A stretch of 64,000 nucleotides of DNA from the NCBI GenBank assembly GCA_965197725.1, contig CBDANQ010000061.1, positions 32,001 through 96,000 on the forward strand. Direction: 5' to 3'. A program made the position numbers and the translations under genes. Origin of the DNA: Longimicrobiales bacterium (GTDB lineage: Bacteria; Gemmatimonadota; Gemmatimonadetes; Longimicrobiales; Gaopeijiaceae). Positions within the stretch are counted from its first letter, which is position 1; each line of letters starts with the position of its first letter. Positions 1-64,000 of the stretch are shown here, in pieces. Below the pieces are notes generated by a model, which searched no databases, was not told the DNA's origin, and worked only from the letters and a program-made list of their open reading frames with translations.

Positions 1-2
1 GA

Positions 3-260
3 TCCACCTGGGGCGCCGAGTTCGACCCGCTCGACACCGAGCAACGGTTCCTTTACGTGCCCGACGGCACCAACAACAAGGTGTGGGCCCTGGATAGGGC
101 GACGCTCGAGCCCGTGTACTCGTGGGGTTCGGCCGGGCGCCAGCCGGGCCAGTTCGATTGGCTCCACTACATGGCGTTCGATTCCCAGGGGAATCTCTAC
201 ACCGGCTCGGTGCAGACCGGCCACCGGATCCAGAAGTTCGTGCGTCTAAACGGCAACTAG
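3..260 (+). CDS. NHL-repeat / beta-propeller protein, C-terminal part (5' end outside window)
   Basis: Open frame from window edge: FLYVPDGTNNKVW...GSAGRQPGQFDWLHYMAFDSQGNLYT, typical NHL repeat motifs. Confidence 0.75.
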   Translation, partial: STWGAEFDPLDTEQRFLYVPDGTNNKVWALDRATLEPVYSWGSAGRQPGQFDWLHYMAFDSQGNLYTGSVQTGHRIQKFVRLNGN

Positions 261-303
261 GCGTTTTCGAGTTTACTCTCTTACGTCGGATCAGTCCCCT
301 CGG

Positions 304-324
304 AGGGTGATCGGAAAGGGGGGG
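304..324 (+). repeat. Solo copy of the AGGGTGATCGGAA(A)GGGGGG terminal-repeat family
   Basis: Near-identical to copies at 25714-25737, 26892-26916 and 27155-27179. Confidence 0.75.
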
Positions 325-344
325 TGGGCCGCCACCCCGGGCCT

Positions 345-422
345 CCCGAACGCCAGCAGGATAGAGCCGACGATCACCACGCCTTCCACGAAGACGCGCA
401 GCCAGGGGATCTGGGCCTTCAA
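345..422 (-). pseudogene. N-terminal fragment of a membrane-anchored hypothetical protein
   Basis: TTG-KPQIPWLRVFVEGVVIVGSILLAFG hydrophobic N-terminus, breaking off just before the repeat at 304-324. Confidence 0.45.
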
Positions 423-597
423 TTACTGCCCATCCGCTCGCGAAGCTCGGTGAGCCAATTGGTAACGAGTGTCGGGCAACACTAACACGAGAGGTAGCTG
501 GAGATGGTTGGCCGGAGTATCGGCTGGCTCCATTGGGGAGGAAGCGAGTCGTTGAGTACCAGGCTCATGTCAGCGAAAGCCGCTTTTCGCCCTCGGG

Positions 598-987
598 TCA
601 GCCTCCCGCAGACGCGAGCATGGCCCCGTAGGCCACCAATGCGACGAACAAGATCACGCCGAGCAAGAACAGGATTCCCATCACCTTGAACGCCGAGCCG
701 AGCTTGTCCAGCGCGGTCATGAGGTGGTCGATGTCGTTGCCGGCGGTCTCGACCACGGTCTTCATGGAAACTGCCGCGCCCCGGAAATTGAGACCGATGA
801 TGAAATAGATCGCCGCCGCGATGAGGGCGCCGAGGCGCTCGACGTCGAGGATCAGCATCCCGCCGATCACCATGAGGCCCCCGCTAGCCATCAGGATCCA
901 GGCGAGCAAGCCGGCCCAAGTGGCCGCCTTCTTGAGAATCTCGTTCTGGGCTGCGGTGAATTCGTAGTGGCCGGTGTCGCTATCCAT
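598..987 (-). CDS. Small membrane protein (3 TM, DUF5362-like)
   Basis: GGAG RBS ahead of ATG 987; hydrophobic helices; YEFTAAQNEILKK N-terminus. Confidence 0.65.
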   Translation of the reverse strand: MDSDTGHYEFTAAQNEILKKAATWAGLLAWILMASGGLMVIGGMLILDVERLGALIAAAIYFIIGLNFRGAAVSMKTVVETAGNDIDHLMTALDKLGSAFKVMGILFLLGVILFVALVAYGAMLASAGG

Positions 988-1146
988 GCGCATCTCCCGA
1001 GTGGAGGGTAGAAGCGGCCCAAACGACGCCTCGCGTGAGCAGTGGCCGAGGGCCAGCAGAACCCGAAAGGGCCTCCGGCCGGCATCCGGGACCAAGATGT
1101 ACCGGCAACGGGCCAGGGGCAACAAGAACCCCCTGCCAAAAGGGGG

Positions 1147-1218
1147 TCAGAAGAGTAAGGAATCCGCCTCACCCGAATCGAACAGCGGCAGGATGTGCGG
1201 GTGCGTGCTGTTCGCGCG
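1147..1218 (-). pseudogene. Fragment of a Hanks-type Ser/Thr protein kinase
   Basis: ANSTHPHILPLFDSGEADSLLF matches the kinase subdomain IV-V motif (L.HPHILPL.DSG); no flanking kinase sequence. Confidence 0.6.
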
Positions 1219-1533
1219 CGGTATGCATCTTTGGTCGTGCAGTTGAGGCGCAAATCCGTTCGCCAATGGCACTGAGTGTGACATATGGCTCGAAAGAAGG
1301 AATACCAGTGGGCCCTGCAAGACCAGATCTCGATAGTGGAGCTGGAGGACTGCCGAGAGCCGACGACGGGTTCCATGAACCATGTCGAGGATCTCCGAGA
1401 GGAGCGGTCCCAGATACAACGTATGCACGATGCGGGGCTTACCGGTCCACAGGAGGGTGATGTACATGCTCCCCGGAAGAGGGGCAGACCCAGTTAGCCG
1501 CGCGGGCTTGCCCGACGTGGCCACGGCGGTTAA

Positions 1534-1662
1534 CTAAACCAGATAAAGTAGAGGCGGGACACGACCGGTCGCGATCTCGCGGCGCTTCACGAGCGCCCCG
1601 TCGGAGTCGAGGGTGGCGATCACGAAACTGCGGTCGTGGAGATCGATTCTGTGCTTGAGCAT
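1534..1662 (-). pseudogene. IS110-family transposase N-terminal remnant
   Basis: MLKHRIDLHDRSFVIATLDSDGALV resembles the IS110 DEDD start GIDLHK...V..LD..G. Confidence 0.5.
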
Positions 1663-1877
1663 GATGATCCGTGATGGGGTTCTGATGGGGGTCGCGGCTG
1701 AAGAAAGTGCCGTGATGAGCGAGCGAGCGTACGCAAGGGGTCGTTCACAGTTCGCAACACCGAAATCTCCACGCATTGCAGCCGCCATGACATCCCGACG
1801 GTCCTTAGTTCGACCTTATCGCCTGGCCTTCTTGCGATAGGTGACCGCAAGCCAACTCTTAGACTGGAGGTTTGAGT

Positions 1878-2789
1878 ATGCGCGGCATGGTATGCGGCAT
1901 GGTATTCGGGCTGCTCTTGGTGCTTTTCAGTGGTCGAGCGTTCGCCCAGCAATCAGTCATGCTGGACGAACTGACGGCGTCTGAAATCATCGACGCAGTG
2001 GCAGCAGGAAAGACGACGTTGATTCTGTATACGGGAGGCCACCATGAAAACATGTACTCCAGTACGGTCAACAGCGTAAATGGACCAACTCGAGACGCCG
2101 TTGTCATCGGCAAGCACAACATCATTGGCCAGTACTTGGCGCGTCGTGTTGCCGAGGAACTCGGGAACGCCTTGGCGCTTGGCGTCATCCCATACACGCC
2201 CAATGGGAGGGCCATGGGGCAATCAGGCGAGGAATATACGGGCGAGCTCGAGGAAAACCCCGGGCATATGAGGTTTCCAGGTACGATTAGCGTCACGGAT
2301 GAAACCTACCTGCGCCTGCTGGACGACATCGCGAGCAGCGCCATCATGTCGAGCCACTTCAAGAATGTCGTCATGCTGGGCGACAACGGTGGTGGTCAGA
2401 ATGTGATGAAGAACGCGGCGGAGGGGCTCAGTAGTAAGTGGGAGCCTAAAGGAGTGGGCGTCTACTACTTCAACGTTTATGCAGAGGCCAAACTGGAGTG
2501 TGCGAAGACGATCTCGCAGCTCGCCCTGCCGCCAGAGTTGCCAAGGGGCAGCGGGCCAGGGGGCGGATGTATCATTCCGATCGACGATGCGGCGGAAGTG
2601 CTCGCGCTCGATCCAGATGGCAAATTCGTTCGGATACATAAACTCACCGTTCCGCCGGTCGGGGCCAGACTGGTGACACCAGAACTAGGACGTATTCTTC
2701 TGGAGCAGAAGGTGAAACTGGCGGTGGGCCATATCCTCGACGAAGTGCCACGGAGCCAGGGGGTCACGTTCGCGCCCGACTCCCACTAG
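1878..2789 (+). CDS. Creatininase-family amidohydrolase with signal peptide
   Basis: GGAGG RBS; signal peptide ending AFA-QQ; DELT..EI..A...GKTT, GKHN, HMRFPGTISV, GDNGGGQ. Confidence 0.8.
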   Translation: MRGMVCGMVFGLLLVLFSGRAFAQQSVMLDELTASEIIDAVAAGKTTLILYTGGHHENMYSSTVNSVNGPTRDAVVIGKHNIIGQYLARRVAEELGNALALGVIPYTPNGRAMGQSGEEYTGELEENPGHMRFPGTISVTDETYLRLLDDIASSAIMSSHFKNVVMLGDNGGGQNVMKNAAEGLSSKWEPKGVGVYYFNVYAEAKLECAKTISQLALPPELPRGSGPGGGCIIPIDDAAEVLALDPDGKFVRIHKLTVPPVGARLVTPELGRILLEQKVKLAVGHILDEVPRSQGVTFAPDSH

Positions 2790-4372
2790 CAGCTCCGACC
2801 TTCCTCGTTCCCGTTCTTCGTCAAAATGCGGATTCGTGCTCGGGAGAGCTGCGCACGTAGCGCTAGGCTTATTCAATTCAATTCTTCCCTAGGTTCCCAG
2901 CGGATGATGGGTGGGAGAGAAGGCAGACACGCGGGGGCTGTGTTGTTGTGCAAGAAGCGGGTTTTGGGGTCTGACGAGGCGATATTCGGCCCAAGGAAGG
3001 CGAAATAGCGCCGAATACGGCGGAAAAAGCGCGAGACGCGGGTTGTAACCTGAGTTGCGAGCGCAGCTTGTACGGTAGTGAGGCCCTGTAACGCACGGGG
3101 GGTTCCAACCCCGAACCGCTTGCGCATGAGAAGGCCGAGGTTGAAGGCCGCCGCGTGGATCAACATCCGTTTTCGAATCTCCTCCTGGCCCCGTATGTGG
3201 ACGCGACGCAGCCCTCCGGTCACAAGCAAGTGCGCAAACCCCCGCTCCACCTTCTCGCCGCGCTGGCGCAGCAGCCGCATCCCCCGGTTGCCGCGGATCC
3301 GGCGGCGGTTGTCGTAGGTCGGCTTCTGCGCGTCCCGGTTGTTCTTCCATTTCCGGCGCCCGCGGTTGGGCTCGCTCACATAGCTGCGCAGCTCCCGCTC
3401 CTTCACGCCCGTCATGGTCTTGTTCGAGTGGTAGCCTTTGTCGGCCACCACTTCCTCGGGCTCTACCTGCACTACTTCCAGCTGCCGCTCTGCCTCGTCC
3501 AGCGTGTTGGGCAGCGACGCCACATCTCCCCCGTCCATCGTCTGCACCGTCACCGCCACAAGCGCACCGGTCTCCATGTCGACCGCCTGCTCCAACTTGT
3601 GCGCCAGGCGCGTCCTGCCGTCCTTCATCTTCGTGATCCGCGCCTCCGGGTCGTGCGGATGCACCCAGTCTTTGTTCGAGCCCTTCTTCGGACGCTTCCG
3701 GTCCAGCGTCGTCAGATCCTTGCGCGTCGGCGTCTCGATCCCCGACGCCCGGGCCACCTGCTCCAGCCATTCATCGTAGCCCAACCCGTCGTCGCGCCGC
3801 ACGATCGTGCGCATCGCCGCATTCGCCTCCAGCGTCGTCGAGTCGACGCCCAGCGTCTTGCCGCTCAGCAACCCCGACCCCTTCAGCAGCTCCAGCACCC
3901 GCCCGAACACCGCCGCGTGCGCTTCCACGCTCAGGCGCTTGCGCGTCTTCGACAGGGTCGAATGCTCCGGCGGGTTCTTCGCCCACCCGTATCCCAGAAA
4001 CTCACGCAACGACAACGAGTCCCCACACCGCCAGGCAATGCCCCGCTCCGAGCCGATCCCTTCGAGGTAGCCCACCATCATCATTCGGAAATACACCCCG
4101 GGAGCAATCCCCGGCCGACCCCGATTGTCCGCGTAGAACTCACGGCATGCCTCTTCCGCGAACTCGTCAAACCCGCTTTTCGCCAGAAGCTCGTTCAAGG
4201 CCCAGTAGAACGGGTTGTCCAAGGCCCGAATCTCGCTCGCCACCACGAACATCTCGCCCTGCCGAGCCTCGGGCCGCTTGCCTACCGCCATCGCCGTCCT
4301 CGCTGCAAAAACCCTCGTGTCCTCCTGATTTAACACAACAGCGATGACCGGACTTTATCCACGGTCTGCTAG
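2786..4372 (-). mobile_element. IS1182-family insertion sequence (one end uncertain)
   Basis: Transposase plus CTAG-bounded end GACTTTATCCACGGTCTGCTAG (4351-4372); the other end only weakly matches (CTAGCAG at 2786). Confidence 0.6.
2873..4336 (-). CDS. IS1182-family DDE transposase
   Basis: GRPGIAPGVYFRMM, SERGIAWR..DSLSLREFLG, VDSTTLEANA, ADKGY, VER.FAH motifs. Confidence 0.9.
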   Translation of the reverse strand: MLNQEDTRVFAARTAMAVGKRPEARQGEMFVVASEIRALDNPFYWALNELLAKSGFDEFAEEACREFYADNRGRPGIAPGVYFRMMMVGYLEGIGSERGIAWRCGDSLSLREFLGYGWAKNPPEHSTLSKTRKRLSVEAHAAVFGRVLELLKGSGLLSGKTLGVDSTTLEANAAMRTIVRRDDGLGYDEWLEQVARASGIETPTRKDLTTLDRKRPKKGSNKDWVHPHDPEARITKMKDGRTRLAHKLEQAVDMETGALVAVTVQTMDGGDVASLPNTLDEAERQLEVVQVEPEEVVADKGYHSNKTMTGVKERELRSYVSEPNRGRRKWKNNRDAQKPTYDNRRRIRGNRGMRLLRQRGEKVERGFAHLLVTGGLRRVHIRGQEEIRKRMLIHAAAFNLGLLMRKRFGVGTPRALQGLTTVQAALATQVTTRVSRFFRRIRRYFAFLGPNIASSDPKTRFLHNNTAPACLPSLPPIIRWEPREELN

Positions 4373-4405
4373 TCGCTTCTCACATCTCACAAAGGGGGGT
4401 GGGCC

Positions 4406-5329
4406 ATGCAAGACGGAAGCTGTTTCCCGGACGCTGGCACGCGGCATGTGGTTTGGGCAACTGGCCTAGCGGTCCTCCTCGGAGGCGTTCTCGCAGGGTG
4501 TTCGCCTGTTCAGGAGGGCCGCGCACAGCAAGGGCAAGGTGGCCGGTTGAATGGAATTATCGAGCGGGCCGAGCGGGGTGAGCTGATCTTTAACGGGGAA
4601 TCATGGCAAATGCTGCCGGATCAGGAGCACGATGTGTTCGGACTTTTCAAGCTCGAGGCGGCACTCGCCACCCTTCGGCCGGAAGGGTCCACGCGGCCGA
4701 CGCTGGCGCCAGTAGTGCGAGTTGGGATGGAAGCCGGTCAGCAAGAGAAGCATTACGTCAAGCAGCTGCTGGATGCAGGCCTCATGGGGCTCATTCTCCC
4801 ACAGGTCCAGACGGCGGAGCAGGTATACGAGTTCATCTCCGCGATGCGCTATCCGCCCCAGCAAGAAGGACGATGGTACTCGGGGGAACCGCTCGGGAAG
4901 CGAGGGTGGTCCCCAGGTCGGGCAGTACAGTTATGGGGAGTGAGTACGGAGGAATACGCACGCAAGGCCGACGTGTGGCCCCTCAGTCCGGAGGGGGAAC
5001 TGCTTGCGATAATCTTGGTTGAGACGAAGCAGGCGGTGGACAACATTGAGGATATTCTCGAAGTACCGGGCTTAGGAGCGGCATTACTGGGTATGGGCGA
5101 CCTGAGCATGTCGCTGGGCGTGGGGACACCCGCTTCCGATCAGAACCATCCGGACGTTATGGCCGCTGTCGATCGAGTCGCTGCGGCCTGTGCGGCGCAT
5201 CAAGAAAGGGGAGGAAAAGTCATCTGCGGCAGGTATCAGACGCCAGAAGGTCTTGAAGCCGCCATCGGCAAGGGATTCACGATGTTTACGTCCGAGCGGG
5301 GAAGCTATCGGGGGGACCTGACTCGCTAG
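4406..5329 (+). CDS. HpcH/HpaI aldolase-family protein with lipoprotein-like signal
   Basis: VKQLLDAG.MG.ILP.V, MRYPP...G.RG, ETKQAVDNIEDILEVPG, GDLSMSLG; LAGC lipobox. Confidence 0.85.
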   Translation: MQDGSCFPDAGTRHVVWATGLAVLLGGVLAGCSPVQEGRAQQGQGGRLNGIIERAERGELIFNGESWQMLPDQEHDVFGLFKLEAALATLRPEGSTRPTLAPVVRVGMEAGQQEKHYVKQLLDAGLMGLILPQVQTAEQVYEFISAMRYPPQQEGRWYSGEPLGKRGWSPGRAVQLWGVSTEEYARKADVWPLSPEGELLAIILVETKQAVDNIEDILEVPGLGAALLGMGDLSMSLGVGTPASDQNHPDVMAAVDRVAAACAAHQERGGKVICGRYQTPEGLEAAIGKGFTMFTSERGSYRGDLTR

Positions 5330-5382
5330 TCTGGAGGGTGAGGCACGGCGGTCTCCCGCGTGGGTTGCGTGGTGCATACGCC

Positions 5383-6240
5383 CTAGCGGCTCGCAATCGC
5401 GGCCCGGATGGCCTTCGCCGTGATGGCAGCACGGTACGCAACCAGGCGTCGACCGTTCTCGATCGTCTGTTCCAGAGGCGCAAGGTCCACGCCATTGATG
5501 CTGAACAGACCAGCCTCCAGGCGCTGTTCCGCCCGAATCCGGTTCGGGTCGGTCGTCGCGATAATCGATGAATAGTGGTAGTCGTCGTGGTATTCGTTCC
5601 GCGTCGCCGCACACTCGTCCGGCTGTTGGAAGATCCCCAGCTCCTCCTTGAGAAAGTCGCAACTGTAGATGTCCTCACTGTAGTACTCGGGAATGAAGTG
5701 CACTCGAGCGGGTGTGCCACTCCACGCGGCGTTCAGCTGCTCGGTCACCGTCGCCATGCCATGCCGATTCCCGCCACTATCGCCGATCAACACGATATCG
5801 TTGAAGCCGTGCATCGCGAGGCTGCTCACCACGTCCGTGAGCAGGGCGACGAACGTTTCTTGGGTGACGCTGATCGTGGCGTGATAGCGCATGTGACCGG
5901 AGGGCGGATCAATATCACCTTCCGGCACGAACTTCACGATCGGAGCGACCAGGGCATCTCCGAGCTCCCGAGCGATCGCCTCGGTCGTCGCCTGCAGCAC
6001 GAAGTTGTGTTTGCCGCTCGCCACATATGGACCGTTCTGCTCGACGCCGCCGGTCGCGACGATCGCGGTGGTCGTGCCCCCCTCGATCGCGTCCCGGACC
6101 TCCATCCACGTCATCTCCTCGATGAATACCGTGCTGAAGGCGGCGATCGGACGGCGTGCGTCGAGGTCCTGCGCCACGGCGGCCGAGCCCAGGAGATGCA
6201 GGGATGCAAGCCCCGCTATGATCCAGATCGACTCTCTCAT
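5383..6240 (-). CDS. Creatininase-family amidohydrolase with signal peptide
   Basis: EEMTWMEVRDAI, TGGVEQNGPY..GKHN, GDSGGN, HDDY; signal peptide AVA-QD. Confidence 0.88.
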   Translation of the reverse strand: MRESIWIIAGLASLHLLGSAAVAQDLDARRPIAAFSTVFIEEMTWMEVRDAIEGGTTTAIVATGGVEQNGPYVASGKHNFVLQATTEAIARELGDALVAPIVKFVPEGDIDPPSGHMRYHATISVTQETFVALLTDVVSSLAMHGFNDIVLIGDSGGNRHGMATVTEQLNAAWSGTPARVHFIPEYYSEDIYSCDFLKEELGIFQQPDECAATRNEYHDDYHYSSIIATTDPNRIRAEQRLEAGLFSINGVDLAPLEQTIENGRRLVAYRAAITAKAIRAAIASR

Positions 6241-6420
6241 GACAGAAATCCTCCTGGCGAAAGGAACTCCCCCTTAGGCCGTGATCTGTACCTATCACGA
6301 TGACAAGATCGGTGACGAGCCCCCCGCCGCAGGGAAGACATGGGCTTCCAGCTTTTTGGGCTTACGGTCAGCTAGTGGCCCGAATCGGGTGGGTGGTTCC
6401 TTTACCGACGCTGTGATGGC

Positions 6421-7023
6421 TTAACGGCCGCCATGCCCCGCCGGCTCGTCAGCGTCCGACCCGAGGAAGCGGATCAGCTCGGCGTTCACGATCTCCGGCA
6501 CCTCTTCGTGCGGGTTGTGGCCGACGCCGGGGATCAGGAAGACTTCGGCGTTGGGGAGCACGTCCACCGCATGCCGCGCGTTCCCAGGAAAGTCGGGTCC
6601 GTCGATCTCACCGCCGAGGATCAGCGTCTTCGTCTGGACGTGGGGCCAGTCGTCCACGACCGTATCCATCGAACGCAGGTTGCCACCGAGCGACCGTACA
6701 TAGGCCAGTCGCGGCCAGTCGCCGCTGAGGCGTTGGCCGTACCGGATACGAACGTGCTCGATGAACTTGGGTTTCCAGTTCACGTAGCGGCGCATCTCCG
6801 TCCGAACCCCGGCCTCGTACGCGCTCCGCAGGTCCGGCTCCGCGTCGATCTCCCCGGTGAAGGGCCGATACCCCCTTCCTGCGCGGCGGTCGGTCAGACC
6901 GGTCTGGTTGACCGTCACGAGGTGCGTCGTCATCTCCGGATAGAGGAAGGCGAAGCGGGTGGCCATCTGGCCGCCGATCGAGTGGCCCACGATGGCTGCC
7001 TCGGAGATCCCCAGGTGCTCTAG
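6421..7023 (-). pseudogene. Alpha/beta hydrolase lacking its N-terminal half
   Basis: LEHLGISEAAIVGHSIGG nucleophile elbow and GHNPH.E catalytic His; homology stops at CTAG 7020-7023. Confidence 0.8.
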
Positions 7024-7244
7024 CCCACGAGCAGAAGATCACCGCGATGATCCACGCCATCTACGACCTGGCTCGAAAGAAGAAGGACTACGCCACGGAG
7101 GCGCACCTTCAGTGGTTCATCACCGAGCAGGTCGAGGAGGAGGGCAAAGCAGGACTCGCGGTGGAGCAGCTGCAGCTGGCGGGGGACGACACGTCGGCAC
7201 TGCTCATGCTGGATCACCGCCTCGGGCAACGCCCTAAGGGATAG
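7020..7244 (+). pseudogene. Ferritin (FtnA-type) C-terminal half
   Basis: LAHEQKITAMIHAIYDLA..KDYAT..LQWFITEQVEEE matches ferritin helices C-D; N-terminal half absent. Confidence 0.85.
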
Positions 7245-7329
7245 CAGGTCGCCAGCAGCAATCATCGCACGTAACTCGTGCACTATTAGTTGCGACCTTT
7301 GCCAGACATCGGCTGGAAGTGCCACATCC

Positions 7330-8568
7330 TCACGCGGGTTCGACCTCCACCTCCATTCGAGCGTGTGCGACTCGGAGCGCGGTCTCTACCTGATCAGGCG
7401 TCTCCGCGTTGGCGAAAAGGAACCCTAGGTACCGATCGCCCTCAGGCAGGGGGACCATGGTCTGGCCTGGTGTGATCGTGATCTCGAGTCCCTCGATGCC
7501 CGGCACTTCAAGCGCCGCCTCTAACCCGCCGACCTGGCGCAGGACGCCGGACTGGGGAATCGGCAGCATCATGACGCCTGCCGCCCCGGTCTCTCGAACG
7601 AAGCCGTGAAGCGGCATGCCCAGCGCATGGCGCAGTATGAGCTCCTCCAGGGCTGCTTCCGGGTCGAACTTGAGGATCGCTGAGCAACGACCCCCGATCG
7701 AACGCGGGGCGATCTCGAGAAGTGAGATTTGGTCGGCGTCCACCCGCAACTCAGCGTGAATGGGGCCGTCAGAGAGGCCCAGGTGGGCAGCGCAGCGCCG
7801 CACGAAGAACACGATATCGTCCTGAACCCTGTCCGGGAGACGCGAAGGAGTCACGAGGATGGTCTCCTCGAAGAATGGCCCCTCCATAGGGTCCGGTTTG
7901 TCCAGGATGGCCAAGGTGAGGAGCTCACCCCCGGCGACGATCCCTTCAACCGCAACCTCGCGTCCTGGCAGGTAAGCCTCGATCAGGATCTCGGCCGCCA
8001 CGCCTTCGCTTCGCCCAACAACATCGCTCCCCTCGAGAATTCCCCGAATGCGGTGCCAGGCGCGGACGAACTCGTCGGGCGCATCGGCTCGGATCACACC
8101 GCGGCTGGCTGAGAGCGAGAGCGGCTTGAGAACACAGGGGAAGCCAGTCCTTGAGGCTACACTTACCGGATCGTCGCGGAGTGAGGCCACGTGGAAGCAA
8201 GGTGACGAGACCCCCGCCGCCGAGAGTCGCTTCCGCATAAGAGCCTTGTCCCGGGCATAGCGGACCGCCTCGCGCGGATGGTGCGTCAGGCCGAGAGCCT
8301 CGGACGCCGCTGCCGCCAACGGCGTGAACGCGTCCTCAGCCGCCACGATCCCCGCCAGGGGATAGTCGGAGGCGAACCGCACGACGGTGGCGGTCGATCG
8401 GTCGACGTCCCTGACGCCAACCGAGAGGGTGCCGCCTGGAGCGAGATCGGCTAGCACCTGCCTGTGATTCGAACCCACCGTCACGTCCACGCCGAGGCAG
8501 CGGGCCGCTAGGAGAAAAGCCTCGGCTCGATAGCTGGTTCGCGCGAACAGGAGAAGGACCCTTGGCAA
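7330..8568 (-). CDS. ATP-grasp domain protein
   Basis: DKALMR, GFPCVLKPLSLSASRGV, IEAYLPG.EVAVEG, HAELR, EIAPRSIGG. Confidence 0.88.
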   Translation of the reverse strand: MPRVLLLFARTSYRAEAFLLAARCLGVDVTVGSNHRQVLADLAPGGTLSVGVRDVDRSTATVVRFASDYPLAGIVAAEDAFTPLAAAASEALGLTHHPREAVRYARDKALMRKRLSAAGVSSPCFHVASLRDDPVSVASRTGFPCVLKPLSLSASRGVIRADAPDEFVRAWHRIRGILEGSDVVGRSEGVAAEILIEAYLPGREVAVEGIVAGGELLTLAILDKPDPMEGPFFEETILVTPSRLPDRVQDDIVFFVRRCAAHLGLSDGPIHAELRVDADQISLLEIAPRSIGGRCSAILKFDPEAALEELILRHALGMPLHGFVRETGAAGVMMLPIPQSGVLRQVGGLEAALEVPGIEGLEITITPGQTMVPLPEGDRYLGFLFANAETPDQVETALRVAHARMEVEVEPA

Positions 8569-8593
8569 GAACTGTCCGCCGCTGGAGGGCCCG

Positions 8594-9205
8594 CTACTTG
8601 GCGGCGGTGAAGTAGGGGCTATCGCCAGCCGAGTGGTTGGTTACGTCCTGGATGCCCGCGATCTCCGGCACCTGTTCCATGAAGATTCTCTCGATCCCCT
8701 GGCTCAGGGTTACGGACGCCATTCCGCACCCCTGGCAGCCCCCGCCCATCTGGAGGTAGACGATGTTGTCCCTCACCTCGACCAACGTTACGCGCCCGCC
8801 ATGCTGGGCCACTCCAGGGTTCACGTATTGATCGATCACCTGCTGAACCCGGTCAGCGAGAGGGCCCTCCAACGGCTTGGAGCCGATCGGCTCCAGGTTC
8901 GGGTTCTCCACTTTGAACCCGCTCTCCATCACGGTTTCGATCCAATCGATGCGGGCACCGTCAAGGATCTTCGCGCTCTCGGGGTCCATCACAACCTCGA
9001 ACCCGTGGTCGTCGAACACGAGGTCTTCTTCGCACTTCTCATGGTGCTCGATCAGCGTGATGTCGTAACGGGGATCAAGCGGACTGGGGCTCGCGACGTG
9101 GATGCGCAGTGCAAACCTGGTGTCGCTGTCCCTCTCAAGGAAGCCGAGGACCGTCTCTCTTGCGAGGTCCGTAAACTCGACGGGCGCCTTCGTGGTGTTG
9201 CTCAT
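8594..9205 (-). CDS. nfuA: Fe-S biogenesis protein NfuA (A-type-like N-domain + NifU C-domain)
   Basis: VNPGVAQHGG, GGGCQGCGMASVTL. Confidence 0.88.
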   Translation of the reverse strand: MSNTTKAPVEFTDLARETVLGFLERDSDTRFALRIHVASPSPLDPRYDITLIEHHEKCEEDLVFDDHGFEVVMDPESAKILDGARIDWIETVMESGFKVENPNLEPIGSKPLEGPLADRVQQVIDQYVNPGVAQHGGRVTLVEVRDNIVYLQMGGGCQGCGMASVTLSQGIERIFMEQVPEIAGIQDVTNHSAGDSPYFTAAK

Positions 9206-9533
9206 TGCTTAAGCGTCGACTCTGGGCTGGTCGATGGACGAGCCCTAATCTAGGGCATCATGGGCCGCCCGTCACGCTTCCCATTCACTTCCCGCCAGCC
9301 CGACGTCCGGGCGCTTATCACGGCCTCTCTCGCGCACACGTTGCTGATGTGGCGTGCGAGTTGTAATGGAGTTGACCCTGTTGTGCTTCAGGACCTCTCG
9401 GACAAGTGGAATCCGGCCGCTTCAGCAAGCAGTAGCGCATACCCTGAGGACGGGCACATAGCGGTCGGCCTGGAGGCGCCTGGCCTCGCTCGTGTGCCCG
9501 GCCTCGGAATAGGCCGCACCGAGAAGCACCCGA

Positions 9534-11066
9534 TCAGCCCCGCACGCGATCCAAGTATCGGTATTGGAGGGCCTCGGCCGCATCGCGGTAGCGGATCTCC
9601 TCCGCGCCGTCCAGGTCGGCGATCGTGCGAGCCACCTTCAAGATCCGGTGGTAGGAGCGCGCTGACAGACCCACGCGATCGACCGCGCGTTGAAGGAGGC
9701 GTGACACAGCTCGACTCGGCCGGCACCACCGACGCAACTCCATAGGACGCATCTGGCCGTTGGCGTGCACCGCCTCGACCCCCTCGAAGCACGCCTCCTG
9801 GAGCCGACGGGCCTCTGAGACGCGTGCCTTGATTTGTCCGCTGCTGGACCCTTCGCCATCTCCCGACAGATGCTCGAACGGCACCGGCGGGACTTGTAGG
9901 TGCAAGTCGATTCGGTCGATGAGCGGCCCCGAAACCCGCCCCATGTAGCGGTGCACGACCGTCGGATCGCAGAGGCATCGGTCGCTACCGTCTCCCCAGA
10001 AGCCGCACGGACAGGGGTTCATAGCCGCCACGAGCAGGATCCTGGCAGGGAAGCGGACGGCCGACCTGGCCCGCGAGAGATGGATGACCCCGGCTTCCAG
10101 TGGCTGCCGGAGTACATCCAGCACGTTCCGGCGAAATTCGGCCAACTCGTCGAGGAAGAGCACGCCGTTGTGCGCCAGGCTGACCTCCCCAGGCCGGATC
10201 GGAGATCCACCGCCGACGAGCCCGGCGTCGCTGACCGTGTGATGAGGGGCCCGGAAAGGGCGCCGGGAGATCAGGGGCATCCCGCTCCGCAGCATGCCCG
10301 CGACCGAGTGAACGCGGGTAGACTCGAGTGCCTCGTCGAGGGTGAGCGGGGGCAGGATCCCGGCAAGCCTGCGCGCCAGCATCGTCTTGCCCGACCCCGG
10401 CGGTCCAAGAAAGAGCACGTTGTGTGAGCCGGCGGCAGCGATCTCCAGGACGCGCTTCGCTACCGCTTGGCCTCGCACGTCACGCATGTCCAGGCCGTCC
10501 GAAACGCTCTCCTGCAACAGCTCGCGGGGTTCGAGGGCGCCCTCTTCGAGCGACCGTCCCCCCCTGAAGTGCTTGATGACGTCACACAGGGTCGCCGCGC
10601 TGAGAGCGGTCACACCGGGGACGACACTCGCCTCTTCGGCGTTCGCCGACGGCAGCACCAGAGTGCGGATACCCGCCGCCGCACACTCCGCCGCGATCGG
10701 CAGTGCGCCGCGAATGGGTCGTAGCGAGCCGTCGAGCCCGAGCTCTCCGAGGAACGCGCACTCAGGCAACAGCGAGTCGTCCAGGTGCCCACCCGCTGCG
10801 AGCAACCCCACCGCGATCGGTAGGTCGAACGCCGTTCCCTCCTTGCGCACGTCCCCTGGAGCGAGATTCACCGTGATGCGCCGAGGCGGAAGCGGGAAGC
10901 CGGAGTTCCACAGTGCCGCCGCGACCCTGTCGCGGCTTTCGCGCACCGCACCGTGCGGCAGCCCGACGACAGTGAAGGCCGGCAGGCCGGAACTCAGGTT
11001 CACCTCGACCTTCACGAGAAACGACTCGACGCCCCGGAGAGCCGCGGTGTGGACATGAGCGAGCAC
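9534..11066 (-). CDS. comM: YifB/ComM family Mg-chelatase-like AAA+ ATPase
   Basis: RITVNLAP, GPPGSGKTMLARR, PFRAPHH, LAHNGVLFLDE, AMNPCPCG. Confidence 0.92.
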   Translation of the reverse strand: MLAHVHTAALRGVESFLVKVEVNLSSGLPAFTVVGLPHGAVRESRDRVAAALWNSGFPLPPRRITVNLAPGDVRKEGTAFDLPIAVGLLAAGGHLDDSLLPECAFLGELGLDGSLRPIRGALPIAAECAAAGIRTLVLPSANAEEASVVPGVTALSAATLCDVIKHFRGGRSLEEGALEPRELLQESVSDGLDMRDVRGQAVAKRVLEIAAAGSHNVLFLGPPGSGKTMLARRLAGILPPLTLDEALESTRVHSVAGMLRSGMPLISRRPFRAPHHTVSDAGLVGGGSPIRPGEVSLAHNGVLFLDELAEFRRNVLDVLRQPLEAGVIHLSRARSAVRFPARILLVAAMNPCPCGFWGDGSDRCLCDPTVVHRYMGRVSGPLIDRIDLHLQVPPVPFEHLSGDGEGSSSGQIKARVSEARRLQEACFEGVEAVHANGQMRPMELRRWCRPSRAVSRLLQRAVDRVGLSARSYHRILKVARTIADLDGAEEIRYRDAAEALQYRYLDRVRG

Positions 11067-11217
11067 GTTTCACTCTCGTCGCGAGCACGGGACACGGGTA
11101 TGGCGTAATCGGCCTCGATGCACGCGCCATTCTGTGCTTGTGCGGTCCCAGACGACCCCATACGATGCGGGCGCTCCGACCCTCGAAAACGAATCTGAAC
11201 CCACACGGAGAGTGTGC

Positions 11218-12351
11218 ATGAAGGTCGCCGTTCTGAAGGAAACACGTCCTGGAGAGCGCAGGGTCGCCCTGGTCCCTCAAGGTGTGAAAGCGCTGCTCGA
11301 GGCTGGACTCGACGTGACCGTGCAGGCCGGCGCGGGATCGGCCTCGAGTATCTCGGACGATGAGTACGAAGAGGCCGGCGCTACTGTCGCTCCCTCCGCT
11401 GCCGAGACTCTCCGGGACGCGGGCGTGGTGCTCGCGGTGAACGCGCCGTCCCTTGGGGACCTGGCGGCGATGTCCGAGGGCACGATTCTGGTGTCGTTCT
11501 TGAGCCCACTCACGAACCCGGACCTCGTTCGCGTGCTCGCGGAATCGAAGATTACCGGGATCGCCATGGAAATGGTTCCTCGGATTACGCGAGCGCAGTC
11601 GATGGACGCTCTCTCCTCCCAGGCGACCGTGGCCGGGTACAAAGCGGTGCTGATCGCCGCAGACCACTTGCCGAAGTTCCTCCCCATGTTCACGACCGCG
11701 GCGGGCACGATTCGACCCGCGAAGGCGCTCATTCTCGGGGCGGGCGTCGCGGGTTTGCAGGCGATCGCGACCGCTCGACGCCTCGGCGCCGTGGTGCAGG
11801 CGTTCGACGTTCGGCCGGCGGTGAAGGAACAGGTGGAGAGCCTGGGCGCCAGCTTCCTGGCGGCCGACGAGGAGGTCGCAGCCGAGGGTGAGGGCGGCTA
11901 CGCAAAGGAGCTCTCCGAGGACCAGCATCAGAAGGAGCTGGACCTCATCGCCGGCGCGATCGTCGACTGCGACATCGTGATCACCACGGCTCAGATCCCC
12001 GGCCGCGACGCACCTCTGCTAATCACGGAAGATATGGTCAGGTCGATGCGTCCGGGGTCGGTGATCATCGATCTCGCTTCGGAGAGCGGCGGCAATTGTG
12101 CGTTGACCCAGAGCGGCGAAACCGTTGTCGAGCACGGCGTGCAGATTGTCGGGCCCGTGAACCTACCAACCGGCATCCCAGTGCACGCGAGCCAGATGTA
12201 CTCGAAGAACATCGTGACGCTGGTCAGCGAGTTCGTCGGAGAAGAAGGCCGAATCGAACTCGACCTGGATAACGATGTCGTAGGGCCCTCGACAGTCACA
12301 CACCGGGGCGAGGTCACGAACGAGCGCGTGCAAAACGCGCTGTCGGCGTGA
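11218..12351 (+). CDS. pntAA: NAD(P) transhydrogenase subunit alpha, part 1
   Basis: KETRPGERRVALVP, PRITRAQSMDALSSQ, GAGVAGLQAIATA, GEGGYAKELS. Confidence 0.95.
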   Translation: MKVAVLKETRPGERRVALVPQGVKALLEAGLDVTVQAGAGSASSISDDEYEEAGATVAPSAAETLRDAGVVLAVNAPSLGDLAAMSEGTILVSFLSPLTNPDLVRVLAESKITGIAMEMVPRITRAQSMDALSSQATVAGYKAVLIAADHLPKFLPMFTTAAGTIRPAKALILGAGVAGLQAIATARRLGAVVQAFDVRPAVKEQVESLGASFLAADEEVAAEGEGGYAKELSEDQHQKELDLIAGAIVDCDIVITTAQIPGRDAPLLITEDMVRSMRPGSVIIDLASESGGNCALTQSGETVVEHGVQIVGPVNLPTGIPVHASQMYSKNIVTLVSEFVGEEGRIELDLDNDVVGPSTVTHRGEVTNERVQNALSA

Positions 12352-12398
12352 CAGCGTTCTAGTCGACGTAAACTCACAGCCAGGACTCAGGAGAATCG

Positions 12399-12677
12399 AT
12401 GGGCGAGTTGATGATCGGACTGTACGTGTTCGTGCTCGCGGCGTTGGCCGGTCGTGAGGTGATCACCAAGGTGCCTCCCACCCTCCACACTCCACTCATG
12501 TCAGGCGCCAACGCGATCTCCGGCATCGCGATCGTCGGCGCGATCGTCGTCGCGGCCCGCGCCGAGGGTACCATGCAGATGGTGCTCGGCGTCGTGGCGA
12601 TCACCATGGCCACAATCAACGTGATCGGGGGATTCATGGTGACGGATCGCATGCTCAGCATGTTCAGGAAGAGGTAG
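12399..12677 (+). CDS. pntAB: NAD(P) transhydrogenase subunit alpha, part 2
   Basis: VPPTLHTPLMSGANAISG, GGFMVTDRML. Confidence 0.95.
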   Translation: MGELMIGLYVFVLAALAGREVITKVPPTLHTPLMSGANAISGIAIVGAIVVAARAEGTMQMVLGVVAITMATINVIGGFMVTDRMLSMFRKR

Positions 12678-12683
12678 CTCGGC

Positions 12684-14072
12684 ATGAACGCAGACATCCT
12701 GGTCGAACTGACCTACCTGCTGTCGGCTATCCTCTTCGTCGTCGGGCTAAAGCGACTGCAATCGCCCGCAACCGCACGTGGTGGCAACGCGCTTGCGTCC
12801 TTCGCGATGCTTCTCGCGATCATCGCGACCGTGGTCGATACCGACATCCTCAGCTGGACCGGGATCCTCGTCGGGGTGGCGATCGGTGGCGTCATCGGCG
12901 GCGTAGCAGCCCGTAGGGTCGAAATGACGGCAATGCCGGAAATGGTTGGCATGTTCAACGCCTTCGGTGGTGGCGCATCGGCGCTCGTGGCCGTAGCCGA
13001 GTTCCTCAACCTCCCCGGGGTCGGTTTGGGCACGGGGGGCGTCTCGATGCTGCTCGGGACGCTGATCGGCGGCGTGACCTTCTCCGGGTCGTTCATCGCG
13101 TTCGCCAAGCTGAGGGGCATCCTCACCGGGAACCCCATCACCTTCCCGGGCCAGAATGCCACGAACGCCCTGCTCGTCCTGGGCACGGTCGCGCTCGGCG
13201 CGATGACCCTGGGCGTCTTCGGGGGTCAGGATCCTACCACGCTCTTCTACGTCTTCTGCGGCATCTCGCTCCTGCTCGGCATCCTTTTGATAATCCCGAT
13301 CGGTGGTGCGGACATGCCGGTCGTGATATCGCTGCTGAACTCCTATTCGGGCTTGGCCGCGAGTGCGGCGGGATTCGCAATCGGCAACATGGTCCTGATC
13401 ATCTCCGGTGCCTTGGTGGGGGCCGCCGGGCTCATTCTGACGCAGCTCATGTGCAAGGGCATGAACCGCTCCCTCGCCAACGTCGCTTTCGGCGGCTTCG
13501 GTGGCACTGCGGGCGTCGAGCGCGCGCAGATCGGCCAGCGCCCGGTGAGGCGGGCGGACGCCGAGGCGGTCGCAGCGGAGCTCGGCTACGTGAATTCGGT
13601 GGTGGTGGTGCCAGGGTACGGGTTGGCGGTCGCGCAAGCCCAACACGAGCTCCGCAAAGTCGGCGACCTACTCGAAGGTCGCGGAGTGGACGTGAAGTAC
13701 GCGATCCACCCGGTCGCTGGTCGCATGCCCGGTCACATGAACGTGCTGCTCGCGGAAGCGGACGTCAGCTACGACAAGCTCTTCGACCTCGACGAAATCA
13801 ACGACGACTTCTCGAAAACGGACGCGGTGCTCATCGTAGGAGCGAACGACGTGGTGAACCCCGCGGCACGCGACCCGCAGTCGGTCATCGCCGGCATGCC
13901 GATTCTGGACGTCGACCAGGCACGCCGGGTCATCGTCATGAAACGGAGCCTCTCTCCCGGCTTCGCCGGCATCGACAACGACCTGTTCTATTCGGACAAG
14001 ACGCTGATGTTCTTCGGAGATGCCAAAGATTCGATGGGAGATCTCGTGCGTGAGGTCCGCGAACTGGCGTAG
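12684..14072 (+). CDS. pntB: NAD(P) transhydrogenase subunit beta
   Basis: IGGADMPVVISLLNSYSG, VPGYGLAVAQAQH, HPVAGRMPGHMNVLLAEA. Confidence 0.96.
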   Translation: MNADILVELTYLLSAILFVVGLKRLQSPATARGGNALASFAMLLAIIATVVDTDILSWTGILVGVAIGGVIGGVAARRVEMTAMPEMVGMFNAFGGGASALVAVAEFLNLPGVGLGTGGVSMLLGTLIGGVTFSGSFIAFAKLRGILTGNPITFPGQNATNALLVLGTVALGAMTLGVFGGQDPTTLFYVFCGISLLLGILLIIPIGGADMPVVISLLNSYSGLAASAAGFAIGNMVLIISGALVGAAGLILTQLMCKGMNRSLANVAFGGFGGTAGVERAQIGQRPVRRADAEAVAAELGYVNSVVVVPGYGLAVAQAQHELRKVGDLLEGRGVDVKYAIHPVAGRMPGHMNVLLAEADVSYDKLFDLDEINDDFSKTDAVLIVGANDVVNPAARDPQSVIAGMPILDVDQARRVIVMKRSLSPGFAGIDNDLFYSDKTLMFFGDAKDSMGDLVREVRELA

Positions 14073-14143
14073 GCGAACACGAATAGGCCCCTTCGAATAC
14101 CAGCCACCATGTCTTCGTCGATCGCTTCCGGGCAAGCGAGTCA

Positions 14144-14725
14144 CTAGTGCTCCTTCGTGCTCTCCTGCCCGGTCGTGGCGAGTACGCTTACCGTCGATTC
14201 GAACTCGGCGCGAATCACGCCGAGCTGCTGTCGGACCTCTTCCGCCAAGGTCGCCGGCAGCACGGGGTCCCGGGCTTCACCCTTCTCGAAGAGCTGGAAG
14301 AAGAGCACGTCCGTGTGGCCAACGCTGCCGTGCGTGACCGCCCGATCGATGACGCGGTTGAGCTGAAGGACGTCTCTGAGAGAGATCGGCACCTGACCCC
14401 CCATCGGGGGATCGCGATAAAGCTCACGAATCACCAACTCGCGAAGCACCTGCAGCTCCTCGATGACTTCCCCGGCGGCCAGACCCCTTTGGGCCGCGGT
14501 CGCACCGAAGAGCTCCGTGCACCGATCCCAGATCGGACTTACTTCCCCCCTCAGTGGCCCCAATAGCGGTGGGAGAAACGCCACCAGCAAAGACGTGAAG
14601 GCGTCGATGATCCGGTCCCAAGGCTCGCTGCGCCCCAAGCCGTTCTCATGGATTCGCCTCGCCCACTGCTCGCGAATGGCTGGCAGCTTCCGCTGGAGCC
14701 ACTCGGCGAGCTCGAGGGGTGCCAT
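14144..14725 (-). CDS. Hypothetical helical protein, RsbRD-N/non-heme-globin-like (start uncertain, ORF open to 14809)
   Basis: I.EQW, G..AAQRGLAAGEVIEELQVLRE, LNRVIDRAV pattern. Confidence 0.55.
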   Translation of the reverse strand: MAPLELAEWLQRKLPAIREQWARRIHENGLGRSEPWDRIIDAFTSLLVAFLPPLLGPLRGEVSPIWDRCTELFGATAAQRGLAAGEVIEELQVLRELVIRELYRDPPMGGQVPISLRDVLQLNRVIDRAVTHGSVGHTDVLFFQLFEKGEARDPVLPATLAEEVRQQLGVIRAEFESTVSVLATTGQESTKEH

Positions 14726-14972
14726 ACGGCGGTGCCCCGGGCCAGGGATCCGCGTGGCGGCGGACCCGGGCCCCATTGCTCGCTCTCGATCTGTGGCGTA
14801 GTTCGGCATCCGGGTAGAGATGCTCCGGGCTTACGTCCGCAGGGCGCCTCCGGTGGCGACATCTCAGAGCCGGGAAGGGTCGGCTCCGAGAGTACTCAAG
14901 ATGCCGGAATATGACCGCTCTGACCAGTCCAGCAAACTGAGAATGAAGTACAGTGGGCCGCCGAGGGGGCTG

Positions 14973-17900
14973 CTAGCCCCGAGAATCTGATCGCTGCAGC
15001 CGGACCGATACCGTCGTTCCCTCACCGGGCACGCTGATGACGTCGACCGACCCTCCCCACGCGTTTACCAGTCTCTGCACGATCGGAAGACCGAGCCCGG
15101 CGCCGGTGGAACGTGTGGAGAAACGCGGATCGAAGATGCGGGGCAGCAACGCCTCATCGATGCCCGAGCCGTCATCTACGACCTCGACCACCACGGCACC
15201 GTCTCCGTCCGCGCGTCCGCAGATACGAACGACCCCTCGGTCGCCGATGGCGTCACGGGCGTTCTCCATCAGATTGACGAGAACCTCCTTGAGCTCCGAG
15301 CCACGCGACACCACGGTGGGCAGATCGTCCGGTACGTCTTGCTCAAACCTCACGAGTGGAGAGGATCCGCCCCCGTAGAGCGCCATCACATCGTCGACCA
15401 CGGCGGGAATCGAGACCACAGACAGCGGCGCCTCCCCTTCTCCGCTCGGGGCGCCGAAACGGGAGAAACTCTGCGCGATCGCGGCCAGTCGATCGATTTC
15501 CGCAAGCATCGCGTCGGCGTTCCTGACGAGGATTTCGTTGAAGTCCGTGGCCTCGTCGTCCCAAGCGCGACGGATGTGCTGGATACTCAACTTGATCGGT
15601 GTCAGCGGGTTCTTGACCTCGTGGGCCACCTGCTGTGCCATCTCGCCCCACGCCAGTACTCGCTCCGCGCGTAGCTTATCCGTCACGTCGTCCAAAGCGA
15701 GCACGACGCCGCGGCGGCTACCCAGCGCGCCGAGCCGGCTGGCCCGCACGCGTACGCGACGATCGTTCGCGTGCAGCTCCATGTCCGCCTGGTCGGCAGA
15801 ACCCGCAAGGAAGTGAGCCAGCCAACCGGAGAGCGCTTCACCGAGCGGGCCTTCACCGGGCACGCTTCTCCCGACGAACACCTCCGAGCCCAACATCTCC
15901 TCGGCGCGAGGGTTTACCTGCATGACCCGTCCTGCCGGGTCGAGCGCGATCATGCCAACGGCGGCCTCGTCCATGATCGCCTGCGTGCGCCGTGACGTGC
16001 GTACGAGCTGTCGACGAGCTCTGCGCACACGGCTGACCATCCGGTTGAAGGCGCGGAATACCGCGCCGAACTCGTCCGCACGCGTGCTGGGAAGGCGGAG
16101 CTGAAGGTCCCCCGCACCCACCGCTTCGGAGGCGACCTGAAGCGCCCGGATCGGGCTCGTCAGGGCTCGACCGGCCATCCACGCCAATACGAGGGACAAC
16201 GCGCCTCCGACGAGAATCGCGAAGCCCATCAGCTCGATGAGATCGGTGGTCTGGATCGCCGTGGCGCCGGCTTGAAGCGGAACCTGCACACCGAGGATGT
16301 CACCGTCGGGGAGACGCCGGTACGCCGTGATGTACCGCCAGCGCCCCAGCGAAGTCTCCGTGTACTCCCGGATCCCTTCACTTCCGTCGAGCAGACGATG
16401 CTGCGCGAGCGGAATCCAGCCCTCGTAAAGGCCAAGCTCGACGAGCTCCTCGACCGAGCCCTCCCGCAACTCGCCGTCCCGGTACTCGAGTAACTCCGCG
16501 CCCACCTGCTGCGCGAGTCGCTCCATCCTGGTTCCCCCGGACGCTCCGGCGAGCGACAGGTACCAGTCCGCGGCGTCCTCGACGACTCGCTCGGCGATCG
16601 CTTGAGCCGAGCGCACCGACGCCCGCGCCAGGGTTCGGTACGCTATGGTTCCGAAGAGCGCGTTGGCGAGGACGAAAAAGCCGAAGAGCGCGAGCGTGAC
16701 CCGGGCGCGGAACGAGATCACCCAGCCGGACACCCTCATCTCCTCAGGCATCACCTCCCGCAGCAATGCTCGCCCACCGAGCCAGAACGAGAAGAAGACG
16801 AGGAGGTCGAGCGCCAACAGCAATGAGCCGCGAGCCGACGCGAGCAGCGGACCCGGCAGCTCGACCAGGTAGTGTGCATGGTACGCCCTGTTCTCGAACT
16901 CGAGCGCGAGGTCCCCCTGCCAGCCCGTACTGGCACGCGCCCAGGTGATGGACCCGGGTCCGTGTGGATCAGTATCGAGCAAAGGGATGAGCGTGAGCGG
17001 CTCCGCCAGCGACGCGGAACCGCTTCGCATGAGGGCCGCAAGCGCCGAGCGGGAGCTGCGAAGCGTTGAGATCGCGGGCCCAACCGCTGTAAGAACGTGC
17101 CCCGCCGAGAGCGGCAGCGCGATCACGTAGCGGGCGTCGTCCCTGCGCAGATGAAACAGCTCCGACGTGCCCCGCACCCGTGTCTCGCGCACGATGCCGG
17201 CGACCCGCCCCGGTCGGTCCGTACCCACGCCGATGCGAAGTTCCTCACCGGCTTCGCCCCCTTCCGGCCACATGGTGATCCGCAACGGCACGCCGTCTTC
17301 GGCCAGACCACTTCCGCGCCAGGCGCCGTACATGACGTCGACGTCTCCCTTGCCCTCCCGCTCGAGCGAGTCCGCGACCTCACCCAACCGTATGAGCCCC
17401 CGACGCAGCGCCAAATCCTCGGGCGCCGCAGCCGCCGTGAGGCGCGCGGTCCCCTCCGCGACTTCTGCTGCGATCTGTTGCTGCCACGCGGCCGGAAGCG
17501 TGGCGGTCACCGCCAGGACCCCAGCCATGAGCCAACCGACGAGCGGTCGCTGCCAACCCGCCCAGGCCCCGATCGAGGCGGCCGCGAGCGAGGTGGGCGC
17601 GAGCCAGAGCGCGCTCCACCAGATCGGCAGCGTTCGCGTCAGCCCCACGTACGTGGCGCCGGCCGCGGCAAGCGCGATCGCGGCAACCAGCGCGGCGGCG
17701 GCGAGTCCCCGATTCCCCTCTGGGCGAGCGCGCGTGAAGGCGAGGGCGGAGCCCACGATGAGCGTGAGCACGGCCGCCAGGGCGCCCTGGTACGCGATCC
17801 ACTCGAGCCTTCCACCCGCCAGCGACTCGGGACGGAGGCCGGCTTGGGTAAGCAGAATGGTCAGCGGAAAGAGCACGCTGGATATCAACCCCGCCACCCA

Positions 17901-19019
17901 GAACGGTATTTCCAGCCTCGGTCGCGGAAGTACGGCGATCATCGTGAAACCCGCCAACGCCAGGACGGCGAACCTCCCGAGCGAGATCGGAAGCGGGCCC
18001 GGAAGCTCGAAGAGACCAGGGTCGAAGAGCCCCGCCAGACGATCGATCTGATCCAGCGGAAGGAACGCCGCGACGAAGAGAAGGCTACCCGCTGCTACGG
18101 TGCCAGCGGCGAGCCTAGGCGGTCCACCGATCGCGAGCAGCAGCCACGCGAGTAACAGACTCATCGATACGAACGCTTGCCAGCGCCCCATGACCGTCGA
18201 CACGCGCGCGGCTAGTTCCGGACGCTCTATGACGACGCTGAGCAGACGTTCGCCGCCGGGCACGCTGAGTTCCCACACTCCCTCCGAGACGTGAGGAGAT
18301 TCGGCGCTGATACGGATCGACTCGCCCGTCTCCCGCAAGAACTCGGCGCTGAAGTCGCCAACATCTGCCGCTACGTCAGCGGACAGATCCGTGCGTAAGA
18401 GGTGGGCGGCCATGGCGACGCTTCCGTTGGACGCCACCGCGGTTACGTACAGGTATCCGAAGAGCGGGAGGTCACGGTACATGTACCGCCGCTCCCCCCT
18501 TTGCGCGGGCTCGGGTACTTTCCCGCGATGCACGCCGTCCCAGAGGATCAGCTGTCCCCGTGGGTCGTAGAGTGCCATCGCCGCAGCACCGTGCCGAGCC
18601 CTCAGACGCTCGAGCGCAGTCACGTCCTGCGACGCGGCCAGCTCTCTCGCCATGCCCGCGAGCGAGTCGGCCGCGACCTCACCGGCCGTGAGCAGCCCTT
18701 GCAGCGCGGCGTCCAGCCTAGTCTCTCCGACCTCCTGCTCGCGCTCCGCCCAATACTCGTCCCACCCCGACGTGAGCTCGCCTATCTGGCGTTGGGCCCC
18801 GAATGCCGCGAGGATGGCAAACACGAGGATCGCCGAGCCGGCACCCCAGGCCACGCCTGTCCGACGAGGGCCCCAGAGGAGGGCGGCCGTGACGCCAGCA
18901 GCCGCGAGGACCAGGACCGCGTGCCCCGGCGACGCCGCCCACAGCGACAACGAGACCAAAGCGATCCACGGACCGAGCCACCCGATAGCCCGCGCAGCTC
19001 TAAGCCACTTCAGGGACAT
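14973..19019 (-). CDS. Large multi-TM sensor histidine kinase (HAMP-PAS-HisKA-HATPase), NtrY-like
   Basis: DEFG.V..AFNRM HAMP; AHEVKNPLTPI H-box; NLMENA, DDGSGI, GAGLGL boxes. Confidence 0.9.
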   Translation of the reverse strand: MSLKWLRAARAIGWLGPWIALVSLSLWAASPGHAVLVLAAAGVTAALLWGPRRTGVAWGAGSAILVFAILAAFGAQRQIGELTSGWDEYWAEREQEVGETRLDAALQGLLTAGEVAADSLAGMARELAASQDVTALERLRARHGAAAMALYDPRGQLILWDGVHRGKVPEPAQRGERRYMYRDLPLFGYLYVTAVASNGSVAMAAHLLRTDLSADVAADVGDFSAEFLRETGESIRISAESPHVSEGVWELSVPGGERLLSVVIERPELAARVSTVMGRWQAFVSMSLLLAWLLLAIGGPPRLAAGTVAAGSLLFVAAFLPLDQIDRLAGLFDPGLFELPGPLPISLGRFAVLALAGFTMIAVLPRPRLEIPFWVAGLISSVLFPLTILLTQAGLRPESLAGGRLEWIAYQGALAAVLTLIVGSALAFTRARPEGNRGLAAAALVAAIALAAAGATYVGLTRTLPIWWSALWLAPTSLAAASIGAWAGWQRPLVGWLMAGVLAVTATLPAAWQQQIAAEVAEGTARLTAAAAPEDLALRRGLIRLGEVADSLEREGKGDVDVMYGAWRGSGLAEDGVPLRITMWPEGGEAGEELRIGVGTDRPGRVAGIVRETRVRGTSELFHLRRDDARYVIALPLSAGHVLTAVGPAISTLRSSRSALAALMRSGSASLAEPLTLIPLLDTDPHGPGSITWARASTGWQGDLALEFENRAYHAHYLVELPGPLLASARGSLLLALDLLVFFSFWLGGRALLREVMPEEMRVSGWVISFRARVTLALFGFFVLANALFGTIAYRTLARASVRSAQAIAERVVEDAADWYLSLAGASGGTRMERLAQQVGAELLEYRDGELREGSVEELVELGLYEGWIPLAQHRLLDGSEGIREYTETSLGRWRYITAYRRLPDGDILGVQVPLQAGATAIQTTDLIELMGFAILVGGALSLVLAWMAGRALTSPIRALQVASEAVGAGDLQLRLPSTRADEFGAVFRAFNRMVSRVRRARRQLVRTSRRTQAIMDEAAVGMIALDPAGRVMQVNPRAEEMLGSEVFVGRSVPGEGPLGEALSGWLAHFLAGSADQADMELHANDRRVRVRASRLGALGSRRGVVLALDDVTDKLRAERVLAWGEMAQQVAHEVKNPLTPIKLSIQHIRRAWDDEATDFNEILVRNADAMLAEIDRLAAIAQSFSRFGAPSGEGEAPLSVVSIPAVVDDVMALYGGGSSPLVRFEQDVPDDLPTVVSRGSELKEVLVNLMENARDAIGDRGVVRICGRADGDGAVVVEVVDDGSGIDEALLPRIFDPRFSTRSTGAGLGLPIVQRLVNAWGGSVDVISVPGEGTTVSVRLQRSDSRG

Positions 19020-19027
19020 CCGCGAAC

Positions 19028-19451
19028 GTGACTTCATTCGCGATCGACGAACTGAGCTGGTCGGAGATCGGCCGGGCGATCGCCAGAGACCCTCGATTGA
19101 TTCTCGCGGTAGGAGCGATGGACCAACACGGCCCTCACCTCCCTTTGGGAGCCAACGTCCTCATCGCGGACCGCGTCGCCCAGGCCGTTTCGCAGCGACT
19201 AGGCATTCTACGCGCTCCGACCTTCTCATACGGGGTTTTGATCGGCGGAGGTCCCTTCGCCGGGACGGTGGTGAGCTGGCAACCTCGCTCGTAGTGCACC
19301 CCCGCCCAAATCTCGAGGCGTCGTCGGCCGCTCCAAACGAGGTACGCTCGAGAAGGGGGCAGCGATCCTCGAGCGATACACGCAGGAGATCACCGCTGCG
19401 CTCGAAGGGAGGCCGACGCACGATGCGAACGCACGACGCGCGCGCGGGTAG
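19028..19451 (+). pseudogene. Creatininase-family gene with two internal deletions/frameshifts
   Basis: ELSWSE..., DQHGPHLPLG...FAGT in one frame, GGELATSL in a second, SRGVVG...TLEKGAAILERY to TAG 19449-19451 in a third. Confidence 0.75.
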
Positions 19452-19458
19452 GACCGTC

Positions 19459-20154
19459 ATGCGCCTTGGATTATCTCTTTGTGGCTCACTCTTGCTCGCG
19501 ATGGGCACCGCGCTCGGGCTCAGCGCGCAGAGCGTGGTCGTGGATCAAGGCATTTTCTCCGTGAGGATTGGCGGCGAAGTCATCGGCAGCGAGCAGTTCT
19601 CCATTCGGCGGGCGGGCTTTGGACGGAGCGCGGCGTATATCGCGAGCGGTGCCGTGGCTCTGTCGCGCGATGGCGAGGCCCAGGAGCTGCGTCCCTTGCT
19701 GAGCGCCCACGCCCCCGAGGGCGCGGCAGACGGCTATCAGCTGAAGGTCTCTGGGATCGACGCCTCCGAAATCGTGCTCAACCTGGTCGGCCCTCGTTTC
19801 GTTTCCAACTTCCGCTCGGCGGCCGGAGAGGAGCAGCGCGAGTTCAGCGCAAGCACCCACACCCGGATCGTCGAGCGGCTCGTGGCCCATCACTACTACT
19901 TCCTCGGGAACGTGAGCGAGGGGGCGCGGGTCCCGGTCATCGAGCCCCGCTCCCGCCTGGTGATGGATCTCGTGGCGGGCGCCTGGGTGGATGAGGAGCT
20001 CCGCTTGGGGCCGAATCGAGTGGACGCTCGAAAGGTCGTGTTCCGGGATGGTGAGCAAGACCGGATCGTATGGTTCGACCGTCAGGGGCGCGTGCTGCGC
20101 GTCGAGATCCCCGCACTGCAATACGTGGCCCAACGCCAGGACCTGGTCGGCTGA
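19459..20154 (+). CDS. Secreted beta-rich hypothetical protein
   Basis: Signal peptide LSA-Q; IG.EQFSIRR...VWFDRQGRVLRVEIP. Confidence 0.7.
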   Translation: MRLGLSLCGSLLLAMGTALGLSAQSVVVDQGIFSVRIGGEVIGSEQFSIRRAGFGRSAAYIASGAVALSRDGEAQELRPLLSAHAPEGAADGYQLKVSGIDASEIVLNLVGPRFVSNFRSAAGEEQREFSASTHTRIVERLVAHHYYFLGNVSEGARVPVIEPRSRLVMDLVAGAWVDEELRLGPNRVDARKVVFRDGEQDRIVWFDRQGRVLRVEIPALQYVAQRQDLVG

Positions 20155-20399
20155 AAGAGCCGTAGTGGGTCAGTTTGACCCACTTCCGAAAAGGGCCGCC
20201 TACCTTGGTCGCTGGCGCCCGCGCATTAGCTTTCAATCCGATTGTGAGGTGACGTGCCATGAAGATGTGCCCCGTCCGCCGCGTAGAGGCAGTCGTGAAC
20301 AGAGTCCGGTCCGGTCTCACGACTCGAAACCACCCGCTCGCGGGCGGCGTACGGGACTCTAGATCGACTCCACTGACGGACATAGGGGGGATTGTGAGG

Positions 20400-21893
20400 A
20401 TGAGGAACCGGGCGGGGGCGATCGGTCTCATCGCCGCGGTGGCCGCGCTACCTCTAGCGGCCCAGGAAGCGGTCCCGAAGAGCCTTTCTTTGGCGGACGC
20501 GCTCGAGATCGCACGTGGCAACAACCCGAGTTTCCTGCAGGCTCGTAACGACGAAGCGCTCGCTGATTGGGACGTGCGTGAAGCGTACGGGGCGCTGCTG
20601 CCGACGGCGTTCGCGGGCTCGGGCGTCTCCTGGCAAGGGGCCGGCGAGCAGCGGTTCGGAAGCCTGACGCTCGGGGACCTGGGCTTCGGCGGCCAGCCGT
20701 CGTACTACTTCTCGAACTACAACCTCAGCCTGAACTTCTCGCTCGACTGGGCTAAGCTGAAGGCGCCGTCACAGGCGCGGGCCCAGCGCGGAGCCACCGT
20801 CGCCCAGATCAGGGTTGCGGAGGCGAATCTCACCTCGCAGATGACCAACGCCTATGTCGACTTGCTTCGACAGCAGGAGGGCCTGCGGCTCGCCGAACAA
20901 CAGCTCGAGAGCAGCCGATTCAATCTGCGGCTGGCGCAGGGCCAACTGGAAGTAGGTCAGGTGACCCCGATCGATGTCGGTCAGGCGGAGGTTCAGGTCG
21001 GACGCTCGGAGGTCGTAGAACTTCAGGCGCGCAACCTGCTCTCCACAGCCCGCATCAGAGTCCTCCAGCGGCTCGGTCTGCCCGTGAGCCAGGACTTCGA
21101 GCTGTCGACGGTGTTCGAACTCTCCGAGCCGTCGTGGACGCTCGAGCAACTCACCGACATGGCCCTGAGGCTGAACCCCACGCTCGAAGCTAGGCGGCGC
21201 TCGAAGGAATCTGCCGACATCGGGGTCAGCTCGGCGCGTTCGGCGTACCTACCTTCCCTGTCGATCTCAACGGGATGGAGCGGATTCACGCGCCAAGCGA
21301 GCTCGACGGACTTCCAGGTCGCTCAGTCCGAGGCTCAGATAGCTAGATCCGTCGCTCAGTGTGTCCAGGCGAACAACCTGTACTCGCGGCTCGCCGACCC
21401 GCTGCCCTCCCTCGATTGCTCGCGCTTCGTGTTCACGGACGCCCAGCGGCGGTCCATCACCGACCAGAACAGCGCGTTTCCGTTCAAATTCGAGCGCTCT
21501 CCACCGAGTGTGTCGCTGGGCCTGAGCATTCCGATCTTCCAGGGCCTGAGCCGCCACAGGAACCTCGAGGCAGCCCGACTTCAGAGAGACGATCTGGGGT
21601 ATCAGGTCCGCGAGCAGGAATTGGCGCTCGATGCCGACATCTCCATAGGGCTTGCGAACGTGCGCACAGCGTATCAGAGCGCCTTGCTGGAAGAACGAAA
21701 CCGGGCGCTCGCGGAGCAGCAGTTGAGCCTCGCGCGGGAACGCTACCGGTTGAGCGCGATCACGTTCATCGAGCTCGTCGACGCGCAGACCGTATTCACA
21801 CAAGCGGACCGAGACCGAGTCATCGCGGTTTTCGCCTATCACGACACCGTGACCCGTCTGGAGGCGCTCGTGGGCTCCTCTCTCAGAAACTAG
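20400..21893 (+). CDS. TolC-family outer membrane efflux protein
   Basis: LSLADALEIA..NNP, SAYLPSLS, LSIPIFQG, ARERYR; first gene of efflux operon. Confidence 0.88.
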   Translation: MRNRAGAIGLIAAVAALPLAAQEAVPKSLSLADALEIARGNNPSFLQARNDEALADWDVREAYGALLPTAFAGSGVSWQGAGEQRFGSLTLGDLGFGGQPSYYFSNYNLSLNFSLDWAKLKAPSQARAQRGATVAQIRVAEANLTSQMTNAYVDLLRQQEGLRLAEQQLESSRFNLRLAQGQLEVGQVTPIDVGQAEVQVGRSEVVELQARNLLSTARIRVLQRLGLPVSQDFELSTVFELSEPSWTLEQLTDMALRLNPTLEARRRSKESADIGVSSARSAYLPSLSISTGWSGFTRQASSTDFQVAQSEAQIARSVAQCVQANNLYSRLADPLPSLDCSRFVFTDAQRRSITDQNSAFPFKFERSPPSVSLGLSIPIFQGLSRHRNLEAARLQRDDLGYQVREQELALDADISIGLANVRTAYQSALLEERNRALAEQQLSLARERYRLSAITFIELVDAQTVFTQADRDRVIAVFAYHDTVTRLEALVGSSLRN

Positions 21894-21898
21894 AGGCC

Positions 21899-23140
21899 AT
21901 GAATCGCAAGACGAAAATCATCGTCGGTGTCCTAGTCATTCTCGTGCTCGGCACCGCCGCCGCGATCCAGGCGAACCGAGGGCGCACGAGAGGCATAGAG
22001 GTGCGGACCGAGGAAATCGAGCTCAGAGACCTCGTCGAGGTCGTGACCGCGAGTGGGAACATCCGCGCGCGGCGCACGGTCGACGTCAGCTCAGACGTCT
22101 CCGCGAAAGTCGTGGAACTCCTGATCGACGAAGGCGAGGACGTCGTGCGGGGGCAGCTCCTTCTCCGGCTCGAGCCCGATCAGTACCAGGCTGCGGTCTC
22201 TCGTAACGAAGCTTCTCTGGCCCAGGCCGAGGCACAGCAGACACAGCAGGAGGCCAACCTCTTGCAGGCCCAGCGCGACCTCGATCGCTTGCTCAATCTC
22301 AGGGCTCGCGACTCCGTGCTCGTCAGTGGGCTGCAGGTCGACGACGCACGTACGCGCGTCGACGTCGCCCTGGCGACGCTCTCCTCCTCACAACACGGCG
22401 TCGCGCAATGGCGCGCATCGGTCGACGAGGCCGAGGAGCAGCTCTCCAAGACGATCTTCCGAGCCCCCATGGACGGCAAAGTCACGCGCCTGAACGTCGA
22501 GGAAGGCGAGACCGTCATCATCGGGACGATGAACAACCCCGGGAGCCTCGTGCTCACGATCTCCGACCTCTCGGTCATCGAGGTGGTTGTGCAGGTCGAT
22601 GAGACCGATGTTCCGGCGATCTCCGTCGGTGACAGCGCCACGATCCGCATCGACGCCTTCGGTGACGCCGAGTTCACAGGGCGCGTCACCGAGATCGGCA
22701 ACTCGGCAATCAACCCTCCAGCTCGGCAGGCCGCCGGCCAGCAGGCTGCGATCGACTTCGAGGTCGTGCTCACGCTCGACCTGAACGAGGCACCTCTTAG
22801 GCCTGATCTTTCGGCCACCGCCGACATCGTCACGGAATCGCGCTGGAACGCGCTCGCCGTGCCGATCATCGCCCTGACGGTGCGAGAGGAGGAACGTGAT
22901 TCGACCGAAGCCGACTTCTCCGAGGACGACGAGGTCGACGACCTCGAGGGAGTCTTCATCGTGAGCGATCGGACGGTGACATTCACCCCCGTCGAGGTCG
23001 GCATCGCGGGTGAGGAGTACTTCGAGATTCTCTCCGGCATCAGCGTTGGGGACACAGTCGTAGCGGGACCGTACCAGAGGATCCGACGACTCAGCGACGG
23101 TGATGCGGTGCGTAGCAGCGACGGACCGGTCATCAATTGA
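21899..23140 (+). CDS. Efflux periplasmic adaptor (MacA/HlyD-like MFP)
   Basis: VTASGNI, APMDGKVTRLNVEEGE, VDETD, LRPDLSATADI. Confidence 0.9.
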   Translation: MNRKTKIIVGVLVILVLGTAAAIQANRGRTRGIEVRTEEIELRDLVEVVTASGNIRARRTVDVSSDVSAKVVELLIDEGEDVVRGQLLLRLEPDQYQAAVSRNEASLAQAEAQQTQQEANLLQAQRDLDRLLNLRARDSVLVSGLQVDDARTRVDVALATLSSSQHGVAQWRASVDEAEEQLSKTIFRAPMDGKVTRLNVEEGETVIIGTMNNPGSLVLTISDLSVIEVVVQVDETDVPAISVGDSATIRIDAFGDAEFTGRVTEIGNSAINPPARQAAGQQAAIDFEVVLTLDLNEAPLRPDLSATADIVTESRWNALAVPIIALTVREEERDSTEADFSEDDEVDDLEGVFIVSDRTVTFTPVEVGIAGEEYFEILSGISVGDTVVAGPYQRIRRLSDGDAVRSSDGPVIN

Positions 23141-23176
23141 CGGACAGACACTAAGGCACCCGAAGAGAGGCGGACC

Positions 23177-24418
23177 GTGCAGATCTGGGAGGGTGTCACG
23201 CTCGCGATGAACCAGCTGTGCACCGAGAAGCTGAAGACGTTCTTCAGCCTGCTCGGGGTGATCATGGGCGTCATGTTCCTCATCGTCGTCGTGACGGTCG
23301 TGGAGGGCCTCGACCGGTACGTTCGCGAGGAGATCACGTCTCAGGTCTTCGGCATCAACACCGTCACGGTCCGGCGCTGGCCCGAGTCCGACGTAAACTC
23401 CAACGAGGAGGTTTGGAGGGAGCGCCTGAGAAGCCCGCGGCTCCGATACTCGGACGCGGACGCCATCCGCGCGCAACTCACGATTCCGGCACGCATCGCG
23501 GTAGAGAGCAGCAGGAGTACCGACGCCATCGGCGACAACGGTCGCACGGCGACCGGGGTCCGAGTCACCGGTGCCTCCCCCGAGGTGTTTCCCGTCCGCA
23601 ACCTAACAATCGCGCGAGGCCGGGCCTTCACCCAGCAGGAGGCCGGCCGTGGAATCCCTGTCCTGGTGCTCGGCAAGGAGACCGCCGAGGTCGTGTTCGA
23701 GGACCTTGACCCCATCGGGCGAACCGTACGACTGCGCGGCTTCCCCTATCGCGTCATCGGAGTGCTGGAGGAGCGCGGCTCCATTTTCGGCCAGTCGCTC
23801 GACAACTTCGCGATGGCTCCAGCGCGATCGCCGATTCAGTCGATCACGAACCCCCGGGGAGTCATTGACGAAGTTATCATCCAGGCGCTCGACCCCGACC
23901 GGGTCCGGGAGATCCAGCTCGAGGTGGAGGGGATCATGCGGTCGCGCCGACAATTGAGGCCGCATCAGGCGAACAACTTCGGGGCGGAGACCGCCGAAGA
24001 CGCGATCAGTTTCTGGGACAACATCTCGCGCATCCTCTTCACCACTCTGCCAGGCCTGGTGGCGATCTCGCTGGTGGTGGGAGGGATCGTGATCATGAAC
24101 ATCATGCTGGTCTCGGTCATGGAGCGAACCCGCGAGATCGGAGTGCGCAAGGCACTCGGAGCTCGGCGGCGCGACATCTTGGTGCAGGTGCTCGTCGAAG
24201 CGGTAACCCTGTCCACCGTGGGTGCGATGTTCGGCGTTGCCGCGGGACTCGGGATCGCGACCCTCCTCGCCGCCATGTCTCCGCTCCCGGCCGCCGTGAG
24301 CGCGAAATGGATCATCGTGGGGGTGGGCCTCGGCATGTCGGTGGGCATCACGGCGGGCGTGTATCCGGCCACACAGGCATCGAAACTCAGCCCCGTCGAC
24401 GCGCTCCGTTATGAGTGA
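23177..24418 (+). CDS. ABC transporter permease (MacB/FtsX-like)
   Basis: VGGIVIMNIMLVSVMERTREIGVRKALGA; PVDALRYE. Confidence 0.92.
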   Translation: MQIWEGVTLAMNQLCTEKLKTFFSLLGVIMGVMFLIVVVTVVEGLDRYVREEITSQVFGINTVTVRRWPESDVNSNEEVWRERLRSPRLRYSDADAIRAQLTIPARIAVESSRSTDAIGDNGRTATGVRVTGASPEVFPVRNLTIARGRAFTQQEAGRGIPVLVLGKETAEVVFEDLDPIGRTVRLRGFPYRVIGVLEERGSIFGQSLDNFAMAPARSPIQSITNPRGVIDEVIIQALDPDRVREIQLEVEGIMRSRRQLRPHQANNFGAETAEDAISFWDNISRILFTTLPGLVAISLVVGGIVIMNIMLVSVMERTREIGVRKALGARRRDILVQVLVEAVTLSTVGAMFGVAAGLGIATLLAAMSPLPAAVSAKWIIVGVGLGMSVGITAGVYPATQASKLSPVDALRYE

Positions 24419-25700
24419 AAAGCCGGCGCTCCCGGGCACCTCCGGTCTGACTTCCCTTAACGAGGGCCTGCTGATCGCGTTCGGCGCGATGCGCGCCAAC
24501 GCTATCCGCTCGGGTCTCACGATCCTGGGAGTGGCCGTCGGCGTTTCGGTCGTGGTGGCGCTCGCGGCGCTCATCACGGGCATCCGCACGAGCGTCATGG
24601 AAGCGTTCGAGGCGGGCGGGCCCAACAACTTCGTCGTGATGCGCTTCGACTTCACCGCCGTGCGCCTTTCGGACGCCGGCAACCACCGCCCCCCCTGGTG
24701 GAACAAGCCCGAGCTGCTGCCGGCCGAGGCCGAACGCCTCAACCGCTTGCCGACCGTCGAGGCGGCGATGTTCACTTTCCCGTTCTCCATCGATATGGAC
24801 TTCGACGGGCACACGGTCCGCAGTATTCAGACGAGCGGGTACTCGGCTGGATGGCCGGCCTATACCCCCGGGGACTTTGTCGCCGGCCGTGACTTCACGC
24901 CGGCCGAGGTCGACCAGAACCGTGCCGTCGCGGTGATTTCAGGGGAGCTAGCGACCGAACTCTTCGGTGAACGAGACCCGATCGGGCGACGGGTGCGCAT
25001 GCTCAACCGCTGGCGCGGGACTCAGGAGCCGTTCAGGGTGGTCGGCGTGTTCACACCTGCGGAAAACATCTTCTCGGGTGCGTTCAGGCATTTTGCGATC
25101 GTACCGCATACGGCAGCGAGGCGGCGGCTACGTCAAAGCCCCGAGATGGCCCAGATCGTAGTCGTGCCGAAGGACTCCGTGACGTTCGAGCGCGCCCAGG
25201 ACGACGTCATCGCCGCGATGCGCGGGATGCGCGGCCTGGGTCCGCGTGAGGAGAACGACTTCGCGACGATCGCGTCGGCTCAGATCCTGGATCTCTTCAA
25301 TCAGCTCACCGCCGTCTTCTTCCTAGTGATGATGGCGCTCTCCTCGACCGGTGTCCTCGTGGGCGGCATAGGAGTCATCGGCATCATGCTCATCAGCGTT
25401 ACGGAGCGCACCCGAGAGATCGGAATTCGGAAGGCCGTGGGCGCCACTCGCAGAGAGATCTTGTGGCAGTTCCTCGTGGAAGCCTCCGCGATGACCGCGC
25501 TGGGGGCACTCCTGGGCATGCTCATGGGATGGGGCCTGGCGTCCGCGGTGGCCGCGTGGACTCCTCTGCCCGCCAGAATCCCCGTCTGGGCCATCTTTAC
25601 CGCGCTCGCGATGGCCTCTTTGACGGGTATGCTGTTCGGGCTGCATCCCGCGCTACGGGCAAGCCGCATGGACCCGGTGGAAGCTCTGAGGTTCGAGTGA
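24411..25700 (+). CDS. ABC transporter permease (MacB/FtsX-like)
   Basis: VGGIGVIGIMLISVTERTREIGIRKAVGA; DPVEALRFE. Confidence 0.92.
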   Translation: MSEKPALPGTSGLTSLNEGLLIAFGAMRANAIRSGLTILGVAVGVSVVVALAALITGIRTSVMEAFEAGGPNNFVVMRFDFTAVRLSDAGNHRPPWWNKPELLPAEAERLNRLPTVEAAMFTFPFSIDMDFDGHTVRSIQTSGYSAGWPAYTPGDFVAGRDFTPAEVDQNRAVAVISGELATELFGERDPIGRRVRMLNRWRGTQEPFRVVGVFTPAENIFSGAFRHFAIVPHTAARRRLRQSPEMAQIVVVPKDSVTFERAQDDVIAAMRGMRGLGPREENDFATIASAQILDLFNQLTAVFFLVMMALSSTGVLVGGIGVIGIMLISVTERTREIGIRKAVGATRREILWQFLVEASAMTALGALLGMLMGWGLASAVAAWTPLPARIPVWAIFTALAMASLTGMLFGLHPALRASRMDPVEALRFE

Positions 25701-25713
25701 AGGTGGCGGCTCG

Positions 25714-25737
25714 CCCCCCTTTCCGATCACCCTTCTA
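25714..25737 (-). repeat. Solo terminal-repeat copy abutting the bshB1 ATG
   Basis: CCCCCCTTTCCGATCACCCTTCTA, reverse complement of the 26892 repeat. Confidence 0.8.
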
Positions 25738-26463
25738 ATGGGCAGGGAGCTTGACCTCCTGGTCATCATGGCCCACCCCGACGATGCGGAACTCCTCTGC
25801 GGGGGCGCCCTCATCAAGAGCACCGCCGCCGGAAATCGAGTCGGCGTTCTCGACCTCACGGATGGCGAGATGGGCAGCTCCGGATCGATCGAGCAGCGCG
25901 CCCGGGAGGCCGCTCGAGCAGCCGAGATCATGGGGCTCACGGAACGACGGAACGCGGGACTTCCCGATGCGGCGCTCAAGAACGACAACGAGTCCCGCCT
26001 CATCGTCGCGGAGCATCTCAGGGCACTCCGGCCGAGGGTCGTCGTCACACATTGGAAGGTCGGCCGCCACCGGGACCACCGGATCGCGAGCGAGCTCGTG
26101 CGGGATGCTTGCTTCTTGAGCGCACTCAAGAAGCTCGACGTCCCGGGTGAGCCGTTTCGTCCCACGAAGCTCATCCACGCGACCGCGTTCCGCGAAGACG
26201 CCGGCCCCCCCGACTTCGTCGTTGACATCAGCGAACACATCGATGCGAAGCTCGAGGCGATCAACGCCTATGAGTCTCAGTTCGAAGGCGTCAGCCAGGC
26301 GGGCGAGGCGTTCCCCGGCGGTGACCGACCGCTGGTCGATCAGATCCGTGCCCAACTCGCGCACTACGGGTCCCTGATTCGGGTCCCGTACGGCGAGCCC
26401 TTTCGCGTCGACGAGGCACTCGAGGTCGGCGACCTCGCCGAGCTAGGAGTGTCGACGTTCTGA
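25738..26463 (+). CDS. bshB1: Bacillithiol biosynthesis deacetylase (PIG-L family)
   Basis: AHPDDAEL.CGG, LDLTDGEMG, HRDH, F.VDISEH, G.LI.VPYGEPF. Confidence 0.82.
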   Translation: MGRELDLLVIMAHPDDAELLCGGALIKSTAAGNRVGVLDLTDGEMGSSGSIEQRAREAARAAEIMGLTERRNAGLPDAALKNDNESRLIVAEHLRALRPRVVVTHWKVGRHRDHRIASELVRDACFLSALKKLDVPGEPFRPTKLIHATAFREDAGPPDFVVDISEHIDAKLEAINAYESQFEGVSQAGEAFPGGDRPLVDQIRAQLAHYGSLIRVPYGEPFRVDEALEVGDLAELGVSTF

Positions 26464-26806
26464 TCAGGTCGTCCGACACACGACCTCGAGTAGGACGCGC
26501 CGCCACGAGGGTACCTCAGCGCCTCTCACCCGCAGGGCCCGTGCTTCCACGACCCCACCCCCGTCGCATCCACGGCCAGAGCCATTGAGCGATTTCGGGC
26601 GGCAGGTGTCCGATTGGATCACCCGACGTGAGGTGTACCCAGACTTCGGGGTTGTCCTGCACAGGCGGGTCGGCGACCAGGTGCAGCGTATCGCCGTCAC
26701 TCACCGTATCCACGTGACGGTCTCGACCCGCGAACACCGTCCCGTGCACTGTCGACCGGAAGCGGTTGGGCGGGTCGTCGGGAAGCGGCGGTGAAGATCG
26801 CGTCAT
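26464..26806 (-). pseudogene. HIRAN-domain-like protein split by a 1-nt frameshift
   Basis: STVHGTVFAGR...L.LVADP...GDPIGHLPPEIA; C-terminus VVEARALRV...LLEVVC continues in another frame after a G5 run at 26558-26562. Confidence 0.65.
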
Positions 26807-26891
26807 TCAGTCGGGAGTCGGCGCATGGTTCGAGGGAACGCAAAAACGTCGTTAAGTTATGGCACGCGCAACTGACAGCAACTGGCGCCTT

Positions 26892-27179
26892 CTAGAAGGG
26901 TGATCGGAAGGGGGGGCCGCGCGACGCACGCCGTACGGCGTGGGTACCCCACGCTTGCGCGCGTTCAGGGAAGGAACGACGAGGAGTCGTAGCCGAGCGG
27001 GCACCGCCGCCGAAGGCGGTGGTCCGACGAGGAGAGACGATGGATCAACCGCGCGGGCACCGACGTGAAGCGTTGGTCGCCATGTGCCCAACACCAGGAT
27101 GAAATGAACAGACGTGTCTGTGGGTTGCGGTGGCACGGCCCTATCTCCTGCCCGCCCCCCCTTCCGATCACCCTTTTAG
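26892..27179. mobile_element. MITE-like non-autonomous element (~290 bp)
   Basis: Terminal inverted repeats CTAGAAGGGTGATCGGAAGGGGGGG / CCCCCCCTTCCGATCACCCTTTTAG; palindromic interior; no credible ORF. Confidence 0.75.
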
Positions 27180-27201
27180 CCCTCCTCCGCGGCTGACACG
27201 G

Positions 27202-28361
27202 ATGCACCCCGTCTACTTCGACTACGCCGCGACGACGCCGATGCGCCAGAGGTACGAGAGGCGATGGATCCCTACCTCTCCGATACGTTCGGTAACCCCT
27301 CCAGTCTGCATCGATGGGGTCGAAAGGCCTCCGCGGCGCTGGAGGAGGCGCGCGCCGTCGCCGCCAAAGCCCTCGGCTCGCAACCGGGCGAGATCTTCTT
27401 CACACGGGGCGGCACCGAGTCCGATAACCTCGCGGTCCTGGGCCGCTGCCGAGCGATCTCCCACGAGGGCGGCATGCCCACGCTGGTGATCAGCGCCGTC
27501 GAACACCACGCCGTGTACGACACCGCTCGCTGGGCAGATTCGAGGGGGGAGCTCCGGCTGGTGATCCTCCCGGTCCACCTGGACGGAACCATCGATCTAG
27601 ACCCCCTTCGCGTGGTATTGAAAGACGGACCGACTGTGGTGTCCGTCATGTGGGTGAACAACGAGATCGGCTTGTTGCTCCCGGTTCCGGAGATCGCCAC
27701 GCTGGTAGAGGAGCTCGGGGGCACGTTCCACACCGACGCGGTACAGGCGATCGGGAAGGTGCCGGTGTCGACGACCTACCCGGGTATCCGCCTCCTCACG
27801 GCGACCGCGCACAAGATCTGTGGACCGAGGGGAACCGGGCTGCTCTACGTACGAGAGGGAACAGAGATCACGCCTCTTCTCTTTGGTGGCGGCCAGGAAG
27901 GGGCACTGCGTCCGGGGACTGAGGACGTAGCGGGCGCCATCGGGTTTGCGACCGCACTCCGCCTGGCCGTTGAAGAGCAGCCCGAGGAGGCGATGCGCCT
28001 CGGGGCACTGCGGGACGCATTCGAGAACCGCGTACTAGCTCAGATCGACGACGTGCGGATCAACGCGGGCCGAGCGCGGCGGAGCCCGAGCATCTCCAGC
28101 CTGGGGATCGATGGGGCGGACGGTGGCTTGTTGCTCAACGCGCTCGACCTCGAAGGCGTCGCCACCTCCGGCGGGTCGGCGTGCGCGAGCGGCAGTAGCG
28201 CGGTAAGCCACGTGATCAGCGCGCTATTCGGTCCGGACGATACGAAGGCGACAGTGCGATTCTCGATGGGTCGACATTCGAGCGAAGCGGACGTGTCGCG
28301 AGCGGTGGCGGTGCTCGCGGAAGTTGTCGGACGGGTACGCGGGCTCGAAGAGGTGTCATGA
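27202..28361 (+). CDS. iscS: Cysteine desulfurase (IscS/NifS), with apparent frameshift near 27246
   Basis: YFDYAATTP in one frame; GNPSSLH, GGTESDN, HTDAVQA, AHKI.GP, SGGSACASG in the next; adjacent to mnmA. Confidence 0.88.
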
Positions 28362-29464
28362 GTCGCGTTCTGGTCGCGATGTCCGGCGGCGTCGATTCCT
28401 CCGTGGCCGCCGCACTCCTCGTGGACGCGGGGCACGAGGTCGTCGGCGTGACGATGAAGACGTTCTGCTACTCGGATACACCCGCCCACTCCAAGACGTG
28501 CTGTGGGCTCGACGGGATCCTGGACGCGAAGCGCGTTGCGGACGCGCTCGGGATTCCACACTACGTCTTCGACGTGGAGGAGGACTTCACTCGTGACGTG
28601 ATCGACGACTTCGTGTCCGAGTACGCCCAGGGCCGCACACCGAACCCCTGCGTGAATTGCAACAGCAACACCAAGTTCAAGGATCTCCTGGCCCGCGGGC
28701 AGGCGCTCGGTTGTGACTGGATCGCGTCGGGGCACTACGTGCGGATCGAACACGCGCCAGCGGGATCATCCTTGCGGCGAGGGCTCGATCCGGACAAGGA
28801 CCAGTCCTACTTCCTTTGGGCGATGCCTCGGTCCCTGCTTCCCACATTGCTCTTTCCGGTTGGCGAGCTGACCAAGAGCGCCGTGCGAGCCCACGCGCGC
28901 GAGCTCGCGCTCATCACGGCCGACAAGCCCGAGTCCCAAGAGATCTGTTTCGTGCCAAGCGGGAACTACCGAGATCTACTGGAAAAGCGTTTGAGCCCCG
29001 TGCATCCGGCGCTTCAGCCGGGTCCCATCGTGCGCCGGAGCGGAGAAGTCGTCGGTGAGCACAATGGATACGCGAGCTTCACCGTCGGACAGCGGAAGGG
29101 TCTGCGCGGAGGGTTCTCAGAGCCGATGTTCGTTCTGCGGATCCGCGCACCTGAGCGAGAGGTCGTAGTCGGTACTCGGGACGAACTGTTCGAGGACGTC
29201 GTCGACATCGGGGGGCTGAACTGGTTGGGGCAGCCCCCGGCCGTCGGAGAACGGGTGAACGCCCAGCTTCGTTACCGAGCTCCAGCCGTGCCGGCGATCG
29301 TCACCCGGATCGACGACTCCTTGACGCTCGAGTTAGCCGAACCGCGGATCGCGGTCACGCCAGGGCAGTCGGCGGTGCTCTTCGACGATAACGAGCGCGT
29401 ATTTGGCGGCGGAAGGATCGTAGCGGCATCGACACGAACGAAGCGTGTAGCGACGGGCTTCTAA
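28358..29464 (+). CDS. mnmA: tRNA 2-thiouridylase
   Basis: AMSGGVDSSV, TPNPCVNCN, DKDQSYFL, ESQEICF, TPGQSAV. Confidence 0.96.
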   Translation: MSRVLVAMSGGVDSSVAAALLVDAGHEVVGVTMKTFCYSDTPAHSKTCCGLDGILDAKRVADALGIPHYVFDVEEDFTRDVIDDFVSEYAQGRTPNPCVNCNSNTKFKDLLARGQALGCDWIASGHYVRIEHAPAGSSLRRGLDPDKDQSYFLWAMPRSLLPTLLFPVGELTKSAVRAHARELALITADKPESQEICFVPSGNYRDLLEKRLSPVHPALQPGPIVRRSGEVVGEHNGYASFTVGQRKGLRGGFSEPMFVLRIRAPEREVVVGTRDELFEDVVDIGGLNWLGQPPAVGERVNAQLRYRAPAVPAIVTRIDDSLTLELAEPRIAVTPGQSAVLFDDNERVFGGGRIVAASTRTKRVATGF

Positions 29465-29465
29465 G

Positions 29466-30596
29466 TCAGTGTCTCAGGCCGCTGGCCTCGGCAAACTCCT
29501 CCATCGCCTTTTGCTCATCAGCTGTCAGCTCGTCCGGGACCGAGACCTCGACTTCCACGAGCTGATCCCCTACCCGGTTGGCCTTCCTGATCCCCTGTCC
29601 GCGGATGCGGAACTTCGTGCCGGACTGCGTGCCCTTCGGGATGCGGAGCACGACCTTCTTCCCGCTCACGGTCCGCACCTTGATCTTCGACCCGAGCGTG
29701 GCTTGAACGATGTTGATGGGGATCGTCACATGGATGTCGAGTCCCTCCCGCGTGAAGAAGCGATCCGGCTGCACTTTGAAGGTGATGATCAAGTCTCCCG
29801 CCTTGCCGCCGGACTTCCCGCGCTCCCCGTGCCCTGACAGCCGGACCTTCCCGCCTGTGTCGACGCCAATCGGCACGTTGATCTGTAGCTTCCGCTGCTG
29901 ACGGACGGTTCCGCGTCCATCACACGAGGAGCACGGAGTCTCAGGGATCATGCCACGCCCGAAGCACGCCGGGCACGGACGCTTGACCGCGAATCCTCCC
30001 TGACCGAAGGAGATGTCACCGGTGCCCTTGCATTCCTTGCACGTATGGAGGTCGGTGCCAGGCTTGGCGCCCACGCCGCTGCACGTCGCACAGTCCTCGG
30101 TGCTCGAGACCTCGATCGAAACCTTGCCACCCCGCACCGCCGTGAGGAATGGGATCTCCACGACGTACTCGACGTTCTCCCCCTTCTCACGGCCGCCTTT
30201 CTTCGCGCCCGCAGGCTCCGTCTTGCCGATGTTGTCGAAGAGGGTGCTGAACAGATCCGAGATGTTTCCGAAGCCGCCCTGTAGGTCCTCGAACGAGAAC
30301 TCCGGGTCGGTCCGCGTCCCAGGGCCGGGGCCGCGCCCCCCCGGGGAGCGGCCGCGACCCAAACCGAACGCGCCAAGACGACGCATGTGATCGTACTGCT
30401 TCCGCTTGGCGGGGTCGCTCAGAACCGAATACGCCTCGCCGACTTCCTTGAAACGATTGGAGGCCTTGCGATCGCCACTGTTGGCGTCCGGATGGAACTG
30501 CTTGGCGAGCTTGCGATAAGCTCTCTTCAACTCGTCCGGCGTCGCCTTCTCACCGACTCCGAGGACCTGGTAGTAGTCCTTCTTCGCCGCGGCCAT
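29466..30596 (-). CDS. dnaJ: Chaperone DnaJ
   Basis: J-domain HPD; four CxxCxGxG repeats. Confidence 0.95.
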   Translation of the reverse strand: MAAAKKDYYQVLGVGEKATPDELKRAYRKLAKQFHPDANSGDRKASNRFKEVGEAYSVLSDPAKRKQYDHMRRLGAFGLGRGRSPGGRGPGPGTRTDPEFSFEDLQGGFGNISDLFSTLFDNIGKTEPAGAKKGGREKGENVEYVVEIPFLTAVRGGKVSIEVSSTEDCATCSGVGAKPGTDLHTCKECKGTGDISFGQGGFAVKRPCPACFGRGMIPETPCSSCDGRGTVRQQRKLQINVPIGVDTGGKVRLSGHGERGKSGGKAGDLIITFKVQPDRFFTREGLDIHVTIPINIVQATLGSKIKVRTVSGKKVVLRIPKGTQSGTKFRIRGQGIRKANRVGDQLVEVEVSVPDELTADEQKAMEEFAEASGLRH

Positions 30597-30602
30597 TCGT
30601 GC

Positions 30603-31277
30603 CTAGCCGTGCTTGTGAACGCTCACCCGGGCTGGCCGGACGAGAATGCCCTTGAGCGTATACCCCGTCTGAAAGACCTGTGCGACGACGTCATCCTCTT
30701 CTTCGTTCTCCGTGGGGACACGCATCATCGCCTCCATGCGTTCCGGGTCGAACGCGTCGCCGACAGGATCGATTATCTCCATGCCCGAATCCGCTATGAC
30801 CCGCACAAATTTCCGTTCCACTAGGTCGATGCCCTCCATGATCCCCTCGACCGTCGCATTGCTCAGGTCGAGGTCCGCGGCTCGATGAAGATCATCCAGA
30901 ACGTCTAGGAACTTCTCGACCAGATCCGCCTGCGCCCGGGTCCACGATTCCAGTCGCTGCTGCTCGGTCCGGCGGCGGAAGTTATTGAACTCCGCCGCGA
31001 GCCGGAGGTGTCGGTCGTTCAGCTCGTCGAACTGTGCCTCCACCGCGAGCACTTCGGCGTCGGCGTCGTCCTCGTAATGCGCGCCATCTTCCGCCCCTGC
31101 AACCGCCCCGTCCGGCGGCGCGTCGTCGTCCGACGTGTCGTCCTCATACGACTCGTCGAACCCCTCGAGCGGGTCCGGAAGATCGGAGTCGTCCGTCGGG
31201 CCGGCGACCTCATCATCGACGATCTCGTCGTCCTCGGCGGGCTCGATATCGTCCGTGTTCGATACGACATCCGTCAT
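30603..31277 (-). CDS. grpE: Nucleotide exchange factor GrpE
   Basis: RLAAEFNNFRRR, FDPE..EA, Q.GY.L...LVRPARVSV; acidic N-terminus. Confidence 0.92.
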   Translation of the reverse strand: MTDVVSNTDDIEPAEDDEIVDDEVAGPTDDSDLPDPLEGFDESYEDDTSDDDAPPDGAVAGAEDGAHYEDDADAEVLAVEAQFDELNDRHLRLAAEFNNFRRRTEQQRLESWTRAQADLVEKFLDVLDDLHRAADLDLSNATVEGIMEGIDLVERKFVRVIADSGMEIIDPVGDAFDPERMEAMMRVPTENEEEDDVVAQVFQTGYTLKGILVRPARVSVHKHG

Positions 31278-31337
31278 GATTTCGTCTTGTTCGGGATGGG
31301 TCCAAGCGTACAAGATACCATGCCTACGGCTCGCCGT

Positions 31338-32633
31338 TCAGGTGTCCGCCTTGGATGCTTGAAGGCTTCGGAGCAGAAGCGCGAAGGCCGCTTGAGCCGC
31401 CCGCTCTCGCACCGCCTGGCGATCCCCTACGAAGCGGGTGTGTTCGCTGGTCGTGCTACCGGGACCCGAGACCGCAAGCCAGACCGTACCCACGGGCTTT
31501 TCATCGGTCCCACCACGCGGTCCTGCGATACCCGTCACGGCGACGCCGAGGTCCGCGCCGAGCCGCCGCGCGACACCCCTCGCCATCTGCGTCGCGACAG
31601 GCTCCGAGACAGCCCCGTGCGCCGACAGCAGGTCCTCCGGGACCTGGAGCAACGCTGTCTTGACCGCATTGTCGTATGCGACGAGCCCACCGACGTAGAT
31701 GTCGGACGCTCCCCCGAGGTCGGTAATCCGTTTAGCCATCAAGCCGGCCGTGCAACTCTCGGCGGTGGCCAGGCGCATGTTTCGACCCCTCAACGCCTCC
31801 GAGACAGACTCGACGATATCGCCGCTCGTGGCACTGAAACGCCATGGGTCCACGACCGGCTCCAGACGATCGAGCACATGATGTAACTGGGCTTGGGCGA
31901 CCTCGGCGGGTAGCCCACGTGCCGTCAGCCGCAGGTCAACCCCTCGCAAGTCCGGCAAGTACGCGACCGACACGTCAGGGGCGAGCTCTGAGATGGCGGG
32001 GGGCCGGGCGAAGGCTCGCTCGATCAACTCGGCGAGGCGGGACTCGGGGACTCCGGTCGTATGGACCGTTCGGTGGGACACCGGGAGAGCCTGGTCTCCG
32101 AACTCGACCTCGAGGAAATCGCTCAACTCCCCCCCAAAGATCGCGCGCAACTCCCGAGGCACGCCCGGAAGCAGCACGAGCCAGGCCTCTGAAAACCGCA
32201 TCGCGAGGCCCGGCGCGGTTCCCCGTGGGTTGTGTAGGACGCGCGCTCCCCTCGGTACTTCGGCCTGTGAGACGTTCGGGACCGGTAGCTCCCCGTATCC
32301 ACGAGCCTCGAACCGCTCGCGCAGACGTCGCAGCAAGGCCTGGTCCACTTCAAGTACTGCACCGATCAACTCCGCCACGCTCTGCCGCGTGACATCATCC
32401 GACGTCGGGCCCAGCCCCCCGGAGACGAGCACGAGGTCCGCGATATCGGCGGCCTCCCGCACGGCATGTCGGATCTCCTCGGCGACGTCCGCGACGGTAT
32501 AGCGGCGGACGATCGTGATTCCACGGGACGCCAGAGCTCGACCCATCCACGCCGAGTTGGTGTCGACCGTTTCGCCGAAGAGCAGCTCGTTGCCGACCGA
32601 AACGACGCAGGCGCGGACGCCCGACGCGTTCAC
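31338..32633 (-). CDS. cinA: Competence/damage-inducible protein CinA (with NMN deamidase domain)
   Basis: GNELLFGETVDTNS, GGLGPT.DD.TR, AESCTAGL, HGAVSE. Confidence 0.93.
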   Translation of the reverse strand: MNASGVRACVVSVGNELLFGETVDTNSAWMGRALASRGITIVRRYTVADVAEEIRHAVREAADIADLVLVSGGLGPTSDDVTRQSVAELIGAVLEVDQALLRRLRERFEARGYGELPVPNVSQAEVPRGARVLHNPRGTAPGLAMRFSEAWLVLLPGVPRELRAIFGGELSDFLEVEFGDQALPVSHRTVHTTGVPESRLAELIERAFARPPAISELAPDVSVAYLPDLRGVDLRLTARGLPAEVAQAQLHHVLDRLEPVVDPWRFSATSGDIVESVSEALRGRNMRLATAESCTAGLMAKRITDLGGASDIYVGGLVAYDNAVKTALLQVPEDLLSAHGAVSEPVATQMARGVARRLGADLGVAVTGIAGPRGGTDEKPVGTVWLAVSGPGSTTSEHTRFVGDRQAVRERAAQAAFALLLRSLQASKADT

Positions 32634-32643
32634 GCGGACCTCC

Positions 32644-33291
32644 TCAGCTTCTGATTCCGACCAGAGACCGGTACGACCACAGGTAGTCCAGCATCGAATA
32701 GATCGTCAGGATGAGAGCGAGGGCAAGCGTGACGCCCACCCACCCGGTGTGCAGCGTCTGCCAGTAGCCGTACAGACCCTCGTCGTCCCACCCCCGCGAC
32801 TCCGCCAGCATGCGCAGCGGATACCAGAGCAGCAGACCGCCGATGAACAATGCCTGCAGCAGCGCTTTCTGTTTCCCCGACTTGCCGGCTGCGATCACCA
32901 CGCCTCGCCCCACTGCGTAGCTACGAAAGATCGTGATGAAGATCTCCCGCCCAAAGATGACCACCAACACCCATACGGGCATAGGGCCCCACCAAGGGAT
33001 CAGATCACCGTCGAAGCCTCGGTGCGAAATGACGAAGAACGGGACGAACGTTACAAAGAGTAAAAGCTTGTCCGCTATGGGATCGAGCAGCTTCCCGATG
33101 TCGGTGATCTGGTCGTATCGGCGCGCCAGGTACCCGTCCCAGATGTCGGAGAGACCCGCCACCACGAAGAGCACGAAGGCGCCGAACCGAACCGTCATCG
33201 TCGGCGACAATGCCATCAAGAAGATCACCGGACACACGGCGATCCGGGCCAACGTAATGACGTTGGGGAGGGTGAGACGGTTCTCGGACAA
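32644..33291 (-). CDS. pgsA: CDP-alcohol phosphatidyltransferase (PgsA-like)
   Basis: LPNVITLAR, SDIWDGYLARR....TDIGKLLDPIADK. Confidence 0.88.
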   Translation of the reverse strand: MSENRLTLPNVITLARIAVCPVIFLMALSPTMTVRFGAFVLFVVAGLSDIWDGYLARRYDQITDIGKLLDPIADKLLLFVTFVPFFVISHRGFDGDLIPWWGPMPVWVLVVIFGREIFITIFRSYAVGRGVVIAAGKSGKQKALLQALFIGGLLLWYPLRMLAESRGWDDEGLYGYWQTLHTGWVGVTLALALILTIYSMLDYLWSYRSLVGIRS

Positions 33292-33310
33292 GGGGGCCTG
33301 CCCTGCGAGG

Positions 33311-33889
33311 TCAGGCGAGCGCTTTGATGACCAGCTTGCTCACGCACGAAAGGGTCTCAAAGACCCCTTTCCCTTCGATCGCGATACCCTCGAAGTCCGG
33401 CACCCCCATTGGGTTGATCTGGGCCCGGAGCTCTTCGGGTGAGAGCAGGTCCGACATGTCTCGCTTGTTGTATTGGATCGCGAAGGGAATCGTCTCGAGG
33501 TCGTATCCATAGGTCTCGAGGTTCTCGTACAGATTGTGCATGGACTCGATGTTCGCCTCGGCCCGTGCAGCTTGCGAATCGCCCACGAACACAAGCCCGT
33601 CCACACCCTTCAAGATCAGGCGACAGCTGGCGTTGTAGTAGACCTGCCCCGGTACGGTGTAGAGGTGGAAACGAGTCTTGAAGCCGCGAACCTCACCAAG
33701 GTCGATCGGGAGGAAGTCGAAGAAGAGCGTGCGCTCGGTCTCCGTTGCGAGAGAGATCATTTTTCCCTTGGTATCGGGATTCACCCGGGAGTAGATGTAC
33801 TCCAAGTTCGTCGTCTTGCCACCGAGACCGGTGCCGTAGTAGACGATCTTGCAGTTGATCTCGCGCGAGGCGTAGTTGATCATCGACAC
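33311..33889 (-). CDS. mglA: MglA-type small Ras-like GTPase
   Basis: [44 protein letters not shown]. Confidence 0.92.
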
Positions 33890-34005
33890 GGGTCGACGCT
33901 ACCTCTCTCGCTGCACGGTTGTCGGGTCCGCCGGACGGATGACGCCGGCCGGCTCGAAGGGCCCATAAGCTCGGTAGCGCCGCCCTGCGGGGCAAGATGG
34001 ACACT

Positions 34006-34320
34006 TCACAAGCCCTCAGCCTCTGCTAGCAAGCCTGCGTGAGCCACTTCTTCCTCCATCCGAGATACGATCGATTGCGCGCGCTCACGCAACAGCCTTC
34101 TGGGCTCCCATGCTACGAAGTCCCTTAGCATTCGAATAGTATCGACTGAGGCGGGCGCCTTGCTGACGTGCCCGAGGGCAGCCAATCGCCGCAACGCGCG
34201 GGGGGAGAAGAGATCTCGCTGGTGGCGCGTGATCTGGTCGCGGATGATCAGCGCGGCAAGCGCCCCGGCGGCGGCGGCCGCGAGCACCGTGATCCCCGCC
34301 GTGCGAAGTCGGTTGCTCAA
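34006..34320 (-). CDS. Conserved hypothetical protein (N-terminal TM, HEAT-like helix)
   Basis: Overlaps recR stop; HQRDLFSP..LRRLAALG. Confidence 0.65.
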   Translation of the reverse strand: MSNRLRTAGITVLAAAAAGALAALIIRDQITRHQRDLFSPRALRRLAALGHVSKAPASVDTIRMLRDFVAWEPRRLLRERAQSIVSRMEEEVAHAGLLAEAEGL

Positions 34321-34916
34321 ATCGACATCTCCCGCCGTCCGGCAAGCGCCTGAGCGATCGTCGTGCCGTCCACGTATTCCAGGTCACTTCCAACAGGAAT
34401 TCCACGCGCGAGCCTCGTCACACGTGGTCCCAGCGGGCGGATCTCTTGATCCAGATACACCGCCGTTGCCTCTCCTTCCACCGAAGCGTTCGTAGCGATG
34501 ATGATCTCCTGAATCTCTCCATCAGATTGGCGAATACGCTCCAACAAGGGAACCAGATTCAACTCGTCGGGCCCCACGCCGTCCAAGGGAGAAAGGCGCC
34601 CACCGAGAACGTGGAAGAGCCCGCGATATTGCCCAGTGCGCTCGATCGCGCCCACCTCGTACGCCTCCTCCACAACACACAGTACGGTGCCATCCCTGCT
34701 AGGAGTCGAACACACTTCGCAGAGCTCGTGCTCGGAGAAGTTTCCGCACACGTCGCACTGGCGAACCCGGTCCGCGAGGTCAACCAAGGACCGAGCAAGT
34801 CGCCGCGTGTCCTCCTTCGAGCCCTTCATGAGATGATGAACCAGACGGAGCGCAGTCTTGGGCCCGATACCGGGAAGCCTCGCGAGGTCGCCGGTGAGCC
34901 GTTCGATTACCGACAT
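34317..34916 (-). CDS. recR: Recombination protein RecR
   Basis: LPGIGPKTA, CxxC..CxxC, HVLGGRLSPLDGVGP, TOPRIM EGEATA, EYVD. Confidence 0.96.
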   Translation of the reverse strand: MSVIERLTGDLARLPGIGPKTALRLVHHLMKGSKEDTRRLARSLVDLADRVRQCDVCGNFSEHELCEVCSTPSRDGTVLCVVEEAYEVGAIERTGQYRGLFHVLGGRLSPLDGVGPDELNLVPLLERIRQSDGEIQEIIIATNASVEGEATAVYLDQEIRPLGPRVTRLARGIPVGSDLEYVDGTTIAQALAGRREMSI

Positions 34917-34941
34917 GGACGTGGCCCTCCGGTCGCGGTGG

Positions 34942-35268
34942 TCAGAAGAGCTTCGGCAGGCCTGGGATGTTCATGGGAAGCCCGCCCGTGACCTTCTTCA
35001 TCTCTTGCTCATACTCGCCCTGAGCCTTGACCTGAGCCTCGCTCACCGCAGCCAGGACGAGGTCCTCCAGCATCTCCACGTCGCGAGGGTCGACGCAGGT
35101 CGGATCGATCTGCACCTCCTTCACGGAGCCCTTTCCGTCTACCGTGACGGTCACCATTCCGCCGCCGGAGGACGCGGAGACCCTCCTGGCCTCCAAGGAC
35201 TTCTGAAGTTCCGTCATCTTGGCCTGCATCCGCTGGCCGAGCTGCATGAGCTGCTGAATGTTGTCCAT
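34942..35268 (-). CDS. ybaB: YbaB/EbfC nucleoid-associated protein
   Basis: SGGGMVTVTVDG, D.EMLEDLVLAA; between dnaX and recR. Confidence 0.93.
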   Translation of the reverse strand: MDNIQQLMQLGQRMQAKMTELQKSLEARRVSASSGGGMVTVTVDGKGSVKEVQIDPTCVDPRDVEMLEDLVLAAVSEAQVKAQGEYEQEMKKVTGGLPMNIPGLPKLF

Positions 35269-35279
35269 GGCTCCGTACG

Positions 35280-36923
35280 CTAATCCATTAGCTCCAGGTC
35301 GAGTTCTTCTACCGCCTCTCGTAGGCGGAGTTCCTGCCGGAAGAGAGCGCTCAGCGTGTCTCCCCGGACCTCCTCGTCGGTGATCCGCACGGTCTCCGGT
35401 GCAGCCTCCGCGGGCAATCCGAGAACCAGATCAGGGACCCGGCCCAAGTACGGCTCCAGTCCCCGACCGACTTCCGCCAGAACGGCGGAGGTGCGAAGCC
35501 TCTCCGTCGCCGGACCTGGCAGCGGCGTAACCTCGATGCGTCCGTCCGACAGCTCGCGCACGGTGGAGGAGCGCAGAAGAGCACTGAGTCCACGCGGCAC
35601 GGTCTGCGCGGCGTCAAGCCAGCTCAGCCACGCCTCCTCGACTTGAGATACTGCCTCCTCAGTCGTGGCTAAGTCCAACGTGTTATGTGTGTTGATATCG
35701 TTTATATCATGTTTGGCATCATGCGAATGAGAGGTGCCCGAACCGCCGCCATGTCCCGCCCCACCGGTGGGCGGCGGCGCCCCGCCGAGAGCCGAGATCA
35801 GCTCCTCCAGGGCGATCGTGCGGTCCAAATAACTGAGCCGAAGCAGAAGCATTTCGATGAGAACGCGCGGATTCGGACTGCGCCTTAGGCTACCCTGGCT
35901 TTCAAGGTCGGCCGCGGCCGCGAGCATGCGGGCCAGATCGGCGGCCTCGAACGAGCCCACACGCGAAGCAAAGTCGGCCCGGAGTTCCTCCGGGAGATCG
36001 AGAGGCGTCTGCGGGGCGAGACGTAGCCGCAGCAGTGTGCGCAAGACGTCCATGAGGCCGTAGTAGAACTCGACCAGGTCGTACCCTTCATCGGCGAGGC
36101 GCTCGACCAGCGTGAAGACCTCCGCATGGCGGCCCCCCGCGAGGATGTCCAACAGCTCCAGGTATCGCTCTTCCTCAACGAGGCCCAGCACACGCCGGAC
36201 GGCGTCGGCCTCGACATCGCCTCCGGTCAAGGAGATGACCTGGTCCAGCATCGAGAGGGCGTCCCGCATACCCCCGTTGGCTTTGCGAGCGATCATGCGA
36301 AGCGCGTCTTCGGGCGCGTTCGCATCCTCCTGGGCAAGCACGGCACTCAGCCGCGAAACGATGTCCGATACGCCAATGCGCCGGAAGTCGAATCGTTGGC
36401 AACGCGAAAGGATCGCCGCCGCTGACTGTTCGATCTTCTGAGGCTCTGTGGTCGCGAAGACGAAGATCACCCGCGGCGGCGGTTCCTCGAGGATCTTCAG
36501 TAAGGCGTTCCACGCCTCACGCGTGAGCATGTGCGCCTCGTCGACGATGTATACCTTGTATCCGGCCCCGGAGGGTGCGTACATCGCCCGCTCACGAAGG
36601 TCCCTCGCGTCGTCGACACCCCGGTTAGAGGCCGCGTCGATCTCGACGACATCCAAGGCGGTGTGGCCACCCCAAATTCGCGTACAGCTCTCGCACACCC
36701 CGCACGGCTCGCCCTCCGCGCTACGGTCGGGACAGTTCAGCGCCATCGCGAGTACGCGCGCCAGTGTCGTCTTTCCGACACCGCGCGGCCCGCAGAAGAG
36801 GTACGCATGCCCCACTCGCCCGCCGGAGACCGCGTTACGGAGCGTGTCGGAGACGTGCTCCTGCGTCGCCACATCCGCGAACGATCGGGGTCGATACTTG
36901 CGGGCTAAAGCAATGTGGGCCAA
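35280..36923 (-). CDS. dnaX: DNA polymerase III subunit gamma/tau
   Basis: ARKYRP, GPRGVGKTT, EIDAASNRGVDD, DEAHML, SRCQRFDF. Confidence 0.96.
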   Translation of the reverse strand: MAHIALARKYRPRSFADVATQEHVSDTLRNAVSGGRVGHAYLFCGPRGVGKTTLARVLAMALNCPDRSAEGEPCGVCESCTRIWGGHTALDVVEIDAASNRGVDDARDLRERAMYAPSGAGYKVYIVDEAHMLTREAWNALLKILEEPPPRVIFVFATTEPQKIEQSAAAILSRCQRFDFRRIGVSDIVSRLSAVLAQEDANAPEDALRMIARKANGGMRDALSMLDQVISLTGGDVEADAVRRVLGLVEEERYLELLDILAGGRHAEVFTLVERLADEGYDLVEFYYGLMDVLRTLLRLRLAPQTPLDLPEELRADFASRVGSFEAADLARMLAAAADLESQGSLRRSPNPRVLIEMLLLRLSYLDRTIALEELISALGGAPPPTGGAGHGGGSGTSHSHDAKHDINDINTHNTLDLATTEEAVSQVEEAWLSWLDAAQTVPRGLSALLRSSTVRELSDGRIEVTPLPGPATERLRTSAVLAEVGRGLEPYLGRVPDLVLGLPAEAAPETVRITDEEVRGDTLSALFRQELRLREAVEELDLELMD

Positions 36924-36999
36924 TACGTTATCGCGTTACGAGTGCCGCCGCTGAATCCTCTTCCGAGGCGAGTCGTCGACACCGCCGGAGGGAAGGAAA

Positions 37000-37100
37000 A
37001 TGCCCCAGGCGACCCGCAGCGACGATCACCGCACTTACCGCTGCTACCTGCGGGGTCCTGACGGGATTCGTGAGCTTTCGCCCTGCGGACCTGGGGCACC
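37000..37100 (-). ncRNA. ffs: Signal recognition particle RNA (small, 4.5S type)
   Basis: Long hairpin with GGTGCCCCAGG...CCTGGGGCAT ends; CAGG...AGCAGC domain IV motif; classic position upstream of dnaX. Confidence 0.88.
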
Positions 37101-37177
37101 CCTGAAGCTATTTCTGGGGGCGTGGGCGGTCAACGAGGCCCGCTACCGAACCGAGGCCCACCATGCGGCATCCTCCC

Positions 37178-37567
37178 TCACGGCCAGCCAGGCCTCCAGG
37201 CGTCTTCAAGGTGCTCCAAGCGCGTGACACAGCCGTGCAAAGCGACCTCGATGGCGATGACGTCGAAGCGGACCGGACCGTCAACACGTGCGCTCCGAAC
37301 CAGATACTCCGCGGCGACGGCTTCGATCTCGCGGCGCTTCTTCCAGGTCACTGCCTCTTCAGGATGACCGCATCCGCCCCCTGCCCGGGTTTTCACTTCG
37401 ACGAACGCGAGCAGCCGGCCCTTGCGCACGATCAGGTCGACCTCGCGGCGGCCGAAGCGATAATTTCGGGCCATGACGGTCCAGCCCGCGGAGCGCAGGT
37501 AGCGGATGGCGATCCGCTCGCCACGACGGCCCAACACGTGCGGCGGGTGGTCCCGGTGAGTGCCCAT
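37178..37567 (-). CDS. YraN family nuclease-like protein
   Basis: LGRRGERIA, RNYR...EVDLI, FVEVKTR, RFDVIAI. Confidence 0.9.
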   Translation of the reverse strand: MGTHRDHPPHVLGRRGERIAIRYLRSAGWTVMARNYRFGRREVDLIVRKGRLLAFVEVKTRAGGGCGHPEEAVTWKKRREIEAVAAEYLVRSARVDGPVRFDVIAIEVALHGCVTRLEHLEDAWRPGWP

Positions 37568-37620
37568 CCAGAAACGATCGCGACCGGACTGGGACCGAGG
37601 GATGAGCGCATGGGACAGCG

Positions 37621-38649
37621 CTAGAGCGGGGCAGTCACGTGCCGTCCGATCGCTTTCGCGATAACCTTGATCTGCTCCATGAGGCTCGCGAACTGATCCG
37701 GATAGAGAGACTGCGCCCCGTCTGACATCGCGCTCGGCGGATCACCGTGCACCTCGACGATCAGCCCGTCCGCACCGGCGGCCACCGCTGCGCACCCCAT
37801 GGGGATGACCATCGTTCGGATGCCCGTGCCGTGGCTCGGGTCCGCGATCATCGGAAGATGAGAGAGCGACTGGACGACAGGGATGGCCGCAAGATCCAAC
37901 ACGTTCCTGGTATGCGTGTCGAAGCCGCGTACGCCACGCTCGCACAAGATCACGTTGGGGTTTCCCTCGGCGAGAACGTACTCCGCCGCGAGCAGAAACT
38001 CCTCGATCGTAGCGGACATGCCACGCTTGAGCAGCACGGGCTTACCAGAGCGCCCGGCGCGGCGCAGCAGCGGATAGTTCTGCATGTTCCGTGCGCCTAT
38101 CTGCACGATATCGGCGTACTGTGCCACGAGGTCCACGCCTTCGGGGTCCAGAGCCTCCGTCACGACGGCCAGTCCTGTCTCTTCACAGGCCTTGGCGAGC
38201 AGATCGAGTCCCTCCAGCCCGAGGCCCTGGAAAGAATACGGTGAGGTTCGGGGCTTGAACGCGCCGCCCCGGAGCACGGTCGCGCCCATCTCCTTGAGCT
38301 GGTGCGCGATGTCGAGGATCTGCGCCTCGCCCTCCACCGCACATGGCCCGGCGATCACCGCGATGTCCGACCCTCCGAACGACGTGCCGTTCGCGAGTGA
38401 GACGACCGTGTCCTCCTCCTGCCACTCTCTCGAGACCTGCTTGTACGGGTGCGTGACGGGAATGACCTCGAGTACCCCCCCGAGACCCTGCAACCGGCCC
38501 GCATCCACCCCGCCGTCATTGCCGATGATACCCACGGCGGTCCGCTGTCCACCCGGAATTGGCCGAGCATCGTAGCCCATGTCCTTGATGACTCCGACGA
38601 CCGCATCGATCTGGTCGTTCGAAGCCGCGTTCTTCATGACAACGAGCAT
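37621..38649 (-). CDS. aroF: DAHP synthase type I-beta with N-terminal regulatory domain
   Basis: [41 protein letters not shown]. Confidence 0.94.
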
Positions 38650-38719
38650 CAGGAGCTCGGTTGGGGAAGGAGGAACCGGGGAAGGAACAACCTAAGTCTA
38701 CACGTGTGTCGTGGAGTGC

Positions 38720-39529
38720 TCAACGACCGTCGACGGCAGCCTCGACGACGGGGCCGTCTTGGTCGAACCGCACGGTCAATCCGTCCTCGCCCGGTACGAT
38801 GCGCCCGCCGAACCCGTGTTGGCCGACCAGCAGCGCTGCGTCGGCTGGGCGAGTGGGCGGGTACACGTGCGTGACGATGAGCAGTTCGGGGTCGGCGAGC
38901 GTCGCGAGGCGGGCCAAACCCGATGGAGCGAGGTGGAACTCCATTTCGGGAGGGTCCCTCAGCGCGCATTCTCCGATGAGGACGCTGCATCCCGCCAAGA
39001 ACTCGCCGACCACGTCCGAGGGCCCGGTATCGCCGGTGTAGCTCACGACACCGCTCGGGGTCTCGACACGGTACGCCACGGACTCGTCGGTGTGGGGCGT
39101 GGGGTGAGCGCGGATGCGGAGCCCTGATCTCTGCTGCTCGAACACATCGTCGGGTCCGAGCTCGCACACCCGAAGCGGAAAGCCGGGGTCCAGGATATGG
39201 TCCCCCAGCGCTGAGGCGAGGCGGCTCAGGAAGCCGCGGAAGCCCGGTGGACCGATCAAGGTGAGCGGTGCTTCCCTAGCTCCTGCCAGGCCGTGCCGGA
39301 GCGCGAACAGGACCCCAGAGAGGTCCCCCACGTGGTCGTTGTGATAGTGGCTTATCACGACATGGCTCAGACCCGCCCAGTCGACGGCGTGTCGGGCCAG
39401 GCCATGCAGGGTCCCCGATCCACAATCGAGCAACAAGCGAAACCCGTCTCCGTCAATCAGGTGCGCGGCGGAGCTTCGAGATGCAGCCGGAAGCAACGTT
39501 CCGGCTCCCAGTATCGTTACGGAGGTCAC
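38720..39529 (-). CDS. MBL-fold metallo-hydrolase (RNase Z/BN-like)
   Basis: LLDCGSG, SHYHNDH, YTGDT, FHL, THVYP. Confidence 0.88.
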   Translation of the reverse strand: MTSVTILGAGTLLPAASRSSAAHLIDGDGFRLLLDCGSGTLHGLARHAVDWAGLSHVVISHYHNDHVGDLSGVLFALRHGLAGAREAPLTLIGPPGFRGFLSRLASALGDHILDPGFPLRVCELGPDDVFEQQRSGLRIRAHPTPHTDESVAYRVETPSGVVSYTGDTGPSDVVGEFLAGCSVLIGECALRDPPEMEFHLAPSGLARLATLADPELLIVTHVYPPTRPADAALLVGQHGFGGRIVPGEDGLTVRFDQDGPVVEAAVDGR

Positions 39530-39542
39530 GGCGGGGGTCGGA

Positions 39543-42500
39543 TCAGGCTGCTCCTGCCGCCTCGAGGGCCTCTTCGAGCTTCACCCCGACGATCGTACTG
39601 ACTCCAGCTTCTTCCATCGTCACCCCGTAGATCCAGTCGGCTGCCTCGATCGTGCGAGGGTTGTGGGTGACGACCACGAACTGGCTCTCCGCCTTGAAGT
39701 CCTGGAGGAGCTTGATGAAGCGCCCGATGTTGTTCTCGTCGAGCGGCGCATCGACCTCGTCGAGCACGCAGAACGGGCTCGGCTTCACGAGATAGATGCC
39801 GAAGAGAAGCGAAAGCGCCGTGAGCGCACGCTCCCCGCCAGAGAGCAAGTCGATGCGCTGCGTCCTTTTGCCGCGGGGAGACGCGTGAATCTCGATGGGA
39901 GACTCGAGAGGATCGTCTTCGTCCTGAAACCAGATGTCCGCCTCACCACCCTCGAAGAGCCTCATGAACGTCTTCCTGAAGTTCTCCCGAATGTCCTCGA
40001 AAGTCCCCAGGAAGAGTTCCGTGGCCGTTTTGTTGATCTCCCGGATGGCGGATCGCAGGTCGTTGCGGGCCTTCACGAGATCTTGTCGCTGCTCGGTCAG
40101 GAACTCGAGACGCTGGCTCTCCTCCTCGTGCTCTTCGACCGCAAGCATGTTGACGGGGCCGATCTTATCGAGCGCTAGGACCAGCTCACGAAGCTCGTCC
40201 TGCAGCGCCTCCTGCTCCCCTTCGACCGGTGCAGCCTCCTGCAACAGCGTCTCGAGCGGACGGCCCCACTCGCCTTCCAGACGTTCGCGGATGCGCTCGA
40301 TGCGTCCGCCCAGCTCCTGGCGCTCCAACTCCAGCTGGTGCCGTCGGTCGGACGCCGCCCGCTCGGCGGTCCGAGCTTCACGAACTCGCTTTTCGGCAAC
40401 GGCCAAAGCATCGGCAACCTCCTGGAGCGTCTGACCCTTCTCTCGGACCCTCTCTTCGGACGTGGTTCGCTCACCGAAAAGTCGCTCCGTCGCCTCATCG
40501 CCCTCGGCTCGAATCCGCCGCGCCTCCGCGCCCTCCTCTCGCAGGCTGCTCTCCTCGACATCGAGCGCCATCACGCGTTCGTTGGCTTGCATGCGTGCCC
40601 CCACGATCGTGTCCACACGCTCACTGAGGCGCATCACGTCACCTTCGAGGCGTGCGACGACTACCGCGAGTCGTGCCTCCTCAGATCGCGCGATCTCGTA
40701 CTCTTCCTGAACGACCGCGACCACTTCACGGGCCTCAGCCCTTTCGCTGTTCAGACCTTGTTCCTGCCGGAAGAGGATCTCGCGGTCGTCTCGCGCCTCA
40801 CGAGCCCGCTCCAAGGCGCGCGCCTGAGCAACCTTCGTGCCCTCCGCCTGTCGGGAAAGCTCGTCACGCAGATGGTCCATCCGGCCCTGCTGATCGGACC
40901 TGGCATCGACCTCGGAATGGACCTTTCGTAGCTCGTCCTCGGCCGCATAAAGCGACGCACGGCTCTGCTCGAGCCCACGTTCGGCTCCCGCGAGCTCCTC
41001 CTGGGCGGTCTCCCGTTGCGTCCGCCGGGCTACCTCCAAAGAAGTAGCCTCCTCGAGCTCGGCGGAGCATTCCCGCAGCTGCTTCTTCCGTTCGAGCATG
41101 CCCGAGGCGCCCCCGGGGTTCGCTACACGAACGATGCCCCGCGCCTCCGTGACCGCGACACCGTCCACCGTCGACGCTTCGGCTCCATCCAGGAGCGCGC
41201 GTACCCACGGCTGTCCGTCGCCGTGTGCCCGAACTTCGCCGAAAGGTCCACCGCAATCTCCGGACGTCGAAGGGACGCTATCGAGTGGCAACAACACGAG
41301 CCCACCACCGCCGGCCCAGCTCTCGGCGAACCACGACGCTATTCGTTCGACGGCCCCGCGGTCGCGTAGCACCAGTGCGCGGGTCAGGGATCCGAGGTGC
41401 GACTCGAGGGCCGCCGTCGCCTCGGCGTCCGCTTCAATGAAGTCGGCCAGGGTGCCCAGGATGCCGGTGTCCCCGAGCGCGAGCGCGGCCTTTGCGACCG
41501 GGTCCAGCCCCTCCTGGTCCCGCTCCAGCCTCTCGATCGCGTCCTTCCGGGCCTCGCCACCCGCCACGCGGGCGACGGCTTCCCGCTCGGTGACGAGCGT
41601 GGCGTCCAGTTCTTCACGCGCCGTGATCGACGCGGAAAGGCACGCGTCTACTTCTTCCTGAGCCGCTCGCAGGCCGCCTGACAGCTCGTCCAGACGGTCA
41701 GAGAAGAGGTCCCCCTGGGATTCGATCTCGGACAGGGCGTCCGCCGCTGACTCGAGTTCGGCGTCCACTCGGACGAGCCGGTGCCCGAGCTCGTCCGCCT
41801 GAGCATCGGACGCCTCGGCATCTCCCTCGAGCTGGGCGCCCCGACGTGCGAGATCGCGTTCGCGGGTCTCAACCTCGTCCAGACTCTCGCGTGCCCCCTG
41901 CAGTCGCTCCCGCACTTCCTGGGCTGCGGTCGCCCGCGCTGCCGCCACACCCCGCAGCTCCTCCAGCTCCGCCACTACACGGTCACGGTCCGAGCCGAGA
42001 ACTCGCTCGTCCCGCTCCAGCGTCTCAGCCTGTTGCAGCGCCTGGCCCCGCTCCTCGTCTATCTGCGCCAGGCGACGTTCGGCGTACGCGGCTCGCTCGT
42101 CCGCTACCGCGAGGTCGCGCTCCCACCGCACCAGCTCCTTGCGAACCTCCTCGAGCGCCTTCCCAACTTCCGCGCGTTCCTTTTCCGCTCCGACTTCCTT
42201 CAGTCGCAGCGACTCGTACTGAGCCTCGGCAGCGCCTAGCTCCGCGACCTTCCCTGCCCCGGTCTGGATGTCGCCCGCGAGCTTCTTCTCGACGCCGCTG
42301 AGCCGGAGACGGAGGGTCTCCAGCTGGTGGCGCACAACCGCGACCTCGACATCGAGGCGGCGCTGGCGGTACTCGATACACCGCTGAGCCTTCCCCTTCT
42401 GGCGCGCAAGCGAGCGGACCTTGCTATGCACTTCGGAGATCACGGCCTCGAGACGCTGCAGATCCATCTCCGCGCGCTCGAGTCTGCGGGTCGCTGCCTT

Positions 42501-43022
42501 GCGGCGGTCTTTGTACTTGCCGATCCCGGCGGCTTCCTCGAAGAGCCCGCGACGCTCTTCGGCACGATCGGAGAGGATCGCGTCGATCATACGGTTCTCG
42601 ATGATCGAATAGGCATTCGCACCCAATCCGGTGTCGCGACACAGGTCGAGCACATCACGTAGGCGACACGCAGATCGATTGATGGAGTACTCGCTGCCGC
42701 CATCTCGGAAGATCTGCCGGCCGACCTCTACCTCTTCGAATGGAACGGGCAGTGCTCCGTCCTCGTTGCTGACGGTGAGCGATACCGAACCGCGATTGAC
42801 CGGCCTCCGGCTCACGGTGCCCTGGAAGATCGCCTCCTCCATCTTGGCACCCCGGATCGCGGTGGGCCGCTGCTCGCCGAGCACCCAGCGTATCGCGTCG
42901 CCGATGTTGGACTTGCCACATCCGTTGGGTCCGACCACGGCGGTGATGCCGTCGTGAAACTCGATTGTGGTGGGGTCCGCGAAGGACTTGAACCCGTGAA
43001 CCTTGAGTGAGCGAAGCTTCAT
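39543..43022 (-). CDS. smc: Chromosome segregation protein SMC
   Basis: GFKSFAD, GPNGCGKSN, coiled coils with hinge, LSGGE, VLDEVDAPLD. Confidence 0.96.
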   Translation of the reverse strand: MKLRSLKVHGFKSFADPTTIEFHDGITAVVGPNGCGKSNIGDAIRWVLGEQRPTAIRGAKMEEAIFQGTVSRRPVNRGSVSLTVSNEDGALPVPFEEVEVGRQIFRDGGSEYSINRSACRLRDVLDLCRDTGLGANAYSIIENRMIDAILSDRAEERRGLFEEAAGIGKYKDRRKAATRRLERAEMDLQRLEAVISEVHSKVRSLARQKGKAQRCIEYRQRRLDVEVAVVRHQLETLRLRLSGVEKKLAGDIQTGAGKVAELGAAEAQYESLRLKEVGAEKERAEVGKALEEVRKELVRWERDLAVADERAAYAERRLAQIDEERGQALQQAETLERDERVLGSDRDRVVAELEELRGVAAARATAAQEVRERLQGARESLDEVETRERDLARRGAQLEGDAEASDAQADELGHRLVRVDAELESAADALSEIESQGDLFSDRLDELSGGLRAAQEEVDACLSASITAREELDATLVTEREAVARVAGGEARKDAIERLERDQEGLDPVAKAALALGDTGILGTLADFIEADAEATAALESHLGSLTRALVLRDRGAVERIASWFAESWAGGGGLVLLPLDSVPSTSGDCGGPFGEVRAHGDGQPWVRALLDGAEASTVDGVAVTEARGIVRVANPGGASGMLERKKQLRECSAELEEATSLEVARRTQRETAQEELAGAERGLEQSRASLYAAEDELRKVHSEVDARSDQQGRMDHLRDELSRQAEGTKVAQARALERAREARDDREILFRQEQGLNSERAEAREVVAVVQEEYEIARSEEARLAVVVARLEGDVMRLSERVDTIVGARMQANERVMALDVEESSLREEGAEARRIRAEGDEATERLFGERTTSEERVREKGQTLQEVADALAVAEKRVREARTAERAASDRRHQLELERQELGGRIERIRERLEGEWGRPLETLLQEAAPVEGEQEALQDELRELVLALDKIGPVNMLAVEEHEEESQRLEFLTEQRQDLVKARNDLRSAIREINKTATELFLGTFEDIRENFRKTFMRLFEGGEADIWFQDEDDPLESPIEIHASPRGKRTQRIDLLSGGERALTALSLLFGIYLVKPSPFCVLDEVDAPLDENNIGRFIKLLQDFKAESQFVVVTHNPRTIEAADWIYGVTMEEAGVSTIVGVKLEEALEAAGAA

Positions 43023-43038
43023 GGATTCTGGAGGGTCG

Positions 43039-43932
43039 TCATCGAACGCCCTTCGGTGAGATCCCCGGGATGTCGACCCAGCCGAGCGCAGCCGCCCCCA
43101 CGATCGCGAGCAATATGATGATCAAGACGAGCAATAGGGGGCGCCCCGACCCGCTAGCGGCGCGAGCATCACCGCCCTCCGCGGCCTCGACGATCGATGC
43201 CTCCGCTTCGGGCAGCGCAGAGTCGGCAAGGTGGGCCGGCATACCCTCCTGCTCGGCACTCTGCTCGGAGTCACCCGCCCCCGCATCCACCAGACCCGCG
43301 AGCGGGTCTACGACCCCGGCCAGCTCGTCCGGGGGAGGCATATCGCGTGGGGTGCCCGAGGCCGGACCGGTCACCGCCCGGATCGGCGCCGCCGTGCCAT
43401 CTACCGCCGACCAGGCATCTTCAGTCGACCCCGCGAGCACAACCACGTCGGTCGCCATGTCCAAGATCGCCGACTTGCCATCTGATTCAGCCCCAACGTA
43501 CATGACCAGCGTGACACCGGCCTCCACGAAACCTCGGGACAAGCGTGTCCACCGCTCGCTCGCGAGGACCGCGGCGGGATCGGCGGTCGCCGTGCCCGCG
43601 GTGATAATGAAGAACTCACTCTCGTCGGTCCGCTTGGCAACGCGCCGCACGGACGAGCCGAAGAGCACGGTGTCCGTGACGCCTTCCGTGTTGTCGGTTT
43701 CGAGGCATTCATGAAGCGTCGCGAGCGCGAGCGCGGCATCAGCGAGTACGACCCTCCGACCAGACTTACTCCATGCCCTGACGATGTCGACGGTGGCGTT
43801 GATCGCCCACCCATCCTCCCGTGCGCTCCTGGTCGCGATTACCGCGACGAGCCTTCCCGGACGGTCGGCGTGCTCCGGAAGGAGCGGAGCGGCGCTTGCG
43901 TCGAAAGCGCTCCACTCGGGGAGGTCTGCCAT
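43039..43932 (-). CDS. Hypothetical protein with MinD/ParA/CpsD-like fold lacking Walker A and a C-terminal TM
   Basis: GRRVVLADA, LHE.L..DNTEGVTD; hydrophobic C-terminal helix. Confidence 0.55.
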   Translation of the reverse strand: MADLPEWSAFDASAAPLLPEHADRPGRLVAVIATRSAREDGWAINATVDIVRAWSKSGRRVVLADAALALATLHECLETDNTEGVTDTVLFGSSVRRVAKRTDESEFFIITAGTATADPAAVLASERWTRLSRGFVEAGVTLVMYVGAESDGKSAILDMATDVVVLAGSTEDAWSAVDGTAAPIRAVTGPASGTPRDMPPPDELAGVVDPLAGLVDAGAGDSEQSAEQEGMPAHLADSALPEAEASIVEAAEGGDARAASGSGRPLLLVLIIILLAIVGAAALGWVDIPGISPKGVR

Positions 43933-44104
43933 AGGCGTTGGAGGCTCGTGGTCGCTCCGCGACGGACGCGGAGTGGGCGATTCTTGGATCCATTCAATTT
44001 GCCACGGCATCGCTGCCGCGCCGGCAACAAGTTAGGTTCTCGGTGTCCGCGTAGCAAACTCGTCCATCCCCCAAAAACCCAAGCGTGCCGGGGCTTATTG
44101 AAGG

Positions 44105-44470
44105 TCAAGGCTCGTGGGCAGGCTCCCAACGGGGCGCGTCCCCCCAGAGATTCTCGAGCTGGTAGAAGTCGCGTGATCGCGGGTGGAATACGTGGACGAC
44201 GAAGTCGATGTAGTCCAGCAATACCCAGCGACCTCCGCTCAGCCCCTCGATGTGTGCGGGACGGACCTTCTCCTTCTTGAGTTCATCCACCACGTGTTCC
44301 GCGATTGCTTTGACCTGGACGTCCGAGGTCCCACTCGCAAGTACGAAGTAGTCGGTGGCGGTCGAAATGCCACGCAGATCCAGAATCAGGACGCCGTGTC
44401 CCTTGCTCTCGAGCGCGAGGTCGGCCGCGCGCGAGACTTCGGTCGGGAAGTTCCGTGCATCCGCCCTCAC
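44105..44470 (-). CDS. rsfS: Ribosome silencing factor
   Basis: TDYFVLASG.SD.QVKAIA, WVLLDY.DFVVHVF, FYQLENLW. Confidence 0.94.
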   Translation of the reverse strand: MRADARNFPTEVSRAADLALESKGHGVLILDLRGISTATDYFVLASGTSDVQVKAIAEHVVDELKKEKVRPAHIEGLSGGRWVLLDYIDFVVHVFHPRSRDFYQLENLWGDAPRWEPAHEP

Positions 44471-44475
44471 CGACC

Positions 44476-44931
44476 CTAGCCCTCTTCCCGCTCCACCCGC
44501 ACCTCGATGCTCACCTCGACCTCAGCGTCTAGCCGGATCGTGATGGCTTCGACACCGAGCGCCTTGATCGGCTCATCGAGAAGGACCGCCCTTTTGTCGA
44601 GCTCGAAGTCCAGCTCGCCCTCGTTGGTGCGCTCGACGATGTCCATGGCAGTCACGGAACCGAACAGCTTGCCGTCGTCCCCTGCGCGCTCCACGAACGT
44701 GAGCGATACGCCCTCGAGCTGCGAAGCCCGCCGATGTGCTTCGAGGTAGTCGTGGCGTGACTTCTCTTCAGCGCGCGTCCGCTCCTCCTCCAGGCGTCGA
44801 ATATTCGCATCGCTGGCCGTAAACGCGAGCCCCTGCGGAATGAGGTAGTTGCGGCCATACCCAGGCCGGACCTGCACGACCTCGCCAGCCTCTCCGAGGT
44901 TCTCGACAGCCTTCTTCAGGATCAACTTCAT
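44476..44931 (-). CDS. rplI: 50S ribosomal protein bL9
   Basis: V.NLG..G.VV.V.PGYGRNYLIP, GKLFGSVT. Confidence 0.96.
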   Translation of the reverse strand: MKLILKKAVENLGEAGEVVQVRPGYGRNYLIPQGLAFTASDANIRRLEEERTRAEEKSRHDYLEAHRRASQLEGVSLTFVERAGDDGKLFGSVTAMDIVERTNEGELDFELDKRAVLLDEPIKALGVEAITIRLDAEVEVSIEVRVEREEG

Positions 44932-44949
44932 CGTTCCTCCAAAGCGTCT

Positions 44950-45894
44950 TCAGGCGGCGAGTTCCACCACGCGTCCGCGTAGGTCCAGATAGATGTCACC
45001 CAGTCCGATCACCAGCGCGCCACCAAATACCAGAGTTGGCACGAGCAAGAGCCCGACCACCGTTACGAAAAAAGCGATCAGCGACACACCGCCACGCATG
45101 AACACGACGACGGCGGCGCCCCGCAAAGCGCACAGCGTCCCCATGAAGACTACCGCGTTGGCCCCCACACGCCCGAGCGGCTCGCCCACGCGCGTGACGA
45201 GGAGCAGAAGCCCCCCGACGAAGACCCATACCAGTTGGTCGTTGAATCGAAAATCTTTCAGGGGGCTCAGGCCCTGTTCACCAGTGTCCGTCAGGCGGGC
45301 ATACATCCACCACACGACGCACAGGGCTGCCATGGAGGCCACGCCGGTAACCGCCGGAAACACCTCCAGCTGAGCTTCCGCCATGTCGTACATCGACAGG
45401 ACGAGAGCTGGTGCGAGCGCTTCACCCCCACGCAACATCACGACTTGGTCCAGCATCTGGGCGATCATGAATTGGACCCGATCCCTGATCGCCCAATCCA
45501 GAGCGCTCCACGCTCCTCGGCGGAGCGCGATGAAGCCCGCCGTGACGGTGCCGGCACCGAGGACGGCGATCAAAGCCCGTGTTGACGGATTCGACGCCGG
45601 CCGCGCCAGCGACAGCGCGACGAACCACCCGCCGAGGAGGAGCGCCCAGGCTCTATCGATGAACCACACTCCATCGTGGACCCCCGATACGGTCACCAAC
45701 ATCGCGAGCGAGGCAGCGGCGAACGTCCCGAAGCCCCGCGTGCCGTTCACGCCGATGAGCAGCAAGAAGGGGATCGCAAGCAGCACGCCGGCGTTGGTGA
45801 CCGAGGCGAAGAAGACGACCGCGAGCAGTGCGGCGGCGCCACGCCAGCCGCCACCTTCCCTGGTCGAGCCCTCTAGCGGACTGGGATCCGACAC
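44950..45894 (-). CDS. DUF2232/YybS-like membrane protein
   Basis: Multi-TM protein between rpsR and rplI; LKDFRFNDQLVW, GLGDIYLDLR. Confidence 0.75.
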   Translation of the reverse strand: MSDPSPLEGSTREGGGWRGAAALLAVVFFASVTNAGVLLAIPFLLLIGVNGTRGFGTFAAASLAMLVTVSGVHDGVWFIDRAWALLLGGWFVALSLARPASNPSTRALIAVLGAGTVTAGFIALRRGAWSALDWAIRDRVQFMIAQMLDQVVMLRGGEALAPALVLSMYDMAEAQLEVFPAVTGVASMAALCVVWWMYARLTDTGEQGLSPLKDFRFNDQLVWVFVGGLLLLVTRVGEPLGRVGANAVVFMGTLCALRGAAVVVFMRGGVSLIAFFVTVVGLLLVPTLVFGGALVIGLGDIYLDLRGRVVELAA

Positions 45895-45900
45895 GTTCGG

Positions 45901-46560
45901 TCAGCCTTCGGTACGCCGCGTATACGGGACCAACGCGAGATATCGTGCGCGCTTCACAGCGCGGCCAAGCTGACGCTGGAAACCCGCGGAGACCTTCGTA
46001 GTACGCTTCGGCAGAATCTTGCCCTGCTCGGTCATGAAATGTGATAGCGTGCCAACGTCCTTGTAATCGAGGACCAGGATGGGTGGACCCTCCATCCGGC
46101 GACGACGCCCGCGCGGGCCCGAGAAGTCCTGGGGCCCTGCACGGTTGTGAGCCTCCTCTTCGACCGCTTCCTCTTCCGGCTCGTCTTCCTCCTGCTCGTC
46201 CTCGTCGCTTTCGTCCCCCTCTTCGAAGGCACGAGGCCGGGCCTCGCCCAGAACCGAGGCGCCGCTGGTGAGTTCACCCTCGCTCACCACGAGCAGATAC
46301 CGTATCACGTCGCCGTCGAGCTTGAGCAGGCGCTCGTACTCCGGCAGGGCCTCCGGAGCGGACGTGAAGTGCGCCACGACGTAGTAGCCAGCCGAGAGCT
46401 TGTTGATCGGGTACGCGAGCTGGCGGGTTCCCCAGTGATCGATCGCGGAGACCTCACCGCCCTTGGAAGTCACCAGCTCGTGGAGTTTCTCGAGCTTGGC
46501 CGTGACGGCGTCCTCTAGGAGCGCCGGGTCGAGAATGTACACGACCTCGTAAAGCCGCAT
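45901..46560 (-). CDS. rpsF-rpsR: Fused 30S ribosomal proteins bS6-bS18
   Basis: N-terminal [25 protein letters not shown] (S6); acidic linker; C-terminal DYKD...[13 protein letters not shown]...[17 protein letters not shown] (S18); no stop between. Confidence 0.92.
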
Positions 46561-46714
46561 GATTCGTTCCCTCGGTCCGTGGTTGGAACGGGCCCCGTCA
46601 TGTCGACCATCTCGGCTGCGGCGCCAGTGGTAGGACGGAGCGGGATAACTGTGTGTGCCGCTTCCGGCACGGCGGAAAAGCTAGTGGATCGGGAGTGGAG
46701 GAGGAAGCGCTTAT

Positions 46715-47914
46715 CTAGTTCAGCGCCGTCTGAACGGCCGCGATCAGCCCCGGATATCGTGCGTACGCCCAGCGGGCCTCTTCGACGTCCAAGCGCTCGC
46801 GGTTGGTGTGCGCGAAGCGCTCCTCACCCGGCGCGAAGCCTACCGTCGGAATCCCGTGTACACCGCACGACCAGCCACCGTCGGTGGCGAAAGTCCACGG
46901 GCGCACCTCGGCGGCCTCGTCGGGAGCCCCTAGTCGGCCGACGGCGCGGGCCGCCGCGCCCACGATGGGATGCGACGGGTCCATGAGGAAACCGGGTGAG
47001 AAGAGGTCTCGGTCGGCCACGAAGCCCGTATAGGTGACCTGACGCTCGGTCGCCATGCGCACCTCGTATCCGAGTGCGTCTGGGACCGACGGGATGCGCG
47101 CCTCGACAGCTTCTCGCACGCGACGAACGAGCGACTCGTGGTCGTCGCCGGGAAGGAATCTCCAATCCAGCGCCACGATCGCTTGATCGGGAATCACGTT
47201 TCGAGTCTGCGGCAGCACATTCACCATAGTCGCAATCAAGCTCGCAGTGCCCAACAGCTCGTCCGATTCTTGGCTTGCCGCCAGGTCTCGGACCGCTAGC
47301 AGTACGTCGCCCAGCAGGTCGAGCGCGTTGGCCGCCCTTTCAGGGGCGCTGGCATGGCCGGCCACCCCTGTCAGGACGACCTCGAGCTCTGCTCGACCCC
47401 GGTGGCCGATACAGATGTCTCCATGCGTGCATTCGCCGATGATCACCACACGGGGCTCTACGCCTCCGGATTCCAGCAGGTGCTTCATGCCGAGGCCGCC
47501 GCACTCCTCGTAGACCGTATGCGCGACGATGACGTCGCCTGGTGCTTCGTCCATCATGGACGCGGCCGCGTAGGTCTGAAGCGCAAGCGGGCCCTTGATG
47601 TCCATGGCGCCCCGACCGTGTAGGAAGCCGTCCCGGAGGTCGCCACTGAACGGCGGCACTTCCCACTCCGAGTGATCCCCCTCCGCCACGACGTCGAGGT
47701 GGCAGTTGAGCATCGCCGCCGGGGCGTCACCCCGCCCTCGCGCGACCCCGATCACGTTGCCCGCGTCGTCTACACGCGCGTCCTCGAGTCCGATCGCCTC
47801 CATCTCCTGGAATAAACGCCGAGCGACGTCGTCCTCCTGGCCCGAGAGACCCGGGATAGCAATGAGATCAGCGGCAAACGCCAGCGCGTTCTCGAAATTC
47901 GCTGCCTTGGCCAT
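46715..47914 (-). CDS. M20-family metallopeptidase/amidohydrolase (ArgE/YgeY-like)
   Basis: HLDVV, GRGAMDIKG, YEE, IGE, GHAS.P, F.TDG, AHT. Confidence 0.88.
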   Translation of the reverse strand: MAKAANFENALAFAADLIAIPGLSGQEDDVARRLFQEMEAIGLEDARVDDAGNVIGVARGRGDAPAAMLNCHLDVVAEGDHSEWEVPPFSGDLRDGFLHGRGAMDIKGPLALQTYAAASMMDEAPGDVIVAHTVYEECGGLGMKHLLESGGVEPRVVIIGECTHGDICIGHRGRAELEVVLTGVAGHASAPERAANALDLLGDVLLAVRDLAASQESDELLGTASLIATMVNVLPQTRNVIPDQAIVALDWRFLPGDDHESLVRRVREAVEARIPSVPDALGYEVRMATERQVTYTGFVADRDLFSPGFLMDPSHPIVGAAARAVGRLGAPDEAAEVRPWTFATDGGWSCGVHGIPTVGFAPGEERFAHTNRERLDVEEARWAYARYPGLIAAVQTALN

Positions 47915-47937
47915 CATCTACCCGATCTTTTCTAAGG

Positions 47938-50070
47938 TCAACCCAAGAGCCCCTGGATCACGTGCACGAGCCACGATGTGGACTGCGCGTCCACCTCTAT
48001 GCCGTGATGAGCCGCGAACCACGGTGCGAGCACGAGCGACACCACGCTCATGAGCTTGATGAGGATGTTCAGCGACGGGCCCGAAGTGTCCTTGAACGGA
48101 TCACCCACGGTGTCACCGATGACCGCCGCCATGTGCGGATCGGAGCCCTTTCCGCCGTATGCACCACCCTCGATGTACTTCTTCGCGTTGTCCCACGCAC
48201 CACCGGAGTTGGCCATGAAGAGGGCCATGAGCACGCCGGTCACCAGCGCGCCGGCGAGCATGCCTCCGAGCGCGGTCACACCCATGAAGTACCCGACGAT
48301 GACCGGCGCCAGTACGGCGGTGAGTCCGGGCAGGATCATTTCGCGTAGCGCAGCCTGCGTCGAGATATCGATGCAGCGCGCCGAGTCCGGTTTCGCGGTG
48401 CCTTCCAGGATGCCCGGGATCTCCCTGAACTGTCGGCGTACCTCGTCCACCATGCCCTGAGCCGCTCGACCCACCGCCGTCATCGTGAGCGCGGCCACGA
48501 AGAACGGCAGCATACCACCGATGAACAGGCCGATCACCACGATCGGATCGATGATGTCGATGCCGGTCTCCTGCAGTCCCACACTGGCCGAGTAGGCCGA
48601 GAAGAGCGCGAGCGCCGTGAGCGCGGCAGAGCCGATAGCGAAGCCTTTGCCTATGGCGGCCGTCGTATTGCCGATCGCGTCGAGCGAGTCGGTGATCTCG
48701 CGGGTCTCCGGCCCCAGGCCGCTCATCTCGCTGATGCCACCCGCATTGTCGGCGATCGGCCCGTACGCGTCGACGGTCATCGTCACGCCCACGGTCGCGA
48801 GCATCCCGACCGCGGAGATGCCGATGCCGTACAGACCGGCAAACTGGAATGACGTCCCGATCGCCACACAGATCAGGATGACGGGGACCACCGTCGACTC
48901 CATGCCAACCGCGAGACCGGCAATGAGGTTCGTCGCCGCACCCGTCTGGCTCGCCTCCGCAATCTTCCGTACGGGACCCGCCGCCGTGTAGTACTGTGTC
49001 ACCATGCCTATGAGGATGCCTGCCATCGTACCGGCAACGATCGCGATCCATGGACCGGTCGCTCCGTAGGTGACCCCCGCATCGGTCGTGTACGTGATGC
49101 GCATGGCCTGAACGACGAAGTACATCGTGCCGAGGAAAAGGCCGCCGGCGATCCAGGTCGTGCCGTGTAGGGCGCGGGAAGCATCGCGTTTCTCGAGCAT
49201 CTTCATAGCCCCGATGCCCACCAGCGACGCGATGAGCCCGACCATCACCGTGACGAGCGGCAGCGCGACCGCGGCAGCACGATTCTCCGCCATCGCGGAG
49301 GCCGTGGCGCCGATCGCGATCGTGGCCACGATCGAGCCCACGTACGACTCGAAGATATCCGCCCCCATACCCGCCACGTCGCCGACGTTGTCACCGACAT
49401 TGTCCGCGATCGTGGCAGGGTTTCGCGGATCGTCCTCGGGGATGCCGGCCTCGAGCTTTCCGACCAGGTCGGCACCGACGTCCGCTGCCTTTGTGTAGAT
49501 ACCGCCGCCGACGCGTGCGAAGAGGGCGATCGAGCTCGCGCCCATCGCGAAGCCGGAGACGATCTTGGCGAAGCCCGAGAACTCACCCGTGCCCGGCACC
49601 GCGTCCGCGGCGAAGACTAGATAGAGCACGCCAAGGCCGAGCAGGCCGAGCGACGCCACAGCGAGACCCATGACGGCTCCGCCGAAGAAGGCGATGCGTA
49701 GCGCCTTGCCCTGACCCTCCTCGTTGGCCGCGGCCGCGGTCCTCGTATTCGCCCGAGTGGCGGCCTTCATGCCCGCGAAACCGGCCGCGACCGAGCTCAA
49801 AGCGCCGAAGACGTACGCAAGCGCCGGGGTCGTGCCGATTCCCGGCGCCAGGCTCAACAGAATCGCCACGACGACGACGAAGCCCGCCAACACGCTGTAC
49901 TCGCGCCGGAGGAACGTCATCGCGCCGTCGTGGATCTGCTCCCCGATGTCGATCATGACGTCGGTCCCGGCCGGCTGCTTTTTCACGTAGCCGTAGGTAG
50001 CCGCCGCGATGCCGAGGCCCACGAGGCCAAGGATCCAGGCGAAGTCGGTGAATGCCACGAAGTCGGTCAT
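47938..50070 (-). CDS. hppA: Membrane pyrophosphatase, K+-dependent, probably Na+-translocating
   Basis: [26 protein letters not shown] (TM6 Glu), GNTTAA (Ala indicates K+-dependent), [10 protein letters not shown]. Confidence 0.93.
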
Positions 50071-50113
50071 CGATTCGGTCTTCCTGTTTTCCGTTGTTCG
50101 TAAGAACTCTCGT

Positions 50114-50677
50114 CTATCGGTTGAAGCTGTTCATCGCCGCTTCACTCCCGTCGTTGATCCACAGCTCCACGGCTTCGGTCAACTCGGGTAACAAAGCAAC
50201 CACTATGTCTTCATCTCCCTCAGGCATCTCCGAGAGAACCCAGTCTGAAAGGTCCGCCCCATCCGGCTTGAGCCCCACGCCGATCCGGAGTCGCGCGTAG
50301 TCGTTGGACTGCAGCGCACCCGAGATGGACTTGAGCCCGTTGTGTCCGCCCGCCCCGCCCTCGGGGCGGAAGCGAACGCGACCCACGTGCAACGCGGCGT
50401 CGTCGACGACGATCAGGAGGTCCTCGCTCGCGTCGAACGACTCGAGGGTCTGGAGTGGCCGTAGCGACAACCCGCTTCGATTCATGTAGGTCGTGGGCTT
50501 CATGACACGCACCGGCGTCCCGCCCACGGTCCCTTCCGTGACGAAGGCCCGACCCTCGCGCTTGAAGAAGTCGAACCCCCAGTCGTAGGCGAGTCGGTCC
50601 GCGACCCACCATCCGACGTTGTGCCGACTGGTATCGTGCTCAGGCCCGGGATTCCCGAGCCCGATCACGACTTTCAT
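50114..50677 (-). CDS. pth: Peptidyl-tRNA hydrolase
   Basis: [31 protein letters not shown]. Confidence 0.96.
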
Positions 50678-50698
50678 GTGCGCCACGAGAACGAGGGA

Positions 50699-51394
50699 TC
50701 AGCCCTCGTCTTCTTGGGAGTCGTCGGCCTCGTCCGAACCCTCGGCCGCAGGTGCACCGTCCTCCAGTTCCTCGCCTTCGAGTTCCTCGCCTTCGAGCAG
50801 CTCCTCTTCCTCTTCGGGCTCCTCGATCACCTTCGGAATCGCCACGGAGCAGAGCGTGCGCTTCTGCTCGACGGTAACCTCGACGCCTTCCTCGAACTCG
50901 ATGTCGTAGACGTGCAGGGACTCGTTGACGTCCAAGTGCGTCACATCGATGTCGATGGATTGCGGGATCTTCGACGGAATGCAACGCACCGGGAGGTCGT
51001 GGATGATCTGCTCCAGCACGCCGCCGCTGTTCTTCACGCCCTCCGGAATACCCAGGAGCTGTACGGGCACGTTGACGTCCACCGTGATACCCTCCTGGAT
51101 CCGAAGGAAGTCGACATGGATCAGCAACTGCCTCAAGGGATGCACCTGGATCTCTCGAATGAGCGTCTGGTACGCCTTCTCCTCCCCCTCGACGGCGAGG
51201 TCCACGATCGTGTTGTCCACGCTGATCGAGTGGAAGAGCTGTTCCGCCTCTCTTGTGTCCAGAGAGAGATGAACCGGTTCGAGCTCTCGGCCATAGAGAA
51301 CCGCCGGGACTCGCCCTGCGGCGCGGAGTTTACGCGCAACGCCCTTGCCGGTGCCTTCCCGTTTCTGGGCGGGTAAAGTCGCTGTGTTCGCCAT
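50699..51394 (-). CDS. rplY: 50S ribosomal protein bL25/Ctc
   Basis: GKGVARKLR..GRVPAVLYG, HVDF, G.PEGVK.GG. Confidence 0.94.
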   Translation of the reverse strand: MANTATLPAQKREGTGKGVARKLRAAGRVPAVLYGRELEPVHLSLDTREAEQLFHSISVDNTIVDLAVEGEEKAYQTLIREIQVHPLRQLLIHVDFLRIQEGITVDVNVPVQLLGIPEGVKNSGGVLEQIIHDLPVRCIPSKIPQSIDIDVTHLDVNESLHVYDIEFEEGVEVTVEQKRTLCSVAIPKVIEEPEEEEELLEGEELEGEELEDGAPAAEGSDEADDSQEDEG

Positions 51395-51444
51395 TTGTCT
51401 CCCCTCTGATGATCGGCCCCCGGGCTCTCCCGGGGCCCTTTCCC

Positions 51445-52410
51445 TCAGTCGTCTGGCGGAGTCTCGAAGAGTTGACTCACCGACTCGTTCGAATGCACGT
51501 GGTCGATCGCCTTCGCCAAGAGGCCCGCTACCGAGAGCACCTTGAGCTTCTCGAACCTCTTCTCCTCCGGTATGTGGATCGTGTTCGTCACAATCACTTC
51601 CTCCACGGGCGCCTCCTGCAGACGCTGCGCGGCGCCATCCGAGAGCAGCGGGTGCGTCGCGGCCGCATACACGACCTCGGCTCCCCGGTCCTTCAAGGCG
51701 CGGATCGCGGTGGACAAGGAGCCACCCGTATCCACCATATCGTCGACGAGGAGGCATGCCTTGCCCTCCACCTCACCGACCACGTTCATCACTTCCGACA
51801 GGTTCGCTTTCGGGCGCCGCTTGTCGATGATCGCGAACGCGGCACCCAACCGTTTCGCGTATCCCCGGGCCATCTTAGCCGCACCTACGTCAGGCGAGAC
51901 GACGACAAGGTCATTCAGGCCCAGGTCGCCGAAGTATTTCGTCAGGACCGGAGCCGCATACATGTGATCCACTGGGATGTCGAAGAACCCCTGAATCTGA
52001 TGCTGGTGGAAGTCGATCGAGATCACGCGATCCGTACCGGCCGCAACCACTAGATTCGCCGCGAGCTTCGCGCCGATCGCCACACGCGGCTGATCCTTCC
52101 TGTCCTGCCGGCCGTAGCCGAAGTACGGGATCACCGCGGTGACCCGCGCCGCCGACGCCCGCTTCGCGGCGTCGATCAGCAGGCACAACTCCATGATGTT
52201 GTCGGCCGGAGCCGACGTGGGCTGGAGGATGAATACGTCCCGACCACGCACGTCGTGGTCGATTCGCACGAAGATCTCCCCGTCCGCGAACTCCTTGACC
52301 GTCGCCCCATCGGGCGACATCCCAATCCTGTCACCGATCTCCGCGGACAGCGCTCGATTGGCTCGCCCACTGAGCAGAAGAAGGGAGCCCCGCATGTACG
52401 TGTCGTCCAT
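51445..52410 (-). CDS. prs: Ribose-phosphate pyrophosphokinase
   Basis: FADGE, PYFGYGRQDRK, VSPDVG, VDDMVDTGGS. Confidence 0.96.
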   Translation of the reverse strand: MDDTYMRGSLLLLSGRANRALSAEIGDRIGMSPDGATVKEFADGEIFVRIDHDVRGRDVFILQPTSAPADNIMELCLLIDAAKRASAARVTAVIPYFGYGRQDRKDQPRVAIGAKLAANLVVAAGTDRVISIDFHQHQIQGFFDIPVDHMYAAPVLTKYFGDLGLNDLVVVSPDVGAAKMARGYAKRLGAAFAIIDKRRPKANLSEVMNVVGEVEGKACLLVDDMVDTGGSLSTAIRALKDRGAEVVYAAATHPLLSDGAAQRLQEAPVEEVIVTNTIHIPEEKRFEKLKVLSVAGLLAKAIDHVHSNESVSQLFETPPDD

Positions 52411-52509
52411 CTTTGCCGAGGCTTGAAGTCCGATCCTACGAGACACGATCTAGAGAGCGCGAAAAGCTAGAAAGGACACGCGAAGGGGTCAACGCGTCAT
52501 CATCGGCTC

Positions 52510-54324
52510 TCATCTCTCTCGGACCGTGAACCGGCGGCTTGTGACAACTTCGGATCTGCCCGCGGTCCTGAGGGTGACCTGCACCTCGTACGCCCCTGGG
52601 TCGAGGCGATGCAAATTGAGGTCGAGGTACCGGAACAGTGGACTCGGCTGGTCGGGGCCCGGCTCTTCCCATGCGAGCGAGACCCGCCGAGGCCCGGCAC
52701 TCACGCGCAAGAACTCCCCGATCCGACGGAAGAGGCTTCGGTCGACCCGGTTCACCGTCACCTCGAAAACGAGTGTCTCGGGCCGGAATCCCAGTCCGGA
52801 GACTTCCCAGCCGATCGCGAACGTCTGGCCACGCGGGACCTCGGTCCGGAGGAGCGCCAGCGGTATCGCGGCCTCGAGCAGCCCCGGAGGATCTGGGGTC
52901 GGTCTCAACATCAAGAGATCGGAGAGGGCGGCAATGTCTTCTGGGACACGCCGATGCTCGATCCCTTGGCGGTATCGACCTGCACGTCGCTGAGAGGGGC
53001 TCCACGCCTCCGTCGCGACCACGTACGAACCGACCGGCGCGTCCAGGGTCAGCACGCCGTCGGTGCCCGCAAGCGAGCGGTTGGATCGGAGCGGTGTCCG
53101 GTCCACGGATACGAGAAAGAGCCCGCCACGATCCCTCATGTCCTCCTGTGCGCCCGCCTCCAGCCAGGGCAGGTCATGGCGGTGGCCGGCATGGACCGTC
53201 GTGTCCTCCGGTAGGAAGTGCGTGCCCACTACGATCATGCGATCACCCCTCGGAAAGACCGCCAGCTGGCCTTCCATCGGAAGCAGTTGTGGAGCGTACG
53301 CGGGCGCGTATAGGCTCGGAGGACGCCGCTTGTCCGCGAGCAGGTCCTCGTGCGTCGCCCGCCCAGGGGAAGCGAGCGCAGCTCCGGAGGGCATGTAGTC
53401 CCTCCGCTCGGGGTGCTTGCGGCCGATGACGTTGTCCCCGGCCCGCGTGCTCCGCCGGTCGAGCGATCGTTGCCACGCGATCTCCCACCCGAAACGCACG
53501 GTCAACTGCTCGATGTCGTTGCCCCACCTGATGTGGAACGGGTTCCGAGCCCGCTCCCTGAGCGTCGACACCGTCCAGCGAGCGTAGTGCGCGGTCTTGC
53601 GATCATTCCCGTCGACGAGATACAGGGGATCCGACAGCATCCACAGACGGCTCAAGACCGCGTCGACGGAGTCATTGGGGGCTCGCTTCAACCCGTCGAG
53701 TATCCGGCGCGAATCCCCGTCCACCTCCCCGCGAGGAATCCGCCACTCCTGTGCTCGCTCCGCCTCCATCAATAGGAGTGAGCGCTCGAAGGCCGCCTCC
53801 GCTTCCGGGTACCGTTGGAGCCCGTGCAGCGCGAAGCCCCGCAGCGCCGCACACCACCATGGCTCCACCGCACCACACGCCCGGCCGACGCGTAACGCTT
53901 CTTCCCATCGGCCCGCCTCCGAGCGATACCAGACGCGCTGCCCGAGCACCCACCCGTCGCCAGGAAGGTGACGCTGCACGGAGTCCAGAACCGTGAGCAA
54001 CGCCCGTCGCAGGTCCTCTACCTCCGGGGGCTCGGGCTGCGGGTACCAGTCCCCTTCATCGTACCAGGAGCAGAAACGGCCGATGCGCTCGTCGCACGCG
54101 TCGGTGAACGAGACGCTCGTGATGGGGAGGTGCTGAAGACGACGGCGTTCGTACTGGGCCTGTGCGCTGCGCGCGCGTCCGCGAAGGTGGGAGGAGTCGG
54201 GGGCGAGAGTCGATGTGTCCGGGACTCCGGACACGACTTGCGCGTCCCCAGTGGTCGGCGCCAGGAGGAGTGCGAGCAGGAGGGCGAAGGTGTATGGGAT
54301 GAGTCTAGCCGAAATGCTCCACAC
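52510..54324 (-). CDS. Exported hypothetical protein (TPR-like + GWxTD-like core + C-terminal beta domain)
   Basis: Signal peptide; CDERIGRFC and C...WWC; LW..SDP.Y...GNDR..AHYAR; LSDLLML...L.PGAY.V.V. Confidence 0.6.
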   Translation of the reverse strand: MWSISARLIPYTFALLLALLLAPTTGDAQVVSGVPDTSTLAPDSSHLRGRARSAQAQYERRRLQHLPITSVSFTDACDERIGRFCSWYDEGDWYPQPEPPEVEDLRRALLTVLDSVQRHLPGDGWVLGQRVWYRSEAGRWEEALRVGRACGAVEPWWCAALRGFALHGLQRYPEAEAAFERSLLLMEAERAQEWRIPRGEVDGDSRRILDGLKRAPNDSVDAVLSRLWMLSDPLYLVDGNDRKTAHYARWTVSTLRERARNPFHIRWGNDIEQLTVRFGWEIAWQRSLDRRSTRAGDNVIGRKHPERRDYMPSGAALASPGRATHEDLLADKRRPPSLYAPAYAPQLLPMEGQLAVFPRGDRMIVVGTHFLPEDTTVHAGHRHDLPWLEAGAQEDMRDRGGLFLVSVDRTPLRSNRSLAGTDGVLTLDAPVGSYVVATEAWSPSQRRAGRYRQGIEHRRVPEDIAALSDLLMLRPTPDPPGLLEAAIPLALLRTEVPRGQTFAIGWEVSGLGFRPETLVFEVTVNRVDRSLFRRIGEFLRVSAGPRRVSLAWEEPGPDQPSPLFRYLDLNLHRLDPGAYEVQVTLRTAGRSEVVTSRRFTVRER

Positions 54325-54338
54325 GAGGGATCGAACGA

Positions 54339-54409
54339 TTGGCCCGGGTGGACTCGAACCACCACCGCCGGTGCCAAAGACCGGTGTCCTGCCATTAGAC
54401 GACGGGCCA
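54339..54409 (-). tRNA. tRNA-Gln(UUG)
   Basis: TGGCCCG acceptor stem, CCGGT-CTTTGGC-ACCGG anticodon arm, GGTGGTTCGAGTCCACC T-arm; CCA not encoded. Confidence 0.96.
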
Positions 54410-54466
54410 ATAAGTCAGTACCTACATGGATCCTGCGTAGTTTTCCACATTCGCGCGCCCCCGTTT

Positions 54467-54487
54467 TGGGCACATCTTGGGTACATC
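54467..54487. repeat. Integrase arm-type-like tandem repeat (att arm)
   Basis: TGGGCACATCTTGGGTACATC between tRNA and integrase stop; similar copy at 63054-63072. Confidence 0.55.
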
Positions 54488-55047
54488 ATCCGGTCGCAGG
54501 GGCCTTGAGCGCCCGATCTTCAGCGTCTTGGACAAGTGCCAGGAGAGCATCATCGAGAAGGTGAGTATACCCCATAGTCGTGGCAAGATCAGCGTGACCC
54601 ATCGCCTTTTGCACCAAGACCGGGCTGGCGCCCCCCGCTAGCCAGGTGGTCACTCGCCGATGTCGTAGGTCGTGCTGTCGGAGATCCGCGGGGAGCTCGG
54701 CGCGCGTCACGGCGCTCGCGAATGCCCGGTGGAGGCTCTGGAGCCTGCGGCCGGCCACGGCACCACGTTGAGTCAGGACGTGATGGAATACCCACGGCGA
54801 GCGCTCCCCGTCGTAGGTGGCGAGTCGATAGGACGCAGTGTGGTCGCGTAGGGCCTCCCGAAGCCTCGGCGTCATCGGCACCCGACGCGATTTCCCGCTC
54901 TTCGTTCTCCGGCCCTTTCGGACTGACTCGACGTTGACGAATCCCCTTTCGAAGTCCACGTCCTGCCACCTCAACTACAGCCCTTCACTGTTGCACCGGA
55001 CACTCGTCCCGCCGAGCACGAGCACGTAGAGGCCGAGCATTGGCCCG
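54486..55047 (-). pseudogene. Tyrosine recombinase/integrase, C-terminal catalytic domain only, with internal stop
   Basis: T.VRCNSEGL*LRWQDVD (TAG 54975-54977), KSGK, HDLRH, MGHA...TT..Y; N-terminus missing. Confidence 0.88.
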
Positions 55048-55473
55048 ACCAATCTCAAGTAGATGTCCCGCCTCAGTGTGTCGAGGACGGTACCGTCGAT
55101 CGGATGTGCCTCTGGCCCACCGTTGCTCGTGCCATCGGCGACCAGATCCACGCATTCCGGCGGAGGAATAGATGCTGAGCAACCCTCACAACGCGTGCGG
55201 GCGCTGCCGCCTACAGCATAGGGTTAAGATCGTTTCGTGAATCAGAGAATTCTCCGAGATCGATCCCTAAGCCTACCCGCTCGTTACTATCCCGAGTCCG
55301 TACCCGAGCGCGACTGTTAGCGGCCTTCCAATATTGCACACATGTGGCCATCGAAAATTGCACACTTGGCGCTTTGACCTAGCGGGCGGGAGAGTGGGGA
55401 TGTAGGCACCACCCCGAGCGATCTTCCGGCCGATCCACTCACTTGGCGCCTCCACCGAGAACGTGGAGGTGCA

Positions 55474-56502
55474 ATGATCGGAAGGGAGAAGCGCGTGCTG
55501 CTCCGTCATTACCTCGAGCAGGGGATGAACAAGGCGGTGATCGCCCGGGATCTGGGGGTCAGTCGCCGTACCGTGTACCACTGGATAGAGACCGGTCAAC
55601 TGGACCGGGAGTTGGACGAAGAGCGTGTCGGGTACGGTCCGAGATGTCTGATGCCGTCGAAGCTGGATCCGTACAAGCCGTTGATCGACACGCGTCTCAA
55701 GGAGTACCCGAAGCTCACGGCTGTACGGCTCTTCAAGGAGGTCCGGGCCGCTGGCTACCCGGGCAGTTACAACCAAGTGAAGCGCTATGTACGCAAGGTC
55801 CGGCCTCGACCCCCAGAGGAGCCGGTCGTGCGCTTCGAGACGGCGCCTGGGCGTCAGGGCCAGGTGGACTTCGCCCACTTCCGGCTACCGTGGGGCAAGC
55901 GTTACGCACTAATCGTCGTGCTGGGCTACTCGAGGCTGCTGTGGGTTCAGTTCTACACCCGGCAGACCATGAAGGCCCTGATGCATGGCCTGGAGTCTTC
56001 GTTTTCCTACTTCGGCGGCGTGCCCTCAGAGCTTCTGTTCGACCAAATGAAGGCGGTCGTCATCGAGGACGGTCGATACGACGATGGTGCCCTCGTCGAG
56101 AACCCGGAGTTCATGCGCTACGCCTACCACTGGAACTTCAGGATCCGCGCGTGCCGACCCTATCGGGCTCAGACCAAGGGCAAGGTGGAGCGGCCGATCC
56201 GCTACCTCAGGGAGAGCTTCTTCTACGGGCGCACCTTCACGTCGGACGACGATCTCAACGCGCAGGCCCTTCATTGGCTTGAGACGGAAGCCAATGTGCG
56301 CAGCCACGGAACGCTGAAGGAGCGGCCCCTCGATCGCTTCGAGCGTGAACGACTGCTCCTCGAGCCCTTGGCGACTCGCCCGTATCACCCCCTCGTCCTG
56401 CCTCCGGATCGCTCCTCACCCGGCACGACGTCCTTGCCGGCCATCCACGTCGAGCGACGTCCCCTCACGGCCTATGCCCAGATCGCGGGAGGGGACCGAT
56501 GA
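55474..56502 (+). CDS. istA: IS21 transposase
   Basis: HTH; RFETAPG.Q.QVDF, LGYSR, FDQMK, PYRAQTKGKVER. Confidence 0.95.
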   Translation: MIGREKRVLLRHYLEQGMNKAVIARDLGVSRRTVYHWIETGQLDRELDEERVGYGPRCLMPSKLDPYKPLIDTRLKEYPKLTAVRLFKEVRAAGYPGSYNQVKRYVRKVRPRPPEEPVVRFETAPGRQGQVDFAHFRLPWGKRYALIVVLGYSRLLWVQFYTRQTMKALMHGLESSFSYFGGVPSELLFDQMKAVVIEDGRYDDGALVENPEFMRYAYHWNFRIRACRPYRAQTKGKVERPIRYLRESFFYGRTFTSDDDLNAQALHWLETEANVRSHGTLKERPLDRFERERLLLEPLATRPYHPLVLPPDRSSPGTTSLPAIHVERRPLTAYAQIAGGDR

Positions 56503-57341
56503 AGGCTGCCGCTCGCTCTCGCCGTGACCGGATCCGAGCCCAGCTCGCCGATCTCAAGATGCCCGGTGCGCTGGAGGCCATCGACGACGTCCTCACCGGG
56601 GTCGATGGCGGAGGCGTGACGGCCTCGGAGGCCATCGAGCAACTCCTCGGTGCCCAGATCACGCTGCGCAACAACCGCCGCCTTCAGGCTGCGATGCGCT
56701 CGAGCCGGCTACCGGGCATCAAGACCCTCGACGACTTCGACTTCAGCTTCCAGCCCTCGATCAAGCGCGAGCAGATCGACTCGCTCCACGAGCTCGGCTT
56801 CTTGGAGCGTAAGGAGAACGTGATCTTCCTCGGCCCTCCGGGCGTCGGCAAGACGCATCTCGCGATCAGCCTCGCCATTGCCGCGGCTCAGAGCGGGCGC
56901 AGAGTCTACTACGGCGCTCTGGCCGACCTCATCACCTCGCTCGAAGAAGCCAAGACCACCGGCCAGCTGGGACGCCGCCTCAAGATCCTCACCTATCCTT
57001 CGCTCCTGGTCATCGACGAGATCGGCTACCTGCCGGTCAGCCAGACCGGCGCAATGCTCTTCTTCCAACTCATCAACCGGCGCTATGAGCGCGCATCCAC
57101 TGTGCTGACCTCCAATAAAGGCTTCGAGGAGTGGGGCCAGATCTTGGGCGACGAGGTCATGGCCGCTGCGCTCATCGATCGCCTGCTGCATCACTGCCAT
57201 ATCGTCAACATCCGCGGCAGCAGCTACCGGATGCGCAAGCACACCGACCTCTCCAAGATCCTCCACTCGCCTCCTGCGGAGTCGAGCCCTTCACCCCCGA
57301 AGAGAAAGAGAGCAAGAGCAAAGGAGAAAACGACGAACTAG
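56499..57341 (+). CDS. istB: IS21 helper ATPase
   Basis: GPPGVGKTHLA, LLVIDEIGY, TSNK, DRLLHH. Confidence 0.95.
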   Translation: MKAAARSRRDRIRAQLADLKMPGALEAIDDVLTGVDGGGVTASEAIEQLLGAQITLRNNRRLQAAMRSSRLPGIKTLDDFDFSFQPSIKREQIDSLHELGFLERKENVIFLGPPGVGKTHLAISLAIAAAQSGRRVYYGALADLITSLEEAKTTGQLGRRLKILTYPSLLVIDEIGYLPVSQTGAMLFFQLINRRYERASTVLTSNKGFEEWGQILGDEVMAAALIDRLLHHCHIVNIRGSSYRMRKHTDLSKILHSPPAESSPSPPKRKRARAKEKTTN

Positions 57342-57613
57342 AGGCTCGTCACCTCCCCAAGTGTGCAATTTTCGATGGCCAGACCTGTGCAGCTTTCGAT
57401 GGCCGTTGACACGACTTCTCCGCGGCGGGATTCGTGATGGTTCCGGCGCCATGAGCACACCCCGCATGCCGGGCGGCTAGAACTTCAAAGAGAACGTAAG
57501 CTCCGTCAGCTGCTGCTGTCGGAAACCAACTTTTGGACTCTCACCGTTGGTGTATTTGAGAGACACGCCAGCCAACGTCCCGGTGACCTGCCCCCAAGAG
57601 CGGGTACCACATC

Positions 57614-58501
57614 CTATGTTAGTCCCAGCACCTGTGGAGGGCCGTGAAGGACGGGCATCCTCAAGAACCAGGGCGACGGCTTAATCGCCTCAGGGGCCGG
57701 GGGAAAGCCGCCGCAGGCGCTGTGGGGTCGGACGGTATTGTACTCGCGCCTCCATTGCTCGACCAGCACGGCCGCCTCCGCCAACGAGTAGAAGATCTCC
57801 CCGTTCAACAGCTCGTCCCTGAGCTTGCCGTTGAAGCTCTCGTTGTAGCCGTTCTCCCACGGGCTGCCCGGCTCGATAAAGAGCGTCTCGACGCCCACGC
57901 GCCCCAACCACCGCCGCACGAGCTTCGCGGTGAACTCCGCTCCGTTGTCCGACCTCAGATACTCGGGAGGCCCGTGTCGGACGAACAGATCGGCCAGCAC
58001 CTCGAGCACGTCGTGCGAGCGGATCTTGCGAGCCACCACGATCGCCAGGCACTCCCTCGTGTGCTCGTCCAGCACTGTCAGCAGCTTCAGCGCACGCCCG
58101 TCGTGCGTCCTCGAGGCCACGAAGTCGTACGACCAGACGTGGCCCCGATACAGCGGCCTCAGCCGGATGCACGATCCGTCGTTGAGCCACAGCCGACCTC
58201 GCTTCGGCTGCCGCTGCGGGACCTTCAGCCCCTCCTGCCTCCAGATCCGCTCCACCCGCTTGTGGTGCACCCCCCAGCCCTCGATGCGGAGCATGTCCGT
58301 GACGCGTCGGTAGCCGTAGCGGCCGAATCGACTCGCGAGTCGCACGATATCACCTCGGAGCGCCCCCTCGTCACTCGCCACTTTCCTCGCCCGGCGCTGG
58401 GTCGTGCGTGGCTGCCCGAGCACCCGGCACGCTCTCCTCTCCGACGCCCCGAGCTGCTGACGTACACGCACCACACAACGTCGTCGGCGCTCGGGGCTCA
58501 G
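57614..58501 (-). CDS. IS3 OrfB transposase (rve DDE), expressed via -1 frameshift
   Basis: YGYRR, WSYDF, RSDNG.EF, PWENGY.ESFN, YN..RPHS; GGGAAAC slippery site at 58504-58510. Confidence 0.9.
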   Translation of the reverse strand: MSPERRRRCVVRVRQQLGASERRACRVLGQPRTTQRRARKVASDEGALRGDIVRLASRFGRYGYRRVTDMLRIEGWGVHHKRVERIWRQEGLKVPQRQPKRGRLWLNDGSCIRLRPLYRGHVWSYDFVASRTHDGRALKLLTVLDEHTRECLAIVVARKIRSHDVLEVLADLFVRHGPPEYLRSDNGAEFTAKLVRRWLGRVGVETLFIEPGSPWENGYNESFNGKLRDELLNGEIFYSLAEAAVLVEQWRREYNTVRPHSACGGFPPAPEAIKPSPWFLRMPVLHGPPQVLGLT

Positions 58502-58776
58502 AAGTTTCCCTCGGCTGCTTCCTCCAGGATCAGCTTGTCCAGTGTCAAGTCCGCCACTGCTCGCTTCAGGCGCCCGTTCTCGCGCTCGAGCTCCTTCAGG
58601 CGCCGTGCCTGGCTCACCTTCATCCCGCCGTACTCCCGCCTCCACCGGTAGTACGTCTGCTCGGTGATGCCGAGCTCCCGGCTGATCAGCTTCACGGATT
58701 TGCCGCGGGCCAGACCGACCTCTGCCTCCCGCAGTGCAGTGATGATCTGCTCCGGAGTGGGTCGCTTCCTTCCCAT
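58498..58776 (-). CDS. IS3 OrfA (HTH)
   Basis: PEQII..LREAE, GITEQTYYRWR, LERENGRLKR. Confidence 0.92.
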   Translation of the reverse strand: MGRKRPTPEQIITALREAEVGLARGKSVKLISRELGITEQTYYRWRREYGGMKVSQARRLKELERENGRLKRAVADLTLDKLILEEAAEGNF

Positions 58777-59666
58777 CCTGACCTCCTCGCTGAAAAGCTT
58801 CAGACCAGCTCGATCCTAACATTGCACCTGGTCTCGTTTCAGGGGGTCAGGTCACCGGCATCCGTTCGCACGAGCCACACGCTCGCGTCCGCCGTCACCA
58901 ACTGGTGACCATGGTCTAGCTGATCGGGACCGGCAGTTTCCTGCAAGTCGTAGACGTAGGAGTACTCGAGGTTCAGTTCGAGCCGTCGTGACAAATGCGA
59001 AGGCAGCGGAAGCAGCTCCGCCCGCACCCCAGTGACTGACCGGACAACGGAGCCTTCGAGGGACTCGTCCGCCGCGCGCACCACACTCTCGTGCTCGAGA
59101 CCGATGGACGGGCTGTAGGTGAACTCCACAGCCGAGCCAAATTCCGTCGCGACATTCGGGAGAAGGAGATTTGAGAGACCGCCGCCCCGGCCCTCCAGCA
59201 CCGGCGTGAAGAGCAGGTCCGTCTGCACCGACTTGGTGGAGCGCTCGAAATCGTTCTTGTACATGACGCGTGCAGCCAGGACTCCGCTCCATTTTTGCTT
59301 TTCCGCCTCCGCGTCCCGAGTCTGCCAGTCCGTCGACAGCCCGACCATAAAGACGTTTTGCGGCTTCTTGATGTGCGTCAGCGGTCGGTATTCGACGAAC
59401 GGGCCGATAGCGATCTTCTGGCCCAAACTCTCGAAACCGAAGTCGACCCGCATGGCGGACCGGATGCTGTACGAAGCGGTGGTATCACCGGGTAGGAGGA
59501 CGCTGAACGATGCTGGCTTAGATCGTCGCGCCTTGCCCGAGAACTTGCCCGAGAACGATTATTGGAAGGTGACACGCTCCCAGATCTGGCCCACGGCCTC
59601 CGTGCTGGAGCACAGTAGCAGGGCCAGGACAATGAGCGGCGTCGGTCTCACCAGGGGTCGGGTCCC

Positions 59667-60215
59667 CTACCGGCTCCATGGCGGCACGATCTGGTTCATG
59701 CGCGCGTAGGCGATGGATTGGCCGAGGTGCTCGTGCATGTCCATGACCGAGTGGCCGACGATGCCGGTCCCGTTCGTCGCTTGTCCGAACCACGACGCGT
59801 CAGCGTCGAGATCGGCCGCCGTCATGCTCCCGAAGGCATCGATCATGTAGCCGAATGAGCGCTCCATCTCCCTGATGACGTCTGCCTTCGACATGGCGGC
59901 CACTCGGGCGGTCTCGGCGCCGAAGCCCGAGGCGGCACCGGTCGGAGGAGTCGCCCCCCACATCGCGGGAAAGACGTGCCCCTCGGTCACGATGAGGACC
60001 ATGACGTCCCGCACCGAGCGCACACCTTCCATGGGCGTCCAATCCCACATCTCTTCGGGAAACTCCTCGGCCAGTGAGATGAATTTGTCCCGCATCTGCT
60101 CGAGGTCGGCTACCGTCTGCTCCTGCCACGCCTGCATTCCCCCGCCCTGGGCGGCACCAGCTGTGGGCAGCACAAACAGGGCTCCCGCGATCATCCACGT
60201 GCAACGTTTCGTCAT
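59667..60215 (-). CDS. DinB-family protein with signal peptide
   Basis: LAEEFPEE..DW.P..GVRSV..V, HEHLGQSIAYARMN.IVPPWS. Confidence 0.85.
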   Translation of the reverse strand: MTKRCTWMIAGALFVLPTAGAAQGGGMQAWQEQTVADLEQMRDKFISLAEEFPEEMWDWTPMEGVRSVRDVMVLIVTEGHVFPAMWGATPPTGAASGFGAETARVAAMSKADVIREMERSFGYMIDAFGSMTAADLDADASWFGQATNGTGIVGHSVMDMHEHLGQSIAYARMNQIVPPWSR

Positions 60216-60378
60216 CGTCGTCTCTCCCGTAGAGGAGGATAAGAACGAGTGGGCCAACGGGTGCCCAATGTAGCACCAAATCGTGCGCGGAGGGAAAGGC
60301 AAACCAAAAGCCCTTTTGCCGGGTCGGGAGAAGGTGGGGGGTAGGACCCGACCGGTCCACCTGAGGCAGGACCGCTCG

Positions 60379-62220
60379 TCACTGCGCCCCGGCCAGGTCC
60401 CTCACCGCGCTCGCGAGGGTCGTGACCTTGGCCCGGTCGCGCGCGCCGCGCCCCTCTCCATCGAGGTCCGACGCGAGCATGGTGAGTGCGCTGCTACGCC
60501 GTTGCCCGGAGAGTCCTTCGGCGCGCGCCAGCTCGCTCCTCACCTCATGAACCCGGTCCGTCGTGAGACCGCCCGACCGCTCGAGCTGATCGAGGTACGA
60601 GCGAGCGAGTGCGAAGCTCGGCGGCCAGACGAACTTCCGCTGCTGCTGCGCGTTGAAGTACTCGAAGTGCACCGTTTTGGCCGCGTCGATCTCGTTCTGC
60701 GAGATATGGGCGCTGGGCGTGAGCTCGAAGATGTCGAGTCCGCGGCGGATCTCGGAGCTGACCAGATATCCGTTGTACCAGTAAACGGACCACGAACCAG
60801 CCATTGAACCGGTGACGTCCAGGGGTCCGCGATCGTGGAAAGCGATCTCGATGGGATTGTCAGGATCGGTCCAGTCGAAGATATCGATCCCGCCTTGATA
60901 CCACGCTTGTGCCATCACGTCGCGACCGGGGATCGGGATCAGCGATCCGTTGTGTGCCACGCAGTTCTCCAACGACGTCTGCGCTGCGGGCATCTTGAAA
61001 TAGCTGTGGAAGTTCAGCCGGCCGTTGTCGATGGTGAAGATCGCGTCCGCGCCCCACTCGTACTTGTCAGTATCTCGGCAACGGGGCTGGCCACCACCGC
61101 CCCACTCGTCCGTGAACAGAAGCTTCGAGCCGTCACTGCTGAAGGTCGCCGAGTGCCAGAACGAGAAGTTCGAGTCGGCCGCAGCGTACAAGCGTCTCGG
61201 ATTGGCCACGTCGCTGATGTCGAGCAGGAGTCCGTACCCACCACAGGCACCGCCGGCGAACCCGATTTCGGGATATACCGTGATGTCGTGGCACTGCGTG
61301 GGTCCGGTGCGTTGACGCGGAGGGCCGGCCGGTGCTCCGGCAGCGGCTCGCCTCGCCCCCCGGCCTACCGTATCGGCCACGAGCTCGGCATGCGTCGGCG
61401 GGGCCGTCAGGTCGTTGAAGATGCGGGGGGAGCTCACGATCCGCGCGTCCTGAGGCGACGCGAGCGGGACTCGGATAACCTCGATGCGGAAGAGCGCCGT
61501 GTTTGGGTCATCGGCAAGCGGCCCGCCCGAGCAGCCGGGGAGCTCGCTTGGGGAGCGAACGCGGGAGGATCCGGAAACGTAGATATATACATTTTCCGCA
61601 TCGTTCGGGTCAGTCAGGACGGTGTGTGTGTGCGAACCACGACACGTCTGAACGTTGGCCACATACTTCGGGTTCGCGACGTCCGTCGCGTCGAATATTC
61701 GGATGCCGCGGAGCCGGTCGAAGCTGACCGTGTCCGGTACTCCTTCCGTGCCACAGTCGATGCGCCCCCCCAATCCTTCACCGGATATGAAGAGCAGGTT
61801 CTTGTAGACCGAGACGTCGCTCTGCGACGCCGGACACACGTAGGTGGTTTCGAGCGAGGGGTCCCTCGGGTTCGAGATATCCCAGACTGCGTAGCCGTTG
61901 TAATTGCCCTGGAAGGCGTAGTCTCCGATGAACGCCAGGTCGGAGTTCGTGACGCCGACGAACTCGTCCGGCGGAAGCGTGCTGGAGACCAGCCGCAGGT
62001 TCCACGCCGCTTCCTCGGCGTCCGTCATGCCAGCGCCCAGCCCAACGCGCGGGTCGGGCGTGGGCGGCGTGAGGGGCATGTCGGACAGCGCGGACGCCAT
62101 CGCAGAGGCGGAGGGCGACGATGTCGCGCATGCAGTGGCCATAACTGTCAGGGCGCACAAGGCGGCTGTGAGCGCGGCCCAGCGCGAGCCCGGAAGACGT
62201 GCGAAGGATTGGGAATTCAT
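60379..62220 (-). CDS. LVIVD-repeat beta-propeller lipoprotein
   Basis: NSDLAF, QGNY.G, SQSDVSV, CRGSHTHT, QCHDITV, FWHSATF, ENCVAHNG, WSVYWYNG. Confidence 0.82.
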   Translation of the reverse strand: MNSQSFARLPGSRWAALTAALCALTVMATACATSSPSASAMASALSDMPLTPPTPDPRVGLGAGMTDAEEAAWNLRLVSSTLPPDEFVGVTNSDLAFIGDYAFQGNYNGYAVWDISNPRDPSLETTYVCPASQSDVSVYKNLLFISGEGLGGRIDCGTEGVPDTVSFDRLRGIRIFDATDVANPKYVANVQTCRGSHTHTVLTDPNDAENVYIYVSGSSRVRSPSELPGCSGGPLADDPNTALFRIEVIRVPLASPQDARIVSSPRIFNDLTAPPTHAELVADTVGRGARRAAAGAPAGPPRQRTGPTQCHDITVYPEIGFAGGACGGYGLLLDISDVANPRRLYAAADSNFSFWHSATFSSDGSKLLFTDEWGGGGQPRCRDTDKYEWGADAIFTIDNGRLNFHSYFKMPAAQTSLENCVAHNGSLIPIPGRDVMAQAWYQGGIDIFDWTDPDNPIEIAFHDRGPLDVTGSMAGSWSVYWYNGYLVSSEIRRGLDIFELTPSAHISQNEIDAAKTVHFEYFNAQQQRKFVWPPSFALARSYLDQLERSGGLTTDRVHEVRSELARAEGLSGQRRSSALTMLASDLDGEGRGARDRAKVTTLASAVRDLAGAQ

Positions 62221-62269
62221 GTCAGATGCCTGTGTGAGGTCGGTTGAAGCAGAAGCGGGTAGGAGTAGG

Positions 62270-62908
62270 TCACGGAGCGCGGTCACTCCGAGGATCTGCG
62301 GCTAGCAGCATCTGCATACGCTCGATCTCGATCTCCTGATCGGCATAGATGTCAGACGCCAACTTGTAGACGAAATCATTCTGTGCGCCGCCATACGAGC
62401 CGAACAGCTCATCCACCATCGAGAGCGCACCCTCGTGGTGCGGGATCATGTACGTCAGGAAGAGTCGGTCGAAGTCCGCTCCACGAGCACTGTCGAGCTC
62501 GACAAGCTGCTGCTCGGTCAGCATGCCCGGCATCATCGTGACGCCCTCGGCGCCCCTCGGCATCGCGGCTCGGACGTACTCGGCGGCCGGGACGTGCTCG
62601 CCGCGGTCACCGAGCCAGGAGCGCATCGTCACGATCTCGTCGCGCTGGGCGACCACCATCCGTGCGCAGAAGACTTGCACCCTTTGGCTCGCACCGTGTG
62701 ACTCCGCCCAACCGGCGAACAGCACTGCCTGAGCGTGGTGCGGAATCATGGCAGTCATGAAGCGCACATCTGCCGGGCTGTGGGGTTGGCGATTGCGAGT
62801 CGCCAGCGCCTGCAGGTCGGCCGACGAGCGAGAGGCCCCGCCGCACGCCGAACAAGCGAGGACCGCAAGAGCGGCGACAGGCAACGCTGGTAAGGATGAG
62901 CACTTCAT
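62270..62908 (-). CDS. DUF305 (ferritin-like four-helix) lipoprotein
   Basis: D..FM..MIPHHAQA, MPGM, FDRLFL..MIPHHEGA..M, DQ..EI..M. Confidence 0.88.
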   Translation of the reverse strand: MKCSSLPALPVAALAVLACSACGGASRSSADLQALATRNRQPHSPADVRFMTAMIPHHAQAVLFAGWAESHGASQRVQVFCARMVVAQRDEIVTMRSWLGDRGEHVPAAEYVRAAMPRGAEGVTMMPGMLTEQQLVELDSARGADFDRLFLTYMIPHHEGALSMVDELFGSYGGAQNDFVYKLASDIYADQEIEIERMQMLLAADPRSDRAP

Positions 62909-63053
62909 CAATGCATTCCGGGGAGCCGTACTGGACTCCGAGCCGACACGATATAGCGCGCCGGGAAGGCGCGATCGTTTTCGACATTAGGGGGCACCCG
63001 CCCGATTGGAAAGCACGGGGCGAGCAGGGGTCGGTCTCTCGCTTTCGCCCGAA

Positions 63054-63072
63054 TGGGCACATCGTGGGCACA
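63054..63072. repeat. Second arm-type-like tandem repeat
   Basis: TGGGCACATCGTGGGCACA, 17/19 identical to 54467-54485, same orientation. Confidence 0.5.
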
Positions 63073-63078
63073 AAGCTC

Positions 63079-63360
63079 GTGTCAGACCCCGATGCGCTGG
63101 GTGAAGCACTCCGCTTCGAAGGTGAGCGGTATGACGCATTCGACTAGGTCGAGTTACATTTCGAACTCCCAGATCGAGATGTGCTGGTCTTCCATTTGAA
63201 GAACGAGTCGGCCTCGTTCGGCTCAAGGCGCGCAGGCGAACCGCTTCGCACCAAGCTGGCGAATCTCGTACGAATGAACCCCGGCCACCTTGTGATGGTG
63301 GATTTCTCTGAGGTCCCCCTGGTGTCCAGCAGCTTTGCAGATGAGCACTCGCCACGATGA
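63079..63360 (+). pseudogene. STAS-like (DUF4325-type) domain fragment
   Basis: FGSRRAGEPLRTKLANL...VDFSEVPLVSSSFADE; internal TAG at 63145-63147; truncated both sides. Confidence 0.6.
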
Positions 63361-63376
63361 TTCGGGAGCTCTGCCC

Positions 63377-64000
63377 ATGACCTCCTTCGGCCATGTTCAC
63401 CCCACCCAGGCCCGTCCCCTGTGGGGTCCGAGCCTCGCTGCTTGGCTCCTGGTGGCCGGAGGGCTCCCAGCCACAGCCCACGCTCAGGTTGCTCTCGTGG
63501 GCGGGACGGCCATCATCGGAGACGGGTCCTCACCCATCGTGGGGTCCGTCGTGCTCGTGGACGGAGACCGGATCACCTGTGTGGGTACGGCCGGGGACTG
63601 CCCCATCCCCGACGTGGTAGAGCGCATGAACGTCGCAGGGCAATTCATCACACCGGGCCTCGTGGACGCCCACGTCCACTTCAGCCAGACCGGCTGGTGG
63701 GACGGTCGCCCCGACGGCCTCTCAGCACCCGATATCTACCCGTACCTAAAGACATCCAGAGAGCTCCGCGCCGACCCGGGACGATGGCACCGGTCCTACC
63801 TCTGCTCGGGCATCACCGCCGTCTTCGATGTCGGCGGACACCCCTGGACCACCACTCTGCCGGATGCTTCCGAGAACGACACCATCGCCGTCCACGTCCG
63901 GGCCGCCGGGCCCCTCATCACCCACGCCACACGCACGGCCCTGATGGCCGATGAGGAGCACTACACCTTCCTCCCCATGGACACGCCCGCCGAGGTGGCC
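63377..64000 (+). CDS. Amidohydrolase-family protein (runs off window)
   Basis: Signal peptide AHA-Q; VLVDGDRI..VG, ITPGLVDAHVH, G.TAVFDVGG. Confidence 0.85.
   Translation, partial: MTSFGHVHPTQARPLWGPSLAAWLLVAGGLPATAHAQVALVGGTAIIGDGSSPIVGSVVLVDGDRITCVGTAGDCPIPDVVERMNVAGQFITPGLVDAHVHFSQTGWWDGRPDGLSAPDIYPYLKTSRELRADPGRWHRSYLCSGITAVFDVGGHPWTTTLPDASENDTIAVHVRAAGPLITHATRTALMADEEHYTFLPMDTPAEVA

Follow-up and report, generated by a model that had tools for sequence, protein, structure and literature searches.

A family-wide fusion of the ribosomal protein genes rpsF and rpsR in uncultured Gemmatimonadota, preceded by an S6:S18-type leader

Ribosomal proteins S6 and S18 normally pair as separate chains, and S6:S18 binding is textbook knowledge. 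The heterodimer is an assembly intermediate that binds after S15. To our knowledge, family-wide fixed fusions of two bacterial ribosomal proteins are uncommon, and a search of the open-access PMC and bioRxiv literature found no paper describing an S6-S18 fusion, which does not prove that there is none.

The pair is also associated with a described regulatory RNA, S6S18CBM or rpsF_leader (Matelska 2013, PMC3854524; Fu 2014, PMC3895269; Babina 2015, PMC4647458). According to the available text of the first two papers, the Shine-Dalgarno sequence (SD) of this element lies in an outer stem, a CCR located 2-3 nt before the SD belongs to a bulged loop of 8-23 nt, and a further hairpin is variable (PMC3854524, PMC3895269). 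In E. coli, S6S18CBM is described as mediating translational repression by the S6:S18 complex (PMC4647458, Babina 2015). On the protein side, a Lys and an Arg of S18 are described as reading the CCG bulge of 16S rRNA (K71 and R74 in T. thermophilus, K60 and R63 in E. coli; PMC3854524). S18 itself comes in two forms in the source available to us, a CXXC-bearing, zinc-binding (C+) form described in mycobacteria and the C- form that is used by E. coli (PMC6094098).

Here we describe a locus in which S6 and S18 are encoded by a single open reading frame (ORF). It lies within the window, the whole 64,000-nt stretch of DNA that was analysed, and comprises the following features.

46715-47917, minus strand: M20 peptidase gene, upstream of the fusion gene (Pfam, ORF listing)
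46561..46645, minus strand: structured 5' leader of the S6S18CBM / rpsF_leader type (alignment of 65 leaders)
45901..46560, minus strand: rpsF::rpsR fusion ORF, 219 aa, ATG start (ORF listing and sequence)
46288..46551, minus strand: bS6 domain, aa 4-91 (Pfam)
46135..46266, minus strand: acidic linker, about aa 99-142, which matches the native acidic C-terminal tail of S6
46081..46134, minus strand: conserved junction motif, spanning what used to be the end of rpsF, the start of rpsR and the basic N-terminus of S18
45931..46074, minus strand: bS18 core in the zinc-free (C-) form with KRAR kept, aa 163-210 (Pfam)
44950..45894, minus strand: multi-pass membrane protein of 314 aa, flanked by the fusion gene and rplI (ORF)
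44476..44931, minus strand: rplI, bL9 (Pfam)
44105..44470, minus strand: rsfS, ribosomal silencing factor (Pfam)

The sequence-only reading had reported an S6 domain, an acidic run, a basic GRRRR patch and an S18 domain in one stop-free frame of 219 aa, and this is what the ORF contains. Like the two chains of the canonical bS6:bS18 heterodimer of the 30S platform, both domains match their family models above cut-off. The Pfam models are Ribosomal_S6 (PF01250; E 1e-28, 99.8 bits against a cut-off of 27) and Ribosomal_S18 (PF01084; E 5.1e-20, 71.8 bits against 21), and the NCBIfam equivalog models are TIGR00166 for S6 (aa 1-93, 85.1 bits against 42.9) and TIGR00165 for S18 (aa 161-215, 74.6 bits against 38.75). 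Among the PDB matches listed, the solved chains nearest to the S6 half are those of S6 from Bacillus-type ribosomes (E 7e-18), and none of the 60 chains listed out of 117 matches spans both domains. An AlphaFold2 model of the fusion, made with a 60-sequence alignment, folds both domains with a mean pLDDT of 60.5 and a pTM of 0.51, values too weak for judging S6:S18 docking. In the same model pLDDT is below 50 at aa 109-154, and the linker is predicted to be disordered.

Two residues of the S18 KRAR motif, K203 and R206, are invariant in 60 fused sequences, and this region aligns to AIKRSRYLAL of a solved S18 chain. Judged from the motif, K203 and R206 would correspond to the Lys and Arg that read the bulged CCG in canonical S18 as described in PMC3854524. 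The acidic C-terminal tail of the S6 part is a further likeness, here to E. coli S6. The differences from the canonical pair are that the two proteins form one polypeptide, so the C-terminus of S6 is no longer free, and that the N-terminus of S18 is replaced by the conserved junction motif.

The operon was noted earlier as lacking ssb, and the annotated same-strand neighbours agree. Two ssb genes are present in the same genome, far from the rpsF operon (contigs C59:4960-5265 and C56:73239-73547). This genome, a metagenome-assembled genome (MAG) of 61 contigs that is 88.9% complete, contains one S6 match and one S18 match, both in the same 259-aa open frame. A check for a separate rpsR therefore turned up none in this 88.9% of a genome, and the fusion is the sole S6 and the sole S18 found. 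The 314-aa membrane protein has no Pfam or NCBIfam match. Its slot is the same in fused and unfused relatives, with similar hydrophobic ORFs after S18 in L023, L025, L029 and L040, and is reminiscent of that of yybS, which precedes rplI in Bacillus. A short hairpin, GUGCCG-GAAG-CGGCAC (46655-46670, minus strand), separates the peptidase stop from the leader, and the same-genus loci L004-L006 also have a hairpin at the matching place. This element may terminate the gene upstream or belong to the leader.

We next compared the family of the window's genome (f1) with sister families of the same order (f2 and f3). In a scan of 40 relatives, S6 and S18 share a stop-free frame in all 24 f1 genomes, with a single match in 22 of them and two in-frame pieces in the other two (G009 and G022). 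S6 and S18 were matched separately in every genome of f2 (8) and f3 (8); an in-frame stop between them is shown in 9 of these 16, and 9 of the 16 were checked by translation. A larger sample of 401 genomes from the phylum matched 69 of 70 f1 genomes, or 70 with the window's own genome included, and gave no match in G390, an f1 genome that is 93% complete. Among the 70 matched genomes, 53 give full-span, stop-free rows and 17 give two-piece matches; in 16 of the 17 both pieces have equal open-frame length, and G196 has one piece listed. Translation confirmed that G009, G022 and G280, all with two-piece matches, are fused. Outside f1, all 29 rows covering both domains carry one or two in-frame stops. 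An unpublished genome, G025, is included in the tallies of the 40 relatives, the 401 genomes and RimK (below), and the 401-genome tally additionally includes G096, G192 and G214.

The matched f1 genomes with an open frame include several single-contig assemblies. In public data, the best 80 of 303 related loci, with one genome per species, were all fused on direct translation (80/80). These are MAGs from many projects, titled as Gemmatimonadota or a subgroup of it except for one 'uncultured bacterium', and the best 120 of 1778 protein homologues all have both Pfam domains. The fused genomes are all uncultured MAGs, so the fusion is known from genes alone. Logan contigs of two other studies run through the linker either gap-free or with +1 and -1 gaps that cancel out, so that the frame shows no net change. 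X3 and X6 contribute no more than 241-nt pieces over this region. A contig of X1, which may be the source sample, covers the stretch with 0 differences. An X17 contig from an RNA library covers 46449-46663, which is not proof of transcription.

The unfused comparison set, 16 translated loci from f2, f3, f5 and f7, indicates how the fusion could have arisen. In all 16, rpsR directly follows rpsF with no ssb between them, and the rpsF stop and the rpsR start lie -20 to +51 nt apart, in most cases 1-4 nt. Since the two genes are adjacent in unfused relatives, ssb was already missing from this position before the genes were joined. Nothing more than removal of the rpsF stop was required to fuse them, apart from a correction of the frame in some arrangements. 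The gap is exactly +3 nt and in the same frame in 7 of the 16 (including L024, L026, L027, L028, L040 and L041). In these loci the stop and the rpsR ATG are one codon apart, and a single base change would recreate the fusion. A low-level readthrough product in such relatives is conceivable.

To place the fusion on a phylogeny, as had been suggested, we built a quick maximum-likelihood tree from the S18 core joined to residues 1-98 of S6, with 94 distinct fused rows and 16 unfused ones. All fused sequences fall on one side of a single branch with an SH-aLRT of 99, to which the columns that change from Cys to non-Cys contribute. This placement fits a single origin of the fusion in the family. 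The ancestor would have had rpsF and rpsR directly adjacent, with neither ssb nor priB between them; loss of the rpsF stop and adjustment of the frame would then have joined the genes in a single event at the base of a family-level group within the uncultured Gemmatimonadota.

We examined the anatomy of the fused protein in 103 fused loci, which represent 94 distinct proteins, 83 of them scored by motif. The proteins are 206-345 aa long with a median of 216. From the last S6 strand to the junction there are 38-180 aa (median 48), with a median Asp plus Glu fraction of 0.43 in the 83 scored proteins. This linker had been proposed to be a polyanionic, RNA-like element made by the fusion. That proposal is contradicted by the unfused relatives, in which S6 ends in an acidic Asp/Glu tail in 16 of 16, as with the 17 consecutive Asp of L023. 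Because of these tails, and because E. coli S6 aligns to residues 1-131 of the query, well into the acidic stretch, we identify the linker as the ancestral tail of S6. The length of the tether appears to be almost unconstrained. Very long linkers, rich in Ala, Gly, Asp and Glu, occur in L038 (G280), L036 (G009), L037 (G022), P0121 and P0122, whose proteins are 243-345 aa long.

The linker ends in a junction with the consensus PPEF-x-G-x-RGRRRR-(M/H/V)-EGP, which is conserved among the scored fused proteins. No variation occurs among 60 fused sequences at P143, G148, G151, R153, E157, G158 and P159. The upstream half of the junction precedes the old S18 start and is therefore conserved as protein. 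A link to RimK, the ligase that adds glutamate to the S6 C-terminus, was also considered. TIGR00768 scores above cut-off in 11 of 41 genomes (7/25 in f1, 4/8 in f3 and 0/8 in f2), with no match above cut-off in the window's own genome. Its presence shows no pattern with the fusion, and we dropped it as uninformative.

Upstream of the fusion, the leader folds into a structure with two main helices. In helix H1, UCCC (46642-46645) pairs with the SD GGGA (46568-46571), and in H2, 46634-46641 pairs with 46592-46599, with a variable top. The inner hairpin in the window is GCUCCGUC...GACGGGGC. A bulged loop of 20 nt in the window contains a small CCGU/ACGG helix (46587-46590 with 46577-46580), and a CCG at 46573-46575 sits one base 5' of the SD GGGA, a spacing of 1 nt that is also that of the consensus. 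The structured element stops 7 nt before the fusion ATG. Of 94 distinct fused genes, 93 have an SD-like motif no more than 20 nt before the start, and in 92 of 93 distinct leaders a CCR is closely followed by an SD-like motif, 83 of these having a 5' YCCCGC block as well.

Pairing was scored in 65 leaders. Paired cells make up 96.2%, and sliding the partner by 1-3 columns lowers this to 28-52%; the former fraction is inflated, as the structure was derived from the same sequences that were scored. The UCCC-GGGA pairing of H1 holds in 95.8% of cells. In H2, 5 of 8 pairs change on both sides (for example GC 47, AU 9, UA 2), and none of 500 shuffles reached the observed covariation score. Covariation is scarce in H1 and in the small loop helix, as both hardly vary. 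Rfam 15, which may not hold this family, gave no match to the leader in the window at 43500-48000 with E up to 1, and no ribosomal protein leader in 20 related loci with E up to 0.1. Three sub-threshold matches to microRNA families in one hairpin of L031, from the same 20 loci, were taken as chance.

The leader resembles S6S18CBM/rpsF_leader, as far as the available text of the papers describes it, in that it lies immediately upstream of rpsF (Matelska 2013, PMC3854524; Fu 2014, PMC3895269; Babina 2015, PMC4647458), has the SD as the 3' strand of the outer stem, presents a conserved CCG in a bulged loop just 5' of the SD, and has an inner hairpin that is variable in length with compensatory changes (PMC3854524, PMC3895269). 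It differs in the position of the CCG, which is 1 nt from the SD here and 2-3 nt in the published description (PMC3854524, PMC3895269), in the extra conserved 4-bp helix of the loop, and in the presumed ligand, here a putative single chain instead of two. A leader of this kind also precedes the unfused genes of relatives, where CUCCU pairs with AGGAG. Altered autoregulation had been suggested as a consequence of the fusion. Instead, the regulation looks conserved, since an RNA structure of the rpsF-leader type precedes the fused gene. Given that this leader has the published S6:S18-binding architecture, classical autoregulation has probably been kept, with the single-chain protein likely acting as the heterodimer does.

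In front of many leaders there is also a box resembling TATA(C/T)TT, some 10-15 nt before the conserved AUCCC (L011, L012, L015, L096, L097, L100, L107, L108, L115, L120 and L121). This box is probably a -10 element, in which case the transcript would start just before the leader.

The S18 part of the fusion was reported to lack its zinc ligands, and the ORF has zero Cys past the junction. Across the family, Cys is absent from the S18 part in all 83 scored fused proteins, and by eye from 11 printed unscored sequences. The unfused relatives (f2, f3, f5 and f7) have a CxxC near the N-terminus and a CxxH in the core in 15 of 16 S18 proteins, and the absence of ligands here is a derived loss. The exception, L028 (G260, f5), has a degraded zinc motif, with other residues in place of the second CxxC cysteine and of the CxxH cysteine; from its sequence, this is an independent loss of the zinc site without a fusion. 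A general zinc economy of the lineage does not account for the Cys-free S18, given that the three other zinc-type proteins examined, S14, L31 and L33, stay C+. They were looked at in five genomes, three from f1 and one each from f2 and f3, and every one of the 15 proteins has at least 4 Cys in the usual CxxC pairs. Therefore, among the four zinc-type proteins examined, the ligand loss is specific to S18. The situation is comparable to the C+ and C- S18 proteins of mycobacteria as described in the available text of PMC6094098, in that the fused S18 is C- and the S18 of the unfused sister families is C+. It differs from that description in having neither a paralogue pair nor a sign of a zinc switch, as the C- form is the sole copy and is fused (PMC6094098).

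Other proteins combine the two domains as well. A search of 1.84 billion cluster representatives found many proteins of 149-295 aa that match both halves at 30-58% identity. We picked 38 distant representatives by length and match pattern from 150 listed, and 37 of these have both S6 and S18 Pfam domains. The remaining one, P0192, lacks S18 and instead carries two S6 domains in tandem over 189 aa. A cluster look-up of 10 distant fusions showed that 8 are singletons in their 90% cluster; the better-supported clusters are two small ones with 3 members each and the Gemmatimonadota cluster. Fusions from outside the Gemmatimonadota mostly have short linkers (0-40 aa) that are basic or neutral. Compared to these two-domain proteins, the acidic tether, the PPEF junction and the documented change from C+ to C- are specific to this family. 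What is new relative to other fusions is the inherited acidic tether, the conserved junction, a zinc-ligand loss confined to S18 and the retained S6:S18-type leader. We consider the fusion a real and tidy variant rather than a new kind of system.

An open frame in a fragmented MAG, at 61 contigs and 88.9% completeness, that runs through a low-complexity, GC-rich linker could result from an indel or a missed stop introduced during assembly, binning or sequencing. The sequence-only reading had argued against an assembly slip from the coherent composition of the linker; its conclusion stands, but composition is a weaker argument than conservation of the frame. The frame is open in all 70 matched family genomes and in the best 80 of 303 public loci, it is always kept even though linker length varies among relatives, and the contigs of two other studies show no separating indel across the linker. 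Because the open frame is kept across about 100 independent genomes, the gene fusion is genuine and no slip, and an artefact is effectively refuted, with a probability we regard as negligible. A genuinely fused ORF could also be made into two proteins, by internal initiation near Met156 or by proteolysis in the disordered linker, and ribosomes would then hold ordinary separate S6 and S18. A Met follows the RRRR patch in 59 of the 83 scored fused proteins, the linker, predicted to be disordered, would be accessible to proteases, and the tight coupling of rpsF and rpsR in unfused relatives means that a habit of reinitiation could persist. However, the position after RRRR is H (14), V (6), L (2), T (1) or F (1) in the other 24, an SD-like motif occurs within 20 nt upstream of the junction Met in only 11 of 62 Met cases, and the PPEF-x-G-x-RGRRRR segment upstream of the old S18 start is conserved as protein, which is unexpected for a discarded spacer. 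These sequences share no conserved internal start for S18, and production of two proteins seems quite unlikely.

A more far-reaching proposal is that the fusion is adaptive and tied to loss of the zinc site, the tether to S6 replacing the CxxC...CxxH knuckle by holding the N-terminal segment of S18 and stabilising the dimer, and thereby allowing or compensating for the loss of zinc. The pattern of presence and absence would suit this, with CxxC...CxxH in 15 of 16 unfused relatives and no Cys in any of the 83 fused S18 parts, as would the restriction of the loss to S18 while S14, L31 and L33 keep 4 Cys in 3 of 3 f1 genomes. The remodelled junction sits exactly where the first Cys pair was, and the full zinc motif is present in none of 31 scored distant fused proteins. 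Against it, zinc-free S18 is common without fusion, for example the E. coli C- form as described in PMC6094098, and the motif is also degraded in the unfused L028. Both changes fall on one branch and amount to a single event, which could be coincidence, and the link between fusion and zinc loss is therefore only a hypothesis, one that we hold to be doubtful. We give a similarly low standing to its specific form, in which the peptide link and the PPEF-RGRRRR junction would do the former job of zinc and the single-chain protein alone would repress the rpsF leader. If true, it would be a natural swap of a ribosomal-protein metal site for a peptide bond. The swap would run opposite to mitoribosomes, in which a shared metal cluster links bS6m and bS18m.

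We favor a fixed, lineage-specific rpsF-rpsR fusion, joined once from adjacent genes at the base of the family and giving a single-chain product, and consider this reading very probable. The product would consist of the S6 domain, the disordered acidic tail of S6 as a tether, the remodelled junction and the zinc-free S18 core. It is most likely incorporated into the 30S platform as an S6:S18 'heterodimer' that is already formed within one chain. The fixed 1:1 stoichiometry proposed earlier would follow from the single ORF if it is translated whole, and may be of benefit. The protein is probably also its own translational repressor, acting through the conserved leader, to which it would bind and which would hide the SD in a stem and present the bulged CCG, as published for the separate S6:S18 complex. 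An effect on initiation or a role at the anti-SD had been proposed too, and nothing in our analyses points to either. Anti-SD sequestration in the style of the Bacteroidia was set aside on the paper's description alone, the mechanism resting on residues that its available text calls uniquely conserved in that phylum (PMC7797042).

The fusion would represent a natural single-chain version of the S6:S18 heterodimer assembly intermediate. It would show that a free S6 C-terminus and a free S18 N-terminus are dispensable, and that the acidic tail of S6 tolerates lengths from 38 to 180 residues. With a fused and zinc-free form next to separate and zinc-binding forms, this family and its sister families could be used to probe the purpose of the S18 zinc site, and the fusion could serve as a one-protein ligand in studies of the rpsF leader. 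In the source annotation these proteins are usually named 'S6' or 'S18' alone, and genomes of the family can therefore wrongly appear to be without S6 or S18. One JGI name gives both, 'ribosomal protein S18/ribosomal protein S6'.
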